IMG/VR virus record: IMGVR_UViG_3300020724_000005 | DNA: 64,000 nt | From: a virus | Reading direction: 5' to 3' (one strand) | Shown here: positions 1 to 64,000 of the stretch, piece by piece | How the letters are laid out: each line of letters starts with the position of its first letter | How positions within the stretch are numbered: position 1 is the stretch's first letter | Notes under the pieces: generated by a model | What the model was told of the DNA's origin: nothing | Seen by the model: only the letters and a program-made list of their open reading frames with translations | Databases searched by the model: none | Program-made: the position numbers and the translations under genes

Positions 1-2149
1 CTAATCCATCAATCCCAACAGATTTTAGTCGTCTATTTATTTGTATAGCTGCTCTATTTACTATTGAGGCAGCTAATGACTGTATACAATAATTGCGAGA
101 GTTATTGATGCCATTGACGTAGTCCCTGTATATCTTGGTGACTTTCTCCTTACCATATTGTTTAGATAGCATGTTTCTGATTTGCCAATCTGTGATGCCG
201 TCTCCGAGAGAATCGTATATCTTCTTGACTTTGTCCAAGTGTCTGATGCGACCTACTTGGGTCTTGACGTATCCTAAGGTCTGGGCTTGAAGTTTTGAGT
301 CTGCCATCCACTGCTTCAATGCTGGAAAGCCGTTGAGGTATCCATCGACCAAGACTTGTGCCTTCTTCTGTGGTATGTCAAGGTTCATTCCTAGCGCGTA
401 AGCTCCCATGCCGTAAGGGATGCCTAGCGCGTATGCTTTGGCTTTGTTCCTGAGCTGCGGTGCATGCTTTCTGAGGAAGTTCTCTGCCTTTTTATCTGGG
501 GAATATTGGCTGAGATGCTCTGTCTTTATCGCGATCGTAGAATAAAAATCCCAGTTATTTCTGAAGATATCCTTGAGTCCTTCGTCGCCTGAGACATGGG
601 CGAACACGTGAGGCTCCAAAGACTCATAATCGCAATCCACAAAGTCATTGCCCGTGTCGGATATAAAGAACGCTCTCACCAGGTTCGTGTACTCTACTAC
701 TATCGGATCGTCTTCTCCTTCCTCTTTCGGCCTTGGAAGCTGTTGCGCGTCTGAACCATATCTGCCTGATACAGTCCCGTGCTGTTTATAATAAAAGAAA
801 TATCTGCCGTCCTCTTGTGCATCCAAAAAGCGATCCATGTATGTAGACTTGATCTTTAGCAGCTTGCCATATATCCTGAGCTTAGACGCCCAAGAGTGTT
901 TGTCAGCGATGCTCTGGATCAGATCATCATCGAATTGGGGTTTGCCCTTCTTGGTCTGAGACAGGGGTTTTATCCCAAGCGCATTGAATGCTATGTCACC
1001 CATCTGGTCTTTGGACTGTATGTTGAAGAACGTGCCATCGTTGTCTTTCTTCCACAACTTCATGCTTATCTTCTGCAGGTCTATATCGTCTAAAAGAAAG
1101 TCGTGTCCTTCTGACAGAAATCTTTTAACTTGTGAATCTGGCAGTTTGGAGACAGTGGATTTAGTGATGCTGTATTTCCCTGAAGCCTCTGACTTTGGCA
1201 GGTCTAGTTTAAAGTGCTCTACAGCGGCCTGAGCAAATGATCCCTTGTTGCTCGGAGGATATGCCTCTATCGCCTTGCATACTATCCAGTCTTTGATTTC
1301 CTGTCTGCCCACGAGGTCCTCTACCACAAGATCGTAGTACCGTTTCATGTCAAGATCTATCCTCTCTCTCGATGACTTGATGGTATCGATGTCCAGCTTC
1401 ACGCCTTTGTCTTCCATTGGTATGGTGACTTCTCTGTAAAGGGGCATGACCTCGTCCACAAAGAAGAAGCCCTCTAGCCCCTCGTCCTTTATCTTCTGCA
1501 GGTAGTATTTGTATATCCTTAGAGCAAGATCGGTGTCTGCACATGCGTATTTAGAGAGGATGTCTATGTCCGCCTTCCATATCTCGTAGTTCTCCTTCGA
1601 TGTAGATCCGCCGTTTGCGTGTATCGACTCCTTGAGCTCTATCTGCTCCTTGTTCGCCTCAGTCTCGATATCAATACCGATCTCTGTCTGTATGCTCTTG
1701 GCGATCTCCTTCAACGCAAAGGTACCTGCTCCGTACTCAGCGTTTGCACCTTCCTCTTGGACTGTGTGTACCATGAGTATCGTGTCTGCATGTATCGAGT
1801 CTATGAGATCTACGCCGTAGAAGTTCTTGACAAATCTGGTGTCGAAAGAGAGGTTGTGTCCGATGAGCTTTTTTCCTACAAGCAGTGCAATGGCACGTTT
1901 GGCTATGTCATGGCATAAAATACCATCAATAGACGCATTCTGGAGCTCATCGTTGACAAATAACATCGTCGGCATATAGAAACCTAGACCAACTTCTCCT
2001 GAGACAGAGAAGCCTATTATCTTGCCTTTTCTGGGGTTTAGCGAGTTTGTCTCTGTGTCAAAGGATATGAGATCATGGCTCTGTATGTGAGCTATCATTT
2101 CCTTGACTTTCTGAGAAGTATCTACTTTCAAATATGTCCTTTGTGTCAT
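1..2149 (-). CDS. Family A (Pol I-like) DNA polymerase with 3'-5' exonuclease domain; 3' end runs off the left edge of the window
   Basis: My own translation from ATG 2149 (alternative ATG 2098) stays open to position 1. It is absent from the ORF track because no stop lies in the window. Exo motifs: ISFDTETNSL, GHNLSFD, YACADTD. Pol motifs: TVSGRYGSDAQQLPR, motif A DCDYESLEPHV, motif B RNKAKAYALGIPYGMG. Confidence 0.9.
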   Translation of the reverse strand, partial: MTQRTYLKVDTSQKVKEMIAHIQSHDLISFDTETNSLNPRKGKIIGFSVSGEVGLGFYMPTMLFVNDELQNASIDGILCHDIAKRAIALLVGKKLIGHNLSFDTRFVKNFYGVDLIDSIHADTILMVHTVQEEGANAEYGAGTFALKEIAKSIQTEIGIDIETEANKEQIELKESIHANGGSTSKENYEIWKADIDILSKYACADTDLALRIYKYYLQKIKDEGLEGFFFVDEVMPLYREVTIPMEDKGVKLDIDTIKSSRERIDLDMKRYYDLVVEDLVGRQEIKDWIVCKAIEAYPPSNKGSFAQAAVEHFKLDLPKSEASGKYSITKSTVSKLPDSQVKRFLSEGHDFLLDDIDLQKISMKLWKKDNDGTFFNIQSKDQMGDIAFNALGIKPLSQTKKGKPQFDDDLIQSIADKHSWASKLRIYGKLLKIKSTYMDRFLDAQEDGRYFFYYKQHGTVSGRYGSDAQQLPRPKEEGEDDPIVVEYTNLVRAFFISDTGNDFVDCDYESLEPHVFAHVSGDEGLKDIFRNNWDFYSTIAIKTEHLSQYSPDKKAENFLRKHAPQLRNKAKAYALGIPYGMGAYALGMNLDIPQKKAQVLVDGYLNGFPALKQWMADSKLQAQTLGYVKTQVGRIRHLDKVKKIYDSLGDGITDWQIRNMLSKQYGKEKVTKIYRDYVNGINNSRNYCIQSLAASIVNRAAIQINRRLKSVGIDGL

Positions 2150-2330
2150 AAACTTTATTCTTCTTGTATGGGAATAGCTCATTGAGTCTGCTCTGACGCC
2201 TTTCGCATCCGCAGTCTTCTTTTCCTAAGACTTTGGTAGCAAACCACATAGACAAACGATCCAGTCCAAAGAAATGGGTGAATCGTGCTATCGTGTCTCC
2301 AAGACCTCTACTCCTTATCTTGTTTGCCAT
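2073..2330 (-). CDS. hypothetical small protein
   Basis: 85-aa track ORF containing GLGDTIARFTHFFG and CGCERRQ. Its 3' end overlaps the polymerase start. Confidence 0.45.
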   Translation of the reverse strand: MANKIRSRGLGDTIARFTHFFGLDRLSMWFATKVLGKEDCGCERRQSRLNELFPYKKNKVYDTKDIFESRYFSESQGNDSSHTEP

Positions 2331-2514
2331 CTATCTTCTTTTCTATTTGGGTTATTGCCCCGGCGACGTTGAGTATCACGTTTTGAACTTGGAGCCAAAG
2401 AGCGTTGTGGTCCTGTCTGAGCTTATATATTAATCGGAACTGGTATACTTGTAATACCATGAGTACAAATATCACAATGAGGTAAAACGTCTGTGTAGTA
2501 ACTGTGAATGTCAT
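2308..2514 (-). CDS. hypothetical small membrane protein
   Basis: 68-aa track ORF with the hydrophobic segment FYLIVIFVLMVLQVY. Confidence 0.4.
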   Translation of the reverse strand: MTFTVTTQTFYLIVIFVLMVLQVYQFRLIYKLRQDHNALWLQVQNVILNVAGAITQIEKKIDGKQDKE

Positions 2515-2565
2515 AAGTCAAATGTATGACATCTTTTAGAACTTTTGCAGTGTAAGTTCTAAGTG

Positions 2566-3381
2566 CTAAAGCTCTGTGCTCAGCCTTCTGAGGAACCTCC
2601 TGTATAGCCCCTCGTCAGTTGACCATGCTTTGATCTTGACCAGCTCAGAGTAAAAACTGTCTCTTGCAGACTCAAGCCTGTCTTTTATCCAAGGTCCTCT
2701 TAGAAAGAGGAAAGGAACTGCCGTGTTCTTGTACTCGTTGTATACCTCATCGTAGCTCTTGGTCTTTATGTCAGAGAGTGCCCTAAACAGCTGGCTTTTG
2801 ACCGCAGCCATAAGCTTCTTGTCCTTGTCTTTCTTTGCAAGCCCAGAGGCTATTGTGTTTATCAGCGTAGAGGTGTGTGCATCGAACTCAGCTGGTGAAT
2901 TTAGATGTGATATGAGGTCCTTTTCGTACTGCTCTATGTCTTCTGGGCTTGCATTCTTGCCTGGCGCTTTCGGTGCTCCAACTCCCAGCTTTGCATCTAG
3001 ATCTGGATCGAACGCTTTAGGATCTATTGCATGTATGAGCTCATGCTCTATGTTCACCGTAAAATCATGCTCGTCTGTAAGCTTTGCAAGGTTTGCCATG
3101 ACAGCCATGTTCTGCTGGTCCATCCTAGCGTATGCTCCATCCTTTGGATCGTTATACAGACCTAAGCTGATCGATGTCAGGTTGCCTCTGCGGTCTTTCA
3201 TGTTGAACATGTTCTTGAAGCTCATAGGAACATATGGATCTTGCTTGTAGCTTTTAGGCGACTTCTTCTTGAGAGAGTCTAGGTTGTTCTCTATGTAGGA
3301 GAACGCAGAACTAGCCTTTGACAGCTGGTCCTGCGGTATCTTTACTATCTTCTCTGTAAGCAGATCTATGAGCTTTATCAT
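2566..3381 (-). CDS. putative zinc metallopeptidase (HExxH) carrying the MIKLIDLL leader
   Basis: 271 aa. The N-terminus is MIKLIDLLTE and there is an HELIH motif (NIEHELIHAIDPK). Confidence 0.55.
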   Translation of the reverse strand: MIKLIDLLTEKIVKIPQDQLSKASSAFSYIENNLDSLKKKSPKSYKQDPYVPMSFKNMFNMKDRRGNLTSISLGLYNDPKDGAYARMDQQNMAVMANLAKLTDEHDFTVNIEHELIHAIDPKAFDPDLDAKLGVGAPKAPGKNASPEDIEQYEKDLISHLNSPAEFDAHTSTLINTIASGLAKKDKDKKLMAAVKSQLFRALSDIKTKSYDEVYNEYKNTAVPFLFLRGPWIKDRLESARDSFYSELVKIKAWSTDEGLYRRFLRRLSTEL

Positions 3382-3386
3382 ATGTT

Positions 3387-3394
3387 ATAAATAT
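3387..3394 (-). promoter_or_regulatory. GATATTTAT(A/T)A-type intergenic motif copy
   Basis: Plus strand reads ATAAATAT followed by C. It lies 5 nt upstream of ATG 3381 and abuts the stop of 3397..4143. Confidence 0.4.
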
Positions 3395-3396
3395 CA

Positions 3397-4143
3397 TTAA
3401 ACCTTGCTTATTATTATTTTAAAACCTTCATAATTTGACTTTTCTATTTTAGAAGATGTCAATATTATCTCTCTTATTCCAGATCTGATTTTATTCATAT
3501 CTCCAAAATTAATCTTTAACTCTTTCTTTGCTGTTGTTATTTTATCAAATTTCTTTATTAGATCTCCATCTTGATTATATAAATATGCAAATCCTAACCA
3601 TTTATAATTCTTATCTCCTTTTTTACATTCACTCCATTTTTTCCTATATTCTGGATTACTAAGTATATCTTTCATTTTATCTGAGAATTTTTTTAGATTC
3701 TCTTCATTTTTCCAATATGCATCCACTCCATTTTTTACGCTAGTTCTATACTCATCGTCTTTCCATAAATTTTTAGAAATATCAACAAATTTATGTCGTA
3801 AAATATCTTTATTAGTATTTGATGCATTTCGTAATTTTTCTCTATGCTCTTCTTTATTTGGATGATTTGTAAAATTATCTCCACCATCCCCTCCTGTAGA
3901 AATATTATAACCAATTTCTGGATTTGTAGAATTATAATAGCTGATCCAATATTGCTCTTTTATATTTAATTCCTCAATAGAAGAGCTATGATCTAATACG
4001 CCCTTTTTGAACTTATCTCGACCATAGCTCTTTATAGCATCTTTTATTTTTACTCCAGATCCAAGATAGCTTGGATCATTTTTTGTGTCTTTACCTATAT
4101 AAATTTTTCCTGATTCTAAATTTGTAGTCTTATAAATTATCAT
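3397..4143 (-). CDS. GIY-YIG homing endonuclease (free-standing)
   Basis: N-terminus MIIYKTTNLESGKIYIGKDT...YLGSG; conserved EQYW and GYNISTGG. The insert is very AT-rich compared with its neighbours. Confidence 0.85.
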   Translation of the reverse strand: MIIYKTTNLESGKIYIGKDTKNDPSYLGSGVKIKDAIKSYGRDKFKKGVLDHSSSIEELNIKEQYWISYYNSTNPEIGYNISTGGDGGDNFTNHPNKEEHREKLRNASNTNKDILRHKFVDISKNLWKDDEYRTSVKNGVDAYWKNEENLKKFSDKMKDILSNPEYRKKWSECKKGDKNYKWLGFAYLYNQDGDLIKKFDKITTAKKELKINFGDMNKIRSGIREIILTSSKIEKSNYEGFKIIISKV

Positions 4144-4172
4144 AAGGTCTTTATAATAAATATGCGGACCTT
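4144..4172 (-). promoter_or_regulatory. hairpin abutting the HEG start codon, with the motif in its loop
   Basis: AAGGTC (4144..4149) pairs with GACCTT (4167..4172). The 17-nt loop contains ATAAATAT (4156..4163). In the transcript sense the 3' arm touches ATG 4143. Confidence 0.45.
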
Positions 4173-4188
4173 GTGTAATTCAGTTAAT

Positions 4189-4872
4189 TTATATATTAAT
4201 TTCACAACTATTTCCAGCACACGCAACTTGGTCCTTAAGGTCTGTGTTGTCTTCTGCCTCTACCACCAAGCTCAGATCTATGTTAGAAAGCGACTCCATC
4301 ATTTTTTCGTAAGTCTCTTTATCGCAGTCTTGGAAAGGTGCCTGAACGTAGGTGTGGTCTGAGAATGGCAGCACTGAAAGCCCGTTGTAGCAAGTCCTGT
4401 TCTCCCACATCCACTCTCCTACAGTGTCCCACTCTCCGTCCTTTATAGAGATCGTGGCCGAGATGTTGTGTGTGTTCTGTCCTGTCTTGTGTCCTGGTTT
4501 GATCCAGTTGTTGTAGAAGTATTTTACCCTCTCGAGCAGATCTATCGCTGACTCTGTCCTCAGTATCGAACCCTCTGGCGCTTTCTGTGGGACCGAGATG
4601 ACTGCCGTGCTGTGGGGCTTGAAGTACTCGTCCTGTATCAGCTCTGGGTGGTATATGCTCAGGTACGTGTATATGGCCTCGTTCTTGCCAACTCTTATGT
4701 TTCTGATGTAGTACTCGCTGTGCCACGCATGTATGCCAGAAGATGTGCCCAGGACTAGAGAGGAGGTATTATGAACCACAGATTTATTTTTTAGTTGATA
4801 TGAATGAGTATTATCTACTTCTATGTCAACAGTAAATTTATTTCCAGACTTTGTTATTTTTTTAATTTTCAT
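4189..4872 (-). CDS. nrdJ: ribonucleotide reductase class II, C-terminal fragment preceded by a split-intein C-fragment (35 aa)
   Basis: MKIKKITKSGNKFTVDIEVDNTHSYQLKNKSVVHN then T(+1)SSLVLGTSSGIHAWHSEYYIRNIRV. Intein blocks F and G end in HN. The extein continues the RNR motif KPSG|TSS. Confidence 0.85.
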   Translation of the reverse strand: MKIKKITKSGNKFTVDIEVDNTHSYQLKNKSVVHNTSSLVLGTSSGIHAWHSEYYIRNIRVGKNEAIYTYLSIYHPELIQDEYFKPHSTAVISVPQKAPEGSILRTESAIDLLERVKYFYNNWIKPGHKTGQNTHNISATISIKDGEWDTVGEWMWENRTCYNGLSVLPFSDHTYVQAPFQDCDKETYEKMMESLSNIDLSLVVEAEDNTDLKDQVACAGNSCEINI

Positions 4873-6007
4873 AATATTTAATTAATTCTATTATATTTTC
4901 TAATACTAATTGCTTATTTTTTAAATAATTTGATTCTTTAACTCTAATTAAATTTAATCCCATATTAGCATATATCTTATCCTTTAATCTATCTCTCTCT
5001 ATATTATTAGGTAAAGAATGCCAATAATCTCCATCAAATTCAATTACAGTATTTCCTATTTTAATGTCTGGTACTATACACTTTATTTGATAATCATTCT
5101 GGTTTAGATTTATAAAATAGGGTTTTGTTATTGGGTAACCAAAAAATACCTCTTTTTGTTTATTGTTTAATAAATCATATAGTGATAAATTAAAATCTTT
5201 TTCTATATTTGAACTAAAATCTGGAAAATAACTAATTTTCTTTTTTATCATATCAGAATATAAATTCCGACCCTCTACTTCTCCAAATTTATCTATATAA
5301 TATTCTAATCTTCCAGATTTTCCTTTACTATAACATAATTCTTTATATCTATTTAAGCCTTCAATTTTTCCAAATTTAGAGATATAATAGTCTTTAGTCT
5401 GTGAATATGCTATTTTTTTATTAGCCTCATCATATTTTTCCTTTCCTATATTATCACCATACTTTTTTATATAATAATCTAACCCTCTTGATTGATTCTT
5501 ATTAACAAACTGTTTAGCTTCTAATTCACTTACTCCATAATATTTCATTACAGATTTATAATCTCTACAAGAATACCCACTGTCTATTTTCTTTTTATAT
5601 CTTAATCTACCCTCTTTTTCTCCATATTTTTTTATCATGCTTTCCAAGTCAGTCTTTGAATTAATAGAGTGTTTTGCTTTAATGTCTTTTATTTCATCAT
5701 CACTATATCCATTTAATTTTAAAGCATTTATACTAACTGAAAGTTTACTATTTTTTTCTAAATATTCCTCTCTACCTAACTCCTCCCCGTATCTTTTAAT
5801 GAATCCATTTAGGGTATTTTTAAACTTATCATTTTCTATTTTTTGTTTATATTTAAATAAGCCTAACTCTTTTCCGTATTTAAACTGTAATACTTTTAAA
5901 GAAGACCCTCGCATTAAATTTGCACATCTCTTGTTGCCCCCCTCTTCTCCAAGTAGATGAATCAGTAGTCGTCTCAGTCTATTAATCTTTTTTATATCTT
6001 TTTTCAC
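4862..6007 (-). CDS. homing endonuclease with a Vsr/DUF559-like nuclease domain (GTG start)
   Basis: The C-terminus reads IEFDGDYWHSLPNNIERDRLKDKIYANMGLNLIRV. About seven KYG-x-x-x-G-x-x-x-Y repeats lie upstream. It is very AT-rich and sits between the two nrdJ halves. Confidence 0.7.
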   Translation of the reverse strand: MKKDIKKINRLRRLLIHLLGEEGGNKRCANLMRGSSLKVLQFKYGKELGLFKYKQKIENDKFKNTLNGFIKRYGEELGREEYLEKNSKLSVSINALKLNGYSDDEIKDIKAKHSINSKTDLESMIKKYGEKEGRLRYKKKIDSGYSCRDYKSVMKYYGVSELEAKQFVNKNQSRGLDYYIKKYGDNIGKEKYDEANKKIAYSQTKDYYISKFGKIEGLNRYKELCYSKGKSGRLEYYIDKFGEVEGRNLYSDMIKKKISYFPDFSSNIEKDFNLSLYDLLNNKQKEVFFGYPITKPYFINLNQNDYQIKCIVPDIKIGNTVIEFDGDYWHSLPNNIERDRLKDKIYANMGLNLIRVKESNYLKNKQLVLENIIELIKYYEN

Positions 6008-6008
6008 A

Positions 6009-6058
6009 ATTAAGCCTTTTATTATAAATATCTGATTAATTACAATAATAGGCTTAAT
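6009..6058 (-). promoter_or_regulatory. 9-bp hairpin abutting the HEG start, with the motif in its loop
   Basis: ATTAAGCCT (6009..6017) pairs with AGGCTTAAT (6050..6058). The loop contains ATAAATATC (6024..6032). In the transcript sense the 3' arm ends 1 nt before GTG 6007. Confidence 0.45.
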
Positions 6059-6071
6059 AGTAAAAATTAAT

Positions 6072-7682
6072 CTAATAATTTATAATATCATCATCATCCT
6101 TCAATTCGTCTGCTCTAACCCACCCCCTATTTTTAGTTAAAAACCTATGATTTGCTGTAACTGTAACTACCAAACCATCTTCAAACTCCACATCAAACGT
6201 TTCTTCTACTCCATTAATGTATAATTTATTAATTTGTTGCCATTCATCATTTAAATCTTTGACTTTTATATCCTCTGTTACTTCTAAAAATAGCTTTTCG
6301 TTATTTTTAAAATCAGATAAGTCATATCCATTGATTTTAAAAATATCCTCTAATGAGAGAATACCTTTATTTGTTATTATTTCAGTTTCTGGTATCATGC
6401 ACCCACTCGGTTTTATTGTAGTGCAACGGGCTGCTGCGTTTATCCCTACCGCTTTCGCTACTGCTGCGTTCGTCTCTTTCACTATGAGAGCGGCCTTTTT
6501 AAGATCCAGCTTCTGAGCAACTCCTGACCCTATTCCAGTCATTCCTACTCCTATTAGTGCTTCTTTCTCTGTAGTCTTCTGCCATATTGGTCTGAGATAG
6601 TGAAAGTTAGTGTATCCTGCTTGTAAAGTCCCTATTATCGCTGCTGCATTTACTCTGTCATTAAGATCTTCTTGGTCTACTACGTCTGAAACATTTACCT
6701 CGCAAAGGTTGCAAAATTGATATGGTCTTAGTGCAATTTCCATACAAGGATTACTTCCTAAATCTTTATCATTACTAAGAAATATACCCGGTTCTCCTGA
6801 TCCCGAGTTCTCAATCTTCTTCCAGAGATCCATAAAGAATTCCTTTGTAAGTCTATTCCTTAAAAGTACAGCCGAGTTATTCGCTCTACCCCTTTGCGGA
6901 TTTAATTCCCACCATTGACCAGTCTTACAAGAGATCATATCCTCATCGTCAGCTGAGAATAGTGATACTAATGCCGCTCTCCTTATACCCCCAGCAAGTA
7001 CTGCATCAGCTATGTGGCAGACCATGTCGTGAACCTCTATCGAGCTGAGTTTATCTCCATCCTCTTTCTGGCTGAGTATTCCATCTAACATTAGTAAGCA
7101 CTCTTTCAGTGGTTGAGGACCTGGAGCTTTACCGCCAGAAGTAACTAGCATTGCTCCTTTTGGACGTATGTCAGAGAAGTCAAAGTTAATCGATGATCCA
7201 CCTCTGAAATAGGACTTGATCAGGGCTTTGACTGCGTCTGCCCAACCCTCTATCGAGTCTCCTATCAGGAACCTTGTGTGCTTCTTTGGGTTCGGTTTCC
7301 TTATCTCTGGCAGCTTCTCAACGTGGTGCTTCTGTACAGAGAAACCTACTCCCGTGCCACCAAGCAGCAGGAACATCGTCTCAGAGAAAGCGTGTATGTC
7401 GTCTATAGGAAGGTACGCGCAGTTATACACTCTGTTAGGAGATATCTCTATCGACTTTCCACCGAACTGCAGGCTCCTCATAGAAGGAAGCACCTTTTTA
7501 TCATATACGAATTCATAAGCCCAGTCTATCTCAGCTTGCATATTGGGATATTTCTTGAGATGCATTGCCTTGTTTCTGTCTACCAATTCTTCCCAAGACT
7601 CTCTCTTCTGTAGTTCTGGGAGGTATTTGGAATATTTTAAGTGTACTGTAATATCTGATAATATTTCCTGTGAGATATTCAT
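6072..7682 (-). CDS. nrdJ: ribonucleotide reductase class II, N-terminal fragment fused to a split-intein N-fragment (109 aa)
   Basis: RNR-like body (SLQFGG, NPCMEIAL, TTIKPSG) followed by CMIPETEIITNKG...TANHRFLT...IINY and a stop. Confidence 0.85.
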   Translation of the reverse strand: MNISQEILSDITVHLKYSKYLPELQKRESWEELVDRNKAMHLKKYPNMQAEIDWAYEFVYDKKVLPSMRSLQFGGKSIEISPNRVYNCAYLPIDDIHAFSETMFLLLGGTGVGFSVQKHHVEKLPEIRKPNPKKHTRFLIGDSIEGWADAVKALIKSYFRGGSSINFDFSDIRPKGAMLVTSGGKAPGPQPLKECLLMLDGILSQKEDGDKLSSIEVHDMVCHIADAVLAGGIRRAALVSLFSADDEDMISCKTGQWWELNPQRGRANNSAVLLRNRLTKEFFMDLWKKIENSGSGEPGIFLSNDKDLGSNPCMEIALRPYQFCNLCEVNVSDVVDQEDLNDRVNAAAIIGTLQAGYTNFHYLRPIWQKTTEKEALIGVGMTGIGSGVAQKLDLKKAALIVKETNAAVAKAVGINAAARCTTIKPSGCMIPETEIITNKGILSLEDIFKINGYDLSDFKNNEKLFLEVTEDIKVKDLNDEWQQINKLYINGVEETFDVEFEDGLVVTVTANHRFLTKNRGWVRADELKDDDDIINY

Positions 7683-7761
7683 TTCTGTTAAAGTTTTGAG
7701 AATAGTTTATAACTTGGGCCCTGAGATGGGTCCATCAGTTTGATCTTAGTGGTGTGTGATG

Positions 7762-7962
7762 TTACTTACCTGGGATGGTAGTGTTGCCTGAAGCAGCTGG
7801 AGTTGTACTCTGCATGCTCTTCAGCTTTATTGTGTTTGTTCCCTTTTGGTTAGTAGAGTTGAGAGCTGCGATGCTATCGTTGTACTTGTCAAGAGATTGA
7901 GTGGTTCTGTAACCGTCTCCCTTTATCGCTTTATTGAACAAGTCTATTAGAAAGTTTGCCAT
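7762..7962 (-). CDS. hypothetical small protein
   Basis: 66-aa track ORF with a motif copy 27 nt upstream. Confidence 0.4.
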   Translation of the reverse strand: MANFLIDLFNKAIKGDGYRTTQSLDKYNDSIAALNSTNQKGTNTIKLKSMQSTTPAASGNTTIPGK

Positions 7963-7989
7963 GTGTATTGTTATGTTTTCTTCGTATCA

Positions 7990-7997
7990 ATAAATAT
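7990..7997 (-). promoter_or_regulatory. GATATTTAT(A/T)A-type motif copy
   Basis: ATAAATATC on the plus strand, 27 nt upstream of ATG 7962. Confidence 0.4.
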
Positions 7998-8014
7998 CTG
8001 AGTCGAGAGAGAAA

Positions 8015-9400
8015 TTACTTGGAAAGTTCAAAGAATTTCTTACTCAGTATGGATTTCTCTTCAAAAGTCAGACTAGAGCTGTTAGAGGTTTTGAAAGCGT
8101 TGTTCGTAGCTGCCTGCATTGCGTGTATCTCTTCTTCTGTTAGCTCTGTCTCATCTATCTTTATCGTACCGTTGTCCGTGTCGATCATCGCATTGTACGT
8201 CATACCGTCTTGTCCATATCGATTTTTCATGATGTGCACTCTACCTGTCTTGTTGAGTTTGTCTGCTCTCTTTCTGGACAGAGACAGTATGAAGTCTGCG
8301 ATCATGATCTTGTTGTACGATCCTGCTGCCTTGTCACCTTCTACGATGTCATCCTTTGCCCCAGCCCTGTTCACCTGAGACACAGACCATACGGGAATGT
8401 TCAGCTCTCTTGCCATGCCTTTCACCGCGGTGTACACGTCATCTATCTCGTCCTTTACTTCTCCTCCGACCCTTTTTGACTTCAATAGGTCTATGTAGTC
8501 GATGATGATCAGATCAGGTTTGTGTCCCATGTCGGTGCACTTCCTTATGTGAGACTCTATCTTGTTGACTGTGGTCTTGCCCATTGGGAACTCAGCTATC
8601 GTCAGTCTGCCTGGTAAGTTTGCTACTGTCTCTTCTACCTTGCTACGATGCAGGTGGACTTCCTTGAAACCTATGCCGGTGAACACAGAATCGTACCTCT
8701 TGCCTGTGTAGATGTCTGAGAGCTCTAGCGTGTAGTGGTTGACAGTGAGCGCCTGCTTGACTGCCTCAGCTCCTATGTTGACCAGAAACCAAGACTTGCC
8801 TGAGCCTGGTCCTCCGAATATTATGCCAAGGTCTCCTCTTCCAAGTCCTCCCATGAGATGATCGCTTATCTTTGGCCATGGAGTAGGCACTGCCCTTCTG
8901 TCGTCTTCTCTGTACCTCTGCTCTATGTCTTGCAAATACTCGTGTCCTACGTTCTTGTCTGCACCGGCTTTTAACGCAGAATCTATCATGATCCTTATGT
9001 CTTCAAACTGGCCTTTGGAAAGCAGATCTACGGAATTGAGTAGCGCCTTCTTTAATTGCTGGTTCTTGCAGAAGCTTGAGAACTCCAGTTCTATGTACTC
9101 CTTGTCTTCGTTCGCCGTCTTTAACGCCTCTTTCAACTGCTCTGCTACCGAGACCCTGAGGACCTCGTTGTCTATCTTTTTGACTTCTATCTGAAGATAT
9201 TCTAGTGACGGTGTGGTATGATATTTGTAATAATACTTTAGAATGTCTTTGACTATCCACTGTGACGCCGGCGAATCGAACATCTCTGGCTCTACAACGT
9301 CGTGTATCGTCTGTAGGAACTCTTTATGACGTAAAAGTGAAGCAAGAACTTTTATTTGAAATCCACTTCCATACGCGTTGAGCGTGTTTAATTGTGCCAT
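8015..9400 (-). CDS. replicative DNA helicase (DnaB / T4 gp41-like)
   Basis: Walker A GGPGSGKSWFL, Walker B LIIIDYIDLL, and SQVNRAG. I chose ATG 9400 (MAQLNTLNAYG) so the gene does not overlap the upstream HEG. Confidence 0.85.
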   Translation of the reverse strand: MAQLNTLNAYGSGFQIKVLASLLRHKEFLQTIHDVVEPEMFDSPASQWIVKDILKYYYKYHTTPSLEYLQIEVKKIDNEVLRVSVAEQLKEALKTANEDKEYIELEFSSFCKNQQLKKALLNSVDLLSKGQFEDIRIMIDSALKAGADKNVGHEYLQDIEQRYREDDRRAVPTPWPKISDHLMGGLGRGDLGIIFGGPGSGKSWFLVNIGAEAVKQALTVNHYTLELSDIYTGKRYDSVFTGIGFKEVHLHRSKVEETVANLPGRLTIAEFPMGKTTVNKIESHIRKCTDMGHKPDLIIIDYIDLLKSKRVGGEVKDEIDDVYTAVKGMARELNIPVWSVSQVNRAGAKDDIVEGDKAAGSYNKIMIADFILSLSRKRADKLNKTGRVHIMKNRYGQDGMTYNAMIDTDNGTIKIDETELTEEEIHAMQAATNNAFKTSNSSSLTFEEKSILSKKFFELSK

Positions 9401-9407
9401 AACTTTA

Positions 9408-10127
9408 TTATATATTTGGTTTTTTATATTTGCACTTATCAAAATGCCACTGAGTCATTCCGTTATTTCCTCCAATTTTATTACAATGCGGACATTGTAT
9501 TTTTGGATTTTTTATTCCTAATCTATTAGTATTTCCTATTTTAGATATGCTCAATTTTCTTTTATGTTCTTCTGATTTAGATTTTCCCTTAAGAGCTCTG
9601 CTAATATTTGCCTTCTCTAATTCTGATTTTACTCTATTTTTTTGACCTTTAGAAATTGATTCTCTATGTTGTAAAGATAAACATATCCCTAATTTAGATT
9701 TTCTTATATTTAATTTAGTTTCTTCTGATCTTACTTTTCCCGTATTCGATTCTTTCATCTTTTTTTTAGTATCATCAGAAACTAAATGGCCTTTTCTGGA
9801 TAATCTATATAATCGTTTTGTTTCTTCAGAATGTTTAAAACCAAATTGACCTTGTCCACCATCTGTCATATTAACTAAAGGTCCCAATTTAAGATCTGCT
9901 CTTCCATAGAATATAATCCAAAATTTTTCTTTTTCACAGGCTTCTTCCCAAGTTAACCATTCTTCTGACATAATTTCTACTTTATATTCTGTAAGATTAA
10001 TCACATTATTCCAATGAATATTTCTGTTCTTTTTTGAATAAGATCTTTTATAGTTTTTATCTGATCCTATTCCTATATAAAAAACCTCATTCTTGTCTAG
10101 TCTTATATGACGATACACATATGCCAT
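9408..10127 (-). CDS. GIY-YIG homing endonuclease with NUMOD3-like repeats and a C-terminal CPHC zinc finger
   Basis: MAYVYRHIRLDKNEVFYIGIGSD; repeats HSEETKRLY, SDDTKKKMK, SEETKLNIR, SEEHKRKLS; C-terminus CPHCNKIGGNNGMTQWHFDKCKYK. AT-rich. Confidence 0.85.
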   Translation of the reverse strand: MAYVYRHIRLDKNEVFYIGIGSDKNYKRSYSKKNRNIHWNNVINLTEYKVEIMSEEWLTWEEACEKEKFWIIFYGRADLKLGPLVNMTDGGQGQFGFKHSEETKRLYRLSRKGHLVSDDTKKKMKESNTGKVRSEETKLNIRKSKLGICLSLQHRESISKGQKNRVKSELEKANISRALKGKSKSEEHKRKLSISKIGNTNRLGIKNPKIQCPHCNKIGGNNGMTQWHFDKCKYKKPNI

Positions 10128-10137
10128 AAAATAAAAA

Positions 10138-10232
10138 TGGTCCAAAGTGACAAAGAGCCTGCATGCTCTCTATCTCAAAGGACCAATAAGTTCTATTATA
10201 GATAACTCATGCAGGAGCTTCTATCTATAATA
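10138..10232 (-). promoter_or_regulatory. structured HEG leader (copy 1): two hairpins with complementary loops enclosed by a long-range helix
   Basis: Hairpin S1 pairs 10194..10204 with 10222..10232. Its loop CTGCAT is complementary to loop ATGCAG of hairpin 2 (stem 10154..10158 with 10165..10169). The outer helix pairs TGGTCC (10138..10143) with GGACCA (10180..10185). Confidence 0.6.
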
Positions 10233-10237
10233 AATAT
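10230..10237 (-). promoter_or_regulatory. GATATTTAT(A/T)A-type motif copy
   Basis: ATAAATATC overlaps the 5' arm of leader hairpin S1, 102 nt upstream of ATG 10127. Confidence 0.4.
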
Positions 10238-11133
10238 CAGGAAATACTTGCTAAATACTTAAAGTTTGTGTATAGCCACGAAGGTAGGTTTGTGATGCTC
10301 TGTCCCAGTTGATCTTCGTTATACATCTCTGTAAACTCTGTTGGATAGTAGTCCTTCTTTGGGTTGCCCATCATCTGGTCTATCTCCTCTTGTGCCTCTG
10401 CTGGTATGTTAGGCTCGTCTAGGTCCATGAGCTTCTTGTTGATCTCTAGCTGGCTTCTGAAGTCGTAGATCTTTTTGAGCATTGCAACATCGCCGTCCTT
10501 GCACTTCTCTATGACATGCTCTAGACTGATAGTAGCACTTTTTCCTAACTCTGGAAAGTGTTTAAGCAAAGTCTTGATGCCTAATCCCTTTACCCCAGGA
10601 ACGTTGTCTCCTTTGTCGCCAAGCAGCACCTTCTGGGTTAGAAAGTTGTGAGACGTCACTTCGTACTCGCTCAAGACGTCTTTTGGAGAATAGAACTTCT
10701 TCTTTGTAGGTGAGTATATGCTGATCCTGTCCGATGCAAGCTGAAGGTAATCTCGGTCCGAAGACATGATGGTCACCTCTTTTCCTATGCGCTTTGCTAT
10801 GTATCCTATGACATCGTCTGCCTCTATCTTGTCTATCGATAGCAGATCTATGGGAAGACATTTGAGGTAGTCCACGAGCCTCAGAAGCTGGTTCTTGATG
10901 GCATCAGACTCCTCTTCTTGGGAATCGAACATGTCCCAGTTTGTGATTCTCTTTATACCCCTATTTGCTTTGTACTCAGGATAGAGGTAACGCTTATTTG
11001 TTGAGCTACCGCGGCCATCAAATACTACTATGACACGTGTTGGTCTTATCAGTCTCATCCCATATGCCATCGACTTGAGAAACCCAGTTAGAGCTCCTAT
11101 GTGCTGTCCAGCTGGGTTCACGTGCTGGATCAT
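10237..11133 (-). CDS. flap endonuclease / 5'-3' exonuclease, main segment (as listed in the ORF track)
   Basis: VVFDGRGSSTNKRYLYPEYKANR, EADDVIGYIA, SSDRDYLQL, LLGDKGDNVPGVKGLGIKT. The N-terminal DG strand is missing from this ORF and lies upstream, across an in-frame TAA. Confidence 0.85.
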   Translation of the reverse strand: MIQHVNPAGQHIGALTGFLKSMAYGMRLIRPTRVIVVFDGRGSSTNKRYLYPEYKANRGIKRITNWDMFDSQEEESDAIKNQLLRLVDYLKCLPIDLLSIDKIEADDVIGYIAKRIGKEVTIMSSDRDYLQLASDRISIYSPTKKKFYSPKDVLSEYEVTSHNFLTQKVLLGDKGDNVPGVKGLGIKTLLKHFPELGKSATISLEHVIEKCKDGDVAMLKKIYDFRSQLEINKKLMDLDEPNIPAEAQEEIDQMMGNPKKDYYPTEFTEMYNEDQLGQSITNLPSWLYTNFKYLASIS

Positions 11134-11157
11134 CGCGAAGGATCGGAGAAAGTTGTT

Positions 11158-11166
11158 GAGTTAAAG
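11158..11166 (-). other. candidate recoding site CUU-UAA-CUC inside the flap-endonuclease reading frame
   Basis: The minus strand reads GGT CTT TAA CTC AAC, with TAA at 11161..11163. The frame is conserved on both sides (KVFIVDGL * LNNFLRSFAM). Confidence 0.5.
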
Positions 11167-11265
11167 ACCGTCGACTATGAAAACCTTTGAATTCAGGCTT
11201 AAGTCGACGGTCTGTGTATTATTTTGTGAAAGATCATTTATCATTTCTGCATATCTACTATTCAT
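11164..11265 (-). CDS. flap endonuclease 5' segment (34 codons), in frame with 10237..11133
   Basis: My own translation gives MNSRYAEMINDLSQNNTQTVDLSLNSKVFIVDGL. KVFIVDG is the canonical first catalytic Asp strand of FEN/5'-3' exonucleases. It is too short to appear in the ORF track. Confidence 0.6.
11165..11213 (-). other. 11-bp GC-rich hairpin inside the FEN 5' segment
   Basis: AGACCGTCGAC (11165..11175) pairs with GTCGACGGTCT (11203..11213), with a 27-nt loop. Confidence 0.6.
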
Positions 11266-11279
11266 ATTCTACTATAGAT

Positions 11280-11843
11280 TTAATTTTTATATTTACAATT
11301 ATCAAAATGCCACTGGATCATATTACTCTTATTTGCTATTTTTTTACAATGCGGACATTGGGCCAAAGGCCTATTTTTAGCAGATTCACTTTGTGCAATT
11401 TTAGTTTTTTCTGATGTTTTTAATTCTTTATTCCACGTATTCATTCCAATGAAAAATGATCCTGAATTTACTTTATGTGGAAATTTTTTATCTTTATTCC
11501 ATGGAATTCTATTTTTAATACTTTCAATATAGCATTGTTTAGCTTCTACTGATATTCTTATACTATGTCTACCTGTATTTTTATCTTTAATGCACATTAA
11601 ATGAAAAGCATATGTTAATTTTTTATTTTCAGGAAAACTTCTATGTAATAACCAGTGCGCTAATATATGCTCTCTAATAGTTAATAAAACTATATTTTTA
11701 TTGTTTGTATTTCTTCTATCACCAATTCCTCCCAAACATATTGGCACTATGTGATGAGACTCGTAATAAACCTCTTTATTTTTTGTTCTTTTCTCCAATT
11801 TACATTTGCAGACTAATCTATTATATATTTTTAAGTAATCCAT
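11280..11843 (-). CDS. HNH homing endonuclease with a C-terminal CPHC zinc finger
   Basis: MDYLKIYNRL...YYESHHIVPICLGG...NIVLLTIREHILAHWLL; C-terminus CPHCKKIANKSNMIQWHFDNCKYKN. I chose ATG 11843 by analogy with the paralogue at 45814. Confidence 0.85.
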   Translation of the reverse strand: MDYLKIYNRLVCKCKLEKRTKNKEVYYESHHIVPICLGGIGDRRNTNNKNIVLLTIREHILAHWLLHRSFPENKKLTYAFHLMCIKDKNTGRHSIRISVEAKQCYIESIKNRIPWNKDKKFPHKVNSGSFFIGMNTWNKELKTSEKTKIAQSESAKNRPLAQCPHCKKIANKSNMIQWHFDNCKYKN

Positions 11844-11852
11844 AAAATAAAA

Positions 11853-11953
11853 TGGACTCATTGAAGTCAAAGGTCGGGCAATGACCAATGATTCTAGAGT
11901 CCAATAAGTTTATTATAGATAGTTAATTGCCCTAACTTTCTATCTATAATAAA
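11853..11953 (-). promoter_or_regulatory. structured HEG leader (copy 2)
   Basis: Hairpin S1 pairs 11909..11922 with 11940..11953 (14 bp). Its loop GGGCAAT is complementary to loop ATTGCCC of hairpin 2 (stem 11872..11875 with 11883..11886). The outer helix pairs TGGACTC (11853..11859) with GAGTCCA (11897..11903). Confidence 0.6.
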
Positions 11954-11956
11954 TAC
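11949..11956 (-). promoter_or_regulatory. variant motif copy (ATAAATAC)
   Basis: It sits in the same position relative to leader hairpin S1 as the copy at 10230, 105 nt upstream of ATG 11843. Confidence 0.3.
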
Positions 11957-11963
11957 TTGATTT

Positions 11964-13046
11964 TTAAGAATCTTCAATATCAAATATATCATTTTTTGAT
12001 GGATCCTCTTCTTCTACAATATCAAATATCTCAGAACCTAGCGCCTTTATCCACTCATGCGAATATTCATTTTTATATTTACTTATCGCTGATGGAGAAT
12101 CATCAATAAAACCATGCACTGTCATTATAACTTTGCCTACAGCTGTAACTCCAGTTATGTGATTTTTATCGCATGAAATTCTAGTTCTCTTAGCAAATTC
12201 CACGTCTTTTCCATTTTTTGTAGCTTTTATTTTATTAGTCCCCGCCTTTGAAATATTCCCGAAAGTGATTACAAGAGTAGAGTCAAACCACATAGTATTA
12301 CCTCCTTTATTTTGTAAAGTTGGTTGTCCCATTGGATTATCTGGTTTTGCTACCCAAACTTTATTTATTGCTACAAGTGTATTGGTGTAGGGTTGGCTCT
12401 CCTTTCTCGACATAATGATACGTTGATTGATGAAGTTGCCAAATTGAGTCGACATAGCACCTGCAGCCCACTCATTATTATTAGTGGATTTTTCTATGCT
12501 CAGACGACAAGGTATAGACCCCACCGAGTCCCACAGAAAGCATATGTCATACGGTAGATTGCCTTTCTTCTGCTCGTCTAAGATGTCTGCCATAAATCCC
12601 GCCACGTCCTCTACGCACTGCATCTTTTCCCTGTCTACGTATATGAAGAAGCCACTGTAATCTACCACTTCTCCTGTTGACTTATCGACGACCTCATCAA
12701 ATTGTAAACCCATTGACCTTGCGTGCTCCCAAGACCATTTCATCTCGGTAACTATAAACACTGGGAGTATGCCCATCTTTTGAGCTTGCACTGCTGCTTC
12801 TAATAGCGCAGTAGTCTTGCCAGTATCTGAGTGTCCTCGTAGTAGAGTGATGTGTCCTATCGGTATGCCAGGGATCTGAAGTGTATCACTGAAAGCCTTG
12901 GAGAGAGGTATCCACCTCGTCTCCTTGAACTTTACAGATGTGCTTGATAGGTTCTTGGACTTCTTGAATTTGTCCAGATTGAATTCGCCTTTGATGGCTG
13001 TAGAGAGAGCCCCATTGAGGCTCTCTTTCTTTTCTGATTTTGCCAT
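11964..13046 (-). CDS. RecA-superfamily recombinase/ATPase (UvsX/RadA-like)
   Basis: Walker A GHSDTGKTT, Walker B-like ICFLWDSVGS, 360 aa. It lies next to the SSB gene. Confidence 0.55.
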   Translation of the reverse strand: MAKSEKKESLNGALSTAIKGEFNLDKFKKSKNLSSTSVKFKETRWIPLSKAFSDTLQIPGIPIGHITLLRGHSDTGKTTALLEAAVQAQKMGILPVFIVTEMKWSWEHARSMGLQFDEVVDKSTGEVVDYSGFFIYVDREKMQCVEDVAGFMADILDEQKKGNLPYDICFLWDSVGSIPCRLSIEKSTNNNEWAAGAMSTQFGNFINQRIIMSRKESQPYTNTLVAINKVWVAKPDNPMGQPTLQNKGGNTMWFDSTLVITFGNISKAGTNKIKATKNGKDVEFAKRTRISCDKNHITGVTAVGKVIMTVHGFIDDSPSAISKYKNEYSHEWIKALGSEIFDIVEEEDPSKNDIFDIEDS

Positions 13047-13064
13047 GTAACCTTTTTAATTGGA

Positions 13065-13922
13065 TTAGATATTGAAGAGATCATCAATTTTTGCATCGAT
13101 ATCACTCTTCTTTGTGCTCAGTGAAAACGACTTGGTCTCTGCCTTAGTCTCTTTCTTCTTAGGCTTTTCTTCCTGCGTTTCCCAAGAAAGATCTCCGCCT
13201 GGGATCTCTGGAGCGTTGTCTGGTGCGATGACTACCTCTGGCTTGTCTGTCTCCTCTTCTGGGTTCAGGTGTGCTTGTAGCGCTGCCTTCATCTCATCGT
13301 AAGAGTAATGCTTGTACGTATCCAGTGGATTTGGCTGTTCTGTGAGCCACTTCTTGATCTCTGATTCCTTCTCAGACAGAGGAGTCACCTTGCCTCTCAC
13401 CCTTACTTTTGACTGGTTGAAGTTTGTGCCGTTCTGCTCTGGAGATGTCGTCTCGATCGTGATATCGCGTCCAGAGATGGGATCTGTGTAGTCGCCAACG
13501 TCTTCGTCTTCCATGATCGCCAAAAGCTCCATGAAAACCTGCTTGCCGAATTCCCAAAGCATGACGCCTTTGTCTTCTTCGCCACGCACTATCACTGGCA
13601 CCATGACCCTCATCTTTGGTTCCATCTTCCTGGCCAGCTGCCAATCCTCCTTGTTAGAAGACTTACGTAGCTTCTGAGTGAACTCTGCGATCGGATCTTT
13701 CTCTCCATGACACGCTGGAGACATCATCGTCTTGTTGTTGATCCCGTAGTAGATGTAGATCTCCTTGAACGGGTTTGTCTTGTCGAAAACAGACGGGAGT
13801 ATTCTCACCGAGTGTTTGCCTACTGCTGATCTCCATAGAGTCTTGGGTTGATCAGATTTGGAACCCTTTGGGTTCTGAAGTGACGCTAGTCTACTTCTCA
13901 ATGCTGCAACGTCTATTGCCAT
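13065..13922 (-). CDS. ssDNA-binding protein (T4 gp32-like)
   Basis: LWRSAVGKHSVRILPS, MRVMVPVIVRGEEDKGVMLWEFGKQV, and an acidic C-terminal tail DIDAKIDDLFNI. The layout parallels gp32. Confidence 0.6.
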   Translation of the reverse strand: MAIDVAALRSRLASLQNPKGSKSDQPKTLWRSAVGKHSVRILPSVFDKTNPFKEIYIYYGINNKTMMSPACHGEKDPIAEFTQKLRKSSNKEDWQLARKMEPKMRVMVPVIVRGEEDKGVMLWEFGKQVFMELLAIMEDEDVGDYTDPISGRDITIETTSPEQNGTNFNQSKVRVRGKVTPLSEKESEIKKWLTEQPNPLDTYKHYSYDEMKAALQAHLNPEEETDKPEVVIAPDNAPEIPGGDLSWETQEEKPKKKETKAETKSFSLSTKKSDIDAKIDDLFNI

Positions 13923-13982
13923 ATTTGAAACTATTTGTTTATAAAAGAATGTAATGATTAATATCGATCCAGAAAAATAGAT

Positions 13983-14405
13983 CTATGAAGTCGCCACTAT
14001 CTTGTGTACGAGGGTGTTTAATTTTCGAAATGCGCTGCCTTGCGTCAGGAGCATTGAGTTTCTGTACTCTTGCCAGTTTATAGGGAACTTGTTGTCCATC
14101 ATGCCGTTGTTCAGGCTCATGATCAAGGTATTCAGCGCGTTTATCGTGTAGAGCGTGTTGCTCTCTTTCTTTCTGTGTAGAAGGATCGTGTTGTTCAGCA
14201 TCCGTGTCTCATGTCCTTCGACCTCGATGTTGTATGTGCACATGTACTCGTCAGACTCTGGAGACGTCAACACGAAGATCTTGCTGTATAGGATCTTGTA
14301 TTGGCCGTTTATCTCTGCCAATCTTTCTTCGAGTCTTTCTTTGGGTGTGAAGCTGCAAAAGAGCCTATTCATTAATGAGTCTTGCGTTAACGTGATCGTT
14401 GTCAT
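13983..14405 (-). CDS. hypothetical protein
   Basis: 140-aa track ORF with a motif copy 15 nt upstream. Confidence 0.5.
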   Translation of the reverse strand: MTTITLTQDSLMNRLFCSFTPKERLEERLAEINGQYKILYSKIFVLTSPESDEYMCTYNIEVEGHETRMLNNTILLHRKKESNTLYTINALNTLIMSLNNGMMDNKFPINWQEYRNSMLLTQGSAFRKLNTLVHKIVATS

Positions 14406-14420
14406 AACCTGATTGTTTTT

Positions 14421-14428
14421 ATAAATAT
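14421..14428 (-). promoter_or_regulatory. GATATTTAT(A/T)A-type motif copy
   Basis: ATAAATATC, 15 nt upstream of ATG 14405. Confidence 0.4.
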
Positions 14429-14434
14429 CGGGTT

Positions 14435-15739
14435 TTAGTCGAAAAAATAGTCTTTTGAGTGCTTGTGTTTTACCCTGAATCCGTCTTCTTCGAGTATCTG
14501 CTTGACTCTGATGAGGAACTCCTTGCCTTCCTGTACCGAGTAGTCAAACAGGAAGGCGTCGTAGGTTATCAGCACCAGCTGGCTTGTCTTTCCTGACATG
14601 TACTCCCTAAGCCTCTCTATCTTCTGTACATTGTTTTTGGTCTCTAGATTCTGCACCCAATAGTTAAATAGCTTGAGCTTGTTCATCTCTGGATTCTTTC
14701 TGAGCAATGTCCCTGTTGGAAGTATCAATGAACCGTCTCTCTTGTACCTCTTCCAGATCTCGTCTATGAAGTCTCCAAGCTTTGAGAAGAAGGGGAACTC
14801 CTTGTACTGGTCATCTATCCCTCCGTACAACTGCTTAAATGTGATCTCCTTTGATTTATGATACTCCTCTTCTGTCAGCTCTTCCTTGCCAAAGTATATC
14901 TTGCCTAGCTGCATGTGTATCGACTGGTCTTGATCTTCAAACTCGTGTCCTATCTGCCGTGCTATGAGTCTCAAATGATACGAGTCAAAATCGAACTCAA
15001 CCAAATAATCATGTCTTGGAACGAAACACCGTCTGAACTCTCTGGTCTTTGGTACTGCTACGAAGTTTATGCCGTTGAAAGAGTTGGTAGGTCTGCCTGT
15101 GGTGTTGTACATGTTGTAGTACGAGTATACCAGCCCACCTTTTACGAAGCTCCTTTTTGACTGCACTGCGTACGTGTCGTCTAGTGCCTCTTCATCTATG
15201 GCGACGCCCTGCCTCTCTACCCATCCGTATGCCTCACAGGCTCTGTCTAATATACTGTGATCATTCTCAAGGTCAAACAGGGACTGGACTTTGTTATAGA
15301 GACACTGGCACCTCTCGTAGTGCTTCGTTATCGGCAGGATCTCGTTTAGGTTTGGAAGAGCGCCCATCCTCATGTAGAAGTCGCTGTGTATCATCGTATC
15401 GCACTCTAGCTTTGATCCGTCTATACCCTGGTCCATCCTCGTGAAGTTCAGATCTACTGCGTTATCGATCTGGAGAAAGTACGAGTGGAACTTCCTATCG
15501 AGCAAGTAGACTTTCTTGTGCGAGTTTATGAAAGATTGAATCTGGGCTATTTCTAGGCTGAATCCTTCGCTATGGTTTACGGGGAATATGTAACCTTTGG
15601 CTCCATCATTATAGTAGACCAGTGAGCATCTGGATAGCCTAGGATGATACCTGTCTGAAGATGATACTACTTGAATGAAGCACGATTCGCTTGGAGAGAG
15701 CTTTGAGAGCTGCTCTGATGTTTCTATGATAAAGTACAT
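14435..15739 (-). CDS. second, minimal family A-like DNA polymerase paralogue with divergent catalytic motifs
   Basis: TGRPTNSFNGINFVAVPK; motif A FDFDSYHLRLIA; motif B KSKEITFKQLYGG; motif C LITYDAFLFD. No recognisable DxE exonuclease motifs are present. Confidence 0.7.
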   Translation of the reverse strand: MYFIIETSEQLSKLSPSESCFIQVVSSSDRYHPRLSRCSLVYYNDGAKGYIFPVNHSEGFSLEIAQIQSFINSHKKVYLLDRKFHSYFLQIDNAVDLNFTRMDQGIDGSKLECDTMIHSDFYMRMGALPNLNEILPITKHYERCQCLYNKVQSLFDLENDHSILDRACEAYGWVERQGVAIDEEALDDTYAVQSKRSFVKGGLVYSYYNMYNTTGRPTNSFNGINFVAVPKTREFRRCFVPRHDYLVEFDFDSYHLRLIARQIGHEFEDQDQSIHMQLGKIYFGKEELTEEEYHKSKEITFKQLYGGIDDQYKEFPFFSKLGDFIDEIWKRYKRDGSLILPTGTLLRKNPEMNKLKLFNYWVQNLETKNNVQKIERLREYMSGKTSQLVLITYDAFLFDYSVQEGKEFLIRVKQILEEDGFRVKHKHSKDYFFD

Positions 15740-15799
15740 TTGTCAAAACCTGATTAGTAGGAATGTAAGTTATCTTTTGGAACTTTTGTAGTCTATGTT

Positions 15800-16471
15800 T
15801 TAAGTCGTAGGTCTTGCCCATTTGCTGTATTGTCCTCCTATGAAGTCTGTCATCCCTATCATAGTCTTGTTGAGCTCTTCAGTCAGCCGTTTGTTGGTGT
15901 CGATTATTCCAGCTCGAGTATCGTATTGGGATATCCTCACGGCGTTTAGTGAACCTGTCAACTTCCACATCATCTGCCCTGTCATATACATAGATATGTC
16001 ATACGGAGCAGTTCCGTTCTGTATGTTCGTGTATTCTTCTGGAGATATCTCTATCACGTACCCTCTGTCGTTCGTCTTCTTTGCAAAGTATCTTATCAGG
16101 TATCCTCTGCCGTAGTCGTCTGATATAGGAGACGGGTAGTAGGGCACAGGTCCTCCTCCCAAGTTGATGGGACTGTTTTGCTGCTGAGTTGATTTCTTTG
16201 AAGACACAGAACTCCTGTCTAGAGTTGCTGCTATCAACGCCTGTTGCAGAGATTGTGGAAGCGCTGGGTTAGAAAGCACAGAAGATGCCTTGGTGTCTAG
16301 AACGGGTTTCAACGGCTCACTTGGACCTTGTAGCGGATCTGGTCCTGTGAAAGCAGTGCCATCATACGCCACATAGTACTTTCCTACATAAGGAGCGCCA
16401 TTCAGCGTGAAGTCTCCTCCAGCTGTGTTCTGGTTTGTCTGTATCCTAGAAGATGGGTAGTATCTCAGCAT
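15800..16471 (-). CDS. hypothetical tail/baseplate-module protein
   Basis: 223-aa ORF, the last gene of the tail gene string. Confidence 0.4.
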   Translation of the reverse strand: MLRYYPSSRIQTNQNTAGGDFTLNGAPYVGKYYVAYDGTAFTGPDPLQGPSEPLKPVLDTKASSVLSNPALPQSLQQALIAATLDRSSVSSKKSTQQQNSPINLGGGPVPYYPSPISDDYGRGYLIRYFAKKTNDRGYVIEISPEEYTNIQNGTAPYDISMYMTGQMMWKLTGSLNAVRISQYDTRAGIIDTNKRLTEELNKTMIGMTDFIGGQYSKWARPTT

Positions 16472-16474
16472 GGG

Positions 16475-19400
16475 TTAAAATTTTCCGAATTCTCCTTTAT
16501 CTATCCTGTTCAAAATGTCTTTAGAGTATGCAAGCCTTATTTCTGGATCTTGTACAGACGAGTTTTGAAATTCATAGAATCCCATGGCATTGATAGCTGT
16601 CATGAGGTCAGTTGTAGTCTTTAGAATTTTACACTCTTCTACAAATGGAGTATTAGACATCTCAATGTCTATGAACGCAAGTTGCACATCAATACTGTTG
16701 TAGTCATGCTTAGTTTTTAGCTGAGCTAATCTTGATCCAAGCCATTGGGCTATCCCATATGCGCCACTGCCCCGTTTGTTCGATACAGTGGTGATCAACC
16801 CAGACTCTTGGAGAAGATTGCCTACTACCACAGCGGTGCCTACTTTTCCATAGCCTCTGCCTTTAAAGAAAGTTATAGCTTTTTGTATCTTTGCCTTATC
16901 AAAGCCAGTAGTGTCTCCATTGACCGGGCCTGGGTTAGCTGTAGCATTCAAAGTCTTTACAGCGGGTGGTGGTGCGTTGAATACACTTTGATCTTCGTAG
17001 TCTTCTTGGTTCTTAAGCAGAGTCATGAACCCGTCTACTGCAGTCGTCCACTGGTTGTTCTCGAAGCTATGCACCAGCTTGGATATGGAGAATGCTACTT
17101 TGCGGTCATTGAGATTCTTCTGGTTGTACCTGTACGGAAGCACTTGTTCTGAAAGAGTGTAGAGCTGGAACGGGTACAGGCTCGATATGCCATCCATGGT
17201 CACGCTTGACTTCAGAGGTATTATAGCAGAATGCACTGATCCTTTGCTGATGTTTCTGACGTAAGACATCCTTTCTATGTAGTAGTTTATCGCCCTGTTG
17301 ATGCTGTCTTCGCTCAAAGCTTCAATTTTAGGTGTCACCTCTCCACTGTAGTATCCGTTTATCCTCTGCATGACAGAATCAAAGTTAGCAGCTATGCTGA
17401 ACATGGAGTTGTTGTCAGCAGCTATAAATTTGTCTTTTCCAGTGCCAGAGTTGTCTACAGTATACGGCTTGTATCTGTCTATGAAGTTGTAGTTGTATAT
17501 CCCAAAGTCAGAGTTGTCTCTGCTCATCCCCACTTGGTTTTGAGTTCCTCCAGGGTTTGCAGATATCGCAAGCATGCTAGACACCCTGCTGCTTATGTCA
17601 GTTCTTATGTCAAAAGCTCTCGCTACTGACCCTTTACCGAACACTGGTATCTCACACGATGTTCCTATAGTACTGCTTTTGGCTGTGTTAGGATCTGCTG
17701 GTATCAGTTGGTCATCGACTATGGAGTAGCAGTTTGCATTATCGTTGTAGGCGACCCTCAATGCGTTGTATCCACCCATGCACTTGTTGATGTCTTGGAC
17801 TATAGTCTTCATGATCCCTTGAAAGTACGTCTCGTAGGTGTCACTCTGCCTTGACAGGTCCTTTATAATCTTTAGGAGATACTGCACATTCACCATGATC
17901 TCCATAGTTCTTCCGATGTATGGATTAGACTTTCCTTGTACGTCTGCATGTGGGTTTGGAAGCAGGCTTGATAGACCGTTCTTCTCTCCGTCTTCTGGGT
18001 TCCAAAGAGAGCTAGAGACTGCAGTGCTTTTGTTGTGTACAGGGTTTGTTGAGCTTCCTTTGTCTGCAGGCGCTTGGTACTGGAGGTAGTCTCCTTTTAT
18101 CAAGCTGGAATCGAACAGCTTTTTGTAGTCTGTCTTCCTTCCTTTGTAAGCGACCAAGAATTTGTTAGGATCAAGAGATATCTGGTTCACACTGCTCTGG
18201 TAGAAGTTGGTAGACTGGTTGAAGTCTATGTATGCCATTGGAGACAGCGTTGCATTCGGATTGTCTGCGCTCGGGTTGTCTTGTGAGTTGTACAGTATAG
18301 CAGTGTGGTTGAGCATCATCATGAACAGACCAAGCGGTATGTAGACGAACTCTTTCACTGCGATCTGGTGTGAGCTGTCTTCTATCACCGTCATGCTATT
18401 TCCAAAACTGAATGTACGAGGAGTGAACAGCTTTTCAAAGTCAACTTGCGGGATCTTTGAAGACTGAAATATGTTATCATCTCCAAGGTTCTCTCCAGAC
18501 ATGATGTAGGAGTTGTTACCGTATCTCAAGTTTATCTCTAGCCTTTTTGCAGCGTCCAAAGATCCGTCATAGTAGCTTTTGTAGTATCCGCTGAGATCTA
18601 CAGGCTTTAAAGACTGGTCAAGTATGTTTGCCAGCGCTTTGCTGTATGCTCCGTCTTGAAACAGGTTCTTGAAAAAATCTATGCTTACGTTCGGGTTTAC
18701 TCTTCCAAGAGCTGCAGTGTGATTATCTGCGTATATTATCATAGACTTCAGCATCATCTCCAACGCAGACTCTGAATCCAATGAGGCTTTGAACTGGTCG
18801 AAGTCGTAAGTTTGTGATGCGTTGTTTATAGCATTGTTATATTGATCTTTCGCCTGTTGTACTTGCGCATTGTACTCTACTGTGAGCTTGTCCTTCGTCA
18901 GGTTTTTTTCATCTGGGACTAGGGGTGGCTTTGTGCTATTCACATCTATGCTTGTTATCAGAGACAGATCTGGGAGGTAATACCTACCTTCGTAATCAAG
19001 ACCTGCTGCTGCTTTATCTGAACCTCCGTTCCCCACGTCAGAATCTTCACCTGGTGCCAGTCCAAGCTCTATATAGATCTTATCATTTGACTTTGTAGTA
19101 GAACTCAGCTTCACATAGACTCCATAGCGAGAATCTTTAACAGGGTCTACTTGTAAAATCTCAACTTTATATTTTGTAGCTGGATCTTCAAAAGCGCTTA
19201 TTGCTTCTGAAGTTGCGCTTTTTTTAGAAGCATCTACTAGAAACGTTGTTCTGACTGAAAAATACGCTTCTTCTACAACACCAGCGCTTCCTGAGATCAG
19301 ATCAGTTACAGAGCTGTTCTTTGATCCGTAGGTGATGAATTTACCTGGGTTGTCAACTTGCGTAGTAAAAAAATAATCGCTGACGCTCTTCTTTGCTGTA

Positions 19401-20779
19401 GGATCGTTCGGTAATTTTCCAAACTTGTCGTAAAAATCATTCTCAAGCTTTGCAAAGTTTAAAGTCACAAGCATGTCCTGACCGTGGTTTATGTACTCTT
19501 TTACGTTATCGAACCACAGTACACCGTTTGCATATCCTGTAACAGGCGCAGTAGTGGTAAAAGATGCATTGTAGAACTTGTCGTTACTTTGCATAGTAGA
19601 TCCAGTCTCTACGTACTGCATGTACGATATGTCAGCTTTAGTGTCTTTGTAGTTTGATGCTGCCTGCATCAGCTTTTCTTTCGCGCCTATCGTGTCTCCA
19701 ACAGCTTGGTTAATTGGATCTATGCTTATGTTACCTGTGTTGTAAAGCAGAGTAGTGAACGGATCATCTATCTTCAATTTAGAAAAGAAGGCAGAAGAGT
19801 CTTTCTTGTCAAGTTCTGCTTGAGCTTGTGCGTCTGCAGCTCCCAAAGTCTTTAACGCCACATCTTGCAGCTCTTTATATTTCCTGTTAAAGTAAACTTT
19901 AAGCTCCTGCTCATACGCTCTTGCCATCTTTGTGGGGTGGTTGAGCTTGAGGTCTCCCATCACAGCTCCCATGGCAAGCGCTTTCACTGTGCAGTCGAAC
20001 CCTCCGTCTTGCGTCATCGTAAAGTTGAACTGAGTTATCAATCCAAGCATCCCTCCGTAGTTTCCATGAGACTTTTGAGCGCCAGAGTTTATCCTGATAG
20101 CTATCTCTTCTTTGGTCATCTTCTTCGTAAAAGGATCTATCATGAACTGCTCTGACGATTCTAGATTTCCGCTGTTCGTGTAATACTTTGTGTGTCCCCA
20201 CTCAAGCAAGATAGAGTATCCTGGTCTGAAGTACAAAGCGTCTATTATATCAAGCTGCTGTTTGTTCCAGACCTTAAAGTTTATCGTAGCCTGTCGAAGA
20301 GATCCCATCTTTCCGGTAGTCTCTACTGTAGCTGACGTTATACCGGGCATTGGCTTATACCCATACGTGTGAACCTCTGACGATCCTAGCATGCCGTAAG
20401 CTCCATTTGGGTCTATGCCTGACCTGAGCCCTCCGCCTGGCTGAGCATATGCAGAAACTCCACCAAAGAGTATGTAGTTCTTTGCAAGGTCACTCATGCT
20501 CTTTATCATCACGTTCTCTGGTGTTATCTGCTGGAAGTCTCTTATTATCTGAGACGGTTGCGCGTATAACACTCCTTTAGAAGAGTCCAAAGGAAAAAGG
20601 TCTATAGACGAAACTGCTCTGAACCAAGATCCACGGTTTGCGAGGTAGAGCAAGTCGCTGTCGCTTCTTGACTCGTTCTGCAATATCTCACTTCTCTTTT
20701 GTATCTGAGCCGCTGTCCATCGATACATGGGGTAACCGGCAATGTTACATATCTTGTCGAATTCGTTGTTCGTGAGCAT
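16475..20779 (-). CDS. large tail hub/baseplate protein with a C-terminal tail-lysozyme-like domain
   Basis: 1434 aa. The C-terminus reads GTAVVVGNLLQESGL...GSGAYGIAQWLGSRLAQL, the pattern typical of phage tail lysozyme domains. Confidence 0.6.
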   Translation of the reverse strand: MLTNNEFDKICNIAGYPMYRWTAAQIQKRSEILQNESRSDSDLLYLANRGSWFRAVSSIDLFPLDSSKGVLYAQPSQIIRDFQQITPENVMIKSMSDLAKNYILFGGVSAYAQPGGGLRSGIDPNGAYGMLGSSEVHTYGYKPMPGITSATVETTGKMGSLRQATINFKVWNKQQLDIIDALYFRPGYSILLEWGHTKYYTNSGNLESSEQFMIDPFTKKMTKEEIAIRINSGAQKSHGNYGGMLGLITQFNFTMTQDGGFDCTVKALAMGAVMGDLKLNHPTKMARAYEQELKVYFNRKYKELQDVALKTLGAADAQAQAELDKKDSSAFFSKLKIDDPFTTLLYNTGNISIDPINQAVGDTIGAKEKLMQAASNYKDTKADISYMQYVETGSTMQSNDKFYNASFTTTAPVTGYANGVLWFDNVKEYINHGQDMLVTLNFAKLENDFYDKFGKLPNDPTAKKSVSDYFFTTQVDNPGKFITYGSKNSSVTDLISGSAGVVEEAYFSVRTTFLVDASKKSATSEAISAFEDPATKYKVEILQVDPVKDSRYGVYVKLSSTTKSNDKIYIELGLAPGEDSDVGNGGSDKAAAGLDYEGRYYLPDLSLITSIDVNSTKPPLVPDEKNLTKDKLTVEYNAQVQQAKDQYNNAINNASQTYDFDQFKASLDSESALEMMLKSMIIYADNHTAALGRVNPNVSIDFFKNLFQDGAYSKALANILDQSLKPVDLSGYYKSYYDGSLDAAKRLEINLRYGNNSYIMSGENLGDDNIFQSSKIPQVDFEKLFTPRTFSFGNSMTVIEDSSHQIAVKEFVYIPLGLFMMMLNHTAILYNSQDNPSADNPNATLSPMAYIDFNQSTNFYQSSVNQISLDPNKFLVAYKGRKTDYKKLFDSSLIKGDYLQYQAPADKGSSTNPVHNKSTAVSSSLWNPEDGEKNGLSSLLPNPHADVQGKSNPYIGRTMEIMVNVQYLLKIIKDLSRQSDTYETYFQGIMKTIVQDINKCMGGYNALRVAYNDNANCYSIVDDQLIPADPNTAKSSTIGTSCEIPVFGKGSVARAFDIRTDISSRVSSMLAISANPGGTQNQVGMSRDNSDFGIYNYNFIDRYKPYTVDNSGTGKDKFIAADNNSMFSIAANFDSVMQRINGYYSGEVTPKIEALSEDSINRAINYYIERMSYVRNISKGSVHSAIIPLKSSVTMDGISSLYPFQLYTLSEQVLPYRYNQKNLNDRKVAFSISKLVHSFENNQWTTAVDGFMTLLKNQEDYEDQSVFNAPPPAVKTLNATANPGPVNGDTTGFDKAKIQKAITFFKGRGYGKVGTAVVVGNLLQESGLITTVSNKRGSGAYGIAQWLGSRLAQLKTKHDYNSIDVQLAFIDIEMSNTPFVEECKILKTTTDLMTAINAMGFYEFQNSSVQDPEIRLAYSKDILNRIDKGEFGKF

Positions 20780-20781
20780 AA

Positions 20782-21087
20782 CTATCTTATGGTATTTATC
20801 TGGTTGTAATCATTTATGATCGACTGTATGTTAGCAGGTATCCTCAGCTGCATCCCTATAGGGGGGAATAGGCTGTCTCCTGTCAAAGAGTTTGCAGATG
20901 CTATTATCCACCAGAGGTCTACATCTCCATAGAACTTCTGCGCCATGATGTCCATCCTGTCTCCTCTTGTAGATATCAAATAGCTATCAGAGTCTGAGAG
21001 TGGTATGTCAGGATACACAGCATTCACATAGAATGGTATCCCTCTTGGAGAATTCTTTGTAGTAGGTATGTTCTGGTATCTGTTCAT
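20782..21087 (-). CDS. LysM-like tail protein (P2 gpX-like)
   Basis: 101 aa; GDRMDIMAQKFYGDVDLWWIIASAN resembles a LysM motif. It lies between the hub genes. Confidence 0.45.
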   Translation of the reverse strand: MNRYQNIPTTKNSPRGIPFYVNAVYPDIPLSDSDSYLISTRGDRMDIMAQKFYGDVDLWWIIASANSLTGDSLFPPIGMQLRIPANIQSIINDYNQINTIR

Positions 21088-21093
21088 CTTTGT

Positions 21094-23061
21094 TTATTTT
21101 CCTGGAACTGTTCCTGGTGCGCTCTTTGTAAAGTCTAAAGAAGTCCCTGTAATGTCTAATCCATTTCCAGGCTGATAAGGATTTGGCGACGTTGGTATTG
21201 GTGTTGCAAAAGTATTTAGCGGAGCTAGACTCAATGGGTCTACTTTTAGAGTTTTTACTGGATCTATAAATCCGCTTCTGCCTACTAAAACAGGAACGCT
21301 GCCTGATGCGGCATTGTCTTGCTTTTCCGTCTGTCTCTTTGGCAGTATAGAGTGTATCGGCTTAAATGATACTGATACCTCTACTACATGTGGAAGCTGC
21401 AATACATCTGTTCCAGGATCTCCTTCAAGATTTATCTCCCATGGAGTTGCGTTGTCTGCTGTCACATTCACGCTTTCCAAGAATCCAGGTACACGGTACA
21501 AATAGTCTCCTATGGTCACCTTCACTAATGGAGCTCTCATGATGCCTCCATCAGAATAATCTGGGTACACTTGTGATATCAGGTTGTTTAGCTTGTTGTA
21601 CAACGGCCTCAATTCGCTTCTTGAAAAAGCTGCGATCTTGAAGCTGAATCCTATCGTCCTTGAAAACCCCTGATATGTAAAGAAGTCCTCTCCACGTCCC
21701 ATGTACTTGAAGGCGGTCAGGTTTGCTGCATTGCTGTCTGTGAATCCGTTTGTTAAAAAGGCTCTGAAGAAAAGCGCAGTAGACACGTTTTGATCGTTGC
21801 TCATGCACTCAAATCCGAACTTTATGATGTCTGTGGCTTTTACTCCTCCTAACTTAGCAAGCATGTCATTATTTTCGTAAGGGTCTCCTCCTAAATTATT
21901 AAAAACCACAGGATACATGGCATTCAAAGCGTCAGTGGCGCCTGGTATTTTGACAGTGTAGTTCAGCGGTTTGTTCTGCTGACCAAAGTTGCCTGTGCCT
22001 ATCCTGTATTCTAGGCTGTTATTTGCATAGTCCCAAGCAGGTTGAACTGCTTGTGTGTTTGCTCTGAAGTCCTGTATGTTCGTAGCATTTATAGGAGCTC
22101 CCTTTATAGAAGTCTGCTTTGCGATCTCGTTGTAGTTCATCACCATAGGAGAGTAGACGTACGTGGTGTCTGTGTACCTTCCTACTATGGTGTCTCCACG
22201 GTCTCCAAGAGAGTTAGGCCCTCCTGAGTAGTTGAATATCAAATTCGGGTCTAAAGACACTCCAAGGCTCTTTGCAAAAGAAACGTCTATGGATCCGTTT
22301 ATAAACCCGTTGACCCCGTTAGAGAACATGTTGCCAAGCACTCCACCTCTCATCTTCAACCTGTTCAGAAGAAGAAGCCTGTTTGTTGACGCGTTGTTGT
22401 ACACGTTTTGCAGCCCCACTGTCTCTGCGTAGAACATGTCTGTGGTCGAGTATGCTGCGTCTCCCAGTCTGGATAGATGAGCTCCTGTGCCTTGCATTCC
22501 TGCTTGCCTCACTGTGTTATTCTTTGAGTACGCTCTCGTGTTTTCCAAGATTACTCCAGACAAGTTGCTTTTTCCTGTCTCCATCCTTGGATTCGTAAGC
22601 CCCAGCAGCTTTTGCTTTTGGACAAAGTTTACTCCTGCTGTAGTGTTCATGAAAGACAGTATCCTAGACTCATCTACTCTTCTGCGGTAGTCTCCTTCTA
22701 GTCCAGGGTTGTTTGGCGATGGGAAGAAGTCTCCCGTGTCAGAATTTGTGCTTCCGGATGCGTCAGACGTTATGAACGGTGGTTTGCCAAAAGAAAGATC
22801 TAGCATGCTGGTCTTTAGATACCCGAGCCCGCTTCCTTGCTTTCCATCGACTATCTTTACAGACTCTATCTGATCTAAGCCTTTGTTCTTAAGGTTGTTG
22901 TTATAGAACTGGTACTGGTTGGACGATGGTATCAGGTTGAATTTTGCTTGCGCTGATTCTGGCGTGTTGTTCGCAGAATAGTCAGTGTGCGGAACTCCGC
23001 CGTCTGTAGCAGGGTCCCACTTTAAAGTAGCGTATTGTGTTGTTAGGTTTACTAGTGCCAT
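21094..23061 (-). CDS. tail/baseplate structural protein (function unclear)
   Basis: 655-aa ORF immediately downstream of the tape measure gene. Confidence 0.45.
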   Translation of the reverse strand: MALVNLTTQYATLKWDPATDGGVPHTDYSANNTPESAQAKFNLIPSSNQYQFYNNNLKNKGLDQIESVKIVDGKQGSGLGYLKTSMLDLSFGKPPFITSDASGSTNSDTGDFFPSPNNPGLEGDYRRRVDESRILSFMNTTAGVNFVQKQKLLGLTNPRMETGKSNLSGVILENTRAYSKNNTVRQAGMQGTGAHLSRLGDAAYSTTDMFYAETVGLQNVYNNASTNRLLLLNRLKMRGGVLGNMFSNGVNGFINGSIDVSFAKSLGVSLDPNLIFNYSGGPNSLGDRGDTIVGRYTDTTYVYSPMVMNYNEIAKQTSIKGAPINATNIQDFRANTQAVQPAWDYANNSLEYRIGTGNFGQQNKPLNYTVKIPGATDALNAMYPVVFNNLGGDPYENNDMLAKLGGVKATDIIKFGFECMSNDQNVSTALFFRAFLTNGFTDSNAANLTAFKYMGRGEDFFTYQGFSRTIGFSFKIAAFSRSELRPLYNKLNNLISQVYPDYSDGGIMRAPLVKVTIGDYLYRVPGFLESVNVTADNATPWEINLEGDPGTDVLQLPHVVEVSVSFKPIHSILPKRQTEKQDNAASGSVPVLVGRSGFIDPVKTLKVDPLSLAPLNTFATPIPTSPNPYQPGNGLDITGTSLDFTKSAPGTVPGK

Positions 23062-23062
23062 T

Positions 23063-25474
23063 CTATCCTGTTGTTAGTGTTCTTGAGTACCTGCTAGTGT
23101 TGATGTTGTCTGCTGACTGTTGGTCACTCAGCCCTCTTATCGTGCTTCTTGTTGTAGCTCCGTCTTCTTGCTTCTGTATTATGGTCAACTCATTCTGTAC
23201 TACTACAGGTCCTCCTGCTGAAGCTGCAGCTGATGGAGATGTTGTCATAGCTGTTGATCCTGCTGCGTTAGCTGCGCTCATCGATGATATTCCAGATGTT
23301 GGAGTAGACAGTCCTCCAAGAGAAACTCCTTTGAGCTGAGCTCCTGCTCCTTCTACCATATTTATCATCCCCTCGTCTATGTTTATCCCTGGGAAGTAGT
23401 TCAAAAACCTCATGATGCCTCCAAGTATAGCTCCTGTCACGTCAAGCACCTTAACAAAGAAGTCTTGTATTCCTCCTACTATCTTTTTGAGGCTGTCTGG
23501 CTGTGATAAGAAGTTTATCGCTTTATCTATGAAAGCTCCAACTCCTGAGCTGGATACCAAGTCTGCAAAGCTCTGCTTTATCTTGTCTATGAACGCGGCT
23601 ATCTTTTCGTTGGCTGCTCCAGAGATCACTGCGTTCGCCGCCTCATCTCCCATAGCTGCTGCCATGGCTTCTTGAGTCTTATACTTCTTTATTGCAAGGT
23701 TGTACTGCTCTCTGTAGTCGTCTGTCTGCTTTGCTCCTATGATCCTCATGTACTCCTGCTTCTTCAGCATGTCTGCCATTTGGTCTCTTGTCATGCCGAA
23801 CGCTTTGGATATAGACTCTGCCTGTATCCTGTTGAGCTTCATGAAGTCTGTAGAAGATCCGACCTGCTTGTTTATCTCTTGGGCTGCACCAGCAAGATCA
23901 TTGTTCAAAAAGAGGTTTCTTGCAGTCTCAAGGTTTAGATCTCTGCCTGTAAGAAGCTGCGCCTCAAACTGGCTAGAGATGCTAGATTCAAAATCCAAGA
24001 AAGAGTCTGCGATGCTATCCATCTCTTTGAGGCTGGTGCCTAGAGACTTTGCTGTTACAAGCGCTTTTGTGAGCTTCTCTGGGTACTTTGCAAACGAAAG
24101 CCCGAGATAGCCTCCGTACGTAGAAGCTTCTTTGAGCACTCCTTTCTGGTCAAGCTGTATTCCCTTTGCCAAGCGAAGCGCTGCGACTTGGGTGAATACG
24201 CCTTTGATTATCTCTTTCTGATTCCTGTTCTGTAGCACTGACGCCTCTACAAGCCCTGTCCTCTCTGTGAGTTCAAGCCCTGCGACGTTCTTCAGCATTA
24301 TGTCTGTTTCGAGTCTGTCATTTGAAAGACCGTTCATCACCCCAAGCTGCTTTCCGAGCTCTATCTGAGTCTCAAACATCTTTCTGCTTGTGACAAAGAC
24401 GTTGTTGCTGTTGGTTGCAAAATCAGAGTAGTACTTGTTGAGCTTTAATGCTTCATCTGCGCTCAGACCCATCTCTCTGCCCATCTTCTGGACTTGGCTT
24501 ACTGAGTTGACTACTATGTCAAGGAACATGGAGAAAGTGTCAACAAGGCCACCCAGAACTCCACCGATGAGTGGTATAGTCTTCAGAACGTTAGAGAAAC
24601 CAGACGTTAGGTCTGATATGGGGCTTCCTCCTTCTGGAGTCAGTGCTTTCATTCCATTCTTAAGCTCAGATGCTATCGCTGACCCTGTCTTCTTTACAGC
24701 AGAGAACAGCTTAGCAAGTCCGACTGCCCAAACTGCGGGGTCTCCAAAGCTCTTTAAGAACTCGCTTCCTATAGATCTAAGACCAACTAATGCTACTTTC
24801 CATTTACCAGGATTCGTGACTTCGTTTTGGTTCTTTACGAGATCACGAGACTTTTGGACCATCTTACCATAAGCTTCATCTCCGACTCCAAGCTTCTTAG
24901 CAAGTATTCCTACAAGATTTCCTGAGACACCCATCTGCTTTACGACCATGTTCTCAGTCTTCAAAAGACCTTGCAACACAGCAGCCTGCTCGTTCATATT
25001 GTCTGTAACCTTCTTAGACGCAATGTACTCTGCTTCTTGTGCAGTAACACTTCTCCTGTGAAAATCAAGCTCTGCTGTGAGGTCCGCTAATTTTTTTAAT
25101 CTTGTGGCAGTGGCATTTTTAGCAATTTGGCTTTCTTTTTTCTCTATCTTTTGCAGTAGATCATCTTCTTTCTTCAGTTTCTCATCAGCAGACTTCTGTA
25201 TAGCTTCATTTATTGTAGCAAGCCTATTTTGTGCAACAGCTCTTCTTCCCAACGCCCTCTCTATATCAGCTTCAAGCTTCTTGGAGTTTATCTGAGTATC
25301 TGATATCGCTTCATACTTTGCATTGATGTCTTCAATGAAATTGGCTACCTTCTTGAGTTCATCAATAGTCCTTTTGGTGTTAGTAGTAAGATCTCCTGAG
25401 AACTGTACTATGTCTTTGTAGAGGTCGTATGCTTCTCTGAGTTTTTTGGGATCTAAGCCTTGTGCATCTGCCAT
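23063..25474 (-). CDS. tail tape measure protein
   Basis: 803 aa with a coiled-coil N-terminus, Gly/Ala-rich hydrophobic central segments, and a position downstream of the sheath and tube genes. Confidence 0.7.
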   Translation of the reverse strand: MADAQGLDPKKLREAYDLYKDIVQFSGDLTTNTKRTIDELKKVANFIEDINAKYEAISDTQINSKKLEADIERALGRRAVAQNRLATINEAIQKSADEKLKKEDDLLQKIEKKESQIAKNATATRLKKLADLTAELDFHRRSVTAQEAEYIASKKVTDNMNEQAAVLQGLLKTENMVVKQMGVSGNLVGILAKKLGVGDEAYGKMVQKSRDLVKNQNEVTNPGKWKVALVGLRSIGSEFLKSFGDPAVWAVGLAKLFSAVKKTGSAIASELKNGMKALTPEGGSPISDLTSGFSNVLKTIPLIGGVLGGLVDTFSMFLDIVVNSVSQVQKMGREMGLSADEALKLNKYYSDFATNSNNVFVTSRKMFETQIELGKQLGVMNGLSNDRLETDIMLKNVAGLELTERTGLVEASVLQNRNQKEIIKGVFTQVAALRLAKGIQLDQKGVLKEASTYGGYLGLSFAKYPEKLTKALVTAKSLGTSLKEMDSIADSFLDFESSISSQFEAQLLTGRDLNLETARNLFLNNDLAGAAQEINKQVGSSTDFMKLNRIQAESISKAFGMTRDQMADMLKKQEYMRIIGAKQTDDYREQYNLAIKKYKTQEAMAAAMGDEAANAVISGAANEKIAAFIDKIKQSFADLVSSSGVGAFIDKAINFLSQPDSLKKIVGGIQDFFVKVLDVTGAILGGIMRFLNYFPGINIDEGMINMVEGAGAQLKGVSLGGLSTPTSGISSMSAANAAGSTAMTTSPSAAASAGGPVVVQNELTIIQKQEDGATTRSTIRGLSDQQSADNINTSRYSRTLTTG

Positions 25475-25479
25475 ATGAA

Positions 25480-25487
25480 ATAAATAT
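25480..25487 (-). promoter_or_regulatory. GATATTTAT(A/T)A-type motif copy
   Basis: ATAAATATC, 5 nt upstream of ATG 25474. Confidence 0.35.
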
Positions 25488-25496
25488 CAAGCAAAG

Positions 25497-25757
25497 TTAG
25501 TTTTTGCTCTTTGCTTTAGAAACAAAAGTAGGTCCTTTTTCCATCGCTTTTTTTACAGCATCTGGCATCTGGAACTTGCTCATGTTCGTGTTCTCAGTGA
25601 CTACCTGCTTGGATTCATTACGCTTCTCTTCTACTTTGTTCAAGAACTCCTCTATCTTCTTTAAGCTGAACTTACGATGCGGCACAGGCATGTTCCAGAC
25701 TTCTGAATACGTGAATCCTCCTCCACCGTGGTAGGTCAGTTCGAACACCTCAGTCAT
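25497..25757 (-). CDS. hypothetical tail-module protein (possible assembly chaperone)
   Basis: 86 aa; the call rests on its position between the tube and tape measure genes. Confidence 0.35.
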   Translation of the reverse strand: MTEVFELTYHGGGGFTYSEVWNMPVPHRKFSLKKIEEFLNKVEEKRNESKQVVTENTNMSKFQMPDAVKKAMEKGPTFVSKAKSKN

Positions 25758-25767
25758 GAAGACGACT

Positions 25768-26529
25768 CTATATTCCGCTCCCGGGAAAAAAGAAATCTCC
25801 AGTTATCGGGAGATCTAGGGTTGCCTCCTCCCCATCGCTGAAAGTGACCTTCACCTTTGTGTCTATGTCTGGCGTTATCTGGGCCATGTACTGTCTTAGG
25901 GCGTTTGCATCTTTTGCCATCAATGCTTGGTCTACAAAGTCTCTTATGGTCTTTGTTGAGTAGTCTCCATTGACAGACGTTATCTGATACTTCAGTCTAA
26001 GGCTAGCGCCTGAATCTTGCCCAAGAGCCTTCTTAAGGCCTTTAGATTCTTCGTCTACTTTCTTTTCGTCTGCAAGAGTCATCAGCTTGAAAGTCACTTT
26101 GTTCTTGGAGAATGGAAGCTCAAAGTCGAACTCGTTCTTTCCTTTGAATATGCTTTCGTCTATCTTCTTGTACTCCATAGACTGGAGGTCTACTGTAACG
26201 ACCTCTTCTTCTCCTGTCCTTGGGTGAGGATACTTGAACTGGTAGTCTTTGCCATAACCCAAGATCCTTGCAGCTATGAGAAGTCCGTTACGGTCTCCCA
26301 GTATGAGATCTTCGTACACAACGTCTGAGGCTATGAGAGCTCTCAAGGTCTTCTCTATAGCGGTGCCTGCTCTGAGATTGTTGATGTTTGTTAGGATGTC
26401 TTCATCCTTTGCTGTCATGTAACGCATCTCTATCTTCCCTTTAGAGAGTGGGCTTTCTGGTGAGTATACCAGCCCTTTGCTAGGTAGGTCTACCATTTCG
26501 GTAGGGATCGCAAACTTTTGTTCTGCCAT
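25768..26529 (-). CDS. hypothetical tail-module protein (possible chaperone or hub subunit)
   Basis: 253 aa; N-terminus LPSKGLVYSPESPLSKGKIEMRYMTAKDEDIL. Called by position only. Confidence 0.35.
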   Translation of the reverse strand: MAEQKFAIPTEMVDLPSKGLVYSPESPLSKGKIEMRYMTAKDEDILTNINNLRAGTAIEKTLRALIASDVVYEDLILGDRNGLLIAARILGYGKDYQFKYPHPRTGEEEVVTVDLQSMEYKKIDESIFKGKNEFDFELPFSKNKVTFKLMTLADEKKVDEESKGLKKALGQDSGASLRLKYQITSVNGDYSTKTIRDFVDQALMAKDANALRQYMAQITPDIDTKVKVTFSDGEEATLDLPITGDFFFPGSGI

Positions 26530-26598
26530 GTGTAACTGTGTTTATTATATATATTGAGGTTCTAAGTTTTCCCCTCTATAGAATATAATGAAATTTAT

Positions 26599-26642
26599 CT
26601 AAAAAGAAAAAAGCTCCTTTTGAGTGGAGCTTCTTTTTTTAT
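26599..26642 (-). terminator. rho-independent terminator after the tube gene (looks bidirectional)
   Basis: AAGCTCC (26611..26617) pairs with GGAGCTT (26626..26632), flanked by an A-run upstream and a T-run downstream. On the minus strand the stem is followed by TTTTTTCTTTTT. Confidence 0.7.
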
Positions 26643-26696
26643 CTATTGTTGGTATTGCCTAATAGTTTAGAATAAAAATATTCTAATAATTAAGAA

Positions 26697-27185
26697 TCAG
26701 TAGTTGAGTATACAAAAATCACAACCGAGTGTCAATGTCAACTCTGTAGGATCAGATGTAGACCAGTCGTAGTTGCCAGCTGAGAAAGTCTTGATAAATG
26801 CGCCCTTTACGATCCATTCACTTACAATATCTCCCACTGGTCCTACTATATCCAAAGTAACATCTTTCTTATAAAAGTCAGAGTATCCATCTCTACCGGT
26901 CACTGATTCGTGGTGAAGACGAACCCACTCCATGCAAGCCTGCTGTCCTGAAGGAGATATCGGGTTGTAGAGAGATAGCTCGATGTCTTTCCACTCAGCC
27001 TTACCTTTTATCTTAAAGTAGGTGTTGATGTGGTCCAGCTTGATCTCACCCATTTCAACACTAGGAGCTGACGCCTTTTTAATCATGTATGAGGGAATAC
27101 CGTCGATGTACATGATGAACCTGTTGCTTACCGTAGGTTCAAACGCCGTATAAAAGATTTCTGCGGGATCCAAAATTCCTGCCAT
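26697..27185 (-). CDS. tail tube protein (T4 gp19-like)
   Basis: 162 aa, directly downstream of the sheath region; the pattern FIMYIDGIP...WKDIELSLYNP is typical of gp19-like tubes. Confidence 0.7.
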   Translation of the reverse strand: MAGILDPAEIFYTAFEPTVSNRFIMYIDGIPSYMIKKASAPSVEMGEIKLDHINTYFKIKGKAEWKDIELSLYNPISPSGQQACMEWVRLHHESVTGRDGYSDFYKKDVTLDIVGPVGDIVSEWIVKGAFIKTFSAGNYDWSTSDPTELTLTLGCDFCILNY

Positions 27186-27216
27186 ATTATTTTAGTTTTA
27201 TTCTTGTTGTTCGTTT

Positions 27217-27224
27217 ATAAATAT
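27217..27224 (-). promoter_or_regulatory. GATATTTAT(A/T)A-type motif copy
   Basis: ATAAATATC, 31 nt upstream of the tube ATG 27185. Confidence 0.4.
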
Positions 27225-27226
27225 CG

Positions 27227-27709
27227 TTACTTTGCTTTTTTCTTTGCAGCCTGTCCTTTCCACATAGCCGCTGCTGCTACCTTCTGGCCTCTTTCTTTTG
27301 AGCCGTACTCTTTGGCTGCTTTCGTTGCGACCTTCTCGAATCCTTTGCCTTTCTTGCCTATGTCCTTGCCAGACTTTGCCTTTTTGACTACAGCTGATTT
27401 CTCCTTTTTGGTGAGACCTGCTGATGGTTTCTTTTTGGCTTCATCTAGATCTTCTTCTCCTTCTAGATCATCTCCAATGAACTCCTCGTAAGCATATCTC
27501 ATAGCCTCTTCAGCTTCAGACCCATTCATCGCATTACCAAGAACGTATTCTAAGATCTTGGTGTCTGATACTCCAAAATCTCTTAAAGACTCTAGTGTAT
27601 CAAAAGCTTCTGCTCTTGGGTTTTTAAATGCCTCTTTTATCACTTTGCCTTTGAGAGACTCATACAGTGCAGCTGGCACTTTTACTCGTACTATTGTGTT
27701 TTTGTTCAT
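27227..27709 (-). CDS. hypothetical Lys-rich protein
   Basis: 160 aa with an acidic middle and a basic C-terminus (KGKGFEKVATKAAKEYGSKERGQKVAAAAMWKG). Confidence 0.5.
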   Translation of the reverse strand: MNKNTIVRVKVPAALYESLKGKVIKEAFKNPRAEAFDTLESLRDFGVSDTKILEYVLGNAMNGSEAEEAMRYAYEEFIGDDLEGEEDLDEAKKKPSAGLTKKEKSAVVKKAKSGKDIGKKGKGFEKVATKAAKEYGSKERGQKVAAAAMWKGQAAKKKAK

Positions 27710-27710
27710 G

Positions 27711-29468
27711 TTATCCGAATGTTACGCCTGTAGGCAGTATGTTGAATGTTAAGTAGATGAATTCTGCTGTGCGGGTTGGCTGTAAGTATATAGAACCTAT
27801 AAGCTCGTTTCTGTCTATCACAGCCGGAGTGTTGTTCGTATCGTCCATCACAACTGAGAAGCTGTAAAGACCTTGTCTCTGCTGTACGCTTGCGAGGTAT
27901 GGGTTCACTGCGTTCAGGAACTTGTTTCTTGTCACCTGAGTGTTTGGTTCGAATACCAGGTTGTCTGCGATCTGACCTATGTAAGACTTCAGAGATATCA
28001 ACAGTCTTCTAACGTTGACTCTGTCGAGAGCTGATGATTTCTGCTGCAGCGTCTTCTGACCGTATATCACTGTACCAACTCCTGGGAATATAGATATCGG
28101 ATTGACCTTAGACGCATACAGAGTGTTTCTGTCGTCGATCGAAAGCTTTCTTTCTGGCTGTAGAACTGCGCTCATTCCACCTCTTGTGAAGCCTGCTGGA
28201 GCGAACCACTCTGCGCCGATCTTGTCGTTGTATTCGTACACTGCTGGCACCATCGTAGAAGCTGGAACGAAGTTTGTTCTTCCTGTCTCTACTGATCTTA
28301 TCTGTACCCACGGCCAGTACGTAGCTCCGTATGAGTTATCGAACGACTTAGCGAGTGTAGTTATAGTTCCTATGTTCTGAGCGTATCCACCCATATCTAC
28401 GACTGCGATGTTGTCTCCTCTATTCTGTGCAAGAGTCAAAAGAGCGTTGATCTCAGTAACAGCGTTCTGTGCTGTTATGCCTGGAGCGTATATCGAGTTG
28501 AACTGGTAAGAGTCTTTGTTTCCAAGCAGGTTTATCGCCAGATCGTAGTCTGATGCGTGTAGGCCTTGGATGTTAGTTCCAGGAGTATCGTTTACTGATG
28601 CCACTGTTGGGATTGCTTCGAACATGTTCAGCGCTTCTATTCCAAAAGAGCCGTATAGTCCTCCTGTTGCTCCGCCGAATGCTCCGTTAACAGACCCTGA
28701 TCCTACCAAAGGAAGAGAGCTTGTGTATTGATTTTGTGGCTGGCCGTATGAATTGAAGTAGTTAGGAGTAGGTAGATTCACCGATTTAACTCTAACGTAC
28801 TTGCTTATGTTGATGTAAGATCCAGTAACTTGCAAGTAGTAGTTTCCTGTGGTAGGATCTGCTATAGCATTTTGAACTTGGTCTCCTATCACGTAAGAGA
28901 TGTAGTTGTTCTGGTTCGGATCTAAAGAGAGGTTGTTCCAAGACTCAAGCACAGTTTTGCTGTTCTCGTAGTCGTCTCCTCTGCGGATCACCAAGCTGAA
29001 CAGTCCTGAGCCTGAATCAGAGCTCACTATCTCCCATCTTACGTTTGCTGAAGATCCTGAAGGAAGAGCTCCGTTAACTGCAGTACCGCCTGTGTTGTTC
29101 ATCACTGTACCTGCAGACAGAGTCTCAAGAACGAATGCTGTGACGCTGCCAGAAGCCGCTAAGCTAGCAGTCGCTGGAGTATAAGATCCAGATACTACCC
29201 TAGTGACAAGCAAAGAAGTACCGCCTTGCTGGAAGTATCCGTTTGCCGCCATGCTCGTAAGGTATTCATAAGAAGTACCTCCAGAGACAAAAGCTGCCCC
29301 AAAGACTGCCTTGTATTGTGAGTAAGAAGTTACTACCGTTGGGATGTTAACTGGTCCTAGAACTGTAGGTCCTATTAATGCTGCACCAGCTATGATCGGT
29401 CCTTGTGTTATCTGACTCTGGTCGTTCTCTATCGAAAATACGCCAGGGCTTATGAGTGTTTCAGCCAT
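27711..29468 (-). CDS. contractile tail sheath protein (T4 gp18-like)
   Basis: 585 aa with an N-terminus ISPGVFSIENDQS typical of sheath proteins. It is adjacent to the tube gene. Confidence 0.8.
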   Translation of the reverse strand: MAETLISPGVFSIENDQSQITQGPIIAGAALIGPTVLGPVNIPTVVTSYSQYKAVFGAAFVSGGTSYEYLTSMAANGYFQQGGTSLLVTRVVSGSYTPATASLAASGSVTAFVLETLSAGTVMNNTGGTAVNGALPSGSSANVRWEIVSSDSGSGLFSLVIRRGDDYENSKTVLESWNNLSLDPNQNNYISYVIGDQVQNAIADPTTGNYYLQVTGSYINISKYVRVKSVNLPTPNYFNSYGQPQNQYTSSLPLVGSGSVNGAFGGATGGLYGSFGIEALNMFEAIPTVASVNDTPGTNIQGLHASDYDLAINLLGNKDSYQFNSIYAPGITAQNAVTEINALLTLAQNRGDNIAVVDMGGYAQNIGTITTLAKSFDNSYGATYWPWVQIRSVETGRTNFVPASTMVPAVYEYNDKIGAEWFAPAGFTRGGMSAVLQPERKLSIDDRNTLYASKVNPISIFPGVGTVIYGQKTLQQKSSALDRVNVRRLLISLKSYIGQIADNLVFEPNTQVTRNKFLNAVNPYLASVQQRQGLYSFSVVMDDTNNTPAVIDRNELIGSIYLQPTRTAEFIYLTFNILPTGVTFG

Positions 29469-29491
29469 TTATGTTATTGTTTTTTCTACTA

Positions 29492-29499
29492 ATAAATAT
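29492..29499 (-). promoter_or_regulatory. GATATTTAT(A/T)A-type motif copy
   Basis: ATAAATATC, 23 nt upstream of the sheath ATG 29468. Confidence 0.4.
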
Positions 29500-29509
29500 C
29501 GGCCATTTC

Positions 29510-29746
29510 TTACGAAATATCTCCGGTTTCTATATTTATCGTAACGTTTCCGTACTTGGACTTTATCTCTTCAAAGATCGATTCTTCTCTCTGTTTCAAC
29601 GCTGCTATCTCCTTTCTTTGCTCATCTATCTTAAGCTCTATAGATATCTTTTGAAACTCTAATTCGCCTAGTGCTGAAGCTATGTCTAAAGCGTCTTGTC
29701 TTATGAGGTTGATCTTACTGAGTTCGTCTTCTGTCAGTCTTGCCAT
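29510..29746 (-). CDS. hypothetical coiled-coil protein
   Basis: 78-aa ORF with a motif copy 14 nt upstream. Confidence 0.45.
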   Translation of the reverse strand: MARLTEDELSKINLIRQDALDIASALGELEFQKISIELKIDEQRKEIAALKQREESIFEEIKSKYGNVTINIETGDIS

Positions 29747-29760
29747 AACGTGATTTGATT

Positions 29761-29768
29761 ATAAATAT
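29761..29768 (-). promoter_or_regulatory. motif copy
   Basis: ATAAATAT, 14 nt upstream of ATG 29746. Confidence 0.35.
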
Positions 29769-29772
29769 GTGA

Positions 29773-30006
29773 TTATTTAGACGAGATCTTCTTTATGTCT
29801 TCTAACATTTTATTAGAGTTCTCTTGCACTCTATTCACAGTCTCTTTTACTTTAGGATCTTCAGTCATCTTCTTGAAAGCGTCCTCTGCGAACTCCGCGC
29901 CTTCTTTTACTTCTTGGACAAACTCCTCTATCTTGCTGGCTTTTACAAGTAGTATGATCACCAGAGTTATTGCGATAGCTACGAGTGCTGTTATCAGTAT
30001 AGGCAT
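29773..30006 (-). CDS. hypothetical membrane-anchored protein
   Basis: 77 aa with the N-terminal TM segment ILITALVAIAITLVIILLV. Confidence 0.45.
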   Translation of the reverse strand: MPILITALVAIAITLVIILLVKASKIEEFVQEVKEGAEFAEDAFKKMTEDPKVKETVNRVQENSNKMLEDIKKISSK

Positions 30007-30022
30007 AGTTGATGGATTTGTT

Positions 30023-30030
30023 ATAAATAT
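30023..30030 (-). promoter_or_regulatory. motif copy
   Basis: ATAAATAT, 16 nt upstream of ATG 30006. Confidence 0.35.
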
Positions 30031-30033
30031 TGT

Positions 30034-32643
30034 TTAATCTACAAAAGCATATGATATTGTTGCAGGAGCTAATAAAGAGTTCCAGTTGGTCGTTCTTGTT
30101 AAAGTAGGTTTATAGTCCCATATAGGTTGTCCTCCTGAGCTATTGATATCGGTTGCTGTCACAAAAGATACGTTTTGGGTAGCTCCTGGCTGTAGATTAA
30201 ATAATGTTGCAGTTGATGGAGTACTTGCTACTAGTGATATATTAGATGCTGCTGTTCCTCTTAAAATTAAACCACTATTTACAGTATATGTTTTATTAGA
30301 AACTAGAGAATGGGTTGCTCCTGCTGTTGTAGATATTAGATTATATGTACTAAAAGCCGCTGATCCTGTAATGTTAGTAGAAGTATTTAGAGACATTGTA
30401 CCATAACATGTTAAACTTGAAGTATTAATTGTAAATACTGAAGTAGAACCAGTTGTTGTAATACTATATAAACTTAATGAAGAAGAGTTAGCCAATGTTA
30501 AACTACCAGAAACTACTAAATTACTTGTACCATATGAGATACTACCCGTTGTATAAGTTAGTGTTCCTGTTTTAGCTATCGATCCTGATAGTGTTAATGA
30601 ACCTGTAGTATTGATTGTTAAAGCACTAGTTATATTACCTGTTCCACTCCATGTACCTGTACCGGTTAAAGACAATGGAGTAGTTCCTGCAAGAACAGCG
30701 CCTACTGTAAGATTACCTGATATAGTAGATGCAAAGTTACCATTTATGGTTAAGTTCTGAGTAGCTACCGTAAGATTAGTGAAATTGATAGCACTTGGTA
30801 TAGTTAACGTAGTTGCTGTACCTGCTCCAGTATTAGTGATAGTACCAGTGGGATTAAAGAACGTAGACCCACCAAAAGTTGTATTACCTCCTATAGCGAG
30901 GGTTAAAGTACCTGAAATATTTAAGTTTGAAGATAGAGTAAAAGTACCAGCAACAGAAATAGTTAGATTATTTAAAGTTACTGAATTGGTCAGGTTGATG
31001 GTAGATCCCCCAGAAATTATATTTACAGTAGATCCTGTGGTAACTACAGTACCAGCTGTATATGTCAAAGTTCCCGCACCCCAATAAACTGTACCAGAAA
31101 TAGTTAGTGTGCCTGACGTGTTAATGGTTGTATTCAAAAGCACCGCCCCGGTCGTAGTGTGACTCCATGTACCAGTACCGGTAAATATCAAACCAACACC
31201 ATTTGACGAATAAAGTCCAACTGTACTGTTTATAGTTAAATTTCTACCCACATTTATATTAAAACCCGCCCCATTAACAGTGGTGTAATTTGATCCGTTG
31301 GAAGTTAAATCGGTTACATTTATTGTATTAGGTATTGTCAAGATGCCTGATCCTAACACCATGTTTCCAATAGGCTTAAAATTCCCAGCGCCGTTTACCG
31401 AACAGTTATTTCCACCTTGCATAACGGTAAACGTTCCTGCGATCGTAAAAGTAGAAGAACATGTTATAGTTAAAGCACCTGCTCCTGTTTGAGAAGTAAC
31501 ATTATTCCAACTGACGGCACTGGTTGTATTCATTGTACAACTAGAATATAATTTTAAAGTTGATCCTGTTGTAATAACTGTACCAGCAGTATAAATCAAA
31601 GAAGGAGCATAACCAACTGTTCCAAATCCTACAGTACCAGATATAGTTATTGTTCCTGAAGTATTAATAGTAATATTTCCTCCGGCAAAGCCAAAATCAC
31701 CAGTCCAAGTACCGGTTCCTATTAAATTCATATTTGCTGCTAAAAAAACCACCCCTCCTATATTAAGATCACCGGTTAGATTTAAAGTACCAGTTCCACC
31801 TGTAGTTAAACTAGTAGTAGTAATAAGACTTTTTATAGTTGTATTTGCACTTAAATTGACTCCTACTCCAGCAACATTGAATGTCCAATCACCCCAACTC
31901 ATAGAAGCATTTGTAGTATTAATCGTTGATGAGGTGCCTACAAAATTTAATATAGAACCAGTTGTAACTATTGTCCCCGCAGTATAAGTTAAAGTTCTTG
32001 ATGATGAAGTAGAACCAAAATTTACAGTACCAGAAACAGTTATAGTTCCTGCTGAATTGAATACAAGACTTAAACCTAGATTACCACTCCCTGTCCAAGT
32101 ACTATTACCAGCTAAAACAATTGTAGATGCTGCTCCTGGAGTGTTAAAATTTAAGTCAGCATTAACATTAAAAGTTCCAGTTACTGTTAGGTTAAAAGCA
32201 CCTGACATTCTGGTAAGAACACCTACAGTTAAATTATTAACTGAAAAGTTAGATGAAGTTAATGTTTTTATTCCATTACTAGTTGCAAAGGTTAATAACC
32301 CTCCCCAACTCCCCCCTGCTCCCGACGCTAATGTAGTACTCCCAGCAGCTACCAAAGCACTGGATCCTGAGACACTAACAGTTGTAGTTCCTAAAGTAAC
32401 AGTTCCACCAGTAGTTGTAGTAATAGTATTTGACATGGTTATGGTATTAGTATAACCTGTAAAATTTATAGATAAACATACTCCAGCAACATCTACTGTA
32501 CAGTTTCCTGAGTTAGCATCAAATACAGCAGTATCAGCAGTAGTAGGTACTGCCCCACCAGTTCCACCACCTGAACTTAAACTCCAGTTGGTAGATACAC
32601 TCCAGTTTACGTTACCACTATTTCTAAAATAATATGTTGCCAT
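30034..32643 (-). CDS. beta-helix-type tail fibre/adhesin, long paralogue
   Basis: 869 aa, T/G/S/N-rich. The N-terminus is MATYYFRNSGNVNWSVSTNWSLSSGG. It contains four internal modules of about 130-150 aa (GTGTW...TINTSGT(I/L)TISGTV...TYTAGT(V/I)(I/V)TTGS). Confidence 0.6.
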   Translation of the reverse strand: MATYYFRNSGNVNWSVSTNWSLSSGGGTGGAVPTTADTAVFDANSGNCTVDVAGVCLSINFTGYTNTITMSNTITTTTGGTVTLGTTTVSVSGSSALVAAGSTTLASGAGGSWGGLLTFATSNGIKTLTSSNFSVNNLTVGVLTRMSGAFNLTVTGTFNVNADLNFNTPGAASTIVLAGNSTWTGSGNLGLSLVFNSAGTITVSGTVNFGSTSSSRTLTYTAGTIVTTGSILNFVGTSSTINTTNASMSWGDWTFNVAGVGVNLSANTTIKSLITTTSLTTGGTGTLNLTGDLNIGGVVFLAANMNLIGTGTWTGDFGFAGGNITINTSGTITISGTVGFGTVGYAPSLIYTAGTVITTGSTLKLYSSCTMNTTSAVSWNNVTSQTGAGALTITCSSTFTIAGTFTVMQGGNNCSVNGAGNFKPIGNMVLGSGILTIPNTINVTDLTSNGSNYTTVNGAGFNINVGRNLTINSTVGLYSSNGVGLIFTGTGTWSHTTTGAVLLNTTINTSGTLTISGTVYWGAGTLTYTAGTVVTTGSTVNIISGGSTINLTNSVTLNNLTISVAGTFTLSSNLNISGTLTLAIGGNTTFGGSTFFNPTGTITNTGAGTATTLTIPSAINFTNLTVATQNLTINGNFASTISGNLTVGAVLAGTTPLSLTGTGTWSGTGNITSALTINTTGSLTLSGSIAKTGTLTYTTGSISYGTSNLVVSGSLTLANSSSLSLYSITTTGSTSVFTINTSSLTCYGTMSLNTSTNITGSAAFSTYNLISTTAGATHSLVSNKTYTVNSGLILRGTAASNISLVASTPSTATLFNLQPGATQNVSFVTATDINSSGGQPIWDYKPTLTRTTNWNSLLAPATISYAFVD

Positions 32644-32646
32644 TGT

Positions 32647-33408
32647 TTAAAATCCTCCTAAGAAAGTAAATGATGTATTTACTGGAAAAACTGACATATC
32701 TTGCCAGTTTAAAGTATTACTTAATACTCCACTGTATGTCCATATTGTTTGCCCATTGGAGCTGTCTATCCATGTTCCATCTAAAAATCCGTTATCCTGT
32801 GTTCCAGTCAAGGTAAGTATTGCGTATGTTCCTGCAGAAGATGATGTAAGTATTATGTGGGAAGTAGCAGTCCCTGTGGTTGTCATCGCACCTGTTATAG
32901 TATAAGTGTTTCCTGCAACCAATGTATGCGTAAGACCTGCAGTAGTACAAGTAAAATTGTTTGTAGTAAACCCATTAGTACCTGCAAATGTTAGCGCTGC
33001 TGATAAAGTCAAAGTACCTCCTATTGTAAATACAAATGAGTTTATGGTTATGGTTGATGTTGCTGATACTGTAATGGAGTTGGGCCATGTTTTATTATTG
33101 CTTATCCAAGTACTAGAAGCATTAAAGGTTAACCCACTTGCTCCTGATATTGTCATACCTGAAACTAATGTAATATTTCCTGATATCGTAAGTCCATTGG
33201 TCATTGTCAATGTACCAGTATAGCCAGTACAAGTAAGAGATTTACAAACAGAAGCTGCGTCTACTGTACATCCACCTGAGTTGTTATCTAAAATAGCATC
33301 ATCTGTAGCAGTTGGCACAGCACCGTTGGCCAGACCTCCTGAAGAAGTTGACCAGCTGGATGCTGCACTCCAGTTACCGTTAGAATTTCTAAAGTAATAA
33401 GTTGCCAT
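32647..33408 (-). CDS. beta-helix-type tail fibre/adhesin, short paralogue
   Basis: 253 aa. Its N-terminus (MATYYFRNSNGNWSAASSWSTSSGG) and C-terminus match those of 30034..32643. Confidence 0.6.
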   Translation of the reverse strand: MATYYFRNSNGNWSAASSWSTSSGGLANGAVPTATDDAILDNNSGGCTVDAASVCKSLTCTGYTGTLTMTNGLTISGNITLVSGMTISGASGLTFNASSTWISNNKTWPNSITVSATSTITINSFVFTIGGTLTLSAALTFAGTNGFTTNNFTCTTAGLTHTLVAGNTYTITGAMTTTGTATSHIILTSSSAGTYAILTLTGTQDNGFLDGTWIDSSNGQTIWTYSGVLSNTLNWQDMSVFPVNTSFTFLGGF

Positions 33409-33409
33409 G

Positions 33410-33652
33410 TTATATTGTCACTACTTGTCCTATTGGTACTTGGGGTATGATAGCTGCTACTTGCTGTGTGCGCGTTATTCTTGCTTGCTCAGATTGCCCT
33501 CTGATGGAGAGACTCAAATTGATATAATCTATTGAATCTGGAGCAAAGATAGCAACTACTATTTCTTGTTTTGTACCGTCATCAAATGTATACTCTGCCG
33601 TAACATTTAAAGTTTCTCCTGCCTGTTCTGTCGATAAAATTTTGTAAGTCAT
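33410..33652 (-). CDS. hypothetical small protein
   Basis: 80-aa ORF between the fibre genes. Confidence 0.45.
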   Translation of the reverse strand: MTYKILSTEQAGETLNVTAEYTFDDGTKQEIVVAIFAPDSIDYINLSLSIRGQSEQARITRTQQVAAIIPQVPIGQVVTI

Positions 33653-33666
33653 AAATTTATTTATTT

Positions 33667-36600
33667 TTAAGGTAATGTTCTTATTGCTACGAATTGTACT
33701 GTAACTCTGCTTAAAGTTGTTGCTGAGTTAACAACAAATTCCATTATGTCGTTTGCGTTTATGTTTGTTGAAGTCCATCCTGAAACGCTCGCTGATGCAA
33801 ATTGTTGGGAAGATAGAGACGCTGAGTTGCCAGTTCCTACCAATGAGGTTGAGTTTCTTTTTAAGTCTATCTGTATACAGCTTCCTGCACTTCCAGTATT
33901 TGCCATTACCACCCAGCTTTTGATGGATCCTGACCATGGAATAGATACATATCCTTTAGTACCTGTTGATATAGTTCCACCCTGTCCGTCTAATGTTATA
34001 CCAAAAGATGAAGTTGCAGTAGAAGCTCCACCACCTCCACCGCCAGCAGAACTTAAGGCGTACGAAGCTGTTAAAGCGTAGCTTGAGCTGACCGCGTTTA
34101 GGACATATGATGCAGTTTGGGCTGTTGTAACATAGGACGCTGTAGACGCATAAGAAGCTGTTCCAAATAGAGATCCTGTTATTGAAGATGCACTTACAAA
34201 TGATGCAGTCAGACTATTAACTGATACTCCGTCATTCGTAACTAAACTTCCGCTGAGTGTATAGCTTCCGCTTAGTATCTTGGTGTTGTACCAAACGTTA
34301 GAGTCATACATCAGTAGATCTCCGTATGTAGGACTTGTTAACAATACGTCGCTTAAAGCAGCCAAAGACGTGGTACTTACGCCGGTGCTGCCTCCTATTC
34401 CTCCTACGTTTCTAAATAGACCTCCTTGCTGTATTATCGCTCTTGTGCTTGATAGATCTGTACACCCTTTTTGTACGATTATGTACGCTACAAATATCGC
34501 GTTAAGAGCTGTATTTGGAGCTTCAGTAAACGCTTCTGTGTTTATTGCTGCCTGTGCTGCTGCTGACGTAGAATATTGCGCATTTCCATAATATACCACA
34601 AAAGCATTTGTAGGAGAATTTGGAAACCAGAATACTCTTTGGATAGTCCAGTTAGAGTTATTTACATTATTGCCTGTTACCGTAGTTAAATTTCCTGTTG
34701 TAATATTTACGTATTGACTTGGATCTATGACTGTGTATCCAGCATTTGCAACACCAGTGTCTATGACTGGAGTAGAACCTGATATGTAGTACCTGAATAT
34801 CTTTGAAGTTGTTATAGCTCCTTCTACTGTGGTAGACGGGTGGTTTGGGTTTATTGTATAATTAGCTCCCTCTCTCCACGCGTTTCCTCCTGTTTTGATG
34901 ATACTTAACGTAGATCCGCTTGGCTGTAAAACGTGCCCAGATAATTTAAGAGGTCCAAATGCTCTAAGAAAGTCATCAGATTTTTGGAATCCACCGTATG
35001 ATATCTGAGGTGAGTTAAATACTCCAGAAGATACACTGCCGCTGAGATGTAGAACAACTCCTAAAGGTATAGAATTGTCCCACTGGTTTATGTCAGTAGA
35101 TCCCCAAGGAGTGACTTGTTGTATTACAGTGCTTCCGCTATTTATGCCTACGTATGTTATCTTTGCAGAACCTGAATTGATTATGGGCTGAGAAGTATAA
35201 TTAGGCCATGATATGTACTGGACTGTTGGATACGGCGCACTTGCTGTAGAAGCATTCAGGGTGACTATTATTCCGGTTCCAGCAGATATGTTAAACGTTG
35301 TAGATCCTGTAGTTGATGATAGTATGCCTCCGCTTAGTATGCCGGTATATAATACGCTTTCTAACCAACGTAAACGAGTTGAGTTTGAATATCCTGATCC
35401 ATTCTGTGAAAAGTATAGATCTTGCGTTGAACCAGAAACGTAAATGTACGATGCTGATATCGAGTTGTCTATACTCTTTACTACTGGATTAAACTTAATT
35501 ATGCCGCTCGTCTCCATGTCTCCGTATACCCCGATCGTTGGAGTTGCTGGAGTTGTGGTTGAACCTGAGATTATGATAGATCCTGAGAGAGTCGTGTTAC
35601 CATACAGGTTGTTATTTCCTATTTGAGTAGTAGATCCAGAGATATTCAAAGATCCTGTTAACGTAGTACTGCCGATAAGCGTATTAGATCCGGATGTATT
35701 TATGCTTCCGGTGATTGTTTGATTGCCGATAAAAACGTTTGAACCTGTCGTAGCAAGACTGGCGGATTTTGACACAAACACTGGGTCTACTTCTTGGTAA
35801 TACGAAGCAGATGTGCTTGAGTAACTGTAAGAAGAGCTTATAGCATACGAAGAGCTTAAAGCTTGTGTTGCATATGAAGCTGTACCTTGCAATGAACCTG
35901 TGAATCCACCTGTAGATGATACAGACCCAGTTACGCTAAGAGATCCTGATATGATCGCTGATCCAGTGAAGGGGAATGATGCGCCTGTACCTCCATTTAG
36001 AGCATATGATGCAGTAACCGCGTATGATGAACTCAAGATGCTGTTAGATCCGTAAGGACCATACACGTTAGAACTTGTTACATATGACGCAGTAGATGAA
36101 TACGAAGCTGATGTAACTGATCCTGAAAAGTAACTTGCTGACAGCGCATAAGAAGCTGATAACGCATATGAAGCAGTCGTACTTGTGTTAGAATACGATG
36201 AGCTTAAACTGCTTGAAGCGTATGAAGCAGACAGTATAGAGTTTGCTCCATAAGGTCCATATACTTTTGATGAAGTCACAAAAGACGCTGTCTGAGCGGT
36301 TGTGGTGTACGAAGCAGTAACTGCATATGAAGCGCTCAGCACAGACATCGAACTAGTCTGGTTGCTTAACACCGCTGGGCTGCCGTTTACTGACAGTGAT
36401 CCTGTGATGCTTACGCTGCCGGTCATCACTTGAGTGTTAGTCAGAGAGTTACCGAATATGTTGCTTCCAGAGCTGAATATCACCGATGATGTCTCTGTCT
36501 GTACTACTAGAGTCTTTGCTGTGAGAGTTCCTGCTACTGTAAAGTTATCTGCATAGGAGGCCGTTACTGCTACTGTTGCAAAAGAGGCAGATATGGAGTT

Positions 36601-37878
36601 ATCTGCGTTGTTTGCATGAGAAGCGCTAGTTGAGTTTAAAGAATAAGAGCTTGATGTTGAGTTTTGCGCCTGTGAACTGCTTATGGCATATGAAGCACTT
36701 ACGACTGATCCTCCGTAGTAAGAGGCTGTTAAAGAATACGAACTAGAAACTGCATTCAAAACGTATGAGGCAGTGACTGCATTCTGAGCTTGGGAACTGC
36801 TTACGGCATAGGATCCGGATTTAGAATAAGAACTGCTTACTGAATATGATGCTGTTGATGCATAGGATGCTGTTAGAGACACAGAAGAGTAAGATGCTGT
36901 GTTGCTATAGCTTGAGCTCAGAGATGCCAAAGAATATGATGAGGATACGCTGTACGATGCTGTGCCCTGTAGCGACCCAGTAAATGACGGAGCTGTTACT
37001 CCTCCAGGCATTGAAGTTGTACCGTTATTGTAATAGTTCCAAGTATATGATCCTGAGGTTTGGGTATATGCGCCATAATCATCTACCCAAACAAGTGATT
37101 GAGTGTTGCTTGAGGCCATCTCTACATACTCCCCAGGAGCCGCTATTAAATCAACCCCACCTTCTAAAAATAAATTATATACAAGACTACCACCTCTTAA
37201 ATTTACTGAACCTGTTACTTCTACATTATTTACAAAAGCAACTTTATCCTCATATACTATTAGCCCATTCTCTGCACTATATCCGTTAACCTGCAATCCT
37301 ATGCTCTGGGTTGAATCATTATGGAAAACAAAACGACCATCATTCCACCCAAAGTAGCTCATCACAGAGTTTGTTTTTGAGAAGGTATCATTATAGAAAC
37401 GAGCTATCCGAGGAGAATCATTATTTCCGTGTATCTCTTGAATTGAATAGTTTGGACTACCAACAGTAGGGGACAGTATTATTACACCACCGCTTCCTGT
37501 TATAGTTAGATTAGTATCAAAGACTGAATTTGTTTCTCCTACTTGTAATTTAATAGTAGGTGACGCCCAAACATTATCATATTGAGCGCTTGTGTCTGCT
37601 ATTACGAATGTAGATCCAGAAACTCCAGCAGTATAGTGCGCATATCCTTCATTTGCAAACTTAATACCTGAGCCAAATCCATCTGAACTACCTCCGTCTA
37701 TTATTTGATTTCCAAAAAATAGATTTGACCCAGTTGTAGCTAAGCTTGCAGACTTTTCAACAAACACTGGATCTGTCTCATGGTAATAAGACGCGGTACC
37801 TTCTAGAGAACCTGTGAAAGTCCCCACAAAAGATCCAGATATCGGTTTTAAAAGCTGTTTACTGTTTATTTGAGCCAT
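33667..37878 (-). CDS. long tail fibre protein with (S/T)ASY low-complexity repeats
   Basis: 1403 aa with dozens of SASY/TASY/SSSY units and internal duplications (YYHETDPVFVEKSASLATTGSNLFFGNQ and YYQEVDPVFVSKSASLATTGSNVFIGNQ). Confidence 0.6.
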   Translation of the reverse strand: MAQINSKQLLKPISGSFVGTFTGSLEGTASYYHETDPVFVEKSASLATTGSNLFFGNQIIDGGSSDGFGSGIKFANEGYAHYTAGVSGSTFVIADTSAQYDNVWASPTIKLQVGETNSVFDTNLTITGSGGVIILSPTVGSPNYSIQEIHGNNDSPRIARFYNDTFSKTNSVMSYFGWNDGRFVFHNDSTQSIGLQVNGYSAENGLIVYEDKVAFVNNVEVTGSVNLRGGSLVYNLFLEGGVDLIAAPGEYVEMASSNTQSLVWVDDYGAYTQTSGSYTWNYYNNGTTSMPGGVTAPSFTGSLQGTASYSVSSSYSLASLSSSYSNTASYSSVSLTASYASTASYSVSSSYSKSGSYAVSSSQAQNAVTASYVLNAVSSSYSLTASYYGGSVVSASYAISSSQAQNSTSSSYSLNSTSASHANNADNSISASFATVAVTASYADNFTVAGTLTAKTLVVQTETSSVIFSSGSNIFGNSLTNTQVMTGSVSITGSLSVNGSPAVLSNQTSSMSVLSASYAVTASYTTTAQTASFVTSSKVYGPYGANSILSASYASSSLSSSYSNTSTTASYALSASYALSASYFSGSVTSASYSSTASYVTSSNVYGPYGSNSILSSSYAVTASYALNGGTGASFPFTGSAIISGSLSVTGSVSSTGGFTGSLQGTASYATQALSSSYAISSSYSYSSTSASYYQEVDPVFVSKSASLATTGSNVFIGNQTITGSINTSGSNTLIGSTTLTGSLNISGSTTQIGNNNLYGNTTLSGSIIISGSTTTPATPTIGVYGDMETSGIIKFNPVVKSIDNSISASYIYVSGSTQDLYFSQNGSGYSNSTRLRWLESVLYTGILSGGILSSTTGSTTFNISAGTGIIVTLNASTASAPYPTVQYISWPNYTSQPIINSGSAKITYVGINSGSTVIQQVTPWGSTDINQWDNSIPLGVVLHLSGSVSSGVFNSPQISYGGFQKSDDFLRAFGPLKLSGHVLQPSGSTLSIIKTGGNAWREGANYTINPNHPSTTVEGAITTSKIFRYYISGSTPVIDTGVANAGYTVIDPSQYVNITTGNLTTVTGNNVNNSNWTIQRVFWFPNSPTNAFVVYYGNAQYSTSAAAQAAINTEAFTEAPNTALNAIFVAYIIVQKGCTDLSSTRAIIQQGGLFRNVGGIGGSTGVSTTSLAALSDVLLTSPTYGDLLMYDSNVWYNTKILSGSYTLSGSLVTNDGVSVNSLTASFVSASSITGSLFGTASYASTASYVTTAQTASYVLNAVSSSYALTASYALSSAGGGGGGASTATSSFGITLDGQGGTISTGTKGYVSIPWSGSIKSWVVMANTGSAGSCIQIDLKRNSTSLVGTGNSASLSSQQFASASVSGWTSTNINANDIMEFVVNSATTLSRVTVQFVAIRTLP

Positions 37879-37881
37879 TCC

Positions 37882-39144
37882 TTATGCAAATTTACCTATT
37901 CCTAATACTGTATCACTTGGATCAAAACCGTATCCTAAAGCTGTTGGATCTATCACCAAAGTGGATGTACTTATTCCGTCTGTTGTAAAACTAACTATCG
38001 AACTCTTTTCTACAAAAGCTCCGTTGATAAAGAAGTTGAAGTTATCTAACCCTGTCGCTGGTAGTCCTGAAGGCGCTGTTAACCATATACCTGGGAAAGT
38101 AACTGTTGCGTTATCTACGTAAGTTGCCTGTAGCTGCTTATTGGTAGAAAGGTATGTAAGGAGCAATGGATTCACAGACCCTGCGTTTATGTTGTACACG
38201 TTATTGACAGAATCGTTTATCAGCGCACCCTTGGCAGGACTTCCTGTCTTCTTAGCGGCGGTGCTTGAAGTCTCTGTTCCGCTCGTGGTCTCGAGTCCAA
38301 ACACCAGCTTTGATATCCCATACGATCTACTAGCGCCCGCTATCTTGCTCATCTCTGTGTCTGGGATCAGGTAGCCGTTCAGTGTGAGGTTAAAACTGTT
38401 TCTTACCAGCCTATCGTCTCCAAGATCATACGATAATGTGTCGGTGAATGTTTCTATGTTGCTGTAGAAAAGGAAGCGATTAGGGTCACCCCAGTAGCTT
38501 CTAGATGAAAAGTTCAATGACTCGATAATAGTATCTATCTGTTCTACAAAGTAAGTCCACACCATGCAAGTGTATTCTACAGTCACGTAGTCTGGGGTTA
38601 TCGACACCAAGTACTCTGTCTCTGGAGATCTGTTGTTCAGAGCCGCAAAGTTGCTGTATATGTTTCTCTTTGAGTATTTCTTTTGGAAGAACTGCAAGTT
38701 ATGAGCCTGGTTACCGTCGAGTTTGTTTCCTAAAGTTCTGTTCTGAGTAACTGAGTTACGTTTGAACATGATCAGAGGCGCCATAAGCTTTCCTTTCTGG
38801 TCTCTGTAGTATCCGTCTGCTTGCACGCTCTTCCAGTTCTCAGGAGTTCCGTACAATATAGGAACGTTCAGCTTGGTGTTGTTTTGAACCACCGTCGGTT
38901 TCAGTACTTGGGTAAAGTAGTACATCACCGCATCGTCTATGTCTTTTATCCCTACTGAAAATACTTTATCAGTGTCTCCTTTCAAAGAGTACTCTAAAGC
39001 TCTGTTGTTCTCTGGCTGTCCCAGCTTCTGAGGCTCTGTGAAAACTGGATCTGGAACTTGCTGTACATATGGGGTCTCAAGAGTCTTCATGAACTCTCGT
39101 CTGCTTTGTGGCCTTGTCGTCTGTATCCCGCCTTTTCCTGCCAT
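37882..39144 (-). CDS. virion structural protein (neck/baseplate region, unassigned)
   Basis: 420-aa ORF between the head genes and the fibres. Confidence 0.4.
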   Translation of the reverse strand: MAGKGGIQTTRPQSRREFMKTLETPYVQQVPDPVFTEPQKLGQPENNRALEYSLKGDTDKVFSVGIKDIDDAVMYYFTQVLKPTVVQNNTKLNVPILYGTPENWKSVQADGYYRDQKGKLMAPLIMFKRNSVTQNRTLGNKLDGNQAHNLQFFQKKYSKRNIYSNFAALNNRSPETEYLVSITPDYVTVEYTCMVWTYFVEQIDTIIESLNFSSRSYWGDPNRFLFYSNIETFTDTLSYDLGDDRLVRNSFNLTLNGYLIPDTEMSKIAGASRSYGISKLVFGLETTSGTETSSTAAKKTGSPAKGALINDSVNNVYNINAGSVNPLLLTYLSTNKQLQATYVDNATVTFPGIWLTAPSGLPATGLDNFNFFINGAFVEKSSIVSFTTDGISTSTLVIDPTALGYGFDPSDTVLGIGKFA

Positions 39145-39145
39145 G

Positions 39146-39637
39146 TTATAGTCTCTCTTGTTTTATTCCCAACGAATCCGGAGAAGCGTAGTGGGTCTTC
39201 AGTATCATCGAATATGAAGATCCAAAGTTCTCTAGACCGTCTTGGTATGCGTATTGGTTGTCTTTTCCTAGTATCAGCTGATTCTCGTTTACAGAGTCCA
39301 CAGAAAAATACAACTCATTGTACATGATCACATCACCCACCTCAGGAAACACGTTTGCTTGAATTAGATGGTCTTTAAAGAACCTGAACTCAACTGCCCT
39401 TGTGTTGTCTGGTCCAAACTCTGTCTGCGTGAATTCGAAGTCTCCTCTCTGTATCAAGCAGTTTATCAGCACAGGTCCTATGTAGGTTTTGTTAAGAGCC
39501 TCTCCGTATGTGTTGAAAGGCGTATCTCCTAAAACTACCTTGTAATATCCGATTGCTTGACTCACGATGTTCTCCACGACTTCTCTCGTCATAAATTTGA
39601 ACGTTGTTATGTCTCTTGTTGATCCGAATAGAGCCAT
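39146..39637 (-). CDS. virion structural protein (unassigned)
   Basis: 163-aa ORF, start-stop coupled to the upstream gene. Confidence 0.4.
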   Translation of the reverse strand: MALFGSTRDITTFKFMTREVVENIVSQAIGYYKVVLGDTPFNTYGEALNKTYIGPVLINCLIQRGDFEFTQTEFGPDNTRAVEFRFFKDHLIQANVFPEVGDVIMYNELYFSVDSVNENQLILGKDNQYAYQDGLENFGSSYSMILKTHYASPDSLGIKQERL

Positions 39638-40800
39638 TAGCCGATGTAGATTAATAGTGGAACGTTCAATAATGTGTCGCTTTCAGATTTTGCCTCTGCG
39701 GCTTTTCTCTCCAGCTGACTCTGTCTTGTCATATCTTCAAGCTCCTGTCTCAATCTTTCTTTCAGTGCCTGCTGCGTGTTTTGTCCTTTCGATATCAGAT
39801 CTGCTCCATTCAAAGTCACTTCAGACCCTGGAACTGGAACTTGAGTGTACTTTCCTCTCACTAGACCAAGAAGTTCAGAAGCAAGAGCCAATGTGTATTC
39901 GTATATCCACTGCCTTCCTGGTCTATTGATCTGAGAGTACGTTATCGTGCCGTATGGAACTTGAGAAGGATTAGCTACGAGGTTTGTGCTTCCGGAGTAT
40001 GGACTGTTTATGCTTGGATCTCCCATCTCGCTCTTCTTTGAATACTGGATCCAAAGGGCGCTGTTTATCTCAGGCATCGGGAATATCTTGAGCTTGTTGT
40101 TGACTATCTCAAACGTATACGCGCTTCTTCTCACAGTGTTTGACATCTCTATCTCCTGGATCCTCTGTATGTCCCAGTAGACAGGGAACAGGGTGAAGTT
40201 GAGTCCTGGAGAATACGACGCCCATCCAAAGTTCTCTGCTGCTCCTTGGTAGTTTATAGATCCACCAACGTATGGATCGTAGTATTGGTTTATCGCTGGG
40301 TTTCCTTGGTAGTACACTTGCTGCACAACGACTCTGTCTCCTGGCTGTATCCATCCTCCTGAGATAGCGATGCTCTGAATGTCGTATATCTGACTGCCCG
40401 AGTATAGTGTTATCGAGCCCGTGTACCAATCTATGTTTCCGCCAACTCCAGCAGGAGCTCCGTATGAGTCTGCTATCGTTATGACTGTATTTAGGTTTGG
40501 GACTACGACTGTGTTATTGAGAAGAGATCCAGTAGGAGAACCTTCTAGACCTAGATAGTTGTCTTTTATCTTAGACTGGTATATCTCTAGAGCATATGTG
40601 GAAACAGCCTCTTCAAAACAAGCAAAAAATTGACTATCTTGAAGCTCCACTTCCATCATGGGGTAACCTAGCTTTTTGGCACAGTAATCAGCTACTTGCA
40701 CAGATTCACTTACAAATACTGGATCTGTATCGTAAAGTCCAAACGGTGTACTACCTGTTGAGAATGAAGCGCTGCCTGGCCACGGTTGAGGGTTACTCAT
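39637..40800 (-). CDS. virion structural protein (unassigned)
   Basis: 387-aa ORF with a motif copy 14 nt upstream. Confidence 0.4.
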   Translation of the reverse strand: MSNPQPWPGSASFSTGSTPFGLYDTDPVFVSESVQVADYCAKKLGYPMMEVELQDSQFFACFEEAVSTYALEIYQSKIKDNYLGLEGSPTGSLLNNTVVVPNLNTVITIADSYGAPAGVGGNIDWYTGSITLYSGSQIYDIQSIAISGGWIQPGDRVVVQQVYYQGNPAINQYYDPYVGGSINYQGAAENFGWASYSPGLNFTLFPVYWDIQRIQEIEMSNTVRRSAYTFEIVNNKLKIFPMPEINSALWIQYSKKSEMGDPSINSPYSGSTNLVANPSQVPYGTITYSQINRPGRQWIYEYTLALASELLGLVRGKYTQVPVPGSEVTLNGADLISKGQNTQQALKERLRQELEDMTRQSQLERKAAEAKSESDTLLNVPLLIYIG

Positions 40801-40814
40801 TTTTTGTGTTTATA

Positions 40815-40822
40815 ATAAATAT
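40815..40822 (-). promoter_or_regulatory. GATATTTAT(A/T)A-type motif copy
   Basis: ATAAATATC, 14 nt upstream of ATG 40800. Confidence 0.4.
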
Positions 40823-40837
40823 CAGGAAAGCCGACAA

Positions 40838-41515
40838 CTAGTCCTCATATTGCTTATAAACTCTGAGGATCTCTTCTACTATCGGATCTCTGTGGTTTTG
40901 TTTGAGAGTGACTACCGCAAACTTAGGAACATCGGTAAAGTTCTTACAAATGAAATCGAACCCTGAAGTTTTTTTCTCCTTTAGATCGATCTGAGACGCA
41001 TCTCCGCAGAGCACCATCTTTGAACCTTTGCATATCCTGCCCAGCACCAATCTCATCTGATCGTGTGTTATGTTCTGTGACTCATCTACCAGCACAAGAC
41101 AGTCTGAGAAGTTTCTGCCTCTCATGAAGCCAAGAGGACATATCTCTATCTTGCCTTCTTCTACCAACTTGTCTATCTTCTCTTTGTTGTAGAGTCTGTA
41201 CATGTTATCAAACACTGGAGCTGTGAACGGCGCTAGCTTGTCTTCTTTCGATCCTGGGAGGAATCCTATGCTCGCTGCTGCCTCTACAGTGGGTCTTGTT
41301 ATGATGACCTTTTCTATGTCTTTCTTAAAGAGCATGTCCAAAGCGACCTGTGCAGCAAGCAAAGACTTACCAGAGCCCGCCTGGCCTTTCAGTATAGTCA
41401 CCGTGTTGTCAAAGATCACTTGCTTAGCCAAACGCTGTTCTTCATTCAACTGTATCTGAAACTTTATAGGGCCTTTGGGTTTTCTGCCGTTAGGACCAAC
41501 TTTTTCTTCGACCAT
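40838..41515 (-). CDS. phoH: PhoH-like ATPase
   Basis: GQAGSGKSLLA, ITRPTVEAAASIGFLPG, CPLGFMRGRNF, LVDESQN, VLCGDASQIDL. Confidence 0.9.
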   Translation of the reverse strand: MVEEKVGPNGRKPKGPIKFQIQLNEEQRLAKQVIFDNTVTILKGQAGSGKSLLAAQVALDMLFKKDIEKVIITRPTVEAAASIGFLPGSKEDKLAPFTAPVFDNMYRLYNKEKIDKLVEEGKIEICPLGFMRGRNFSDCLVLVDESQNITHDQMRLVLGRICKGSKMVLCGDASQIDLKEKKTSGFDFICKNFTDVPKFAVVTLKQNHRDPIVEEILRVYKQYED

Positions 41516-41539
41516 TATGTTTGGTTGGGTTTGAAACTA

Positions 41540-41806
41540 TTAATATCCTGGGAAGTAAGATCCGCTGTATATTATCGCAAGACCTGCTGATTGTGTCACA
41601 GAAGTTATGTTACCGTATATGCTTTGGCCTTGGTTGAATGATGCGCTTATTGAACTTCCGCTAAGATTTGAAAATTTAATGATCGCAGTGGTCCCTGTTA
41701 CTGCATAATACCAAAAGGCATCACAAGCTTTATTCACAGATCCGCTAAGTATAGCGCCTCCATTTAAACCATACGGGTCTTTTAATCCGTCTACTATTTG
41801 TGGCAT
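41540..41806 (-). CDS. hypothetical protein
   Basis: 88-aa ORF with a motif copy 13 nt upstream. Confidence 0.45.
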   Translation of the reverse strand: MPQIVDGLKDPYGLNGGAILSGSVNKACDAFWYYAVTGTTAIIKFSNLSGSSISASFNQGQSIYGNITSVTQSAGLAIIYSGSYFPGY

Positions 41807-41819
41807 GTTATTGTTTTAT

Positions 41820-41827
41820 ATAAATAT
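41820..41827 (-). promoter_or_regulatory. motif copy
   Basis: ATAAATAT, 13 nt upstream of ATG 41806. Confidence 0.35.
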
Positions 41828-41837
41828 TGAAATTATT

Positions 41838-42155
41838 CTAAAGAGTAGACTTGAAAATGTAAACTTTTCCTTCAAGGTCTAATATATCTTTTATAGCAAG
41901 GTTCAGTTCTTTTGTTATTTTTTGGGATAGATCTGCTATTCCTTTGTTAGAAGAGTGCTTGTATATATCTAAATTCTTTTTGACGTCTCTAAGAGATTTT
42001 GCAAACTTTTTAAAGTCTGCTACATTGTATACTTGGGTCTTTACACTTCCAGTTTCTGGGTCTATCGTCTCTGGCCCTTGTAAGAATCCCTTCTTCATCA
42101 ATTTATCGACGTCTATTATTTCCTCGTCTTCAATTAAAAGATCTATCAGTTTCAT
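41838..42155 (-). CDS. leader-bearing small protein (MKLIDLLIE...)
   Basis: I moved the start to ATG 42155 because the track's N-terminal extension runs through the capsid-gene terminator. The N-terminus is MKLIDLLIED. Confidence 0.55.
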   Translation of the reverse strand: MKLIDLLIEDEEIIDVDKLMKKGFLQGPETIDPETGSVKTQVYNVADFKKFAKSLRDVKKNLDIYKHSSNKGIADLSQKITKELNLAIKDILDLEGKVYIFKSTL

Positions 42156-42159
42156 GCTT

Positions 42160-42167
42160 ATAAATAT
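42160..42167 (-). promoter_or_regulatory. motif copy
   Basis: ATAAATAT, 4 nt upstream of ATG 42155. Confidence 0.3.
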
Positions 42168-42183
42168 AGAATACTTTTTGATG

Positions 42184-42213
42184 AAAAACAAAAAAGCCCG
42201 GTAAAAACCGGGC
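42184..42213 (-). terminator. rho-independent terminator after the major capsid gene
   Basis: GCCCGGT (42196..42202) pairs with ACCGGGC (42207..42213) around a 4-nt loop. On the minus strand the stem is followed by TTTTTTGTTTTT. Confidence 0.75.
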
Positions 42214-42242
42214 CTTTCTTTTATTATTGTCTTAGATTAAAC

Positions 42243-43955
42243 TTAGACTACATTCAAATCTGATACGAACAAGTTCGCATAAAATTCGGGCCTGACCATC
42301 GTCATTGCGTAACGTGTCATTATCCCCTTTCTTGGAGTAAAGGTGTTAGGATCGTACACCAGAGGCGTCATGATCAATGGCACGTAAGGAGCGTAAACCG
42401 CACCACACTCTAAGAACTGGTTGCCACGGAAACCTAACAGTACCACGTTCTCCAGCATATAAGGGTTCTTATACACTTTGTAACGGCTGTTAAGAGAACC
42501 GATCTTCTGTACACCGAAAGCATACTTCATTGTGTCTGCTGCACCGTCAGTATCAGCTGCAAATCCTGGGATTGATTCAAGGATCGTAGCTACTGCTGGA
42601 GAAACTACCATGAAGTTTGCACCGCCACGGAGAGTCTTCTGGTGGATGATGTTAGACAGCTTCTGAAGCTTGATACCGATGGTCTGGAACCAAGTCATCT
42701 GGTTGTAGAACACGCCTGCAGTGTTTGAAGTAAACGCAGTGTTTGTTGAGTTGATCTGGTTACCAACTTTAGCAGACCAGTAGTCAACTGTTGGAGCCTT
42801 TTGGATCAGCATGTCAAGAACTTCAAGATCTATTTCCAGAGTGATGTACTCAGAAAGAATACCAGTCAATTCAGCCTCAGCGTCAAGTGAGTGGTATGCG
42901 TTAAGATCCTGTGCAAATTCTGGTGTCCACTGTGCTTTCAACTTACGTGTTTTAGCAGAGATCGTCTGGCTTACCATCTGTACGTTAACCTCTGGGATAG
43001 AAATTGAAGTAGGAGAGTATGCGTTAGGAACAGAAACACCTTGTGTAGATGTACGATCTTCAAAGTCACCGATTGCGTTAAAGTCAGTCTGCTTGTTATA
43101 GTATACTGTCATCAAGCTACCAGTCAACAGGTTATTTGTAGCTGTAGCATATGTGCTAGAACCACTAACAATAACAAAGGACAGAGTATCTGTAATATTA
43201 TTGTAAGAAGTAAATTGATTTGCACTATTTGCTGGGTTAACTAGTGCTGCAATGCTAGATACAGATCCTGTAATTTCAAAAGCACGAACGCCATTCTGAT
43301 TCAAATATGGGAATAGGGTTGCATTAGCATTTGCAAAGTTTACAATAGCTACTGCGCCAGCCGCAACAGATGCAGAATAGTTAGCATCAAAGTTAAGGTT
43401 TGCCCAAGTTACTTGAGAACCAGTTAATACTGAAGATGCTGTAAAGCTTGCGCTAAAAAGGTTTAAAGAATAACCAAAAGTACCAGCACCATAAAGACCA
43501 CCAGCATTTGAGTTACCAAAATCTTTTGTGTCTTTTGTACCGTACATTGAAGTACCAGCACCAAATCCAGGATTACCTGTAGTACCGTACTGGAAGTCAA
43601 GGTAGAACACCAGACCAGCAGGAAGGTTCATTGGCTGTACGCTAACGAACTCCTTAGATGCAAGCTGACCGAAGATCTTACGAACCAACGGAAGAGCCAC
43701 ACCAGCCCACTGTTCACCAGCACCAGCTGTGAAAGTAGCACCGTTAGATACTCCGCCTGTTGCAGCAGAAGTCTCAGTTACGAGCTGTTTAGACTGATTC
43801 TCAAGGATCATCGCCATCGTCCTAGAGTCATGCTCGTTCAAGTTTTTAAGCAGGCCTGATTTGCCCCACTTCTTAACGAGTCTTTGAGAAACTGACAGAG
43901 TCGAACTATATGCGTTCTGTGCAGATTCTTGTAAAAGGGAATTTACTAGATTCAT
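42243..43955 (-). CDS. major capsid protein (T4 gp23-like) with an N-terminal propeptide
   Basis: 570 aa. It follows the scaffold gene, and its C-terminus AVYAPYVPLIMTPLVYDPNTFTPRKGIMTRYA is gp23-like. Confidence 0.8.
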   Translation of the reverse strand: MNLVNSLLQESAQNAYSSTLSVSQRLVKKWGKSGLLKNLNEHDSRTMAMILENQSKQLVTETSAATGGVSNGATFTAGAGEQWAGVALPLVRKIFGQLASKEFVSVQPMNLPAGLVFYLDFQYGTTGNPGFGAGTSMYGTKDTKDFGNSNAGGLYGAGTFGYSLNLFSASFTASSVLTGSQVTWANLNFDANYSASVAAGAVAIVNFANANATLFPYLNQNGVRAFEITGSVSSIAALVNPANSANQFTSYNNITDTLSFVIVSGSSTYATATNNLLTGSLMTVYYNKQTDFNAIGDFEDRTSTQGVSVPNAYSPTSISIPEVNVQMVSQTISAKTRKLKAQWTPEFAQDLNAYHSLDAEAELTGILSEYITLEIDLEVLDMLIQKAPTVDYWSAKVGNQINSTNTAFTSNTAGVFYNQMTWFQTIGIKLQKLSNIIHQKTLRGGANFMVVSPAVATILESIPGFAADTDGAADTMKYAFGVQKIGSLNSRYKVYKNPYMLENVVLLGFRGNQFLECGAVYAPYVPLIMTPLVYDPNTFTPRKGIMTRYAMTMVRPEFYANLFVSDLNVV

Positions 43956-43993
43956 TTTGTTTGTTTTTAAGTTTTAAAATAGTTGTTTCTGAA

Positions 43994-45529
43994 TTAGATG
44001 CCTGCTAGTTTCTGCATTCTTGCTATGAAAGGATCAGACTCCAGTGTGTTTCCTTTTGGAGCTCCGCCTGTTGGCTTAGATGCAAATCCTGAGAAGGATT
44101 CTTTTAATTGTTTCTTAGGAGCAGCAGTTATTGATTCGCTGATGAACTTAAATGTGTTCTTCACTTCTTTAACCGACGTCGCTCTATCGAATGCATTCAG
44201 GACCTTTACTTTTTGTGCTTCAGTAAGAGATTTAGATTTGAAGATCTTGTTAACATAAAGAAGCTTAGCGTTCAGAAGATTGATCTCATTCAGCTCTTTC
44301 TGCATCAGTTTGATTGCTTTCTTAGCCTCTTCGAGTTCTTTCTTTTCTGCCATCTTTTTCTTCTCTTCCATCTTCTTCTTCTCGTGCATTTTCTTTTTGG
44401 CTTCTTCCATGTGATGCTTAGCTTCGTCCATTTCGTCTTCTTCTTCATCATCCTCTTCGCCTTCGTCTTCGAGTTCAGCTAGAATCTCATCAAGAGAAAC
44501 TTCATCATCACCAGCTTCTGCGCCTTCTCCACCTTCGTGGCCAGCCATTGCAGCTTTGATTGCGTTTACAAGATCTCCAAGAGTTACGTCAACAACTTTG
44601 GTGTCTTCTTCAGACTCTTTGCCGTCTTCTCCCTCTTCTTCATCTTCTTCTTCGTCGTCTTCTTCTTTGGCTTCTTCCATTTCGTCGTAATGTTCGTCTA
44701 GCTCTTCTTCATGTTTGGCTTTCTTTTTCTTTTTAGCCTCGTCCATGTGGTGTTTAGCTTCGTCCATTTCGTCTTCTTCTTCATCGTCTTCTTCATGGTG
44801 AGCTTCGTCCATTTCTTCGAGTTCGTCTAGGATCTCATCAAGATACTTTTCATCAAGATTACCAGGATCTGCTTCGTCCATTTCGTCATAGCCTTCTTCC
44901 ATGTCTTCAATAGCGCCTTTATGAGCTGGAGCATGTTTGTAACCGGCTTCTTTTGAGCGATGTGCTTTATTTGTATGCACAATGTGCTCTGCCTCGTCCA
45001 TCTCTTCTTCAGATTCGTCCATTGATAGAATATCTTCTATACTCTCAGTCTCTGGATCATTTTCTTCTGAGTGTATGTGAGTTGCGCCCATTTTTTTAGC
45101 GGCCTTTGCAATCATCTTCCAGAATTTATCAACATCTTCACCAGTACGTTCTACAACTTTAGCAGTTTTACCGTTAAATTCAACTGTAGCTTCATGTTCA
45201 CCAGAAGGTGATGTATATACTTCTGCTGTTGTTGCTTGATCACCATCTTCTCCTTCGTCCATTTCATCATACTCATCTAAATCTTCGATCGCGCCTTTAT
45301 GAGCTGGAGCATGTTTGTAACCGGCTTCATGACTACGAGCTGATTTCTTTGTGTGAACGATGTGCTCTGCTTCGTCCATTTCTTCTTCTTCAGATTCTAC
45401 GATGTGTTTCTTCAACATCGCTTTGATCTTTGGCTCGAATGCTTCTTGAATCGCAGCTTTAGCGTTGGCCATGGCGCTTTCACGAACTGCTTTTGCATCA
45501 GCAACAGCCTGAGTGTAAATACTTTCCAT
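43994..45529 (-). CDS. prohead scaffold/core protein (gp22-like), highly acidic and repetitive
   Basis: 511 aa, Glu/Asp/Lys/His-rich, with EMDEA repeated six times. It lies between the protease and the capsid gene. Confidence 0.7.
   Translation of the reverse strand: MESIYTQAVADAKAVRESAMANAKAAIQEAFEPKIKAMLKKHIVESEEEEMDEAEHIVHTKKSARSHEAGYKHAPAHKGAIEDLDEYDEMDEGEDGDQATTAEVYTSPSGEHEATVEFNGKTAKVVERTGEDVDKFWKMIAKAAKKMGATHIHSEENDPETESIEDILSMDESEEEMDEAEHIVHTNKAHRSKEAGYKHAPAHKGAIEDMEEGYDEMDEADPGNLDEKYLDEILDELEEMDEAHHEEDDEEEDEMDEAKHHMDEAKKKKKAKHEEELDEHYDEMEEAKEEDDEEEDEEEGEDGKESEEDTKVVDVTLGDLVNAIKAAMAGHEGGEGAEAGDDEVSLDEILAELEDEGEEDDEEEDEMDEAKHHMEEAKKKMHEKKKMEEKKKMAEKKELEEAKKAIKLMQKELNEINLLNAKLLYVNKIFKSKSLTEAQKVKVLNAFDRATSVKEVKNTFKFISESITAAPKKQLKESFSGFASKPTGGAPKGNTLESDPFIARMQKLAGI
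44873..45013 (-). repeat. scaffold internal repeat, copy 2
   Basis: SEEEMDEAEHIVHTNKAHRSKEAGYKHAPAHKGAIEDMEEGYDEMDE. Confidence 0.8.
45254..45394 (-). repeat. scaffold internal repeat, copy 1
   Basis: SEEEEMDEAEHIVHTKKSARSHEAGYKHAPAHKGAIEDLDEYDEMDE. Confidence 0.8.
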
Positions 45530-45628
45530 ACTTTTTTAAAGTTTTTTGGATCTTAATCGTTCATTGAGGATGTGGAACGATATGGGAAATTAGTGTAATA
45601 GCGTCATATTGGGAAGACGCATCTGTTG

Positions 45629-45636
45629 ATAAATAT
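45629..45636 (-). promoter_or_regulatory. motif copy (divergent pair with 45709..45716)
   Basis: ATAAATAT, 99 nt upstream of the scaffold ATG 45529. Confidence 0.35.
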
Positions 45637-45708
45637 ACAACTTTTGACGAGAATCGAGTTTAAACAAAAAAAATATTACAACTTAGAGTTTAAATTTGCT
45701 ATTGTCTG

Positions 45709-45716
45709 ATATTTAT
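45709..45716 (+). promoter_or_regulatory. GATATTTAT(A/T)A-type motif copy in plus orientation
   Basis: GATATTTATAA read on the plus strand, 97 nt upstream of the only plus-strand gene (ATG 45814). Confidence 0.45.
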
Positions 45717-45720
45717 AATA

Positions 45721-45802
45721 AATTGCTACTGGTACTAGTAATTAACAAAGATATTGAGTCATCATAGATGGAGTTGTACCAGAACTCTGTTTATTTTGAC
45801 TC
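45721..45802 (+). promoter_or_regulatory. structured HEG leader (copy 3, plus strand)
   Basis: Hairpin S1 pairs AATTGCTA with TAGTAATT (45721..45728 with 45736..45743) around loop CTGGTAC. Hairpin 2 pairs GAGTT with AACTC (45771..45775 with 45783..45787) around loop GTACCAG. The outer helix pairs GAGTCA (45756..45761) with TGACTC (45797..45802). Confidence 0.6.
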
Positions 45803-45813
45803 ACTTTTATTTT

Positions 45814-46446
45814 ATGGATCATCTCAAAATTTACAATAGGATCATTGCAAAGGCTAAATTAGAAGGGAGAAAAAAACTTTCTAGAGATCATAATGATTAT
45901 GTCTACTACGAAGCTCATCATATCATTCCAAGATGTTTAGGAGGTATGAATGATAAAACTAATATAGTACTACTTACAGCTAGAGAGCATTTTATCGTCC
46001 ATTGGTTATTATATGAAACTGATAATGGAAATGTAAAATTAGCTTTGGCATTTTTTATGATGTGTAATACTAAAGATCACAATCAATTAAGATACATTCC
46101 AAGTTCTAGAATTATAGAATATTCAAAAAATCAACACTCTAAGTATCACCACTCAAAACTACCTAAATTTAAAAAAATAAATTCTGATTTAAGAAAAGGA
46201 AAATCTATAGTAGAACAGTTTGGAAAGCAAAAAGCTTTAGAATGTTCAATTAAAAAATCTAATTCTTTAAAACTGAGCTATCTAAATGACCCCACACTAT
46301 CAAAAAGAAAAAGTGATTCTATGAAAGGAAAAAATAAAATTGTTCGTAAATTTACATGCCCACATTGCGGAAAAATAGGAGGAATTTCTACTATGAAACA
46401 GAAACATCTTCCTATATGTAAATCAGCTCAAACAGCAAATCCCTGA
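45814..46446 (+). CDS. HNH homing endonuclease with a C-terminal CPHC zinc finger
   Basis: MDHLKIYNRIIAKAKLEGRKK...YYEAHHIIPRCLGG...NIVLLTAREHFIVHWLL; C-terminus CPHCGKIGGISTMKQKHLPICK. The track ORF starts at TTG 45754; I prefer ATG 45814. Confidence 0.85.
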   Translation: MDHLKIYNRIIAKAKLEGRKKLSRDHNDYVYYEAHHIIPRCLGGMNDKTNIVLLTAREHFIVHWLLYETDNGNVKLALAFFMMCNTKDHNQLRYIPSSRIIEYSKNQHSKYHHSKLPKFKKINSDLRKGKSIVEQFGKQKALECSIKKSNSLKLSYLNDPTLSKRKSDSMKGKNKIVRKFTCPHCGKIGGISTMKQKHLPICKSAQTANP

Positions 46447-47061
46447 TTGTAAACAGATGATCTCTGAAATTAACTTATGAATTCTAGAATATTTATCTAC
46501 TGATACAGAATGATCTATCGATTCTTTAAGCCCTTTTTTGCCTTCTTGGTGCATATAGGAACCGAAATTTGAGGGTTGCGAAACAAAATCCCACCCAATA
46601 AGATCTAAATCGTCTTCTACCTGCACCAATCCTTCTCCTATTTGTGTAACTGATCCCATAGCTCTTGATGATATACCCACTGAGAGGTTATTCTCAAACA
46701 GCGTCTTTAGGATGTTTCCGGATGGTGTAGGGAGTATTTCAACTCTGCCATATAGATCTTTGCCTTCCCACCATATTTCCATGATGTTGTGGCTTACGTT
46801 CTTTAAGTTGATGATGCTTGTTTCTGGATGGTCTAATTCTCCAAATGCTCTTCTTTCTTTTATAGGTCCTTCAGCATATTTCTGTGCTTGAGACATAAGG
46901 ATATCATGCGGATAGATTCGTTGATTTGCATTGGGAATATCAGCAGAAGACAGCTTACCGACAACTACCATATTACTATTTCCACGAAGTCCTTCTTTAA
47001 GGTGACTAAGAGGTTTAAATACTGAATACTCTATGAGAAGTTGTGGTTTCATATTATACAT
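46423..47061 (-). CDS. prohead core protease (T4 gp21-like)
   Basis: FGELDHPE and GISSRAMGS (His/Ser motifs). It sits between the core proteins and the scaffold, as in T4. Confidence 0.75.
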   Translation of the reverse strand: MYNMKPQLLIEYSVFKPLSHLKEGLRGNSNMVVVGKLSSADIPNANQRIYPHDILMSQAQKYAEGPIKERRAFGELDHPETSIINLKNVSHNIMEIWWEGKDLYGRVEILPTPSGNILKTLFENNLSVGISSRAMGSVTQIGEGLVQVEDDLDLIGWDFVSQPSNFGSYMHQEGKKGLKESIDHSVSVDKYSRIHKLISEIICLQSGICCLS

Positions 47062-48238
47062 CTATTGCTTGTCCTGAATTAAAAGCTTTTTGTAGATCTG
47101 CTCTTGCTGATCCTTGAACTTTATTTAATTTATTTTGTACTGCTTGATTATGAGCAGAGTCGGTAGTTTTAGCTGTGGCAACTTCATCTACTTCTTTTGT
47201 CTTCTTTTTCTTTTTAAGGAACTCCACTACTTTCTTGATCACAGCATCTTTCTTTTCATCTACTGTCTTTACTCCGGGTTTTGCTTTTGCGTCAAATTTC
47301 TTTATCTTTGCATCATCAAGCTCATTTGAAGATTTATCATGGTGCCCAGAAAAGTGATTTATGATGTTCATCTGGTAGTCTTTATGTTTGCCTTCTCCTA
47401 ATTCTACAGTGAGAGTTGATCCTACTATTGCTTTTACAGTTCCTGGTCCATCTGGTGTTTCTACTCCCATGCCTATTCCGTATACGTGGTGACTATCTTC
47501 GGTCAATCTTTTTTTTAAGAAAGTCTCTATGGCCTCCATCACCTTGTGTTTCTTTTCAGGCTGCTTCATCTGCTTCATGCCTTTATGACCTTTTGCATGA
47601 CTTGACATCTCCTTTACTCCTTTTGGCTTTCCCTTCTTATTCTCTTTTGTAGAAGCTTTTGTGTTTGCTTTATGCTTTTCTACTCCTTTTGGAGACTTCA
47701 TCTGATGATGCTGATCTTTAAGTTCTTTCTTTACTGGGATCATCTTACGCTTCTCGTCTACTTTATTGATCTCCTTTGCGTTTGCGACTAGCACATCATC
47801 ATAACATCTTGGATCTTTTTTGAGCTTAGCTACCACCTTCTCAAGCGTCTTTTGGTACACTTCACCGTCTATCTTAGGAAGCTTTGCAAGCTCTACGTTC
47901 ACAGCTTTGTTCACCAGGATCGGATTCAATCTGTCTATGGTAAGGTGTAGATCTTCTTGCTCTTTTATGATTTTCTTTGGAGATTTACCTTCTTTTAGTT
48001 TTAATAGACCCAATCTAATAGCCTGTTCTACTTTATCTTGAAGTAAAGGTTCATTATCTTCTCTAGTCTCTTCTGCTTCTCTGATCACAGACTTCTGCTT
48101 CAGAATCCTGATAGCATCATCGTATGAGGTCAAGTTGCTTATGTATGGGAGTTGAGCGTCTTTACGAACTTCGTAGAGGAACTTCTCTTTTGATACTTCT
48201 CCCGCTCTATGTTTCGCAAATAGGTTTGCTACTGTCAT
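47054..48238 (-). CDS. hypothetical prohead-core-region protein (Lys-rich)
   Basis: 394-aa ORF in the slot between portal and protease. Confidence 0.45.
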   Translation of the reverse strand: MTVANLFAKHRAGEVSKEKFLYEVRKDAQLPYISNLTSYDDAIRILKQKSVIREAEETREDNEPLLQDKVEQAIRLGLLKLKEGKSPKKIIKEQEDLHLTIDRLNPILVNKAVNVELAKLPKIDGEVYQKTLEKVVAKLKKDPRCYDDVLVANAKEINKVDEKRKMIPVKKELKDQHHQMKSPKGVEKHKANTKASTKENKKGKPKGVKEMSSHAKGHKGMKQMKQPEKKHKVMEAIETFLKKRLTEDSHHVYGIGMGVETPDGPGTVKAIVGSTLTVELGEGKHKDYQMNIINHFSGHHDKSSNELDDAKIKKFDAKAKPGVKTVDEKKDAVIKKVVEFLKKKKKTKEVDEVATAKTTDSAHNQAVQNKLNKVQGSARADLQKAFNSGQAIDV

Positions 48239-48256
48239 CTTTTTGTATTTTTAGTA

Positions 48257-48264
48257 ATAAATAT
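48257..48264 (-). promoter_or_regulatory. GATATTTAT(A/T)A-type motif copy
   Basis: ATAAATATC, 18 nt upstream of ATG 48238. Confidence 0.4.
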
Positions 48265-48267
48265 CGA

Positions 48268-48369
48268 TTATCGTCCCTGACCTCTATACGCCTTTGGCCT
48301 TTTAGAGTTTTTATTGTAAGATTTTTTAGCTTTTCCTTTCTTCTTAATTCCAAACGAAACTTTTACCAT
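48268..48369 (-). CDS. candidate 33-aa highly basic peptide (below the ORF-track cutoff)
   Basis: My own translation gives MVKVSFGIKKKGKAKKSYNKNSKRPKAYRGQGR: 13 of 33 residues are Lys or Arg and none is acidic. The ATG lies 1 nt after the stop of 48371..49354, and the ORF fills an otherwise empty 130-nt gap. Confidence 0.35.
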   Translation of the reverse strand: MVKVSFGIKKKGKAKKSYNKNSKRPKAYRGQGR

Positions 48370-48370
48370 A

Positions 48371-49354
48371 TCATTTGAGTTTTTTGTGTTTTACGTAAAT
48401 GCTCTTTATCATCTCTGTCATCTTTTCAAGAGACCTTTTTGTGTGAGTGGTCTCGTTTACCATTCCAGCAGTAGTCAGATCGCTTTTAAGAGTAGCAAGG
48501 TACTCCACCATTCTATTGACCTCGGCCAGCTTCTTTCTCACTAGGCCAACTCCAGTGTGGTACTGTCCAGCTGCATCTCTCTCACGTGTTGCTTTTTTGA
48601 ATCTAGAGTAGCTCTCTTGGAGTTCTTCTGATTCGTCCCACAGCGCTTTGTATTGGAATCCTCCTGTGGAAGGACGATTGGGTATTGAAGGGGCTGGCGT
48701 GAAACCAAACTTATCAACAGCATAATTCTTTTTAAGTTTTCCTGCTGCGAGCTTTGGTTCTTTGTCTTTTGATTCTTTTGCTGATGGAGCAACTGACGTA
48801 TACTGCATAGGAGATCCTGTCACTATCGTGCCGTCTTCTTTCTTTGCAGATATTCTATTCTTGCCATTATCTTTGAATATCTTAGTAATCACTGCTTTTT
48901 CTCCAGCATGATATACGCTGCTTCCTACTTTTACTTCTTTGCCGTCTCTAGTCTCTGCTGTAGGTTGATCTTTAAAAGCAAAAGAACTTCCTGGCTTGAA
49001 CTTTCCAGGCTCTCCCTTTTTTATGTTAGACGGATCTGGAGTCCTATAATCTTTTTTACTATAAGATTCTTTCATTTTTTTCTTTGGCTTATCAAGAGCT
49101 TGAGCGTATTGCATGCCTGAACCAGGGGTGAACGTGGCTCCGCCTGAACCTACTCCGCCTCCAGTAGCTGACATCTCTTCCATGGTATTAGGAGCTTTAC
49201 GGATGATGTCTTTGGCCTCCTCAGCTGTTATCTTTCCAGACTCTACAGCAGCAAGCAACGTATCTATGAGATGCTCTGCCATGTCCATTTCTTCTTGGCT
49301 AGGCTGATGCTCACTGCCACGCATCCTATCTACCATCGATTGCATATCACTCAT
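48371..49354 (-). CDS. hypothetical prohead-core-region protein sharing motifs with the scaffold and the capsid N-arm
   Basis: 327 aa. EEMDMAEHLID matches the scaffold's EEMDEAEHIVH; SATGGGVGSGGATFTPGSGMQYA matches the capsid's SAATGGVSNGATFTAGAGEQWA. Confidence 0.5.
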   Translation of the reverse strand: MSDMQSMVDRMRGSEHQPSQEEMDMAEHLIDTLLAAVESGKITAEEAKDIIRKAPNTMEEMSATGGGVGSGGATFTPGSGMQYAQALDKPKKKMKESYSKKDYRTPDPSNIKKGEPGKFKPGSSFAFKDQPTAETRDGKEVKVGSSVYHAGEKAVITKIFKDNGKNRISAKKEDGTIVTGSPMQYTSVAPSAKESKDKEPKLAAGKLKKNYAVDKFGFTPAPSIPNRPSTGGFQYKALWDESEELQESYSRFKKATRERDAAGQYHTGVGLVRKKLAEVNRMVEYLATLKSDLTTAGMVNETTHTKRSLEKMTEMIKSIYVKHKKLK

Positions 49355-50208
49355 TTGTGTATCTTTTTAAGCTCATCTATAAGATCTATGTACTGTAGAA
49401 GTCCTGATATTGTCTCGTCTTTTACTCTTTTTCCTTCTTTTATCGGTTGAACCAGCTTTACCACTTCGTCCAGCTTTATCTTTACTACTGGATCAGTGAC
49501 CTTTTTAGAGAGCTTCACTATGTCTGCTTTGATCTCTGTCAGCTGTTGGTTTACGTAAGAATTGAGCTTTGTTGTGTTAGATATGCTGGTGATGTAATTA
49601 TTGAGGATGTCTTTTTGCCTTGTTGACATGCCTTCGTACTTTTCATTGAACTTTTCTACCAGTATCTTGTATGTAAGCAGCCTTATCTCTTTGTCTTCCT
49701 GCATCAACTCTTCCATGATATTTTTGGAAGCTGGCATATTTTCAAGTTTGGATTTTGTCACATGCTCTAATACTACGACTTTATTTAGGAAGACTTGCTT
49801 AATATCAACATCTTTTGTATTTTGAGATTCGAGTGTATTATATATTGCAGCAAGCGTTTTGTAATTATCTACCTTAGCCTTAAAGAAATCGTCAATATCA
49901 TACCCAGACTTGATTTCTCTTATAAGGTTATACTTTAGTTTCTGTATTGCTTCTTTATCAAGCTTCTTATACTGCTCTAAAATTGTAGAGATTAGCATCT
50001 CTGCTTTAGATTCTGAGAGTTTAGGACTTGTTACTACTCCATTGTAAAGAGCGTACTCCTTGCCTAGTTCTGTGTTCGTAAAATACTTCTTGAGTATCTT
50101 TACTGCTTTTGACTCCCTATTGGCAATAAAATCAGCCGTAGTCTGTCTGACTAGCAACTCAAAAAGTATGCCAGAATTTCGATATTTCGAATGTTTAAGT
50201 GATGCCAT
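49351..50208 (-). CDS. hypothetical prohead-core-region protein
   Basis: 285-aa ORF just downstream of the portal gene. Confidence 0.45.
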   Translation of the reverse strand: MASLKHSKYRNSGILFELLVRQTTADFIANRESKAVKILKKYFTNTELGKEYALYNGVVTSPKLSESKAEMLISTILEQYKKLDKEAIQKLKYNLIREIKSGYDIDDFFKAKVDNYKTLAAIYNTLESQNTKDVDIKQVFLNKVVVLEHVTKSKLENMPASKNIMEELMQEDKEIRLLTYKILVEKFNEKYEGMSTRQKDILNNYITSISNTTKLNSYVNQQLTEIKADIVKLSKKVTDPVVKIKLDEVVKLVQPIKEGKRVKDETISGLLQYIDLIDELKKIHK

Positions 50209-50228
50209 GAATTGGATCGATTCTATTT

Positions 50229-50236
50229 ATAAATAT
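50229..50236 (-). promoter_or_regulatory. motif copy
   Basis: ATAAATAT, 20 nt upstream of ATG 50208. Confidence 0.35.
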
Positions 50237-50256
50237 ATCTAATTGCTTCTCGGTGT

Positions 50257-53200
50257 TTATTCTTTGATGTTTCTTTCATCTAAAAGCCCACCTGTTTCAC
50301 TTTGGTTCTCAAACAGGGACACCTTCTTGCCCGCAAACATCTTTGCCATGCTGTCTTTATTCTGAAGATACACCGCTTTAGTGCTTTCAAAGCTCAATGG
50401 TCCACCTTTATATTCTACCTTATCTTCTCCGCGTTCCATGCTAGATCCCATTCCTTTTCTGCCTATTGGATCTCTACCAAACGCACTTTTGTCAGTTCCG
50501 ATGATCGATTTGTACTTTTCAGGCCTTCCTGGCATCTTCACTGGCTCATTAGGATTTGTTTCGTTGTAGCCGTCTGGAACGTCTAAGGTAGGTTTTCCGC
50601 CGTACAGTCCTGCTATCTGGGAAGGAGTTCCGTATGCTGTGCCTGACTCTAGAGGATCGTTTCCTTCTGTCTCTATCTGATCGTATCTGAATTTGTTCTT
50701 TTGGTCTTCGATGATCATGTCTTGGAGCTCACCAAACGAATCAGGAGAAAGGTGGAATATGTTTTCCCAGATGTACTCTTTAGGAAGTATCGCTCCTTCA
50801 ACAGCTTGAGTTGCCAGATCGATCTTCTCTTTGAACATCGCTATCCTCTCCTGGTCGTATATGATGGACGGATTTGTCAGGCTCAGGGTGAAGTTTGCCA
50901 TGCCTTCGTCTGTGTATCCGTTTGCATATAGATGAACTAGAGCTATCTTCTTGAGCTCTGATACTATGATCCTCTGCAGTCTTTCTACAGTACGAGCAAA
51001 CCTGATGTCTTCTGCCGCGAGGGTAGCTTTACCTGTGAGGTCTTTTTCGTATCCCATGAACGCCTTTGGTATCTTCAACGCTGCGAATAGCTTTTCTCTA
51101 AAGTATATGACGTCTTCTATCGCATTGTACTCCAGGCCTTTCGCCGTATCTATCCTTGTAGACGTATCATTGCCTCTTACAGGAACTATGAAGTCTTCTA
51201 GTAGGTTCTGTTGGTTGTACTTTAGGTTGTATTGTCCTGTGTTAGGATCGATCAATGGAGTCTTCTTCATCTTGTTGATCATCCTCTGAACGTAGTTCTC
51301 TACCTCGTTTGGTGGTATCGCTCCAACGTTCGTGTAGAATATCCTTCTCTCTGGGGCACGAGTGATCCTATGGATCAACATGGCATCTTCTATGAGCGTA
51401 TACTGTTTAAACAGCTTTCTTGCTGGCTCTAGGTATGATCTGCCATAGGGAAGATAGTTGACGTCTCCAATGAGCCTGAAATGTGCCATCTCGTAGTTAT
51501 CAAACCACACTCCTGGGTCTTGGTTGTTGAAAGCCGAAGTGTATCCAGATGTTGCTGCCAATGCTGCGTTAGGATCAAACTTGAATCTCACCTCATTAGG
51601 GTTGTTCGGGTTGTATCCTTCCTGGCGCACTATGTTGTATGCTGAAAATGGAATTACATTATACACGCCAAATTTATCAGAGATCTCCATCTTTAAGTAG
51701 AAGTCCCCGTACTTGCACATGTTTCTTATCCAAGACCATAGATTGAACTCTATGTTGAGCACTGAGTAGAATAGGTTTTCTAAGATCTTCTGTATGTTTT
51801 CGTCTGAAGACCTTATAGTCAGTACTTGACCCTGTTCATTTTTGAGTGTACAATTGTGTGTATATATCTTAGACCCGTCTTTAGCCTCTATAGCAAATAT
51901 GTGATTGTCTCCTGCATTTACTATGTCATAAACATCTTCATATCCGCATTCTTCTATTGATACAACTTTATGATTAGATGATTTTGCAAAATCTTCTAAA
52001 GTTGAATATCCATTACCCAACACTATTCTTCTCAACTTATTGATAGTAATAGAATTACTATTACAAAAATCTGATACTAAAAATCTCTTTCCCTCTTTGT
52101 AAGTATTATTGCAATATGACCTAAATTTAATTATAGTATCAGTGCTATGGTTAGAAAGTATTTTATTTATTAGGGTTTTAGTATTATTACACTTATACAC
52201 AGCAAAGAGATCTCTAATTATTTTTCTCCACTCAAATGTTATAATATTAAGTTCTTTTTGTATATCTCCTAAAATATTTTTGTGGGGATCATTTTTTATT
52301 CTATCTATTATATATGCTAAGTTTATAGATTTTTTTCTAGTAGTTTGTGTATTATATCTACCATTTTTTTCTTTTGAAATTTTATATCCTTTTCCATACA
52401 TTCCATTTTTAGATCCACGGTGTCCATATACGATTTTTCTTTCTTCTGAACTCAAATTTTCCATGTAACTTTTCATGGAATCTGATTTCTTTTTCAAAAA
52501 AGACTGCTTATCTACATTTTCCCAAAAATGTTTTTGTCCTTCCATTAATTTTACGTAGTAATCATTTTTTTTGGGCGGATCTGAATTTATACTAACCCAA
52601 AGGTTTTTATTATATTCAGCATGAATTTTATTATGCTCATTCCATCCTACCCACTTTAGAAAATTAGGATTATTATTTCTTTTATCAAAAGAGTCATGGT
52701 GTACTACTGGTTTTTCTTTTGCTGGAATCTGATTCCTCTGTTCTTTTAAAAATGTAACCTGATTTGCTACTATCCTATGAGTATATTCGAATTTATCCCC
52801 ACTCCATATTTTTTCATATCCAGGCATGCTAGTTCCTTCTGATATTTTAGTAGAAAGAGCTAATATACTAGTACTAATTTTTATGTCACTAGTAGTTATT
52901 TGAGATCCACTGCTATCTATCCAAATATGATTAGATGTAGCTTTTACTTCAGTTCCATCATCGAAGGTTATTTTATATACCCTTTTCTTCCCATTATAGG
53001 CCACTTTTTCAGCTTTTACTGGACGGAATTCATTAGTTTTTTCATCTAAACCATATATCCATATGTCTTTTGCTCCTGAGTCGTGCAATTCTTTTATGGT
53101 CTTCTTAGTTCCATCTAAAAGAGGTATAACTGTATCTGCTCCAAGACATTCATCCGCTATAATATCCAATGCTGAAGCTATGATTGCATCTGTATCCATA

Positions 53201-53457
53201 GAATCATAATCAGCGTAGATCTGTACTCTCGCTGACTGATAGTTCATCGCCAGATTCAGGTTGACACCATACGCAGTAGAGGTGGTATAAACTTTGTGGA
53301 ACCTATCAATAAGAGAATTAGTCTGAATAACACCATTGGATTGGATATTATCTGTATCCATGACCGAAAGCATATTGCCCCCATCATTGCGGATAATAAC
53401 GTCCGTACTAAATAGTCTGCGGAGTGTAGAAAATAAATTCTGTTGTATTTCTGCCAT
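50257..53457 (-). CDS. portal protein (T4 gp20-like) interrupted by a 432-aa intein
   Basis: The extein parts YADYDSMDTDAIIASALDIIADE and CTLKNEQGQVLTIRS...LWSWIRNMCKYGDFYLK are gp20-like. The gene is adjacent to the terminase. Confidence 0.8.
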   Translation of the reverse strand: MAEIQQNLFSTLRRLFSTDVIIRNDGGNMLSVMDTDNIQSNGVIQTNSLIDRFHKVYTTSTAYGVNLNLAMNYQSARVQIYADYDSMDTDAIIASALDIIADECLGADTVIPLLDGTKKTIKELHDSGAKDIWIYGLDEKTNEFRPVKAEKVAYNGKKRVYKITFDDGTEVKATSNHIWIDSSGSQITTSDIKISTSILALSTKISEGTSMPGYEKIWSGDKFEYTHRIVANQVTFLKEQRNQIPAKEKPVVHHDSFDKRNNNPNFLKWVGWNEHNKIHAEYNKNLWVSINSDPPKKNDYYVKLMEGQKHFWENVDKQSFLKKKSDSMKSYMENLSSEERKIVYGHRGSKNGMYGKGYKISKEKNGRYNTQTTRKKSINLAYIIDRIKNDPHKNILGDIQKELNIITFEWRKIIRDLFAVYKCNNTKTLINKILSNHSTDTIIKFRSYCNNTYKEGKRFLVSDFCNSNSITINKLRRIVLGNGYSTLEDFAKSSNHKVVSIEECGYEDVYDIVNAGDNHIFAIEAKDGSKIYTHNCTLKNEQGQVLTIRSSDENIQKILENLFYSVLNIEFNLWSWIRNMCKYGDFYLKMEISDKFGVYNVIPFSAYNIVRQEGYNPNNPNEVRFKFDPNAALAATSGYTSAFNNQDPGVWFDNYEMAHFRLIGDVNYLPYGRSYLEPARKLFKQYTLIEDAMLIHRITRAPERRIFYTNVGAIPPNEVENYVQRMINKMKKTPLIDPNTGQYNLKYNQQNLLEDFIVPVRGNDTSTRIDTAKGLEYNAIEDVIYFREKLFAALKIPKAFMGYEKDLTGKATLAAEDIRFARTVERLQRIIVSELKKIALVHLYANGYTDEGMANFTLSLTNPSIIYDQERIAMFKEKIDLATQAVEGAILPKEYIWENIFHLSPDSFGELQDMIIEDQKNKFRYDQIETEGNDPLESGTAYGTPSQIAGLYGGKPTLDVPDGYNETNPNEPVKMPGRPEKYKSIIGTDKSAFGRDPIGRKGMGSSMERGEDKVEYKGGPLSFESTKAVYLQNKDSMAKMFAGKKVSLFENQSETGGLLDERNIKE
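51853..53148 (-). mobile_element. contiguous intein with an HNH endonuclease domain in the portal gene
   Basis: It starts CLGADTVIPLLDG (Cys codon 53146..53148), has block B ATSNHIW and an HNH region VVHHDSFDKRNNNPNFLKWVGWNEHNKIH, and ends VYDIVNAGDNHIFAI...IYTHN followed by C+1 (51850..51852). The core is AT-rich. Confidence 0.85.
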
Positions 53458-53467
53458 ATTTTATTTT

Positions 53468-54895
53468 TTATCCCAATAGCCAATTCAGATCCTCTATAGT
53501 ATTTCCATTTACTGTAGTGATCTCCATTTGATATGGATTATTATTTATAAAGTTATTTGTATTGTAAACTGGGGATTCTCCCATCTTCTTCATCCCGTCT
53601 AATGTAGCATATGTTAAACTCTCTGCCGTCCTTCTGAATCTTATAGAAGAGTCTCTCATATACATCGATATCGCAAAAGACATCACAAGGTCATCATTGT
53701 ATCCTTGCATTGCTTGTGGTTTTGAGTTCTTCCATATGAACACTCTCAATTCTTCTAAAAGCCTAAGTGATCTTATCTTTACTTGCTTTGTCTCTATGAA
53801 GTCTCTCATCCTCTCTATAATAAGAGGTCTTGATGCTGACGACATAGTGAATCCAGGAACTAATGAGTCTGTTGCTCCGTATCTTTCAAGCCTCTTCTCA
53901 TTGTCTAAACTAAAATCTGTCCTATGCGAGTAGTGTAGGTTACTGTAACCGCTCTCGATCAAAGTCTGAAGAACGTCCCAACCTATGTTTGCATTCTCCA
54001 CAGCGACCAAGGCATTGTTGTACTCGAAAGCCGCTGCCAGTATTGTCTTTGCAAACTCTCTGGTGTCGCACTGGGCTTGGTATTCTGCTACCTGGGTCAA
54101 TGTATCTACGTCTATGATGTGGAACGCGGAATAGTCAGCTCCGTCTCCTCTTGCTACGTCTGCACATAACAGATAGGTTTTTAGAGGGCTTGGGTACTCC
54201 CATATCCACATTGCCTTATCGAGTCCCCTTCTTTCGATAGGCTCTAAGACCATGTTTTCTTCATACCAACTTAGTATGTCTGGGATGATGACAGTATTAC
54301 CCGATGAACTAAAGTCACAATCACACTCTTGCGCAGCCATTCTAACTCCAAGGTCTTGATCTTGTCTATCTCTCCAAGGTTGACTTCTTTCTGGGTGTAC
54401 TGTCCAAGGAAGTGATACTGGTACAAAGCTGTTTTCTTTTTTCTGCGCTTTTATATATGTTTTGTGGAACCAATTACCTACGCCGTTTGGAGTCGATAAT
54501 GCTATACATTTACCACCGGTTGCCAAGGTTTGCTGAGCAGAACCAAAAAGATCCTCTGCATTATCTATGAAAGCGCAATTATGACTAACTACATCATTTG
54601 TATAATATTCGTTTTTATTCTTTACGTTTACTAAATCATAAACTTCGAATTCTTCTTCTATAATATCAATAGAAATAATAGAAATATTCCCAAATAGTAT
54701 ATCGCCTACTCTCAATAAACACGCTTCTAGAAACTCACCATTTGGAAATTTAAGACAATGCCCCTCTGTACACTTTATAAAAGAATTATTTGATAATTTT
54801 ATATGAAAAATGATATTAGTAATCTTTGATAAAATTCCATCAAAATCACTAAACCCGGTTGGAGTTAAAATTTCATATTTAGTATTTTTTATCAT
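53468..54895 (-). CDS. terL: large terminase C-terminal fragment preceded by a 106-aa split-intein C-fragment
   Basis: MIKNTKYEILTPTGF...CTEGHCLKF (block B)...EVYDLVNVKNKNEYYTNDVVSHN, then C+1 AFIDNAEDLF, which completes the gp17-like MDE|CAFI Walker B region. A nuclease domain follows. Confidence 0.85.
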   Translation of the reverse strand: MIKNTKYEILTPTGFSDFDGILSKITNIIFHIKLSNNSFIKCTEGHCLKFPNGEFLEACLLRVGDILFGNISIISIDIIEEEFEVYDLVNVKNKNEYYTNDVVSHNCAFIDNAEDLFGSAQQTLATGGKCIALSTPNGVGNWFHKTYIKAQKKENSFVPVSLPWTVHPERSQPWRDRQDQDLGVRMAAQECDCDFSSSGNTVIIPDILSWYEENMVLEPIERRGLDKAMWIWEYPSPLKTYLLCADVARGDGADYSAFHIIDVDTLTQVAEYQAQCDTREFAKTILAAAFEYNNALVAVENANIGWDVLQTLIESGYSNLHYSHRTDFSLDNEKRLERYGATDSLVPGFTMSSASRPLIIERMRDFIETKQVKIRSLRLLEELRVFIWKNSKPQAMQGYNDDLVMSFAISMYMRDSSIRFRRTAESLTYATLDGMKKMGESPVYNTNNFINNNPYQMEITTVNGNTIEDLNWLLG

Positions 54896-55599
54896 TTTAA
54901 AAATTGTCTCATCGATTTTAATAACTGGGGTTGTTCTTCATAATTAATCATATTCGCATTTTTCTTAAACCAACTATCTGAAATTATTACCATTTTATAA
55001 GAATTATCTTTACACCATGATAATGCGCTTTTAAATTTAATTATATTTTTAGGATCCGATTTTAATTTTGATGGTTTTATTTCATATAAAATTTTTTTGT
55101 CAAAATCAACGAAATCTACTATATAAGATGATACTTTATTTTGATATTCATATTGTATTCTTACTTTTTCGTAGTCTAGATGTTGATTTAATAGAAAAAA
55201 TACAGCTTCCCAATTACTTCTGAATTTTTTTATGTCATCTTTAATTTTAATATAGCTTTTCCAATTTGTCCAACTATTAGTTATGCATGGCGTAAATTTA
55301 CCTTCTTTTATAAGTCTCTTTAATCTTATTGAATTCTGTCTTCGTGCTTCTATTACTCTAGGACTACTCTTAATCTTTTCTTTATGTTCCTGTGTCGATA
55401 CAGTTTTTTTATTTGATTCTACTCTTTTTCTTTTTGTTTCTTCTGAATCTTTATGGTGATTATGTGAAGTCCAACATGGTTGAGTACAGTATTTTTTATT
55501 TTCTTTTTTTGTTAAATATCTCTTTCCACATCCGGAACATTCTTTTTCTATAGGTTCTTTCCAATTCCACGAGTGTTTTTTAATATTCTCTATAAACAT
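54892..55599 (-). CDS. homing endonuclease with an N-terminal zinc finger and a PD-(D/E)xK-like C-terminal domain
   Basis: CSGCGKRY...YCTQPCW; NUMOD3-like HKDSEETKRKRVES; C-terminus YIVDFVDFDKKILYEIKPSKL. It is very AT-rich, and its ATGA overlaps the IntC start. Confidence 0.65.
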   Translation of the reverse strand: MFIENIKKHSWNWKEPIEKECSGCGKRYLTKKENKKYCTQPCWTSHNHHKDSEETKRKRVESNKKTVSTQEHKEKIKSSPRVIEARRQNSIRLKRLIKEGKFTPCITNSWTNWKSYIKIKDDIKKFRSNWEAVFFLLNQHLDYEKVRIQYEYQNKVSSYIVDFVDFDKKILYEIKPSKLKSDPKNIIKFKSALSWCKDNSYKMVIISDSWFKKNANMINYEEQPQLLKSMRQFLK

Positions 55600-55610
55600 T
55601 TGCTTTTACT

Positions 55611-55618
55611 ATAAATAT
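55611..55618 (-). promoter_or_regulatory. GATATTTAT(A/T)A-type motif copy
   Basis: ATAAATATC, 11 nt upstream of the HEG ATG 55599. It overlaps the stop of the terL N fragment. Confidence 0.4.
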
Positions 55619-56217
55619 CAATAATGTCCAGATAATTTATTTTTTAATTCATTTATTGTTGTCTTTTCTATTTCGCCAGTATTTTTATTCTTAATTAATA
55701 TTTCAGTATCTCCAGTTACACATTCATCCATCACAAGAAGAGATACTGCTTCAGAACGAGCTGAGTCGCTTGCTCCTGACACTGCCTTTATCTGAGAACC
55801 GTTTGTGAGTCGTAAACTTAGCCTGTTGTCTTCAGTAGCTCCTATCTTCAACCAAGCTGGAAGGTTATCGTATGCAAATCGTACCTTTGTGACCATATTC
55901 TTGGCCGTCTCTTGCTTTGTTGCTATGACCAGTACGTTCTTATCTTTGTGGAATACCATGAGCCAGAGCGCATAAGCAGACACCAACGTTGATATCCCCA
56001 GCTGTCTTGACTTGTTTATTATTACATTTTGGTCTCCTGAAAAGACCTTTAGCATGGATTCTTGGAATGGGTATAGATCAAAGAGCATCCTGCCTCTTTG
56101 AGGGTGTTGGATCATGTAATACTTCTTCATGAAATATACCGGGTCTGTGGCGCATTTCACAAATTCTTCTCGTATCTTATCTTTGATAGTGGATTGCCTC
56201 GTAATCGGTTCGGGCAT
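55618..56217 (-). CDS. terL: large terminase N-terminal fragment (ATPase Walker A/B) fused to a 34-aa split-intein N-fragment
   Basis: KSRQLGISTL (Walker A) and LLVMDE (Walker B), followed by CVTGDTEILIKNK...SGHY and a stop. Confidence 0.85.
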   Translation of the reverse strand: MPEPITRQSTIKDKIREEFVKCATDPVYFMKKYYMIQHPQRGRMLFDLYPFQESMLKVFSGDQNVIINKSRQLGISTLVSAYALWLMVFHKDKNVLVIATKQETAKNMVTKVRFAYDNLPAWLKIGATEDNRLSLRLTNGSQIKAVSGASDSARSEAVSLLVMDECVTGDTEILIKNKNTGEIEKTTINELKNKLSGHY

Positions 56218-56230
56218 AAAACTTTTGTTT

Positions 56231-56238
56231 ATAAATAT
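56231..56238 (-). promoter_or_regulatory. motif copy
   Basis: ATAAATAT, 13 nt upstream of the terL ATG 56217. It is the left arm of the inverted repeat 56229..56265. Confidence 0.4.
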
Positions 56239-56321
56239 ATCGGATTTGACTGAGTATATTTATAAGTCTCCTGCATCAATATAATCTTCAATGTTGATTT
56301 TAAAAAGTCTATCTTTGCAGT

Positions 56322-56780
56322 TTAAGTAGTTTCTTCAGGAGTCTCTGGTTTTTCCTTTGGTTTTTCTTCTTTTTTTGTTGGAAGCTCTTCTGACCTTGGT
56401 CCTTCTTCGCTCTCTGGACCTTCAGACTTTGATTTTGCTCCATATCTCTGTATCCTATTGATCGCCATAGTAGCCCTTTGGATGTCTCCTATGTTCATCA
56501 GATAGTAGCGCTTGCCTTGCACACCTGCTTCGTACGCTTTTCCCATGAACGTCATAAAGAAGTACTGATTGTTTTTTAGCAGTATCTTGAAGGTGGTCGG
56601 CTTTCCAGATATTATGAATATTCCATCCAAGTATTCTTCAAAGTTATCTCCCATCAAAGTTATTAGGTTCTTGTTGAGCCTTTTATACTTTCTCAGGATG
56701 TAGCCCATAGGATCTGCATCAAACTCTGGATTTGTGTGATCTTCATGTACTTCTTTGAGTATGTCTATCAGTTTTATCAT
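56322..56780 (-). CDS. leader-bearing protein (MIKLIDILKE...)
   Basis: 152 aa with N-terminus MIKLIDILKE and a Glu/Pro/Lys-rich C-terminal tail. Confidence 0.6.
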   Translation of the reverse strand: MIKLIDILKEVHEDHTNPEFDADPMGYILRKYKRLNKNLITLMGDNFEEYLDGIFIISGKPTTFKILLKNNQYFFMTFMGKAYEAGVQGKRYYLMNIGDIQRATMAINRIQRYGAKSKSEGPESEEGPRSEELPTKKEEKPKEKPETPEETT

Positions 56781-57040
56781 TATTTTTCTATTTGTCTTAA
56801 TGCCACTATAAGATCGAGTATTTTATCAGAAATATAATCTTCATAATCTGAACTTACTTCTTTTCCCCTAAGATAATAATCTTTCGTATAATCATCTATC
56901 TCAATATCATAAAAATCTTTTAGATCATCTATGATATCTTTATCTAACTTTTTAGATATTCTTAATTTTACTATAATATCATCTAAAGATCTTATAAGAT
57001 TATCTATATCTTTATTACTTTCTAAAAGTTTATTTGACAT
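56780..57040 (-). CDS. hypothetical acidic protein
   Basis: 86-aa, AT-rich ORF whose stop is coupled to the next start. Confidence 0.45.
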   Translation of the reverse strand: MSNKLLESNKDIDNLIRSLDDIIVKLRISKKLDKDIIDDLKDFYDIEIDDYTKDYYLRGKEVSSDYEDYISDKILDLIVALRQIEK

Positions 57041-57407
57041 ACCCTCTATCTTTTAGTTTTGATATGATATTGTCTACCTTATTTGATATCTTTTTATAGT
57101 GAGATTTCATTATAGATTCATCAAAAGATTCATCTACTCTAGATATTGGTTCTATACTATACCCAAAATAATTTTCTTTATCCTCTGGATTATAATATCG
57201 AGTTCTAGTTGTAAAAATATAATCATCAACTCTAGGATCATAGTCTTCTACTCCACGTTCCTCCCATTCATTTGATTCAACCCAACTTTCTGCTTCGTCT
57301 TTTGAATCAAAAATTCTGCTTGTAGGGAATTCTTCATCTCCATAATCTGTAAATACTACTCTGTATTTTATTATACTCTCTTTGGGTATGTCTATGAGTT
57401 TTATCAT
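57030..57407 (-). CDS. leader-bearing protein (MIKLIDIPKE...)
   Basis: 125 aa with N-terminus MIKLIDIPKE. Confidence 0.6.
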   Translation of the reverse strand: MIKLIDIPKESIIKYRVVFTDYGDEEFPTSRIFDSKDEAESWVESNEWEERGVEDYDPRVDDYIFTTRTRYYNPEDKENYFGYSIEPISRVDESFDESIMKSHYKKISNKVDNIISKLKDRGYVK

Positions 57408-57418
57408 TGTAATTATGT

Positions 57419-58018
57419 TTAAGCAACTTCTGATGCATATTCTGCTACGCTATGCATGTAATCACTAGCAAGAGTTATATATGCTGCAACCCATCCAGGA
57501 AGCTCTGTTCCTGGTTCTACCATGCTGTAAAGCTTTGATGCGTTAGATATCAGATCTTTAAGTTCAGCTCTTGCCATAGTGGCTTGGTGTCCAGAATCAG
57601 GTTTCCCCCAAACATCTCCACACTGGGCGCATTTTCCATTTACCATTTCCTCTCCACAGTCTGTGCAAACCTCTTCTGCTATTGGGTGTGTTGATTTTAT
57701 TGCATTCATATCCTGATTGTCAAATGATGGCTGCTTAAAATATCTTCTTTTTTCATTTCCGTAGTATATCTCTGGAGTCTCTGCTGGATTTGGGGTAAAC
57801 TCCTTTAAATTCCTCATCTTTGGAATAAAATGATCTTTTATCCAGTCCTGAGTCTTTTGGCTAAGCTGTTTTCTTGGAAAGTCTCTCTTAAACAGATTTT
57901 GAAGATGTAATCCTCGCTTTTTTAACTCTTTTTCTACGTAATCAGGAACATCTACTTCCATTTTTTTAGGATTTAGTGCTTCTGCTAAAAGTTTTGTTAT
58001 GAGGCTCTTTTTTGTCAT
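57419..58018 (-). CDS. hypothetical Cys-rich protein
   Basis: I chose ATG 58018 (MTKKSLITKLLAE) rather than the track's GTG 58048. It has a CTDCGEEMVNGKCAQCG zinc-ribbon-like motif. Confidence 0.5.
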   Translation of the reverse strand: MTKKSLITKLLAEALNPKKMEVDVPDYVEKELKKRGLHLQNLFKRDFPRKQLSQKTQDWIKDHFIPKMRNLKEFTPNPAETPEIYYGNEKRRYFKQPSFDNQDMNAIKSTHPIAEEVCTDCGEEMVNGKCAQCGDVWGKPDSGHQATMARAELKDLISNASKLYSMVEPGTELPGWVAAYITLASDYMHSVAEYASEVA

Positions 58019-58037
58019 ATCTGCTGTTTTATATAGT

Positions 58038-58045
58038 ATAAATAT
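58038..58045 (-). promoter_or_regulatory. GATATTTAT(A/T)A-type motif copy
   Basis: ATAAATATC, 19 nt upstream of ATG 58018. Confidence 0.4.
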
Positions 58046-58284
58046 CACTTAGGTTCGAACCAATCACTACACCATTTTCTAGGATCTTTTATGTCCATCA
58101 CAGCGTTTCCGTTCCATGCCTCGTAGTATTGGTTTCCACAGATGTGTTGGTCATTCTCGTAGCTGTAGTACTTGCATACTGCGCAGCTAAAGCCATCAGG
58201 ACTGTACATGAAAGGTTCATGGTTTGTTGGGAGAGTTATGTCCCCTTTGATCTCTTCTTTAAGTAAGTCTGTAAGCTTTATCAT
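58045..58284 (-). CDS. leader-bearing small Cys-rich protein (MIKLTDLLKE...)
   Basis: 79 aa with N-terminus MIKLTDLLKEE. Confidence 0.6.
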   Translation of the reverse strand: MIKLTDLLKEEIKGDITLPTNHEPFMYSPDGFSCAVCKYYSYENDQHICGNQYYEAWNGNAVMDIKDPRKWCSDWFEPK

Positions 58285-58288
58285 ATTT

Positions 58289-59053
58289 TTAGTTTTTTCT
58301 TCCCCACTGTATGCCTTCTTTTCCGCTTTGCAACCACATCTTTACGTAGTTCTTTTGTCTTTCTGTGGCTTTGTATCCTTGCTTTTTTATAGAGTTCATG
58401 ATCCCATCTAGGTAATCATCTTGCTTGCTCCTCTTTGCTATGTTGTTCACTCTGTTCCACTCTTGCTCTCCAAACGGCTGTAAATTCTTCCAATCTTCTT
58501 TTAGAAAGTCTGATAGCTTTATCGTCTTGCTCTCTTTAATGCTAGCAAGAGCTTTTAATTCTTTGTTTGCGTCGTCTATTTTATAGAGGTATTTTTTTAT
58601 CTTTGTAGAAAAGAAACTTACTATCTTATTGAGGTACAATTTGACTTTATCTGCAGTTGATGCTTCAGATAGTTTTCCTATGGTAAATCTAGTGGATACT
58701 TTTCTTACAGTAGACTCTTCTTCTTCTAGCTTCTTACAAACTGCTTTTGTAGCTTCATTCAGCTTGGTTAGCGCATATTCATATGCTTTTTTATATTTGT
58801 GAACTTGAGACTCATATGCCGGTTGCTTAATAGTTATTATGTAATACTCTGAAACCGCTGTTTTTTCTTCAAGCTGCTTCATTGTTTCAAACATCGGAGC
58901 TAGATCTTTTGCAAATTCACCATATTTTTTTTCCATAACTTTCATTCTGTCAGACAGCTCATCTATCTCATTTTGTAGATGGTAGAATTTTTCTAGTTGT
59001 GCAACTATTGCTGGATCCTGGATCTCAATTTCTTTAAGGTAGTTTTTTTTCAT
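58289..59053 (-). CDS. hypothetical coiled-coil protein with an internal leader-like motif
   Basis: 254 aa. Residues 177-186 read TIKLSDFLKE, encoded by ACG ATA AAG CTA... at 58496..58525. Confidence 0.55.
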   Translation of the reverse strand: MKKNYLKEIEIQDPAIVAQLEKFYHLQNEIDELSDRMKVMEKKYGEFAKDLAPMFETMKQLEEKTAVSEYYIITIKQPAYESQVHKYKKAYEYALTKLNEATKAVCKKLEEEESTVRKVSTRFTIGKLSEASTADKVKLYLNKIVSFFSTKIKKYLYKIDDANKELKALASIKESKTIKLSDFLKEDWKNLQPFGEQEWNRVNNIAKRSKQDDYLDGIMNSIKKQGYKATERQKNYVKMWLQSGKEGIQWGRKN

Positions 59054-59262
59054 CTCTTTTCTTTTTTAGGACGTAATAAGATATATAAACCAAAGAACAA
59101 TCCCGCTATACAGTACAAAACGAAGTTTGCTCTCCATAAACTTCCTGTCTTTAGAAATAGCCAATATTGAACTGCATCGAACCCAAACGGGTTGAAGAAC
59201 ATCGCTGCCATCAGACAGATCGTTGCCAAGTTTTGTTTTAGTGTTTTGTTCCAAGTATTCAT
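59050..59262 (-). CDS. small two-TM membrane protein (holin-like)
   Basis: 70 aa with TM segments LATICLMAAMFFNPFGF and FVLYCIAGLFFGLYILL and a charged C-terminus RPKKEKR. Confidence 0.4.
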   Translation of the reverse strand: MNTWNKTLKQNLATICLMAAMFFNPFGFDAVQYWLFLKTGSLWRANFVLYCIAGLFFGLYILLRPKKEKR

Positions 59263-59310
59263 GTCTACTATCGGGGTCCATATTACGGGGTTAACGTTAA
59301 CAATACAAGA

Positions 59311-59955
59311 TCAATTCATAGAGAACTTGAATCCTGTTAATTTTTCAACATCTGCGATTTGTACCTTCCAGTGGTCTATCCCTTTAGGTTTATCTGTCGT
59401 GTTATCAAATATGTAAGCTTCATACGCCTTTGTCTTTTTTACATAGATCACCTTCCAACATTTAGTAGGCACGGTAGTAGTTCCTATCTTTTTTGCAGAT
59501 CCAATAGAACCACACCAAACGTAGACTGAATCTTGGTTGTCTACTATAAGCCTTGTTTTCGTTTCCAATGACTTCCAATCTCCAGCATTCAGAGAGTGGT
59601 ATTGAGCCGCCATGTTTGAGAAATAAAAACACTCTGCTTGTTGTTTTGCGCCAAAGCAAAGGTTGTCTGCTGCTGGACACATATGGCCACGGTCTGTGCC
59701 TGAACCAACATAGTCCTTTGCCAAATTCGTTTCTGAAGGAAGAAGAGGATCTGGAGCAAATTGGTCTTTCCTTGCCAGGGGACTTTTGCAACCAACTCTC
59801 GCTTTTGTGTCCCACCATTGAACCAAAACTGGGTAATGAAAGGACTTACTGTACGTGGTCTTGTATGCCTCGTGTACTAAAGTTACTGTGTCTTGTGCTG
59901 AGCTGGTTAGTATGCAAAACAGTATTGCTGCAACCGTAGCGATTATATTTTTCAT
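59311..59955 (-). CDS. secreted DNA/RNA non-specific endonuclease (Serratia NucA-like)
   Basis: Signal peptide MKNIIATVAAILFCILTSSA|QD. Active-site motif DRGHMCPAAD and FYFSNMAAQ. Confidence 0.75.
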   Translation of the reverse strand: MKNIIATVAAILFCILTSSAQDTVTLVHEAYKTTYSKSFHYPVLVQWWDTKARVGCKSPLARKDQFAPDPLLPSETNLAKDYVGSGTDRGHMCPAADNLCFGAKQQAECFYFSNMAAQYHSLNAGDWKSLETKTRLIVDNQDSVYVWCGSIGSAKKIGTTTVPTKCWKVIYVKKTKAYEAYIFDNTTDKPKGIDHWKVQIADVEKLTGFKFSMN

Positions 59956-59959
59956 GTTT

Positions 59960-60559
59960 TTATTTTAAAAGTGAATAATACTCATTGAAGTGTTTGATTC
60001 TATCGTCATTTCCTATAGTCCCACCGTTCACTCTCTTTGTGATCTTGGTGACTGTATCAACTGTTGCGCCTTCGTCTGCTATCTTGTGAAGACCGTTTTT
60101 GTGGAAGAACCACGCTGCAGAAGCCAAAGGGTATTTAGTTGCTACCAGATCAGGACTAGCCACACAATCTTCGTTTATTGCTTTTGAAAACGCAGCGTAG
60201 TTGTCTTTTCCTGTCAGTTGAATACAGCCGCGACCACGGAATTTGTATCCTTCTCCAGATGATTCAGGACCGTTGCCCATGCGGCCTCCATAGACTAAAT
60301 TAGCTATCTTTTCGGGTTTTCTTTCATACTCCAAAGCTTTTGCGTCTGTTGGGAAATACTTGCCGAATATGCTACGAAGTCCTTTTGCTCCGTAATTCAG
60401 ATTCTCGTTTAACACTTTGAAACCACCTGATTCGTGTCCTGCTTGAGCAAGGAAATGCGCTAAACGCAGCGGGGTGTTCAATTCAAACTTTGCCATCGTA
60501 TCTGGCAGTTGAGCGATGATGTTGTCTGGAACGTGTCCTTTTAAACTCTCTAGATTCAT
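59960..60559 (-). CDS. endolysin, glycoside hydrolase family 19 (chitinase-like)
   Basis: LAHFLAQAGHESGGF, YKFRGRGCIQLTGKDNY. Confidence 0.8.
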   Translation of the reverse strand: MNLESLKGHVPDNIIAQLPDTMAKFELNTPLRLAHFLAQAGHESGGFKVLNENLNYGAKGLRSIFGKYFPTDAKALEYERKPEKIANLVYGGRMGNGPESSGEGYKFRGRGCIQLTGKDNYAAFSKAINEDCVASPDLVATKYPLASAAWFFHKNGLHKIADEGATVDTVTKITKRVNGGTIGNDDRIKHFNEYYSLLK

Positions 60560-60574
60560 ACTTTATTTTTGTTT

Positions 60575-61282
60575 TTATTTTTTAAAATAGTAGGCGTGTA
60601 TCATGTCTGCCGTCATTCCAAGCACTGCTGCTACAAGACCGCCTTCTATGAATGCCCTTGTGGTTTTGTACCTGGTAGCTTTCTCTTCATATTCAAGCTT
60701 GTACTTATAGTCCTCAAGTTTCATCTCTGTCGTGGTCTTGTATAGTTCAAACTTACCTTGTACATCTGTCTTTGACATATCTACCCTCAGTCTTTCAAAG
60801 TCTAACCGGTAGTTCATAGCCTTGATGGTATCATTCAGACTAGCAACATTCTGGGTCAGCTTGTAGTTCTTATCGGCTATCAAGTTCAGTTCACCTTCAA
60901 GATCTCTGTTCTTTATCCATACAGCATGACTATAATCACTCAAGAAAAGATTGGCAGCATTTAAAGTATCTACCAACCTATGGAAACTCTTCATGCTATC
61001 TTTGAACATCGTAAACCTTCTGTTCATGTCCTTTCCTTGCTGTACTGTCATCACTACTACTGTATCATCATCCAGGATCCTAGTCATGGGGTATTGCGCC
61101 TGTGATTTAGGAGTCGGAAGCGCTGTCGGTAATTGAGCAGTATTCAGGGCAGGTGTAGCCGTAACACTATTCGTTATCGCCGGAACTGGGTTTGCTGTCG
61201 CTATTTGGTTCGTTGACTGGCAGTAGGTTGAAATGCTTATTAACATTAACAACAGTGTCACCAAGCTTCGCTTTAAGTTCAT
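60575..61282 (-). CDS. lipoprotein-signal plus C-terminal-TM protein (spanin-like)
   Basis: MNLKRSLVTLLLMLISISTYC|QS, a Pro-rich linker, a coiled coil, and the C-terminal TM segment GGLVAAVLGMTADMI. Its start is embedded 116 nt inside 61167..61580. Confidence 0.45.
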   Translation of the reverse strand: MNLKRSLVTLLLMLISISTYCQSTNQIATANPVPAITNSVTATPALNTAQLPTALPTPKSQAQYPMTRILDDDTVVVMTVQQGKDMNRRFTMFKDSMKSFHRLVDTLNAANLFLSDYSHAVWIKNRDLEGELNLIADKNYKLTQNVASLNDTIKAMNYRLDFERLRVDMSKTDVQGKFELYKTTTEMKLEDYKYKLEYEEKATRYKTTRAFIEGGLVAAVLGMTADMIHAYYFKK

Positions 61283-61580
61283 TGTTTTCTTTTTTTAATA
61301 CTTTGACTTCTGTATGTAAAACTTCTATATTCTTTGCAGTTTTTTCGACTTTTGTGATGATCATAGAATCGCTTTTTATGCTCTTCTGTCCCATAGATAT
61401 CACGTTCTTTTTACTCTTTTCCAGTATGGTATCTACAGGTAATACGTCTGCTTGAGGAGCTGATACCGTAGTTGAGTCTTTGTGGGAGATGTATTTATCT
61501 TTCAAAGACATCAACTGATTTCTTCCAAAAAAGGCTGCTGCAGCTAAAGCTGATATCGCCATCACTATTTTCTGTTTCAT
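61167..61580 (-). CDS. N-terminal TM plus coiled-coil protein (i-spanin-like)
   Basis: MKQKIVMAISALAAAAFF, then the coiled coil EVLHTEVKVLKKENNELKAKL. Confidence 0.45.
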   Translation of the reverse strand: MKQKIVMAISALAAAAFFGRNQLMSLKDKYISHKDSTTVSAPQADVLPVDTILEKSKKNVISMGQKSIKSDSMIITKVEKTAKNIEVLHTEVKVLKKENNELKAKLGDTVVNVNKHFNLLPVNEPNSDSKPSSGDNE

Positions 61581-61582
61581 TC

Positions 61583-61924
61583 CTACTTTATTTTACCGAG
61601 TTGTTGTAACACCGCTATTTTGGATTCAGCCGCTGCTAAAGTGCTATCAGATCTTCTAAGTTGATTGCTTAAGTTCTCTACTCTGACTTCTAACGCCTGT
61701 ATCTTTTTGCTTTGGTTTTCTATCTGGCCAGTATAATTCATCTTGCCATCTACGTATAAATATCCGATCGCGATGAGAACTATGAATAACATCCCTTTTA
61801 CAGGATCTTTACTGAAGTCCTTGAAGCTTATCGGCATCAATGAAGGTGCTTTGACAGCAGTCTCTTTGGGCACAACAGCTTTAGGCTTTGCAGCCTTAGG
61901 CTTTACAGTTTTAACAGTAGTCAT
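61583..61924 (-). CDS. single-TM coiled-coil membrane protein (holin/antiholin or spanin-like)
   Basis: 113 aa with a Lys-rich N-terminus, TM segment MLFIVLIAIGYLYV, and a coiled-coil C-terminus. Confidence 0.4.
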   Translation of the reverse strand: MTTVKTVKPKAAKPKAVVPKETAVKAPSLMPISFKDFSKDPVKGMLFIVLIAIGYLYVDGKMNYTGQIENQSKKIQALEVRVENLSNQLRRSDSTLAAAESKIAVLQQLGKIK

Positions 61925-61940
61925 TTAGATAGGGTTTGAT

Positions 61941-61948
61941 ATAAATAT
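61941..61948 (-). promoter_or_regulatory. GATATTTAT(A/T)A-type motif copy
   Basis: ATAAATATC, 16 nt upstream of ATG 61924. Confidence 0.4.
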
Positions 61949-61966
61949 CGAAGTGTTTTCGTAACC

Positions 61967-62437
61967 TTATGATTTTACAAGCTTAGTCTTATCTACAAAA
62001 TCTGCTCTTCTTACTGATGGTATCTTTCTGACTCTGTCTTCTATTGTTTTTATAGTACTTGTGTCAAAAGTTTCAAATGGGGCTGGGTCTATCTTGATGC
62101 TGATGTCCACAACATACTTTTTTAACCTTGCTGCCGATGGCTGACGGTTATTTGTAACACGTACGATGGTAACTCCAGTTAGAGCCCTGATGTCAGAGAG
62201 GATGTCTGCAAGTGATCTCTTTGTAGTATCTGCCATGAGTCTGCCTTCTATCTGATAGATCTTAGGACTGAATGTTTCTTTGACAGTAGAATTTATATCT
62301 TTAGCCGCTTTCACAGCTTTTTTATATGCTTTACTGCCTTTACGAGCAGGTTTCTCTCCCCTAGCTCTTTTTGCTCGGATGTTCGCCCAGAGTCCAGGCT
62401 TTTCTATTTCCTTCAGTATGTCTATGAGCTTTATCAT
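61967..62437 (-). CDS. leader-bearing protein (MIKLIDILKE...)
   Basis: I moved the start to ATG 62437, which forms an ATGA overlap with the stop of 62434..62691. The N-terminus is MIKLIDILKEIEKPGLWANIRAKRARG. Confidence 0.6.
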   Translation of the reverse strand: MIKLIDILKEIEKPGLWANIRAKRARGEKPARKGSKAYKKAVKAAKDINSTVKETFSPKIYQIEGRLMADTTKRSLADILSDIRALTGVTIVRVTNNRQPSAARLKKYVVDISIKIDPAPFETFDTSTIKTIEDRVRKIPSVRRADFVDKTKLVKS

Positions 62438-62691
62438 GTCTTTTTTATCTTTATCTTTACGGATCCGGTTCCTTTTATAGCACGATGCCAAACCCCTCTT
62501 GGTATAAATATCTCTCCTTTCATCTTTACAGGTATCTGGTTGTCCATTTGAAACTTCCAGTCTGTGTCTCCTACCACCTCTATCAACCTATCTTCCTGAT
62601 CTCTGTGCCACTTAAGCTCTATAGGATCTATGTTCTCATCGAACTCTCTGATCAGGACTTCATCTTCCAAAATGTCTTTATATGGCCTCAT
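62434..62691 (-). CDS. hypothetical small protein
   Basis: 85-aa ORF. Confidence 0.45.
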   Translation of the reverse strand: MRPYKDILEDEVLIREFDENIDPIELKWHRDQEDRLIEVVGDTDWKFQMDNQIPVKMKGEIFIPRGVWHRAIKGTGSVKIKIKKT

Positions 62692-62693
62692 GT

Positions 62694-63290
62694 CTACCAG
62701 TATCCTGAAAAGTTACTCTTCAATCCCAACAGCTTTGCGTATCGCGGAAGTCTGCACGCCCAGTACCCAGCATGTGTCTTGTCTTTCTTCTGAGCGCATT
62801 TGTGTCTCGCTGCGAAGCTCTTTCTTGCTGCTGGGTTGTTGATCTTTGCGCTAAGTCCTGTCGTGTCTCCAAAGCTGACCTTCTTTATTCCGCCTGTCTT
62901 TGGATTCCTTACGAACACATAGAACTTCTTAGATCCTCCTCTGTGTGGTTTGTTCAAAGCCGGCTGTTTCTTTTTTGACTTTGCCTTTGCTTCGAGTAAA
63001 AAATCTCTCGTCATCGGATAGTCTAGCGGAACTGTAATGCCTTTGTAGTTTCCGGTCAATCCTAGGTCAGTTTCTGTCAGGTACCATATATCTTCATCGC
63101 CCAACGACAAAAGTCCCCTATTTAGCAACTGGCGCGCTTCTGTGAACAGGGCTACGAAGTTTGCTGACTGAGGACGATATATGTTTTCGTTCAAGTCGAT
63201 GGAATTGTCCAAATGGTAAGCAAGCCCCTCAGATATAAGGAGCTTATTTGCAGTTTCATGTAAAGTTATCTTGCCTCTATTGCAACACAT
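62694..63290 (-). CDS. conserved hypothetical protein
   Basis: 198 aa. KKFYVFVRNPKTGGIKKVSFGD...FAARHKC...AGYWACRL resembles a domain I recall from marine phages and giant viruses. Confidence 0.45.
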   Translation of the reverse strand: MCCNRGKITLHETANKLLISEGLAYHLDNSIDLNENIYRPQSANFVALFTEARQLLNRGLLSLGDEDIWYLTETDLGLTGNYKGITVPLDYPMTRDFLLEAKAKSKKKQPALNKPHRGGSKKFYVFVRNPKTGGIKKVSFGDTTGLSAKINNPAARKSFAARHKCAQKKDKTHAGYWACRLPRYAKLLGLKSNFSGYW

Positions 63291-63291
63291 G

Positions 63292-63666
63292 TTAGTGTAA
63301 GTATTGTAGTTTGTAAAGTGTTGTCTCTATCAGCTGGTAGATCTCATCTATCAAGTTCTGGAGGTATGTGTCATCTTGCAGCATCGTTCTAGTCCTCTCT
63401 ACATACTGGGAAAGCGCCTTGAAGTATATGACTGGGTTGCCGTCCTCTCTGAAAGTTGTAGGACCGTCGTATCCTGTGATTATGCCGTATTTGCCTTGGA
63501 AAGCTTCTACAAATTCATCGACTGCATCAACTATCTCATCATAGTATTCATTGAGCGCTTTATGCTCAGCAAAAGAAGATTCGTCCTGTACTTGCCAGTG
63601 AAATATATGAGCCTGTGTTCTTGATGCCAGAAGGGTTGATATGAACTTTGCTACTGTTGGATTCAT
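63292..63666 (-). CDS. Dps/ferritin-like four-helix protein (tentative)
   Basis: I chose ATG 63666. AHIFHWQVQDESSFAEHKALNEYYDEIVDAVDEFVE resembles the Dps HW...F..H...Y motif. Confidence 0.35.
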   Translation of the reverse strand: MNPTVAKFISTLLASRTQAHIFHWQVQDESSFAEHKALNEYYDEIVDAVDEFVEAFQGKYGIITGYDGPTTFREDGNPVIYFKALSQYVERTRTMLQDDTYLQNLIDEIYQLIETTLYKLQYLH

Positions 63667-63667
63667 G

Positions 63668-64000
63668 CTATAATTCCATTTTTTTAATAGTATTTGTAAC
63701 AAATCTTGCTGCATCTTTAATAGAATATTCAAACTCTTTTGCTATCCTTTTTAAAAATGTTTCAACCATTTTTTCCTCAAGTGACAGACTTTTAACAGCT
63801 TCATTCACTTTTTTCTTCTTTCCGTCTTCTTGCTCTTCTGATTCTTCTTCTTTCTTAGACTTAGAAACTTTTTCGAGTTTATCCATCAGGTCTTCTATCT
63901 TGCCTTGGATCTGGGATATGTGTTGTTTGTGTTCTCCTGCATGGTCCGGATTCTCCTTTGCCATCTTCATGTGGTCTTTTCTTTTAGATTCCAGCTTATC
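63668..64000 (-). CDS. hypothetical protein, possibly 5'-partial (frame is open to the right edge)
   Basis: The track ORF 63668..63970 has no upstream stop before position 64000. Confidence 0.4.
   Translation of the reverse strand, partial: DKLESKRKDHMKMAKENPDHAGEHKQHISQIQGKIEDLMDKLEKVSKSKKEEESEEQEDGKKKKVNEAVKSLSLEEKMVETFLKRIAKEFEYSIKDAARFVTNTIKKMEL

Follow-up and report, generated by a model that had tools for sequence, protein, structure and literature searches.

A predicted kissing-loop leader RNA upstream of homing-endonuclease genes in phage mobile cassettes

The region upstream of an HNH homing endonuclease gene (HEG) in a 64,000-nt stretch of viral DNA (IMG/VR record IMGVR_UViG_3300020724_000005; hereafter, the window) is one copy of an undescribed leader RNA, which we found only in viral sequences among those searched. 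The leader contains two hairpins whose 7-nt loops are complementary, and it probably controls how much of the gene behind it is made, although this function is inferred from sequence comparison in the absence of transcript-end, structure-probing or expression data. The window holds three copies, and no others, each heading a free-standing HEG and each with a different complementary loop pair. Public viral contigs hold well over 100 more copies, which fall into two classes. Class A has a phage promoter-like motif and a palindrome, S1, and always precedes a HEG, whereas class B has a Bacteroidetes-type promoter, lacks the S1 outer stem, and mostly precedes replication-organiser genes.

Architecture of the leader and its mobile cassette

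A sequence-only reading of the window had proposed that this leader (copy 2 in the window) forms a 14-bp stem, a second hairpin with a loop complementary to the first, and a third helix ending 9 nt before the start codon. We checked each coordinate on the minus strand and all were confirmed. The 5’ arm of the S1 outer stem (11953..11940, UUUAUUAUAGAUAG) pairs with 11922..11909 (CUAUCUAUAAUAAA) through 14 Watson-Crick pairs. The inner segment (11939..11923) is AAAGUUAGGGCAAUUAA, and presents loop L1, GGGCAAU, at 11932..11926. Hairpin 2 (11886..11872) is GGUC-AUUGCCC-GACC, with loop L2, AUUGCCC, at 11882..11876; the energy of the L1/L2 duplex is -9.5 kcal/mol. Hairpin 2 (stem 11886..11883 with 11875..11872) caps a long hairpin, HL (11853..11903), that also comprises a middle stem (11894..11889 with 11869..11863) and a basal helix, H3, in which UGGACUC (11903..11897) pairs with GAGUCCA (11859..11853). 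A U-rich tract of nine nt (UUUUAUUUU, 11852..11844) separates HL from the AUG at 11843..11841. The unconstrained MFE fold reproduced S1, H3, the middle stem and hairpin 2 at -34.9 kcal/mol (z = -4.72), and 0 of 200 shuffled sequences folded as well.

The flanks AACTTATTGG and TTTTATTTTATGG recur exactly at copy 1, as the sequence-only reading had noted. However, that reading also stated that every pairing segment differs between copies 1 and 2 and is compensated; the S1 outer stem is in fact identical in the two copies, and only the inner stem, both loops, hairpin 2, the middle stem and H3 differ. In addition, comparative data favour a 4-bp inner stem (G11936-C11922; GUUA at 11936..11933 with UAAC at 11925..11922) on a 13-bp outer stem, rather than the three inner pairs first described. 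Between S1 and HL lies a single-stranded linker, CUUAU (11908..11904), part of an (A)AACUUAUUGG block that is nearly invariant in both classes, including in sequences found by patterns that did not specify it; no pairing partner was found for it. An upstream in-frame AUG at 11862 and a TTG start at 11888 were not conserved in other copies.

The ORF behind the leader (11280..11843, minus strand, 187 aa) matched PHROG 655 ‘homing endonuclease’ (E = 6e-34), and tblastn found annotated phage HNH/homing endonucleases at about 36% identity. Copy 1 of the leader (10125..10237, minus strand, 71.9 bits), with L1 CCUGCAUG (10215..10208) and L2 CAUGCAGG (10165..10158), heads a GIY-YIG/NUMOD3 HEG at 9408..10127. 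Copy 3, which the sequence-only reading had missed, lies on the plus strand (45709..45816, 39.9 bits) and lacks the S1 3’ arm; its L1, CUGGUAC (45729..45735), is complementary to its L2, GUACCAG (45776..45782), and it heads an HNH HEG at 45814..46446 that is transcribed opposite to its neighbours.

Alignment with a relative that lacks the HEG (contig L167) delimited the insert. L167 reads TTCTTAAAAAT directly followed by TAAATCTAT, whereas in the window these sequences are separated by an insert beginning CAAGTATTTATT and ending ATAAAAAT, flanked by an AAAAAT repeat. The inserted cassette (11283..11963, minus strand, boundaries good to a few nt) lies between uvsX and the 5’-3’ exonuclease gene and begins 4 nt before the promoter-like motif, so the leader is part of the mobile cassette. 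Consistent with this, no leader lies within 4 kb in 72 of 80 uvsX relatives, and the uvsX-to-exo gap is 114-149 nt in most.

The sequence-only reading also remarked that a promoter-like motif overlaps the S1 5’ arm, and this was borne out. The motif of copy 2 (GTATTTAT, 11949..11956, minus strand) conforms to a window consensus, ATATTTAT, that occurs 29 times in the window against 4.8 expected. Of these, 24 lie on the coding strand, usually 4-31 nt before an ATG, and the motif opens all three leaders. Three of the ATGs are only 4-5 nt downstream, which implies a start of transcription about +5/+6 after the motif, near 11944/11943 in copy 2; this start site is inferred, not measured. A sigma-70 scan found fewer sites than in shuffles (10 against 14.4), and a sigma-70 promoter (TATAAT) in the S1 3’ arm was not supported, the host type using other promoters. 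Class B leaders instead carry a TTTG-N20-TAnnTTTG host-type promoter ending 4-6 nt before hairpin 1.

Comparative support for loop-loop pairing

To assess whether the loop complementarity is maintained, we compared leaders across viral contigs. A MAFFT alignment of all class A leaders misaligned the loops and was replaced with covariance-model alignments. The loop-loop helix is not part of the structure of either covariance model, yet in 33 distinct class A leaders it was 98.1% paired with double changes at 6 of 7 positions, and in the class B seed it was 92% paired with double changes at 5 of 7 positions. All five helices covary. In the class A leaders the S1 outer helix was 96.9% paired, with 4 pairs changed on both sides and several G-U pairs; the inner helix was 100% paired, with all 4 pairs changed on both sides; H3 was 96% paired, with 6 of 7 pairs doubly changed; and the middle stem plus hairpin 2 were 87% paired, with 10 of 10 doubly changed. 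At least 19 distinct loop pairs were recovered, with duplex energies of -6.6 to -12.1 kcal/mol. G-U cells outnumbered A-C cells 41:15 in class A and 16:4 in class B, which points to RNA of the sense strand.

Complementarity was exactly 7 nt, at a fixed position, in 80 of 90 distinct leaders, whereas the commonest value in shuffles was 5 nt (796 of 1,800 trials) and 160 trials reached 7 nt or more at an unconstrained position. The flanks of L1 and L2 are not complementary, and we therefore rejected an extended antisense duplex in place of a loop-loop helix.

The element was not found outside viral contigs in the collections searched. A flank pattern gave 44 hits in 185,579 species genomes, all chance, none having the hairpins or the loop complementarity at the expected place. 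BLAST against 50,697 cultured phage records, which is insensitive for a motif like this, gave no true match to the region or to either leader class, the weak hits being chance matches to terminators and coding DNA. Rfam 15 gave no hits in the whole window at gathering thresholds, and permissive searches of the leader and of a class B leader gave only noise at E of 1.8 or worse. A ribozyme reading (hammerhead, pistol, twister) was rejected, as the conserved cores appear to be absent, L2 is a terminal loop rather than an internal-loop strand, and Rfam gave no hit. Searches with the HEGs themselves were less productive than DNA patterns: the copy 2 HEG found only two near-identical loci, and the copy 3 HEG found none.

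The element is not HEG-specific. The same leader precedes at least 4 HEG types and several non-HEG genes, and the sister class heads replication-organiser and other genes in siphophage-like contigs. An ATG follows in every member, 9-13 nt after HL, even when the search pattern did not require it. The tract between HL and the ATG is conserved in all members and is 67-75% U, with U at -1 to -4, against 52% A upstream of the other 42 genes in the window, of which 21 have A at -3. In Flavobacterium johnsoniae, initiation is tuned by secondary structure and favoured by A at -3 (PMC6847099).

Candidate functions

We hold with moderate confidence that region 11844..11956 is the 5’ leader of a mobile HEG cassette and that its compact kissing fold is a portable expression module, which would cap the mRNA 5’ end, isolate the start region from whatever lies upstream, and set a low, defined level of translation for the gene behind it, although the direction of the effect (kiss as on or off) is undetermined. 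Transcripts initiated by the cassette’s own promoter-like motif would carry a short 5’-terminal hairpin, a linker of about 14 nt, HL and the start region, the same layout as copy 3 and class B. Transcripts reading through from uvsX would contain both S1 arms and fold the full 14-bp stem, swallowing most of the linker and probably preventing, or at least changing, the kiss. In class A, mRNAs of different origin would fold differently, the logic known from T4 I-TevI, segB and mobE, where a promoter placed inside a hairpin distinguishes read-through from promoter-initiated RNAs (PMC2988022). The T4 mechanism does not transfer directly, however, since in class A the hairpin that holds the promoter (S1) is not the one next to the start codon. 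Whether the kiss is compatible with a fully formed HL, and incompatible with the full S1, rests only on a rough length estimate. The model also leaves the nearly invariant linker unexplained, and a constitutive kiss in class B gives no obvious switch.

The main rival, which we consider possible but less likely, is a leader attenuator, in which HL plus the U run is an intrinsic terminator and pairing of L1 with the nascent L2 changes how fast, or whether, the terminator hairpin completes. The kiss, and in class A the length of S1, would then set the fraction of polymerases that reach the gene, with a terminated product of about 100 nt. HL has a nearly invariant GG/CC base directly followed by U5-7, its tail resembles the T6-N-T5 tails of two terminator-shaped hairpins in the window, and the U-rich tract is unlike the phage’s normal start regions. 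Terminator scores of the d'Aubenton-Carafa type were +15.9 and +18.3 for class B and +19.6 for copy 1, against +8.9 and +35.1 for those two hairpins, and chance BLAST hits of the 3’ half fell on annotated terminators of T5 and PR1. However, copy 2 scored only +2.6 and copy 3 scored -25.6, a simple terminator scan did not call HL, and variants such as contig L266 have UUUAAAUUUUU after the stem. The cassettes sit inside the uvsX-exo-helicase block, which is contiguous in the HEG-less relatives examined, and there is no exact ATATTTAT motif between the cassette and the next gene; an efficient terminator would therefore be polar. Furthermore, attenuation does not require an ATG 9-13 nt after the stem in every member, and a terminator paired with a constitutive cis antiterminator has no obvious purpose.

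A more speculative and rather unlikely reading is that the covarying loop pair is a programmable address, letting each cassette’s 5’-terminal hairpin recognise only its own start-region hairpin, as a sensor of transcript origin in cis and/or as a specificity code in trans between co-resident cassettes and co-infecting phages. That would be an RNA-only, c4-like or plasmid-like incompatibility system carried by homing-endonuclease cassettes and early operons of Bacteroidota phages. Action in trans specifically, with L1 of hairpin 1, alone or in a processed or terminated leader RNA, pairing with L2 of other mRNA molecules of the same cassette type, is doubtful. In its favour, the loops are hypervariable while the promoter, S1 arms, linker and start region are almost invariant, and otherwise nearly identical backbones differ by 1-2 compensated loop changes (for example GCGGAAU, GGGGAAU, CCGGAAU, GGGCAAU and GUGCGAU). 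Every contig seen with two or three copies (the window, five others and two contig pairs) carries different loop pairs, and by our estimate two long adjacent hairpins may be unable to kiss within one molecule. P1 c4, a co-transcribed antisense RNA that appears to share an operon with its targets (cited in PMC8201110), offers a parallel, as do RNAI/RNAII and CopA/CopT. However, with about 13 loop types of uneven frequency, we estimate that all-different copies within a genome are expected by chance roughly a quarter of the time, so this is not significant. There is no evidence for a separate small RNA, the same loop pair occurs with unrelated HEGs and different pairs with related ones, and the Rfam C4 family did not match.

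Still less likely is a polymerase-modifying leader like the put RNAs of phage HK022, in which the two-hairpin fold would bind the elongating RNA polymerase and make it resistant to downstream terminators, keeping genes behind the cassette or the class B promoter expressed. Hairpin 1 begins at or within a few nt of the predicted start site in both promoter classes, shape is conserved while stem sequences vary, and the elements sit in long co-directional gene arrays upstream of essential genes, but this model does not need the fixed ATG and start region, and a kissing interaction does not appear to be a feature of put RNA. Finally, a DNA-level element serving recombination, cassette mobility or protein binding is very unlikely: although the S1 arms form a nearly perfect palindrome over the promoter-like motif, S1-type palindromes occur without the rest of the leader, and unrelated ORFs behind the same leader and broken copies with junctions inside it fit recombination within the leader as described for PeSLs (PMC4122927), G-U pairs are tolerated 3-4 times more often than A-C, a strand-specific and therefore RNA signature, complementarity is confined to exactly the two 7-nt loops, loop pairs do not follow the HEG protein family and so are not operators for the encoded enzyme (I-TevI-style autorepression), and a shuffling role may coexist with the RNA role but does not explain the covariation.

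Relationship to known systems

Structured leaders that restrain phage homing endonucleases are known, but only as single hairpins that hide a Shine-Dalgarno site in coliphage-type systems. The leader described here is a separate RNA family, abundant in uncultured viral contigs and shared by T4-like and siphophage-like genomes under two different promoter types, in phages whose nearest cultured relatives infect hosts that do not use Shine-Dalgarno pairing. It offers a natural, modular promoter-leader-start unit for Bacteroidota, where expression tools are scarce, a test case for how start sites are gated without Shine-Dalgarno pairing, and a possible example of RNA address codes on mobile elements. 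Should it prove to be only a stabilising cap, it is still a new Rfam-grade family.

The closest known systems are the hairpins with embedded promoters of T4-type HEGs (I-TevI, I-TevII, I-TevIII, segB, Aeh1 mobE) and the seg43(25) hairpin of Aeromonas phage 25 (PMC2988022). These likewise place a structured leader directly upstream of a phage HEG inside a polycistronic unit. They have a phage promoter inside a hairpin arm, where our leader has a promoter-like motif whose start site is only inferred, and in seg43(25), as here, a very stable hairpin ends just upstream of the start region without covering it. In our leader, however, the tract UUUUAUUUU is unpaired in the MFE fold and there is no SD-like sequence to sequester, the hosts of the nearest relatives being Flavobacterium, whose ribosomes do not use SD (PMC6847099). 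The 7-bp loop-loop helix predicted to link the two hairpins is not described for any T4 HEG, and the same leader also serves non-HEG genes.

The PeSL cassettes of T4-like phages (PMC2839356, PMC4122927) are also short, conserved, repeated modules that contain a promoter and a stem-loop, flank variable or mobile genes, and apparently act as points of exchange between unrelated ORFs; here the insert boundary lies at the leader’s edge. A PeSL, however, is a terminator stem-loop followed by a sigma-70-type early promoter, whereas here the promoter comes first and is followed by two hairpins and the start codon, and PeSLs have no loop-loop pairing and no fixed link to the ATG. The guanidine-II riboswitch (mini-ykkC; PMC9300104) similarly has two neighbouring hairpins joined by a linker of about 13 nt in a 5’ UTR just before a start region, with a loop-loop kiss proposed to change access to that region, but it has conserved ACGR tetraloops, two C-G kissing pairs and a ligand, whereas the loops here are 7 nt, fully Watson-Crick, hypervariable and covarying, with no conserved loop nucleotides to form a pocket.

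In the antisense systems with 6-7-nt loops (P1/P7 c4 RNA with icd/ant, ColE1 RNAI/RNAII, R1 CopA/CopT), fully complementary hairpin loops appear to act as the recognition step, with specificity changed by paired loop substitutions, and c4 appears to be co-transcribed on the same strand, upstream of its targets next to a start region. Those systems act between molecules and have demonstrated small RNAs, whereas here both loops lie about 50 nt apart in one leader. The put RNAs of phage HK022 resemble the leader as two-hairpin RNAs made immediately downstream of a phage promoter and acting in cis, but they seem to have neither loop-loop pairing nor a link to a start codon.

Position and copies of the leader in the window

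To test the sequence-only reading, which had placed a kissing-loop leader upstream of an HNH homing endonuclease gene (HEG), we checked each of its features on the minus strand, and all were present. The S1 arms (11953..11940 and 11922..11909) form 14 Watson-Crick pairs, and the inner segment carries the loop GGGCAAU (11932..11926). Hairpin 2 (11886..11872) is GGUC-AUUGCCC-GACC, and H3 pairs UGGACUC (11903..11897) with GAGUCCA (11859..11853). The sequence UUUUAUUUU then separates H3 from AUG 11843. An unconstrained fold of 11835..11965 gave the same stems plus a middle stem, with an energy of -34.9 kcal/mol and z = -4.72, and none of 200 shuffles folded as well. The flanks AACTTATTGG and TTTTATTTTATGG recur exactly at copy 1. 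That reading had also held that every pairing segment differs between copies 1 and 2; this is incorrect, as the S1 outer stem is identical in the two.

The window holds three copies. The third lies on the + strand at 45709..45816, ahead of another HNH gene. A covariance model built from class A leaders (defined below) scored copies 2, 1 and 3 at 127.9, 71.9 and 39.9 bits, and the only other hit with E below 0.01 was the antisense strand of copy 2, at 26.6 bits. The two complementary loops, L1 and L2, differ in every copy: CCUGCAUG and CAUGCAGG in copy 1, GGGCAAU and AUUGCCC in copy 2, and CUGGUAC and GUACCAG in copy 3. All three downstream ORFs match PHROG homing-endonuclease families, copies 2 and 3 matching PHROG 655 and copy 1 matching PHROG 314 with a NUMOD3 motif. 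The GIY-YIG HEG of copy 1 and the HNH HEG of copy 2 end in the same module (9408-9500 and 11280-11370, minus strand), QCPHCxKIxxxxxMxQWHFDxCKYK, which looks like a zinc-ribbon DNA-binding unit shared between catalytic families. It also occurs in the viral contigs L013 and L027, and is duplicated in the L013 HEG.

The window is a T4-like myophage, in which Pfam identified gp32, a RecA/UvsX-like recombinase, a 5'-3' exonuclease, a DnaB-type helicase and the prohead protease. The nearest cultured relative is Flavobacterium phage vB_FspM_immuto, with 59% identity in UvsX, and in immuto the ssb, recombinase, exonuclease and helicase genes are contiguous. At least 596 viral contigs encode a UvsX relative, of which we fetched 80. 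In 72 of these 80 no leader lies within 4 kb, and the uvsX-to-exo gap is 114-149 nt in most. Alignment with the HEG-less contig L167 placed the insert to within a few nt: the native sequence TTCTTAAAAAT|TAAATCTAT is interrupted by CAAGTATTTATT...leader...HEG...ATAAAAAT. The insert begins 4 nt before the promoter-like motif and ends at the last sense codon of the HEG; the leader is therefore part of the mobile cassette. The insertion is flanked by a short direct repeat, AAAAAT (11283-11288 and 11959-11964), and the stop codon of the HEG is supplied by, or duplicated from, the native sequence TAAATCTAT. A strong hairpin between the HEG and the exonuclease gene (11166-11228, minus strand), GACCGUCGAC...GUCGACGGUC, is native intergenic sequence conserved in HEG-less relatives (L167, and contigs L168 and L245) and not part of the cassette. 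It has no U run (score -71), so it is probably not a terminator. At copy 1, the listed helicase ORF (TTG start at 9442) overlaps the end of the GIY-YIG HEG (9408-9442). An ATG at about 9400, just after the HEG stop, is the more likely helicase start, so that the cassette abuts the helicase gene directly.

Distribution of the element and comparative support for the predicted fold

Three pattern scans of IMG/VR recovered the element, with the S1 arms and any interior yielding 26 loci. Of 51 distinct sequences from newly fetched loci, about 30 are real elements and 21 are chance matches in coding DNA that lack L2. Two classes emerged. Class A opens with (G)ATATTTAT, has the S1 palindrome, and in every case precedes a HEG, including several HNH types, GIY-YIG and Seg-like. 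Class B lacks the S1 outer stem and is preceded by a Bacteroidetes-type promoter (TTTG, about 20 nt, TAnnTTTG) ending 4-6 nt before hairpin 1. It occurs in siphophage-like contigs (within L029-L121 and L247-L328; for example L036 492-592 and L038 7433-7533), where it mostly heads genes that we read by eye as DUF1376-type replication organisers, inside long co-directional early arrays, and occasionally a HEG or some other gene. Some contigs carry two class B copies with different loop pairs (L102, L090). A class B model also detected the three window copies at 37-47 bits, so the two classes are one family.

Other arrangements were also observed. Palindromes with the same S1 arms (TATTATAGATAG...CTATCTATAATA) but other interiors occur without the linker, the long hairpin (HL) or the start-region module, upstream of other genes (contigs L009 9117-9152; L015 1059-1110 and L028 837-888; L021 11814-11845); the S1 palindrome may therefore be an independent module. 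Three further cassettes appear to be decaying. The contig L189 (5057-5320) keeps a nearly intact leader in front of an HNH ORF cut off at the catalytic motif. In L024 (3283-3388) the S1 palindrome and hairpin 1 are deleted, joining the promoter directly to the linker ahead of a 96-aa HEG remnant, and in L058 (13864-13963) the 5' half of hairpin 1 is replaced by unrelated sequence.

The element was not found elsewhere. The same flank pattern in 185,579 species genomes gave 44 hits, all of them chance, without the loop complementarity at the expected place. Rfam 15 has no match, nor did BLAST against cultured phages find one, although BLAST is insensitive for such a motif. Full-text literature searches for kissing loops with homing endonucleases or Bacteroidetes phages found nothing relevant.

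We next asked whether the complementarity of the two loops is maintained across the family. In 80 of 90 distinct leaders, the longest complement between the 50 nt upstream of the linker and the HL interior is exactly 7 nt. It sits at a fixed place, with L2 at position 17-20 of about 47 and L1 ending 11-17 nt before the linker. In 1,800 shuffle trials the commonest longest complement was 5 nt (796 trials), and 160 trials reached 7 nt or more, at an unconstrained position. In class A (34 leaders aligned to the model, 33 distinct), the loop-loop (kissing) helix is 98.1% paired, with 6 of 7 pairs changed on both sides. The corresponding values are 100% and 4 of 4 for the inner stem, 96% and 6 of 7 for H3, 87% and 10 of 10 for the middle stem plus H2, and 96.9% and 4 of 13, plus several G-U pairs, for the S1 outer stem. 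The loop-loop helix is not in the structure of the model, so the alignment cannot be fitted to it. The whole structure beat all 500 column shuffles, and when the 3' partners were slid by 1-3 columns only 27-45% of cells paired. In the class B MAFFT seed the loop-loop helix is 92% paired with 5 of 7 pairs doubly changed, the unpaired cells coming from two sequences that MAFFT shifted by 2 columns. Seven loop types occur among 41 distinct class B rows.

Altogether we observed at least 19 loop pairs, with duplex energies from -6.6 to -12.1 kcal/mol. Backbones that are otherwise nearly identical differ only by compensated loop changes, for example GCGGAAU, GGGGAAU, CCGGAAU, GGGCAAU and GUGCGAU. 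G-U cells outnumber A-C cells 41:15 in class A and 16:4 in class B, which points to selection of the pairing in RNA of the coding strand, not in DNA or in the antisense strand.

Inferred transcript starts and the start region

The promoter-like motif ATATTTAT, in the wider form (G)ATATTTAT(A/T), occurs 29 times in the window against 4.8 expected (for example at 4156-4163, 25480-25487, 40815-40822, 42160-42167 and 45709-45716). Of these, 24 are on the coding strand, and the + strand site at 45709 heads the only + strand gene. Nineteen of the 24 coding-strand sites are followed within 4-31 nt by an ATG that opens an ORF of at least 50 aa. At three sites (42167, 25487 and 3394) the ATG follows after only 4-5 nt, suggesting leaderless or nearly leaderless mRNAs. 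If the motif is a promoter, transcription must start about 5-6 nt after it, which for copy 2 falls at 11944/11943, inside the S1 5' arm. Such an RNA would begin with a short, fully paired hairpin (GAUAG...CUAUC plus the inner stem), followed by a linker of about 14 nt, the same layout as copy 3 (12-nt linker) and class B (13-15 nt, with hairpin 1 at the predicted +1). On this inference, only read-through RNA from uvsX contains both arms and can form the full 14-bp S1. Copy 3 is transcribed against its neighbours, so it cannot receive read-through from a co-directional gene, and it lacks the 3' arm.

In every member an ATG follows HL after 9-13 nt of U-rich sequence, even where the search pattern did not ask for it. 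The tract is 67-75% U, with U at -1 to -4. In contrast, the other 42 ATG-start genes of the window have 52% A at -12..-1, with A at -3 in 21 and U at -3 in only 5. In F. johnsoniae, initiation depends on low structure and is favoured by A at -3 (PMC6847099); by that rule this is an unusual and probably weak start region.

Candidate functions and relation to known systems

We favor, with moderate confidence, a reading in which the element is a portable leader that caps the 5' end and insulates and restrains the start region, with S1 distinguishing transcript origin, following the logic of T4 I-TevI, segB and mobE (PMC2988022). The start sites, the difference between read-through and promoter-initiated RNAs, and the effect on expression are inferred. 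The candidacy of S1 as an origin sensor rests on a rough length estimate rather than a computation: at 2.8 Å per base pair against about 6 Å per linker nucleotide, a coaxial 7-bp kiss is just possible with a short hairpin 1 and a 13-15-nt linker, but not with the 14-bp S1 and a 5-9-nt linker. The nearly invariant linker AACUUAUUGG is unexplained by this model or by any of the alternatives that follow.

A leader attenuator, in which the kiss tunes a terminator, is a possible but less likely alternative. A GG/CC-closed stem followed by a U run also describes an intrinsic terminator, and the U-rich tract after HL has the same T6-N-T5 form as the tails of two terminator-shaped hairpins on the minus strand of the window (26560-26600 and 42170-42215; GAAGCUCC...GGAGCUU and GGCCCGG...CCGGGCU). 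A d'Aubenton-Carafa-type score gave +15.9 and +18.3 for two class B examples, +19.6 for copy 1, +2.6 for copy 2 and -25.6 for copy 3, compared with +8.9 and +35.1 for those two hairpins. Against efficient termination, the cassettes sit inside an operon of replication genes, and no exact ATATTTAT motif lies between each cassette and the next gene. A trans-acting or dimerising specificity code, like c4 of P1/P7 or plasmid antisense RNAs, is doubtful, and a put-like polymerase modifier is more doubtful still. A DNA-level recombination or operator element is the least likely reading, although it may coexist with the RNA role as PeSL-like shuffling (PMC4122927).

The comparative signal is exceptionally clean, and we regard the element as a new, large and unstudied RNA family, with its probable role in expression still an inference. 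It probably works most like the T4-type HEG leaders, and like the seg43(25) hairpin that stops just short of the start region, but it lacks the defining feature of the T4-type leaders, which is sequestration of a Shine-Dalgarno site. It shares modular, repeated use with PeSLs, but its parts are arranged in the opposite order. It resembles the guanidine-II riboswitch in outline (two hairpins, a 13-nt linker and a predicted kiss next to a start region; PMC9300104), but it has no conserved loops.

Follow-up and report, generated by a model that had tools for sequence, protein, structure and literature searches.

A predicted minimal family A DNA polymerase with an atypical active site and no proofreading at the head of a conserved phage replication block

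Introduction

Few enzymes are understood as well as the family A polymerases. Two of their features, the glutamate that serves as steric gate and the HDE sequence of motif C, are treated as near-universal. Mutagenesis of the Klenow fragment established that changes at R754, E883, and E710 lower kcat or alter sugar selection, and T7-type RNA polymerases (RNAPs) carry an HDS motif C. In 2024, a computer analysis by Yutin et al. (Virol J 21:200, PMC11348598) described divPolA1, a family found in large aquatic phages that also encode a main replicative polymerase; 14 genomes were listed, gene 1 of immuto was named divPolA1, and the family was reported to have a truncated thumb and replacements of all three exonuclease Asp residues. 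The same study described divPolA2, likewise an extra divergent PolA beside a regular DNA polymerase (DNAP) and without proofreading, and raised an RNAP role for it; divPolA2 differs from divPolA1 in that its N-terminal globular domain is unrelated, its gene neighborhood varies, and structure searches match it to RNAPs. Primases derived from PolA also exist, namely, the CcPol-MP or PolA-SSB primases (Bebel 2020; Rice 2023; PMC7581432), which resemble divPolA1 in their reduced N-terminal domain, short thumb, small partner gene, and link to a helicase. Finally, TV-Pol (Iyer, Abhiman, and Aravind 2008; PMC2579912) is a minimal PolA-like core of viruses, with a thumb hairpin, an RxxxK motif, no nuclease-like domain, and links to D5-like helicases or to resolvases/transposases.

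Here, we analyzed a stretch of 64,000 nucleotides of viral DNA (IMG/VR record IMGVR_UViG_3300020724_000005), referred to as the window, in which an initial annotation, made from the letters alone, had singled out the gene at 14435..15739 as a second, minimal PolA with altered catalytic motifs. All features located below lie on the minus strand. The gene opens with an ATG and encodes 434 aa, predicted to form a small, proofreading-dead family A DNAP with an unusual active site, in which an exonuclease-like N-terminal domain precedes thumb-reduced palm and fingers. As that annotation had proposed, it sits at the junction of the tail and replication modules. Rfam and tRNA scans across the window gave no matches.

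Results

The 434-aa protein had sequence matches in Pfam, PHROG, and PDB. The match to Pfam DNA_pol_A (PF00476; E = 9.7e-7) was restricted to aa 202 to 307 and reached 28.5 bits, below the gathering score of 34.3 bits; homology to PolA is nonetheless well above chance. By tblastn, the gene matched immuto divPolA1 with 33.6% identity over 99% of the query (E = 9e-79). Judged by its sequence, the protein is a member of the published divPolA1 family, with which it shares the truncated thumb, the dead exonuclease domain, the conserved palm residues, a regular DNAP in the same genome, and the same downstream replication genes (PMC11348598). It differs in sharing just 34% identity with the immuto protein and in coming from a different, uncultured lineage. 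Neither this published identity nor the truncated thumb had figured in the initial annotation.

Homologues of approximately 430 to 450 aa number in the thousands. The family was seen in more than 1,400 clusters at 50% identity, with 631 such clusters at E < 1e-30, and its HMM matched immuto-like, Mel-JY01, and LR756508 proteins. The 138 near-full-length representatives (400 to 480 aa) spanned 402 to 471 aa, with a median of 440. The dN/dS ratio was 0.04 to 0.06 (about 0.05), and the family is thus under strong purifying selection. The initial annotation had left room for a gene in decay among relatives; a decaying pseudogene is ruled out by the conserved length, this low dN/dS, and the invariance of the catalytic residues described below.

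Next, we considered the predicted fold. The AF2 model of the protein had a pLDDT of 89.5 and a pTM of 0.88, and Foldseek searches against PDB matched it to Klenow, Bst, Taq, and apicoplast Pol with E values of approximately 1e-17 and a TMq of up to 0.74 (Klenow). The best 50 Foldseek matches (PDB, BFVD) were without exception DNA polymerases of the Pol I type, the best 50 from PDB included no RNAP, and the BFVD search returned large canonical PolAs only, with no annotated close relative. The model and the motif register together showed that the fold is that of PolA and that motifs A, B, and C follow one another in the expected order. Klenow, Taq, and Bst, the latter two with an inactive exonuclease, share with the protein the layout of an exonuclease-like domain followed by a polymerase domain, the motif order, and the best structural matches. 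In contrast to these Pol I large fragments, the protein is approximately 170 residues shorter, nearly lacks the thumb, and is only 12 to 16% identical.

The first approximately 130 aa (15350..15739) form a degenerate 3'-5' exonuclease-like domain, identified from the AF2 secondary structure (beta-beta-beta-alpha-beta-alpha-beta) and the composition of the family. It retains the PolA-like motifs YIFPVNH56SE and D96. However, the DxE of Klenow (FDTET) is replaced by YFIIET, so that Exo I reads FIIET and Ile4 occupies the position of Klenow D355. This position is I, L, or V in 93% of divPolA1 members, position 85 is hydrophobic, and D81 is D or N across the family. Because the D355 position is so consistently aliphatic and position 85 hydrophobic, divPolA1 is, by sequence, an enzyme without proofreading, with the catalytic Asp positions of the exonuclease replaced and the placement of Exo III tentative. 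The thumb was estimated by sequence spacing from a weak local alignment of the E-x-x-G strand together with the published structural comparison: a median of 38 residues separates that strand from the TGR Arg in divPolA1, versus 125 in Klenow, so that by this spacing the thumb region is approximately 87 residues shorter.

To place the active-site residues, the family profile was aligned to Klenow (1d9d/1kfd), and conservation was scored in 139 representatives of clusters no more than 50% identical to each other. All motif strings quoted in the initial annotation were found in the translation (TGRPTNSFNGINFVAVPK at aa 214 to 231, DFDSYHLR at 250 to 257, KSKEITFKQLYGG at 295 to 307, and TYDAFLFD at 392 to 399), and its motif assignments proved to be in register. 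The first element, T214-G-R216-P ... N225-F-x-A-x-P-K231 (15047..15100), is the equivalent of the Klenow TGR668/NLQNIP hairpin, recognized by family conservation (R216, 100%; P217, 99%; N225, 99%). Motif A, E248-F-D250-F-D-S-Y-H255-L-R (14963..14998), keeps the catalytic Asp (D705 = D250, 100%) and carries His at the steric gate (E710 = H255, 98%). In the O helix, or motif B, Y293-H-K-S-K297-E-I-T-F301-K-Q-L-Y305-G-G (14819..14863), K758, F762, and Y766 correspond to K297 (100%), F301 (95%), and Y305 (96%), and R754 corresponds to Y293, a position that is Y in 72%, I in 9%, and R in 7% of the representatives. The helix Q motif, N359-Y-x-x-Q363-x-x-E366-T-x-x-N370 (14630..14665), aligned N845 and Q849 with N359 and Q363 (99%) and includes the invariant, family-specific Glu366 (100%). 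Lastly, motif C, L390-I-T-Y393-D394-A395-F-L-F-D399 (14543..14572), a beta-turn-beta in the AF2 model, aligned H881, D882, and E883 with Y393 (98%), D394 (100%), and A395; position 395 is Ser in 77% and Ala in 22%. Thus, the HDE of canonical PolA is YDA in the window protein and YDS in most members, and the changes first noticed in this one protein, which affect the steric gate, the Arg of the O helix, and motif C, recur at the same positions throughout the family.

By these conservation figures, three replacements are fixed traits of the family rather than decay: His for Glu at the sugar gate, Tyr for the gamma-phosphate Arg, and Ser or Ala for the second acidic residue of motif C. A large natural family, hundreds of clusters at no more than 50% identity from aquatic phage metagenomes, has therefore fixed His, YD[S/A], and Tyr at near-universal positions; this signature and the invariant Glu366 are not mentioned in the text of PMC11348598. 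The substitutions probably alter the handling of the sugar or of the triphosphate, in either direction. Since they fall at the positions of R754, E883, and E710, divPolA1 could have weak activity or another type of activity. Nevertheless, the two-metal polymerase center would be intact (D250, D394, K297, R216, and Q363), and catalysis is predicted because D250, D394, K297, R216, and E366 are invariant, Q363, F301, and Y305 nearly so, and dN/dS is low. The initial annotation had left open a noncatalytic role, and a pseudo-polymerase acting as scaffold or DNA-binding subunit would account for three substituted catalytically relevant residues and for a Pfam score under the curated cutoff. However, invariance or near-invariance of the metal-binding Asp pair, the general-acid Lys, the minor-groove Arg, and the Gln in 139 clusters would be unexpected for a scaffold, and with both Asp residues, K297, and R216 conserved in every representative, we regard this reading as extremely unlikely.

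The initial annotation had also suggested rNTP use, modified-dNTP use, or lesion bypass, all three of them conjectural. An enzyme that synthesizes RNA or tolerates rNTPs, either making or extending primers or acting as a small RNAP, was weighed. The replacement of the steric-gate Glu by His in 98% of members and the Ser of motif C point in this direction; T7-type single-subunit RNAPs likewise have no Glu at the gate, and their HDS resembles YDS. The RNAP role raised for the sister oddity divPolA2 (PMC11348598) and the existence of primases such as CcPol-MP (PMC7581432) also favor it. Nevertheless, His matches Glu in bulk and could still keep out a 2'-OH, whereas F301 and Y305, the other selectors of sugar and base, are canonical DNAP residues. 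T7-type RNAPs are about twice the size and have promoter-binding and specificity-loop elements, whereas divPolA1, with 434 aa, has no promoter-recognition domain, DNAP-like motifs A and B, and only DNAPs among its best 50 Foldseek matches. DnaG primases are also encoded in immuto, Mel-JY01, and LR756508. Overall, we consider an rNTP-using enzyme unlikely. The DnaG genes, found in relatives of a genome of which the window is a part, rule out the role of sole primase as the main reading.

Specialization for modified nucleotides, such as 7-deazaguanine or other hypermodified dNTPs, would fit the changes near the sugar and triphosphate and the presence of QueC/D/E/F, FolE, and DpdA genes in immuto. 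DpdA-type modification, however, is postreplicative, the changed residues do not point toward the nucleobase, and no such genes were detected among the approximately 25 window open reading frames scanned against Pfam and PHROGs. Moreover, divPolA1 spans phages with diverse sets of nucleotide-metabolism genes, and we hold this specialization to be most improbable. Membership in TV-Pol, which divPolA1 resembles as a minimal viral PolA-like core, is ruled out by the YxxxK found in 72% of members, the exonuclease-like N-terminal domain, and the DnaB-type helicase of the locus.

The window also encodes a regular PolA (1..2149; 53% identity to immuto gene 72), whose translation contains FDTETNS, YACADTD, DYESLEPH, and RNKAKAYALGIPYG. 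This enzyme had been described as complete with an intact exonuclease: exonuclease motifs I to III are indeed intact, and polymerase motifs A and B are visible, but the gene runs off the window edge and motif C lies beyond it. The two genes had also been called paralogues. The alignment of divPolA1 against regular PolA alignments by hhalign yielded nothing significant, and divPolA1 occurs together with PolB and a clamp loader in Mel-JY01, as it does with a regular PolA in the window and in immuto; a recent paralogue of the resident PolA is thereby ruled out. The divPolA1 block is retained with either type of main polymerase, PolA in the window and in immuto and PolB in Mel-JY01.

The genomic context is a myovirus-type genome of approximately 160 kb, with divPolA1 at the head of a conserved replication block. 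Directly downstream, after a 29-nucleotide spacer, lies the gene of a conserved 140-aa protein (13983..14405), a candidate partner. [quoted passage not shown] A 5'-3' exonuclease or flap endonuclease (FEN; 10237..11133; Pfam 5_3_exonuc_N, E = 1.6e-28) and a DnaB-like replicative helicase (8015..9442; PHROG 19, E = 1e-74; Pfam DnaB_C) complete the block. The order divPolA1, 140-aa protein, SSB, UvsX, FEN, DnaB is kept in approximately 80 IMG/VR loci, in immuto, in Mel-JY01, and in the 484-kb phage LR756508. A promoter and terminator scan found no terminator-like site or operon boundary on the gene's strand between divPolA1 and the 140-aa gene. The conserved order of the block and the lack of a terminator-like site before the next gene link divPolA1 to replication, although conserved synteny could reflect the common descent of one phage clade and not functional coupling.

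Discussion

Taken together, we favor, with slightly better than even confidence, the reading that divPolA1 is an active, nonproofreading accessory DNA polymerase of low processivity within the replication-recombination machinery of the phage. As such, divPolA1 would be a compact nucleotidyl transferase of family A whose 3'-5' exonuclease-like domain is dead and whose thumb is drastically shortened, acting distributively on short patches. For example, it may extend primers or invading 3' ends beside the gp32-like SSB and UvsX or, alternatively, fill gaps together with the separate flap endonuclease, with bulk genome synthesis falling to the regular polymerase. The accessory role is proposed because divPolA1 co-occurs with a regular PolA (window, immuto) and with PolB and a clamp loader (Mel-JY01). 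If active, divPolA1 defines a minimal PolA and the permissible replacements of "immutable" residues, and compact polymerases with altered sugar selectivity could be derived from it. A constant polymerase in the replication block may also account for the ability of related phages to exchange their main replicase among families A, B, and C.

The opposite assignment, with divPolA1 as the real core replicase, the 140-aa neighbor as thumb substitute or processivity factor, and the regular family A, B, or C polymerases as auxiliaries, draws on the invariance of the block, in contrast to a regular DNAP that is swapped among families and found in variable contexts (PMC11348598 and the loci analyzed here). 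It also draws on the 140-aa protein, which is more conserved than divPolA1 and is the next gene after it in every close-relative locus. Nevertheless, an enzyme without proofreading and with a minimal thumb seems poorly suited to copying genomes of 160 to 480 kb, and Mel-JY01 retains a full PolB and clamp-loader set. In addition, of the genes in the block, divPolA1 evolves fastest (53% identity, versus 62 to 75% for FEN, DnaB, and UvsX), and two distant contigs carry the 140-aa gene adjoining SSB and UvsX with divPolA1 absent from the available upstream DNA (1.1 kb in one and 3.1 kb in the other). We therefore judge a core replicase to be quite unlikely. A bolder possibility, which we would also not expect to hold, combines an invariant replisome core with changed chemistry: divPolA1 would be an rNTP-using or primer-making PolA, a minimal intermediate between DNAP and RNAP or primase, maybe working with the 140-aa neighbor. 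It is raised because of the fixed His, the motif C Ser/Ala, the O-helix Tyr, and the family-specific Glu366. As an invariant core, divPolA1 would explain the swapping of the regular polymerase among families A, B, and C.

A primase-polymerase of the CcPol-MP type, in which the 140-aa protein would supply single-stranded DNA binding for de novo chain start, is suggested by a similar layout: a PolA with reduced N-terminal domain and short thumb, a small uncharacterized protein, and a helicase further on. However, CcPol retains both E710 and F762, whereas divPolA1 has His at the former position, and the CcPol partner is an OB fold, whereas the low-confidence 140-aa model is alpha/beta, with no evident OB barrel. 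The contexts also differ, since CcPol is found on mobile islands of Bacillota that bear serine recombinases, with no DnaG alongside; at the divPolA1 locus, a phage context replaces the mobile island, Cch-type helicase, and serine recombinase, and DnaG is present in relatives. We regard this arrangement as very unlikely.

The 140-aa protein is 52% identical to immuto gene 2 and 44% identical to the Mel-JY01 neighbor, and its gene comes next after divPolA1, adjacent or behind an insert of 0.5 to 1.5 kb, in every locus with enough downstream DNA. Searches of Pfam, PHROG, and NCBIfam returned no match for it, and as a query against bacterial-genome relatives it retrieved only MAG contigs that resemble phage DNA. 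Its AF2 model is poor (pLDDT, 64.5), with a beta-alpha-beta-beta-beta arrangement, no evident OB barrel, and no significant PDB match. Weak fold matches, with E > 0.1, recur in GyrI-like/SOUL folds.

Assignment of the 434-aa protein to the family A polymerases

The initial annotation described a second polymerase-like gene at 14435..15739 (-), and the ORF translation confirmed its 434-aa product with every string quoted from it: TGRPTNSFNGINFVAVPK (aa 214-231), DFDSYHLR (aa 250-257), KSKEITFKQLYGG (aa 295-307), and TYDAFLFD (aa 392-399). Sequence searches tied this protein weakly to family A polymerases. Pfam DNA_pol_A matched at E=9.7e-7 with 28.5 bits, below the 34.3-bit gathering score, and within aa 202-307 only, while PHROG 15971 (DNA polymerase I) gave E=9e-4 and PDB chain 8jrb gave E=0.03. 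An AlphaFold2 model was then generated with 24 homologues as input (mean pLDDT 89.5, pTM 0.88). The proposed profile and structure comparison recovered a PolA fold; the closest PDB entries were the apicoplast Pol, Klenow, Bst, Taq, and M. smegmatis Pol1 (E ~1e-17, query TM-score up to 0.74). In a viral structure library, all matches to the model were canonical phage PolAs of larger size (10-16% identity). The predicted structure settles the identity as a family A polymerase.

The text of Yutin et al. 2024 (PMC11348598) describes the family as divPolA1 and reports it from 14 genomes, all belonging to immuto-like phages and 155-190 kb in size; each also codes for a regular DNAP, which can be of the A, B, or C family, and the replication genes downstream of divPolA1 are conserved. 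According to the same text, the family keeps its palm catalytic residues, has a truncated thumb, and carries substitutions at all three exonuclease Asp positions; its authors conclude that the protein probably still works as a polymerase. That text is silent on the steric-gate His, the Tyr for R754, YD[S/A], the invariant Glu366, and the conservation of the 140-aa protein encoded directly downstream; the figures may show some of this. No other paper among those searched mentions the family or reports biochemistry on it, and divPolA1 is not among the 19 PolA subfamilies in the available text of Czernecki et al. 2023. Two comparator families were set aside: CcPol-MP primases keep E710, have an OB-fold partner, and reside in Bacillota mobile islands, and TV-Pols carry a thumb and an RxxxK motif, lack a nuclease-like domain, and occur in D5-helicase or resolvase neighborhoods. 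The window protein adds a new and divergent member to this family, which only computational work has described, and we are largely confident that it both belongs to divPolA1 and is a genuine enzyme.

Altered active-site residues

Aligning the divPolA1 family profile to Klenow chains equated D705 with D250, E710 (the steric gate) with H255, R754 with Y293, K758 with K297, F762 with F301, Y766 with Y305, N845 with N359, Q849 with Q363, H881 with Y393, D882 with D394, and E883 with A395. This is the register first proposed, with its His gate, Tyr at R754, and YDA. In the model, D250 lies at a strand end followed by a helix and Y393-D394 on a beta-turn-beta, the predicted positions being the canonical places of motifs A and C. 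Since the profile register agrees, the alignment is not shifted.

As known from structural and mutational work on Klenow, Taq, and T7, E710 handles the sugar 2' position, R754 handles the gamma-phosphate, and E883 forms the second shell of the metal site. Because the changed residues sit at the equivalents of these three, altered sugar or triphosphate handling is plausible by analogy, in either direction. Such a change could describe an rNTP-using or primer-making enzyme, which we consider unlikely, or a modified-dNTP polymerase, which seems very improbable. Glu366 (aa 359-370 region, window 14630-14665, minus strand), three residues past the Q849-equivalent Gln and Ala in Klenow, might make up for the missing Glu of motif C.

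Conservation of the divPolA1 family

A 5.8-billion-protein database yielded 2,619 homologues at E<=1e-3; the 120 top-scoring ones are nearly all 431-436 aa, with a few truncated or extended, and come from contigs of up to ~170 kb. When <=50%-identity representatives were searched exhaustively with a profile, 1,420 clusters passed E<=1e-3, of which 631 also passed E<=1e-30. Among 139 near-full-length representatives, D250, D394, K297, R216, and E366 are conserved in 100%, Q363 in 99%, H255 and Y393 in 98%, Y305 in 96%, and F301 in 95%; position 395 holds Ser (77%) or Ala (22%), and position 293 mostly holds Tyr (72%), less often Ile (9%) or Arg (7%). The unusual residues are fixed traits of the family. 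The gene is under strong purifying selection, with dN/dS of 0.04-0.06 against its closest relatives at dS close to saturation. Kept lengths, conserved catalytic residues, and this ratio speak against pseudogene decay in relatives as the source of the variants, and a pseudo-enzyme is hardly credible. A His-gate/YD[S/A] signature fixed over hundreds of lineages is useful and apparently unremarked, and makes a clear biochemical experiment worthwhile. Many JGI homologues (P0040, P0056-P0060, and others) are named [quoted passage not shown] which looks like a propagated annotation error.

Degenerate exonuclease domain and short thumb

In the model, the strands and helices of the N-terminal ~130 residues are ordered as in a DnaQ-type exonuclease domain. 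Reading the sequence directly against Klenow, we take FIIET to correspond to FDTET, YIFPVNHSE to YIPVAHDY, D-x-K-F to N-x-K-Y, and the conserved Asp96 to the Asp of FDTML, so the domain retains landmarks of a PolA exonuclease. At the D355 position, 93% of members carry Ile, Leu, or Val, and the likely D424 position varies or is hydrophobic; since both are replaced, proofreading is predicted to be lost family-wide. From the conserved E175-x-x-G178 strand to R216, the median distance is 38 residues (range, 20-40), versus 125 in Klenow, and about 87 thumb residues would be absent, as estimated from this spacing and a weak local alignment.

divPolA1 accompanies a full replisome

divPolA1 heads a block encoding the 140-aa protein, a gp32-like SSB, a UvsX/RecA recombinase, a 5'-3' exonuclease (FEN), and a DnaB helicase, followed by a fractured ribonucleotide reductase and the regular PolA. 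Tail and baseplate genes lie upstream and the remainder of the window is structural, which places the gene, as first described, at the junction of the replication and tail modules. The same block order occurs in ~80 IMG/VR loci, Flavobacterium phage immuto, Microcystis phage Mel-JY01, and the uncultured 484-kb phage LR756508.

The regular PolA (1..2149, minus strand) has intact exonuclease motifs, as initially annotated, and canonical motifs A and B; it cannot be called complete, the window edge cutting it before motif C. It shares 53% identity with immuto gene 72 and carries Leu at the F762 position (RNKAKAYALGIPYG), which places it in the "Leu762" class of marine virioplankton PolA surveys. 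Profile-profile comparison of alignments of the window's two PolAs gave no significant match, so they are not close paralogues; the description of a second, altered PolA stands, and the word "paralogue" does not.

Mel-JY01 encodes a family B polymerase and clamp-loader subunits (L098, 58000-107000) and keeps the divPolA1 block; the regular PolA has no close homologue there among the matches listed. Mutually related DnaG primases are present in immuto, Mel-JY01, and LR756508. Because PolA or PolB and DnaG are co-encoded, divPolA1 is an addition to a full replisome, whatever the main polymerase. In this setting a CcPol-like primase is improbable, and a true core replicase, using the 140-aa protein as a thumb substitute for the shortened region, is quite unlikely. 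The best-supported reading is that divPolA1 would act as an accessory polymerase linked to the replication-recombination block, catalytically active, of low processivity, and unable to proofread, and we lean slightly toward a role in short-patch DNA synthesis.

The immuto regular PolA adjoins GroES/GroEL (L002, 13000-62000), and immuto carries a full 7-deazaguanine set (QueC/D/E/F, FolE, and DpdA). The scanned window ORFs include none of these 7-deazaguanine genes.

The 140-aa neighbor and mobile endonuclease genes

The 140-aa protein (13983..14405, minus strand) is more conserved than the adjoining polymerase, with 52% versus 34% identity to the immuto counterparts and 44% versus 30% to those of Mel-JY01. 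It has 5,065 homologues and a very strongly kept HRKKE[ST]NT[LI]YTINALN core. No family was assigned, and its poor model (pLDDT 64.5) gave no significant fold match; GyrI-like/SOUL-type domains recur among the weak, nonsignificant ones. In two distant contigs the gene adjoins the gp32-like SSB and UvsX, and divPolA1 is absent from the short stretch available upstream (only 1.1 kb in L096 and 3.1 kb in L093); therefore, the protein may belong with the recombination proteins rather than the polymerase.

Homing-endonuclease-type ORFs with GIY-YIG/NUMOD3 and HNH-like PHROG matches (3397-4143, 9408-10145, and 11280-11888, minus strand) lie among the replication genes, and inserts of 0.5-1.5 kb separate divPolA1 from the 140-aa gene in relatives L007, L008, and L014-L016, so mobile endonuclease genes seem to have a hotspot in this block. 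The fractured reductase (4189-7682, minus strand) resembles a split intein whose halves flank a homing endonuclease gene: the N-terminal part (6072..7682) ends in ...TIKPSG before an intein N-piece from CMIPETE..., a free-standing endonuclease-like ORF with a REase_MTES_1575 match follows (4862..6007), and the C-terminal part (4189..4872) opens with an intein C-piece ending ...SVVHN|TSS, all on the minus strand. The terminase large subunit also apparently occupies two ORFs (55618..56217 and 53468..54895, minus strand; region 53468-56217), with an endonuclease ORF matching PHROG 15427 (54892..55599, minus strand) between them.

Follow-up and report, generated by a model that had tools for sequence, protein, structure and literature searches.

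A leader with complementary, covarying hairpin loops ahead of free-standing homing endonuclease genes in a T4-like myovirus

Results

Analysis of the 64-kb window (the whole stretch of viral DNA analysed here) showed that an HNH homing endonuclease gene is directly preceded by a structured RNA leader of about 105 bases, within a module of about 118 nt, in which the loops of two hairpins are complementary to each other. The leader recurs ahead of other endonuclease genes, folds on the gene-sense strand, retains its loop pairing while the loop sequences change, and is shared between otherwise unrelated sites as a module. We regard it as about an even bet that this is the cis-acting leader of a portable expression cassette that restricts the output of free-standing homing endonucleases, by way of a putative promoter, a predicted transcription start just beyond it, attenuation and damped translation.

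Structure of leader copy 3

The leader of this gene (copy 3) and its parts were located at the following positions.

45708-45813, plus strand: leader copy 3, from motif to U tract, directly ahead of the HNH AUG at 45814
45708-45718, plus strand: late-promoter-like motif GATATTTATAA, a putative promoter
45721-45743, plus strand: hairpin S1, AAUUGCUA (45721-45728) paired with UAGUAAUU (45736-45743) around loop L1, CUGGUAC (45729-45735)
45744-45754, plus strand: 11-nt single-stranded linker AACAAAGAUAU, rich in A and with no pairs in the centroid fold
45755-45803, plus strand: composite second stem-loop (H3, a 2x2 internal loop and hairpin 2), from RNAfold
45755-45761 with 45797-45803, plus strand: H3, 7 bp in its RNAfold extent
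45764-45775 with 45783-45794, plus strand: hairpin 2, 12 bp, around loop L2, GUACCAG (45776-45782)
45804-45813, plus strand: U-rich tract CUUUUAUUUU, filling the gap from the H3 stem to the AUG
45814-46446, plus strand: HNH gene (T4 Mob-like, free-standing homing endonuclease), 210 aa, behind copy 3

The plus strand from 45708 to 45816 reads GATATTTATAA-TA-AATTGCTA[CTGGTAC]TAGTAATT-AACAAAGATAT-TGAGTCA-TC-ATAGATGGAGTT[GTACCAG]AACTCTGTTTAT-TT-TGACTCA-CTTTTATTTT-ATG, with the two loops in single brackets. The first-pass annotation had described S1 as 8 bp, including one G-U pair, around the loop CUGGUAC, and this was borne out. The same was true of its hairpin 2 (GAGUU 45771-45775, GUACCAG 45776-45782 and AACUC 45783-45787) and of H3, whose paired arms GAGUCA (45756-45761) and UGACUC (45797-45802) flank 35 nt, with 11 nt left before the AUG. 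In RNAfold both helices grew, to 12 bp for hairpin 2 and 7 bp for H3, and the distance to the AUG became 10 nt. The MFE and centroid predictions for copy 3 were the same structure, at -27.2 kcal/mol and z = -4.2 relative to dinucleotide shuffles, and the antisense strand was at background level (z = -0.96). The description of the two loops as kissing loops also held: L1 and L2 of copy 3 are exact reverse complements, and their complementarity is kept across at least 23 loop sequences in about 70 relatives, including orthologues at the same locus. A scan of the window for hairpin pairs with stems of at least 4 bp and perfectly complementary 7-nt loops, 20-80 nt apart, recovered copies 2 and 3 alone, and simulated 64-kb sequences contained a mean of 0.23 such pairs.

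Leader copies and downstream genes in the window

A covariance model built from the relatives found exactly three leader sites in the 64 kb. Copy 3 was the sole copy on the plus strand, as had been claimed, and the most divergent of the three (63.7 bits, 45698-45816, plus strand). The other two copies and the genes behind them were as follows.

11841-11967, minus strand: leader copy 2, L1 GGGCAAU (11932-11926), L2 AUUGCCC (11882-11876); covariance model 125.8 bits; fold z = -4.6
11843..11280, minus strand: HNH paralogue behind copy 2 (profile search with the copy-3 HNH, E-value 3e-27)
10125-10248, minus strand: leader copy 1, L1 CUGCAU (10214-10209), L2 AUGCAG (10164-10159); covariance model 89.8 bits; fold z = -5.1
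10127..9408, minus strand: GIY-YIG/NUMOD3 gene behind copy 1 (NUMOD3 match)

All three copies folded in the gene sense, with z between -4.2 and -5.1. A plain repeat of primary sequence was rejected as the basis of the family: elsewhere in the window, BLAST with the leader picked up nothing beyond the promoter motif and the U tract, which indicates that the copies are related by structure.

The ORF behind copy 3 had been called a homing endonuclease, and it proved to be a Mob-like HNH endonuclease, with a weak Pfam HNH match and about 40% identity to homing endonucleases annotated in T4-like phages of Klebsiella. It sits antisense between the prohead protease and scaffold genes. A search of the viral contigs found no close relatives of this gene; protein search with contig look-up found HNH orthologues with 53-79% amino acid identity at the same locus (L194-L199). 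A 5'-3' exonuclease gene lies downstream of copy 2.

Leader family and covariation

Viral contigs and the window together supplied 35 distinct leaders of the family, metagenomes supplied 37, and orthologues at the same locus added 4; the sets of 35 and 37 overlap in part. A pattern of motif, U tract and ATG gave about 40 true members among 75 matches in the viral contigs; a second pattern there, the S1 base alone, gave mostly chance matches and added at least six leaders. The metagenome pattern, which fixed the motif and S1 base alone, gave 50 loci, and orthologues of the copy-3 HNH gene at the protease/scaffold site came from five further contigs. MAFFT put the stems out of register, and RNAalifold run on that alignment recovered the loop-loop helix alone; alignments fitted to a covariance model, and others checked by hand, were therefore used.

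Loop complementarity was perfect Watson-Crick over 6-9 nt (nearly always 7) in 35/35 and 37/37 leaders, the 37 metagenome leaders having been chosen on the motif and S1 base only and not on the loops. At least 23 different loop pairs were present among the complete leaders tested, and every complete leader tested had contiguous Watson-Crick loops kept by covariation. Non-cognate loop combinations mostly matched over 4-5 nt. The loops were the most variable part of the leader, their sole constant base being an A at position 6.

The 35-leader alignment had 88.9% of its cells paired, against 74.0% when shuffled and 33-43% when the partner was slid by 1-3 columns. Changes on both sides were found in 29 pairs, the kissing helix covaried at 6 of its 7 positions, and no shuffle equalled the observed value on any measure. 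The corresponding figures for the five-orthologue alignment were 92.9%, 76.1% and 32-45%, with 20 pairs changed on both sides and a kissing helix that was 100% paired and covaried at 3 of 7 positions. The S1 stem was 97.5% paired in the five orthologues, with compensatory changes in 4 of 8 pairs, while the second stem-loop had compensatory changes in 13 of 19 pairs. Covariation was present in all leader stems. G-U pairs outnumbered A-C oppositions in the stems by 72 to 24 in the family and by 16 to 1 in the orthologues, and this excess on the gene-sense strand indicates that the folded species is the gene-sense RNA. An A-rich linker pattern ending in UAUUG was conserved in both leader subfamilies. 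Every ORF behind a leader was HNH, HNH_3 or GIY-YIG/NUMOD, a few of them truncated.

Rfam 15 showed no match at the gathering threshold across the window, and a permissive search of the leaders gave noise (E-values of at least 1). No DNA match to the copy 3 region or the leader was found among deposited phage genomes, no tRNA or tmRNA was found in the window, and a full-text literature search combining kissing loop, homing endonuclease and phage returned nothing relevant. The covarying 7-bp loop-loop contact is thus new relative to the RNA family library and the literature searched, and the leader adds a compact RNA structure with very strong covariation support and no Rfam match.

Promoter-like motif and transcription start

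The motif GATATTTATAA was found at 23 sites in the window at no more than one mismatch, against 2.5 expected. It lay on the gene strand at 20 of the 23, 2-30 nt upstream of structural-gene ATGs, which agrees with the earlier statement that motif and leader follow gene orientation. Example sites are the following.

3385-3395, minus strand: GATATTTATAA
14419-14429, minus strand: GATATTTATAA
27215-27225, minus strand: GATATTTATAA
42158-42168, minus strand: GATATTTATAA
45708-45718, plus strand: GATATTTATAA, copy 3

Flavobacterium phage immuto has the same 10-mer upstream of the gene that comes next after its major capsid gene (L200 8646-8655). We infer that GATATTTATAA is a late promoter, and it is offered as the candidate late-promoter motif of this phage clade. 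The T4 late-promoter consensus, TATAAATA, occurs within the reverse complement of the motif; with respect to its gene, the element therefore has the opposite orientation to that in T4. A sigma-70 scan of the plus strand of the leader found no -35/-10 promoter.

Two genes with the common N-terminus M(I)KLIDLL start 2-3 nt past the motif (3379-3395 and 42153-42168, both minus strand). These point to near-leaderless late mRNAs and to a transcription start about 1-2 nt past the motif. Since S1 begins 0-2 nt after the motif in both leader subfamilies, such a start would make S1 the 5'-terminal hairpin of the transcript in both.

The motif adjoins S1, overlaps the extended S1 base in the main class of leaders and lies outside H3. 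In main-class leaders the S1 base reaches into the motif as a 14-bp inverted repeat, TTTATTATAGATAG / CTATCTATAATAAA, found in the window at 11945-11958 / 11908-11921 (minus strand) and likewise in most main-class leaders. The copy-3 subfamily uses another register, GAUAUUU with AGAUAUU, which could pair the motif in the same way. In a read-through RNA, the 14-bp repeat would pair the motif itself. A switch in which read-through RNA, with the motif, frees the start region while promoter-initiated RNA masks it was considered and rejected as a general mechanism; the modelled accessibility of the two RNAs showed no consistent difference over 35 leaders.

Terminator-like hairpin and start region

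In the leader family, H3 has the base GGNCC / GGNCC with U4-5 A U4 immediately after it, an arrangement in which a stable GC-based hairpin stands directly before a U tract, as in a terminator. The U-rich tract adjoins the H3 stem in all leaders, including those not chosen for a U tract, and in L199 it keeps its place beside the stem though the distance to the AUG differs. The AUG always lies 0-4 nt past the U tract. An A-rich tract precedes the second stem-loop, a feature shared with the canonical terminator behind the capsid gene. When the window was crudely scanned for hairpins with a U tract, the three leaders ranked among the strongest sites (-20 to -24 kcal/mol), and the canonical terminator scored -17.8. 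The canonical terminators of this phage are short, whereas the second hairpin is long and interrupted, and a simple terminator scan did not call it. The canonical intrinsic terminator after the major capsid gene, AAAGAAAGGCCCGGUUUUUACCGGGCUUUUUUGUUUUU, lies at 42176-42215 on the minus strand, is probably bidirectional and is directly followed by the next copy of the motif.

The start regions of 49 other minus-strand genes contained 45-64% A at -14..-2 and about 10% G, without a Shine-Dalgarno signal, whereas those of the endonuclease leaders were U-rich. Accessibility of the start region (-12..+3) was 0.37-0.48 unpaired for the leaders against a median of 0.60 for the other genes. The start codon and the 10 nt before it were not in a strong helix, and the AUG region was unpaired. 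Sequestration of the start site of the I-TevI type was therefore rejected, H3 ending 10-11 nt before the AUG and no Shine-Dalgarno sequence being present.

A portable cassette

Leaders with the same loops shared 94-99% identity, whereas the 150 nt ahead of them and the first 300 nt of their ORFs agreed only at the level of unrelated sequence (about 55-64% in a global alignment). Near-identical leaders precede unrelated HNH and GIY-YIG genes at unrelated sites, which identifies the leader as a portable cassette. The module thus extends from the motif to the ATG and is moved, or converted, as a unit. Most copies have a stop codon some 10 nt ahead of the motif. Three copies were found in the 64-kb window and at least four in one 169-kb contig.

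One 169-kb contig (ERZ869921 NODE-8) carried an identical leader before an HNH gene and before a GIY-YIG gene, which points to leader duplication or gene conversion. Identical leaders with the loops CUGUGAA/UUCACAG were recorded at the following sites, one before an HNH gene and one before a GIY-YIG gene.

L206:43-168: identical leader
L227:8810-8935: identical leader

Identical loops in two cassettes of one genome argue against strict loop orthogonality within a genome. The idea that selection favours differing loops within one genome was likewise weakened by the identical-loop cassettes of ERZ869921 NODE-8.

In L222:3286-3383 (minus strand) S1 has been precisely excised, TATTTATTATA being joined to ATAATAAAC, with L2, H3, the U tract and the HNH ORF kept. 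Intact leaders with matching loops were also seen before truncated endonuclease ORFs of 9 and 42 codons (L004:6141-6266 and L006:7010-7134), and in L021, L050 and L075; the leader can therefore outlast its gene.

Proposed mechanism

Homing endonucleases must be expressed, and only sparingly. In the reading that we favour, a cis-acting leader that restricts endonuclease output, the transcript would start 1-2 nt past the motif, so that S1 would stand at the 5' end, followed by the A-rich linker, the long interrupted hairpin, the U tract and the AUG. The second hairpin with the U tract could serve as a leaky terminator or attenuator, and the structured, U-rich, non-consensus start region could make translation initiation poor. 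Pairing of L1 with L2 may then set how readily the fold of the second hairpin forms, in either direction.

Several points weigh against this explanation. The start codon lies outside any strong helix, the modelled promoter-initiated and read-through RNAs do not differ consistently, and the second hairpin departs from the canonical terminators of this phage. A strong terminator would be polar on the exonuclease gene after copy 2, which argues against attenuation. The S1-deleted leader of L222 keeps its endonuclease gene. This reading also leaves unexplained why a loop-loop contact would be needed over a plain hairpin.

The geometry of the contact bears on how it could form. An A-form helix rises about 2.8 Å per bp, and a single strand spans at most 6-7 Å per nt. 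On these values, a coaxial kiss with H3 closed would span about 100-120 Å. The linker is only 9-12 nt across the leaders, and by this geometry, a further point against the explanation, an intramolecular coaxial kiss with H3 closed looks strained. Possible ways out are competition between the kiss and H3, sharp bending, or a contact between two separate molecules, and covariation alone cannot separate loop pairing within one RNA from pairing between RNAs.

A further reading, which we think quite unlikely, is that the matching loops are self-addresses, through which leader RNAs of one cassette, or a released S1 and its own mRNA, meet by two strictly Watson-Crick kisses; in another form of it the kiss would oppose H3 closure as a tension-type antiterminator. 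If the self-address reading were true, a selfish nuclease would be controlled by an RNA-level device that senses transcript or genome copy number or that provides specificity.

Alternative explanations

The first alternative, which we hold to be unlikely as a full account, is a recombination cassette like PeSL, in which the DNA is a homology patch for swapping endonuclease ORFs and the RNA fold is secondary. The contrast between leaders (94-99% identical) and flanks (about 55-64%), the identical leader before an HNH and a GIY-YIG gene of one 169-kb genome, and a PeSL-like span from near the upstream stop codon to the ATG all fit it. Recombination needs identity and not pairing, however, and the at least 23 matched loop pairs, the compensatory stem changes and the excess of G-U pairs in the sense strand stay unexplained. 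Recombination is compatible with restriction of expression, and the two do not form an either/or choice.

It is improbable that the leader is a positive element, in which a kiss-locked 5' hairpin guards the mRNA from decay at its 5' end or presents the U-rich segment to the ribosome. The position of S1, 0-2 nt past the motif, would place it at the very 5' end if transcription starts as implied by the genes at 3381 and 42155, and the AUG region is unpaired. The U-rich start region nevertheless differs from the A-rich starts of the other genes of this phage, and selfish nucleases of T4-type phages are typically down-regulated (PMC2988022).

Similarly improbable in our view is a separate small RNA of about 105 nt (or a released S1) whose loops act between molecules, either as a symmetric dimer held by two kisses or as a c4-like antisense RNA with S1 repressing its own mRNA. 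A promoter, a 5' hairpin, a conserved single-stranded linker and a terminator-like hairpin are typical of small RNAs, the loop-loop helix is strictly Watson-Crick, and the linker of 9-12 nt would make a symmetric dimer sterically easier than a monomeric coaxial kiss. The constant placement of the AUG, 0-4 nt past the U tract, argues instead for a 5' UTR and against a separate gene. Linker targets in the window were at the level of chance (13 matches at no more than 3 mismatches against 10.9 expected), and the two identical-loop cassettes in one genome show no strict orthogonality.

An element acting at the DNA level or without function (an operator, a cruciform or chance palindromes in AT-rich DNA) would account for the 14-bp inverted repeat TTTATTATAGATAG / CTATCTATAATAAA at the main-class S1 base and motif, and it is highly improbable given the strand asymmetry of the G-U pairs, the background antisense fold (z = -0.96), loops too variable to be the site of one common protein, and only 0.23 such hairpin pairs per simulated 64 kb.

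Comparison with known systems

In T4-type phages, expression of endonuclease genes is kept low by late promoters, hairpins, intrinsic terminators and RNase E processing, and a terminator inside mobE stops about 30% of transcripts (PMC2988022, PMC3014915). In the I-TevI and mobE paradigm, the late promoter lies inside the 5' strand of the inhibitory structure, and late transcripts escape it (PMC2988022, PMC3014915). The controls compared here were those of I-TevI/II/III, segB and Aeh1 mobE, the T4 mobE/segF terminators, and seg43(25) of Aeromonas phage 25. The leader resembles them in being a structured RNA directly before a homing endonuclease ORF, with a putative late-type promoter, in a T4-like phage, and limited nuclease expression would be the common aim. 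As in seg43(25), a very stable hairpin stops just short of the start region and leaves it unsequestered, and the gene behind copy 3 is inserted antisense among head genes, like T4 segD. It differs from the T4-family controls in several respects: its start site is not sequestered and has no Shine-Dalgarno sequence, its motif precedes S1 and seems to lie outside any inhibitory hairpin arm, it has two hairpins with a covarying 7-bp loop-loop contact, and one conserved leader module is common to several unrelated endonuclease families.

PeSL cassettes of T4-type phages combine a sigma-70-type early promoter with a single G/C-rich stem-loop (PMC2839356, PMC4122927). The leader shares with them a composite of putative promoter and stem-loop that occupies the space between the stop codon of one gene and the start codon of the next and recurs within the genome, and it shares the near-identity between unrelated flanks that indicates recombination. 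Unlike PeSL, it has no sigma-70 promoter, its motif being a single late-type 11-mer common to structural genes; it consists of two AT-rich, covarying, kissing hairpins; and its cargo is always an endonuclease gene. The comparison suggests that the leader would act like the hairpin and terminator controls of the T4 family and spread like PeSL, while lacking defining features of both.

ColE1 RNA I/RNA II and TAR/TAR* form kissing complexes through fully complementary 6-7-nt loops. The leader is like these pairs in that entire loops of 6-7 nt are Watson-Crick complementary. Those pairs come from opposite strands or separate molecules, whereas the leader loops lie on one transcript, about 47-50 nt apart. 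In the loop-docking riboswitches (guanidine-II or mini-ykkC, purine, lysine and cobalamin), conserved loops form the ligand pocket. The leader likewise has two adjacent 5' UTR hairpins, whose loops would dock, before a start site or terminator; its loops are its most variable part, so that no ligand site is evident and it does not belong with the loop-docking riboswitches. Phages P1 and P7 make an antisense RNA, c4, that resembles the leader in having short stretches complementary to each other within a single transcript, where a change in one stretch is matched in its partner between relatives. The resemblance would end with the processing of c4 and with its target, the ribosome-binding region of icd/ant.

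To our knowledge, next to nothing is known of the control of free-standing homing endonucleases outside the coliphage T4 group. The presence of one leader ahead of unrelated nuclease families indicates that the regulatory part is itself mobile. With at least 23 interchangeable 7-bp loop pairs on a constant scaffold, the family is well suited to testing how kissing contacts adjust termination or translation among hosts without Shine-Dalgarno initiation, and the loop-pair series is a possible source of orthogonal RNA parts.

Phage context and surrounding genes

The 64 kb of the window make up the structural region of a T4-like myovirus, whose major capsid protein shares 52% identity with the one from Flavobacterium phage vB_FspM_immuto; the nearest cultured relative of this uncultured clade is a Flavobacterium phage. 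The phage of the window was also located on a 157-kb contig of JGI sample 3300021135 and among ENA and Logan assemblies. The A-rich start regions without Shine-Dalgarno sequences fit a Bacteroidota-type host. The protease-scaffold interval of immuto contained no endonuclease gene and no leader.

At the copy 3 locus, the 3' end of the HNH gene (plus strand) overlaps the 3' end of the prohead protease gene (minus strand) by 24 nt (46423-46446) in a convergent arrangement, which was also seen in the orthologous contigs L194-L198. Late head-gene transcripts would consequently be antisense to the endonuclease mRNA and its leader. On the minus strand, GTATATTTATCAA (45626-45642) departs from the motif at 2 positions and stands about 100 nt ahead of the scaffold ATG (45529); it may be a promoter for the scaffold and capsid genes, undisturbed by the cassette inserted next to it. 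The scaffold-like protein (43994-45529, minus strand, 511 aa) is extremely acidic and internally repetitive, with repeated blocks of the types EEMDEAEHIVHT.. and DEEEDEMDEAKHHM...

The heptamer GTACCAG was also found about 10 times on the plus strand between 30842 and 33218, within large tail-fibre-like genes (30034..33408). On the coding strand of these genes it reads CTGGTAC, the heptamer of loop L1 of copy 3. The tail-fibre heptamer probably reflects repeated Ser/Ala-Gly-Thr codons, and its match to L1 is most likely a coincidence.
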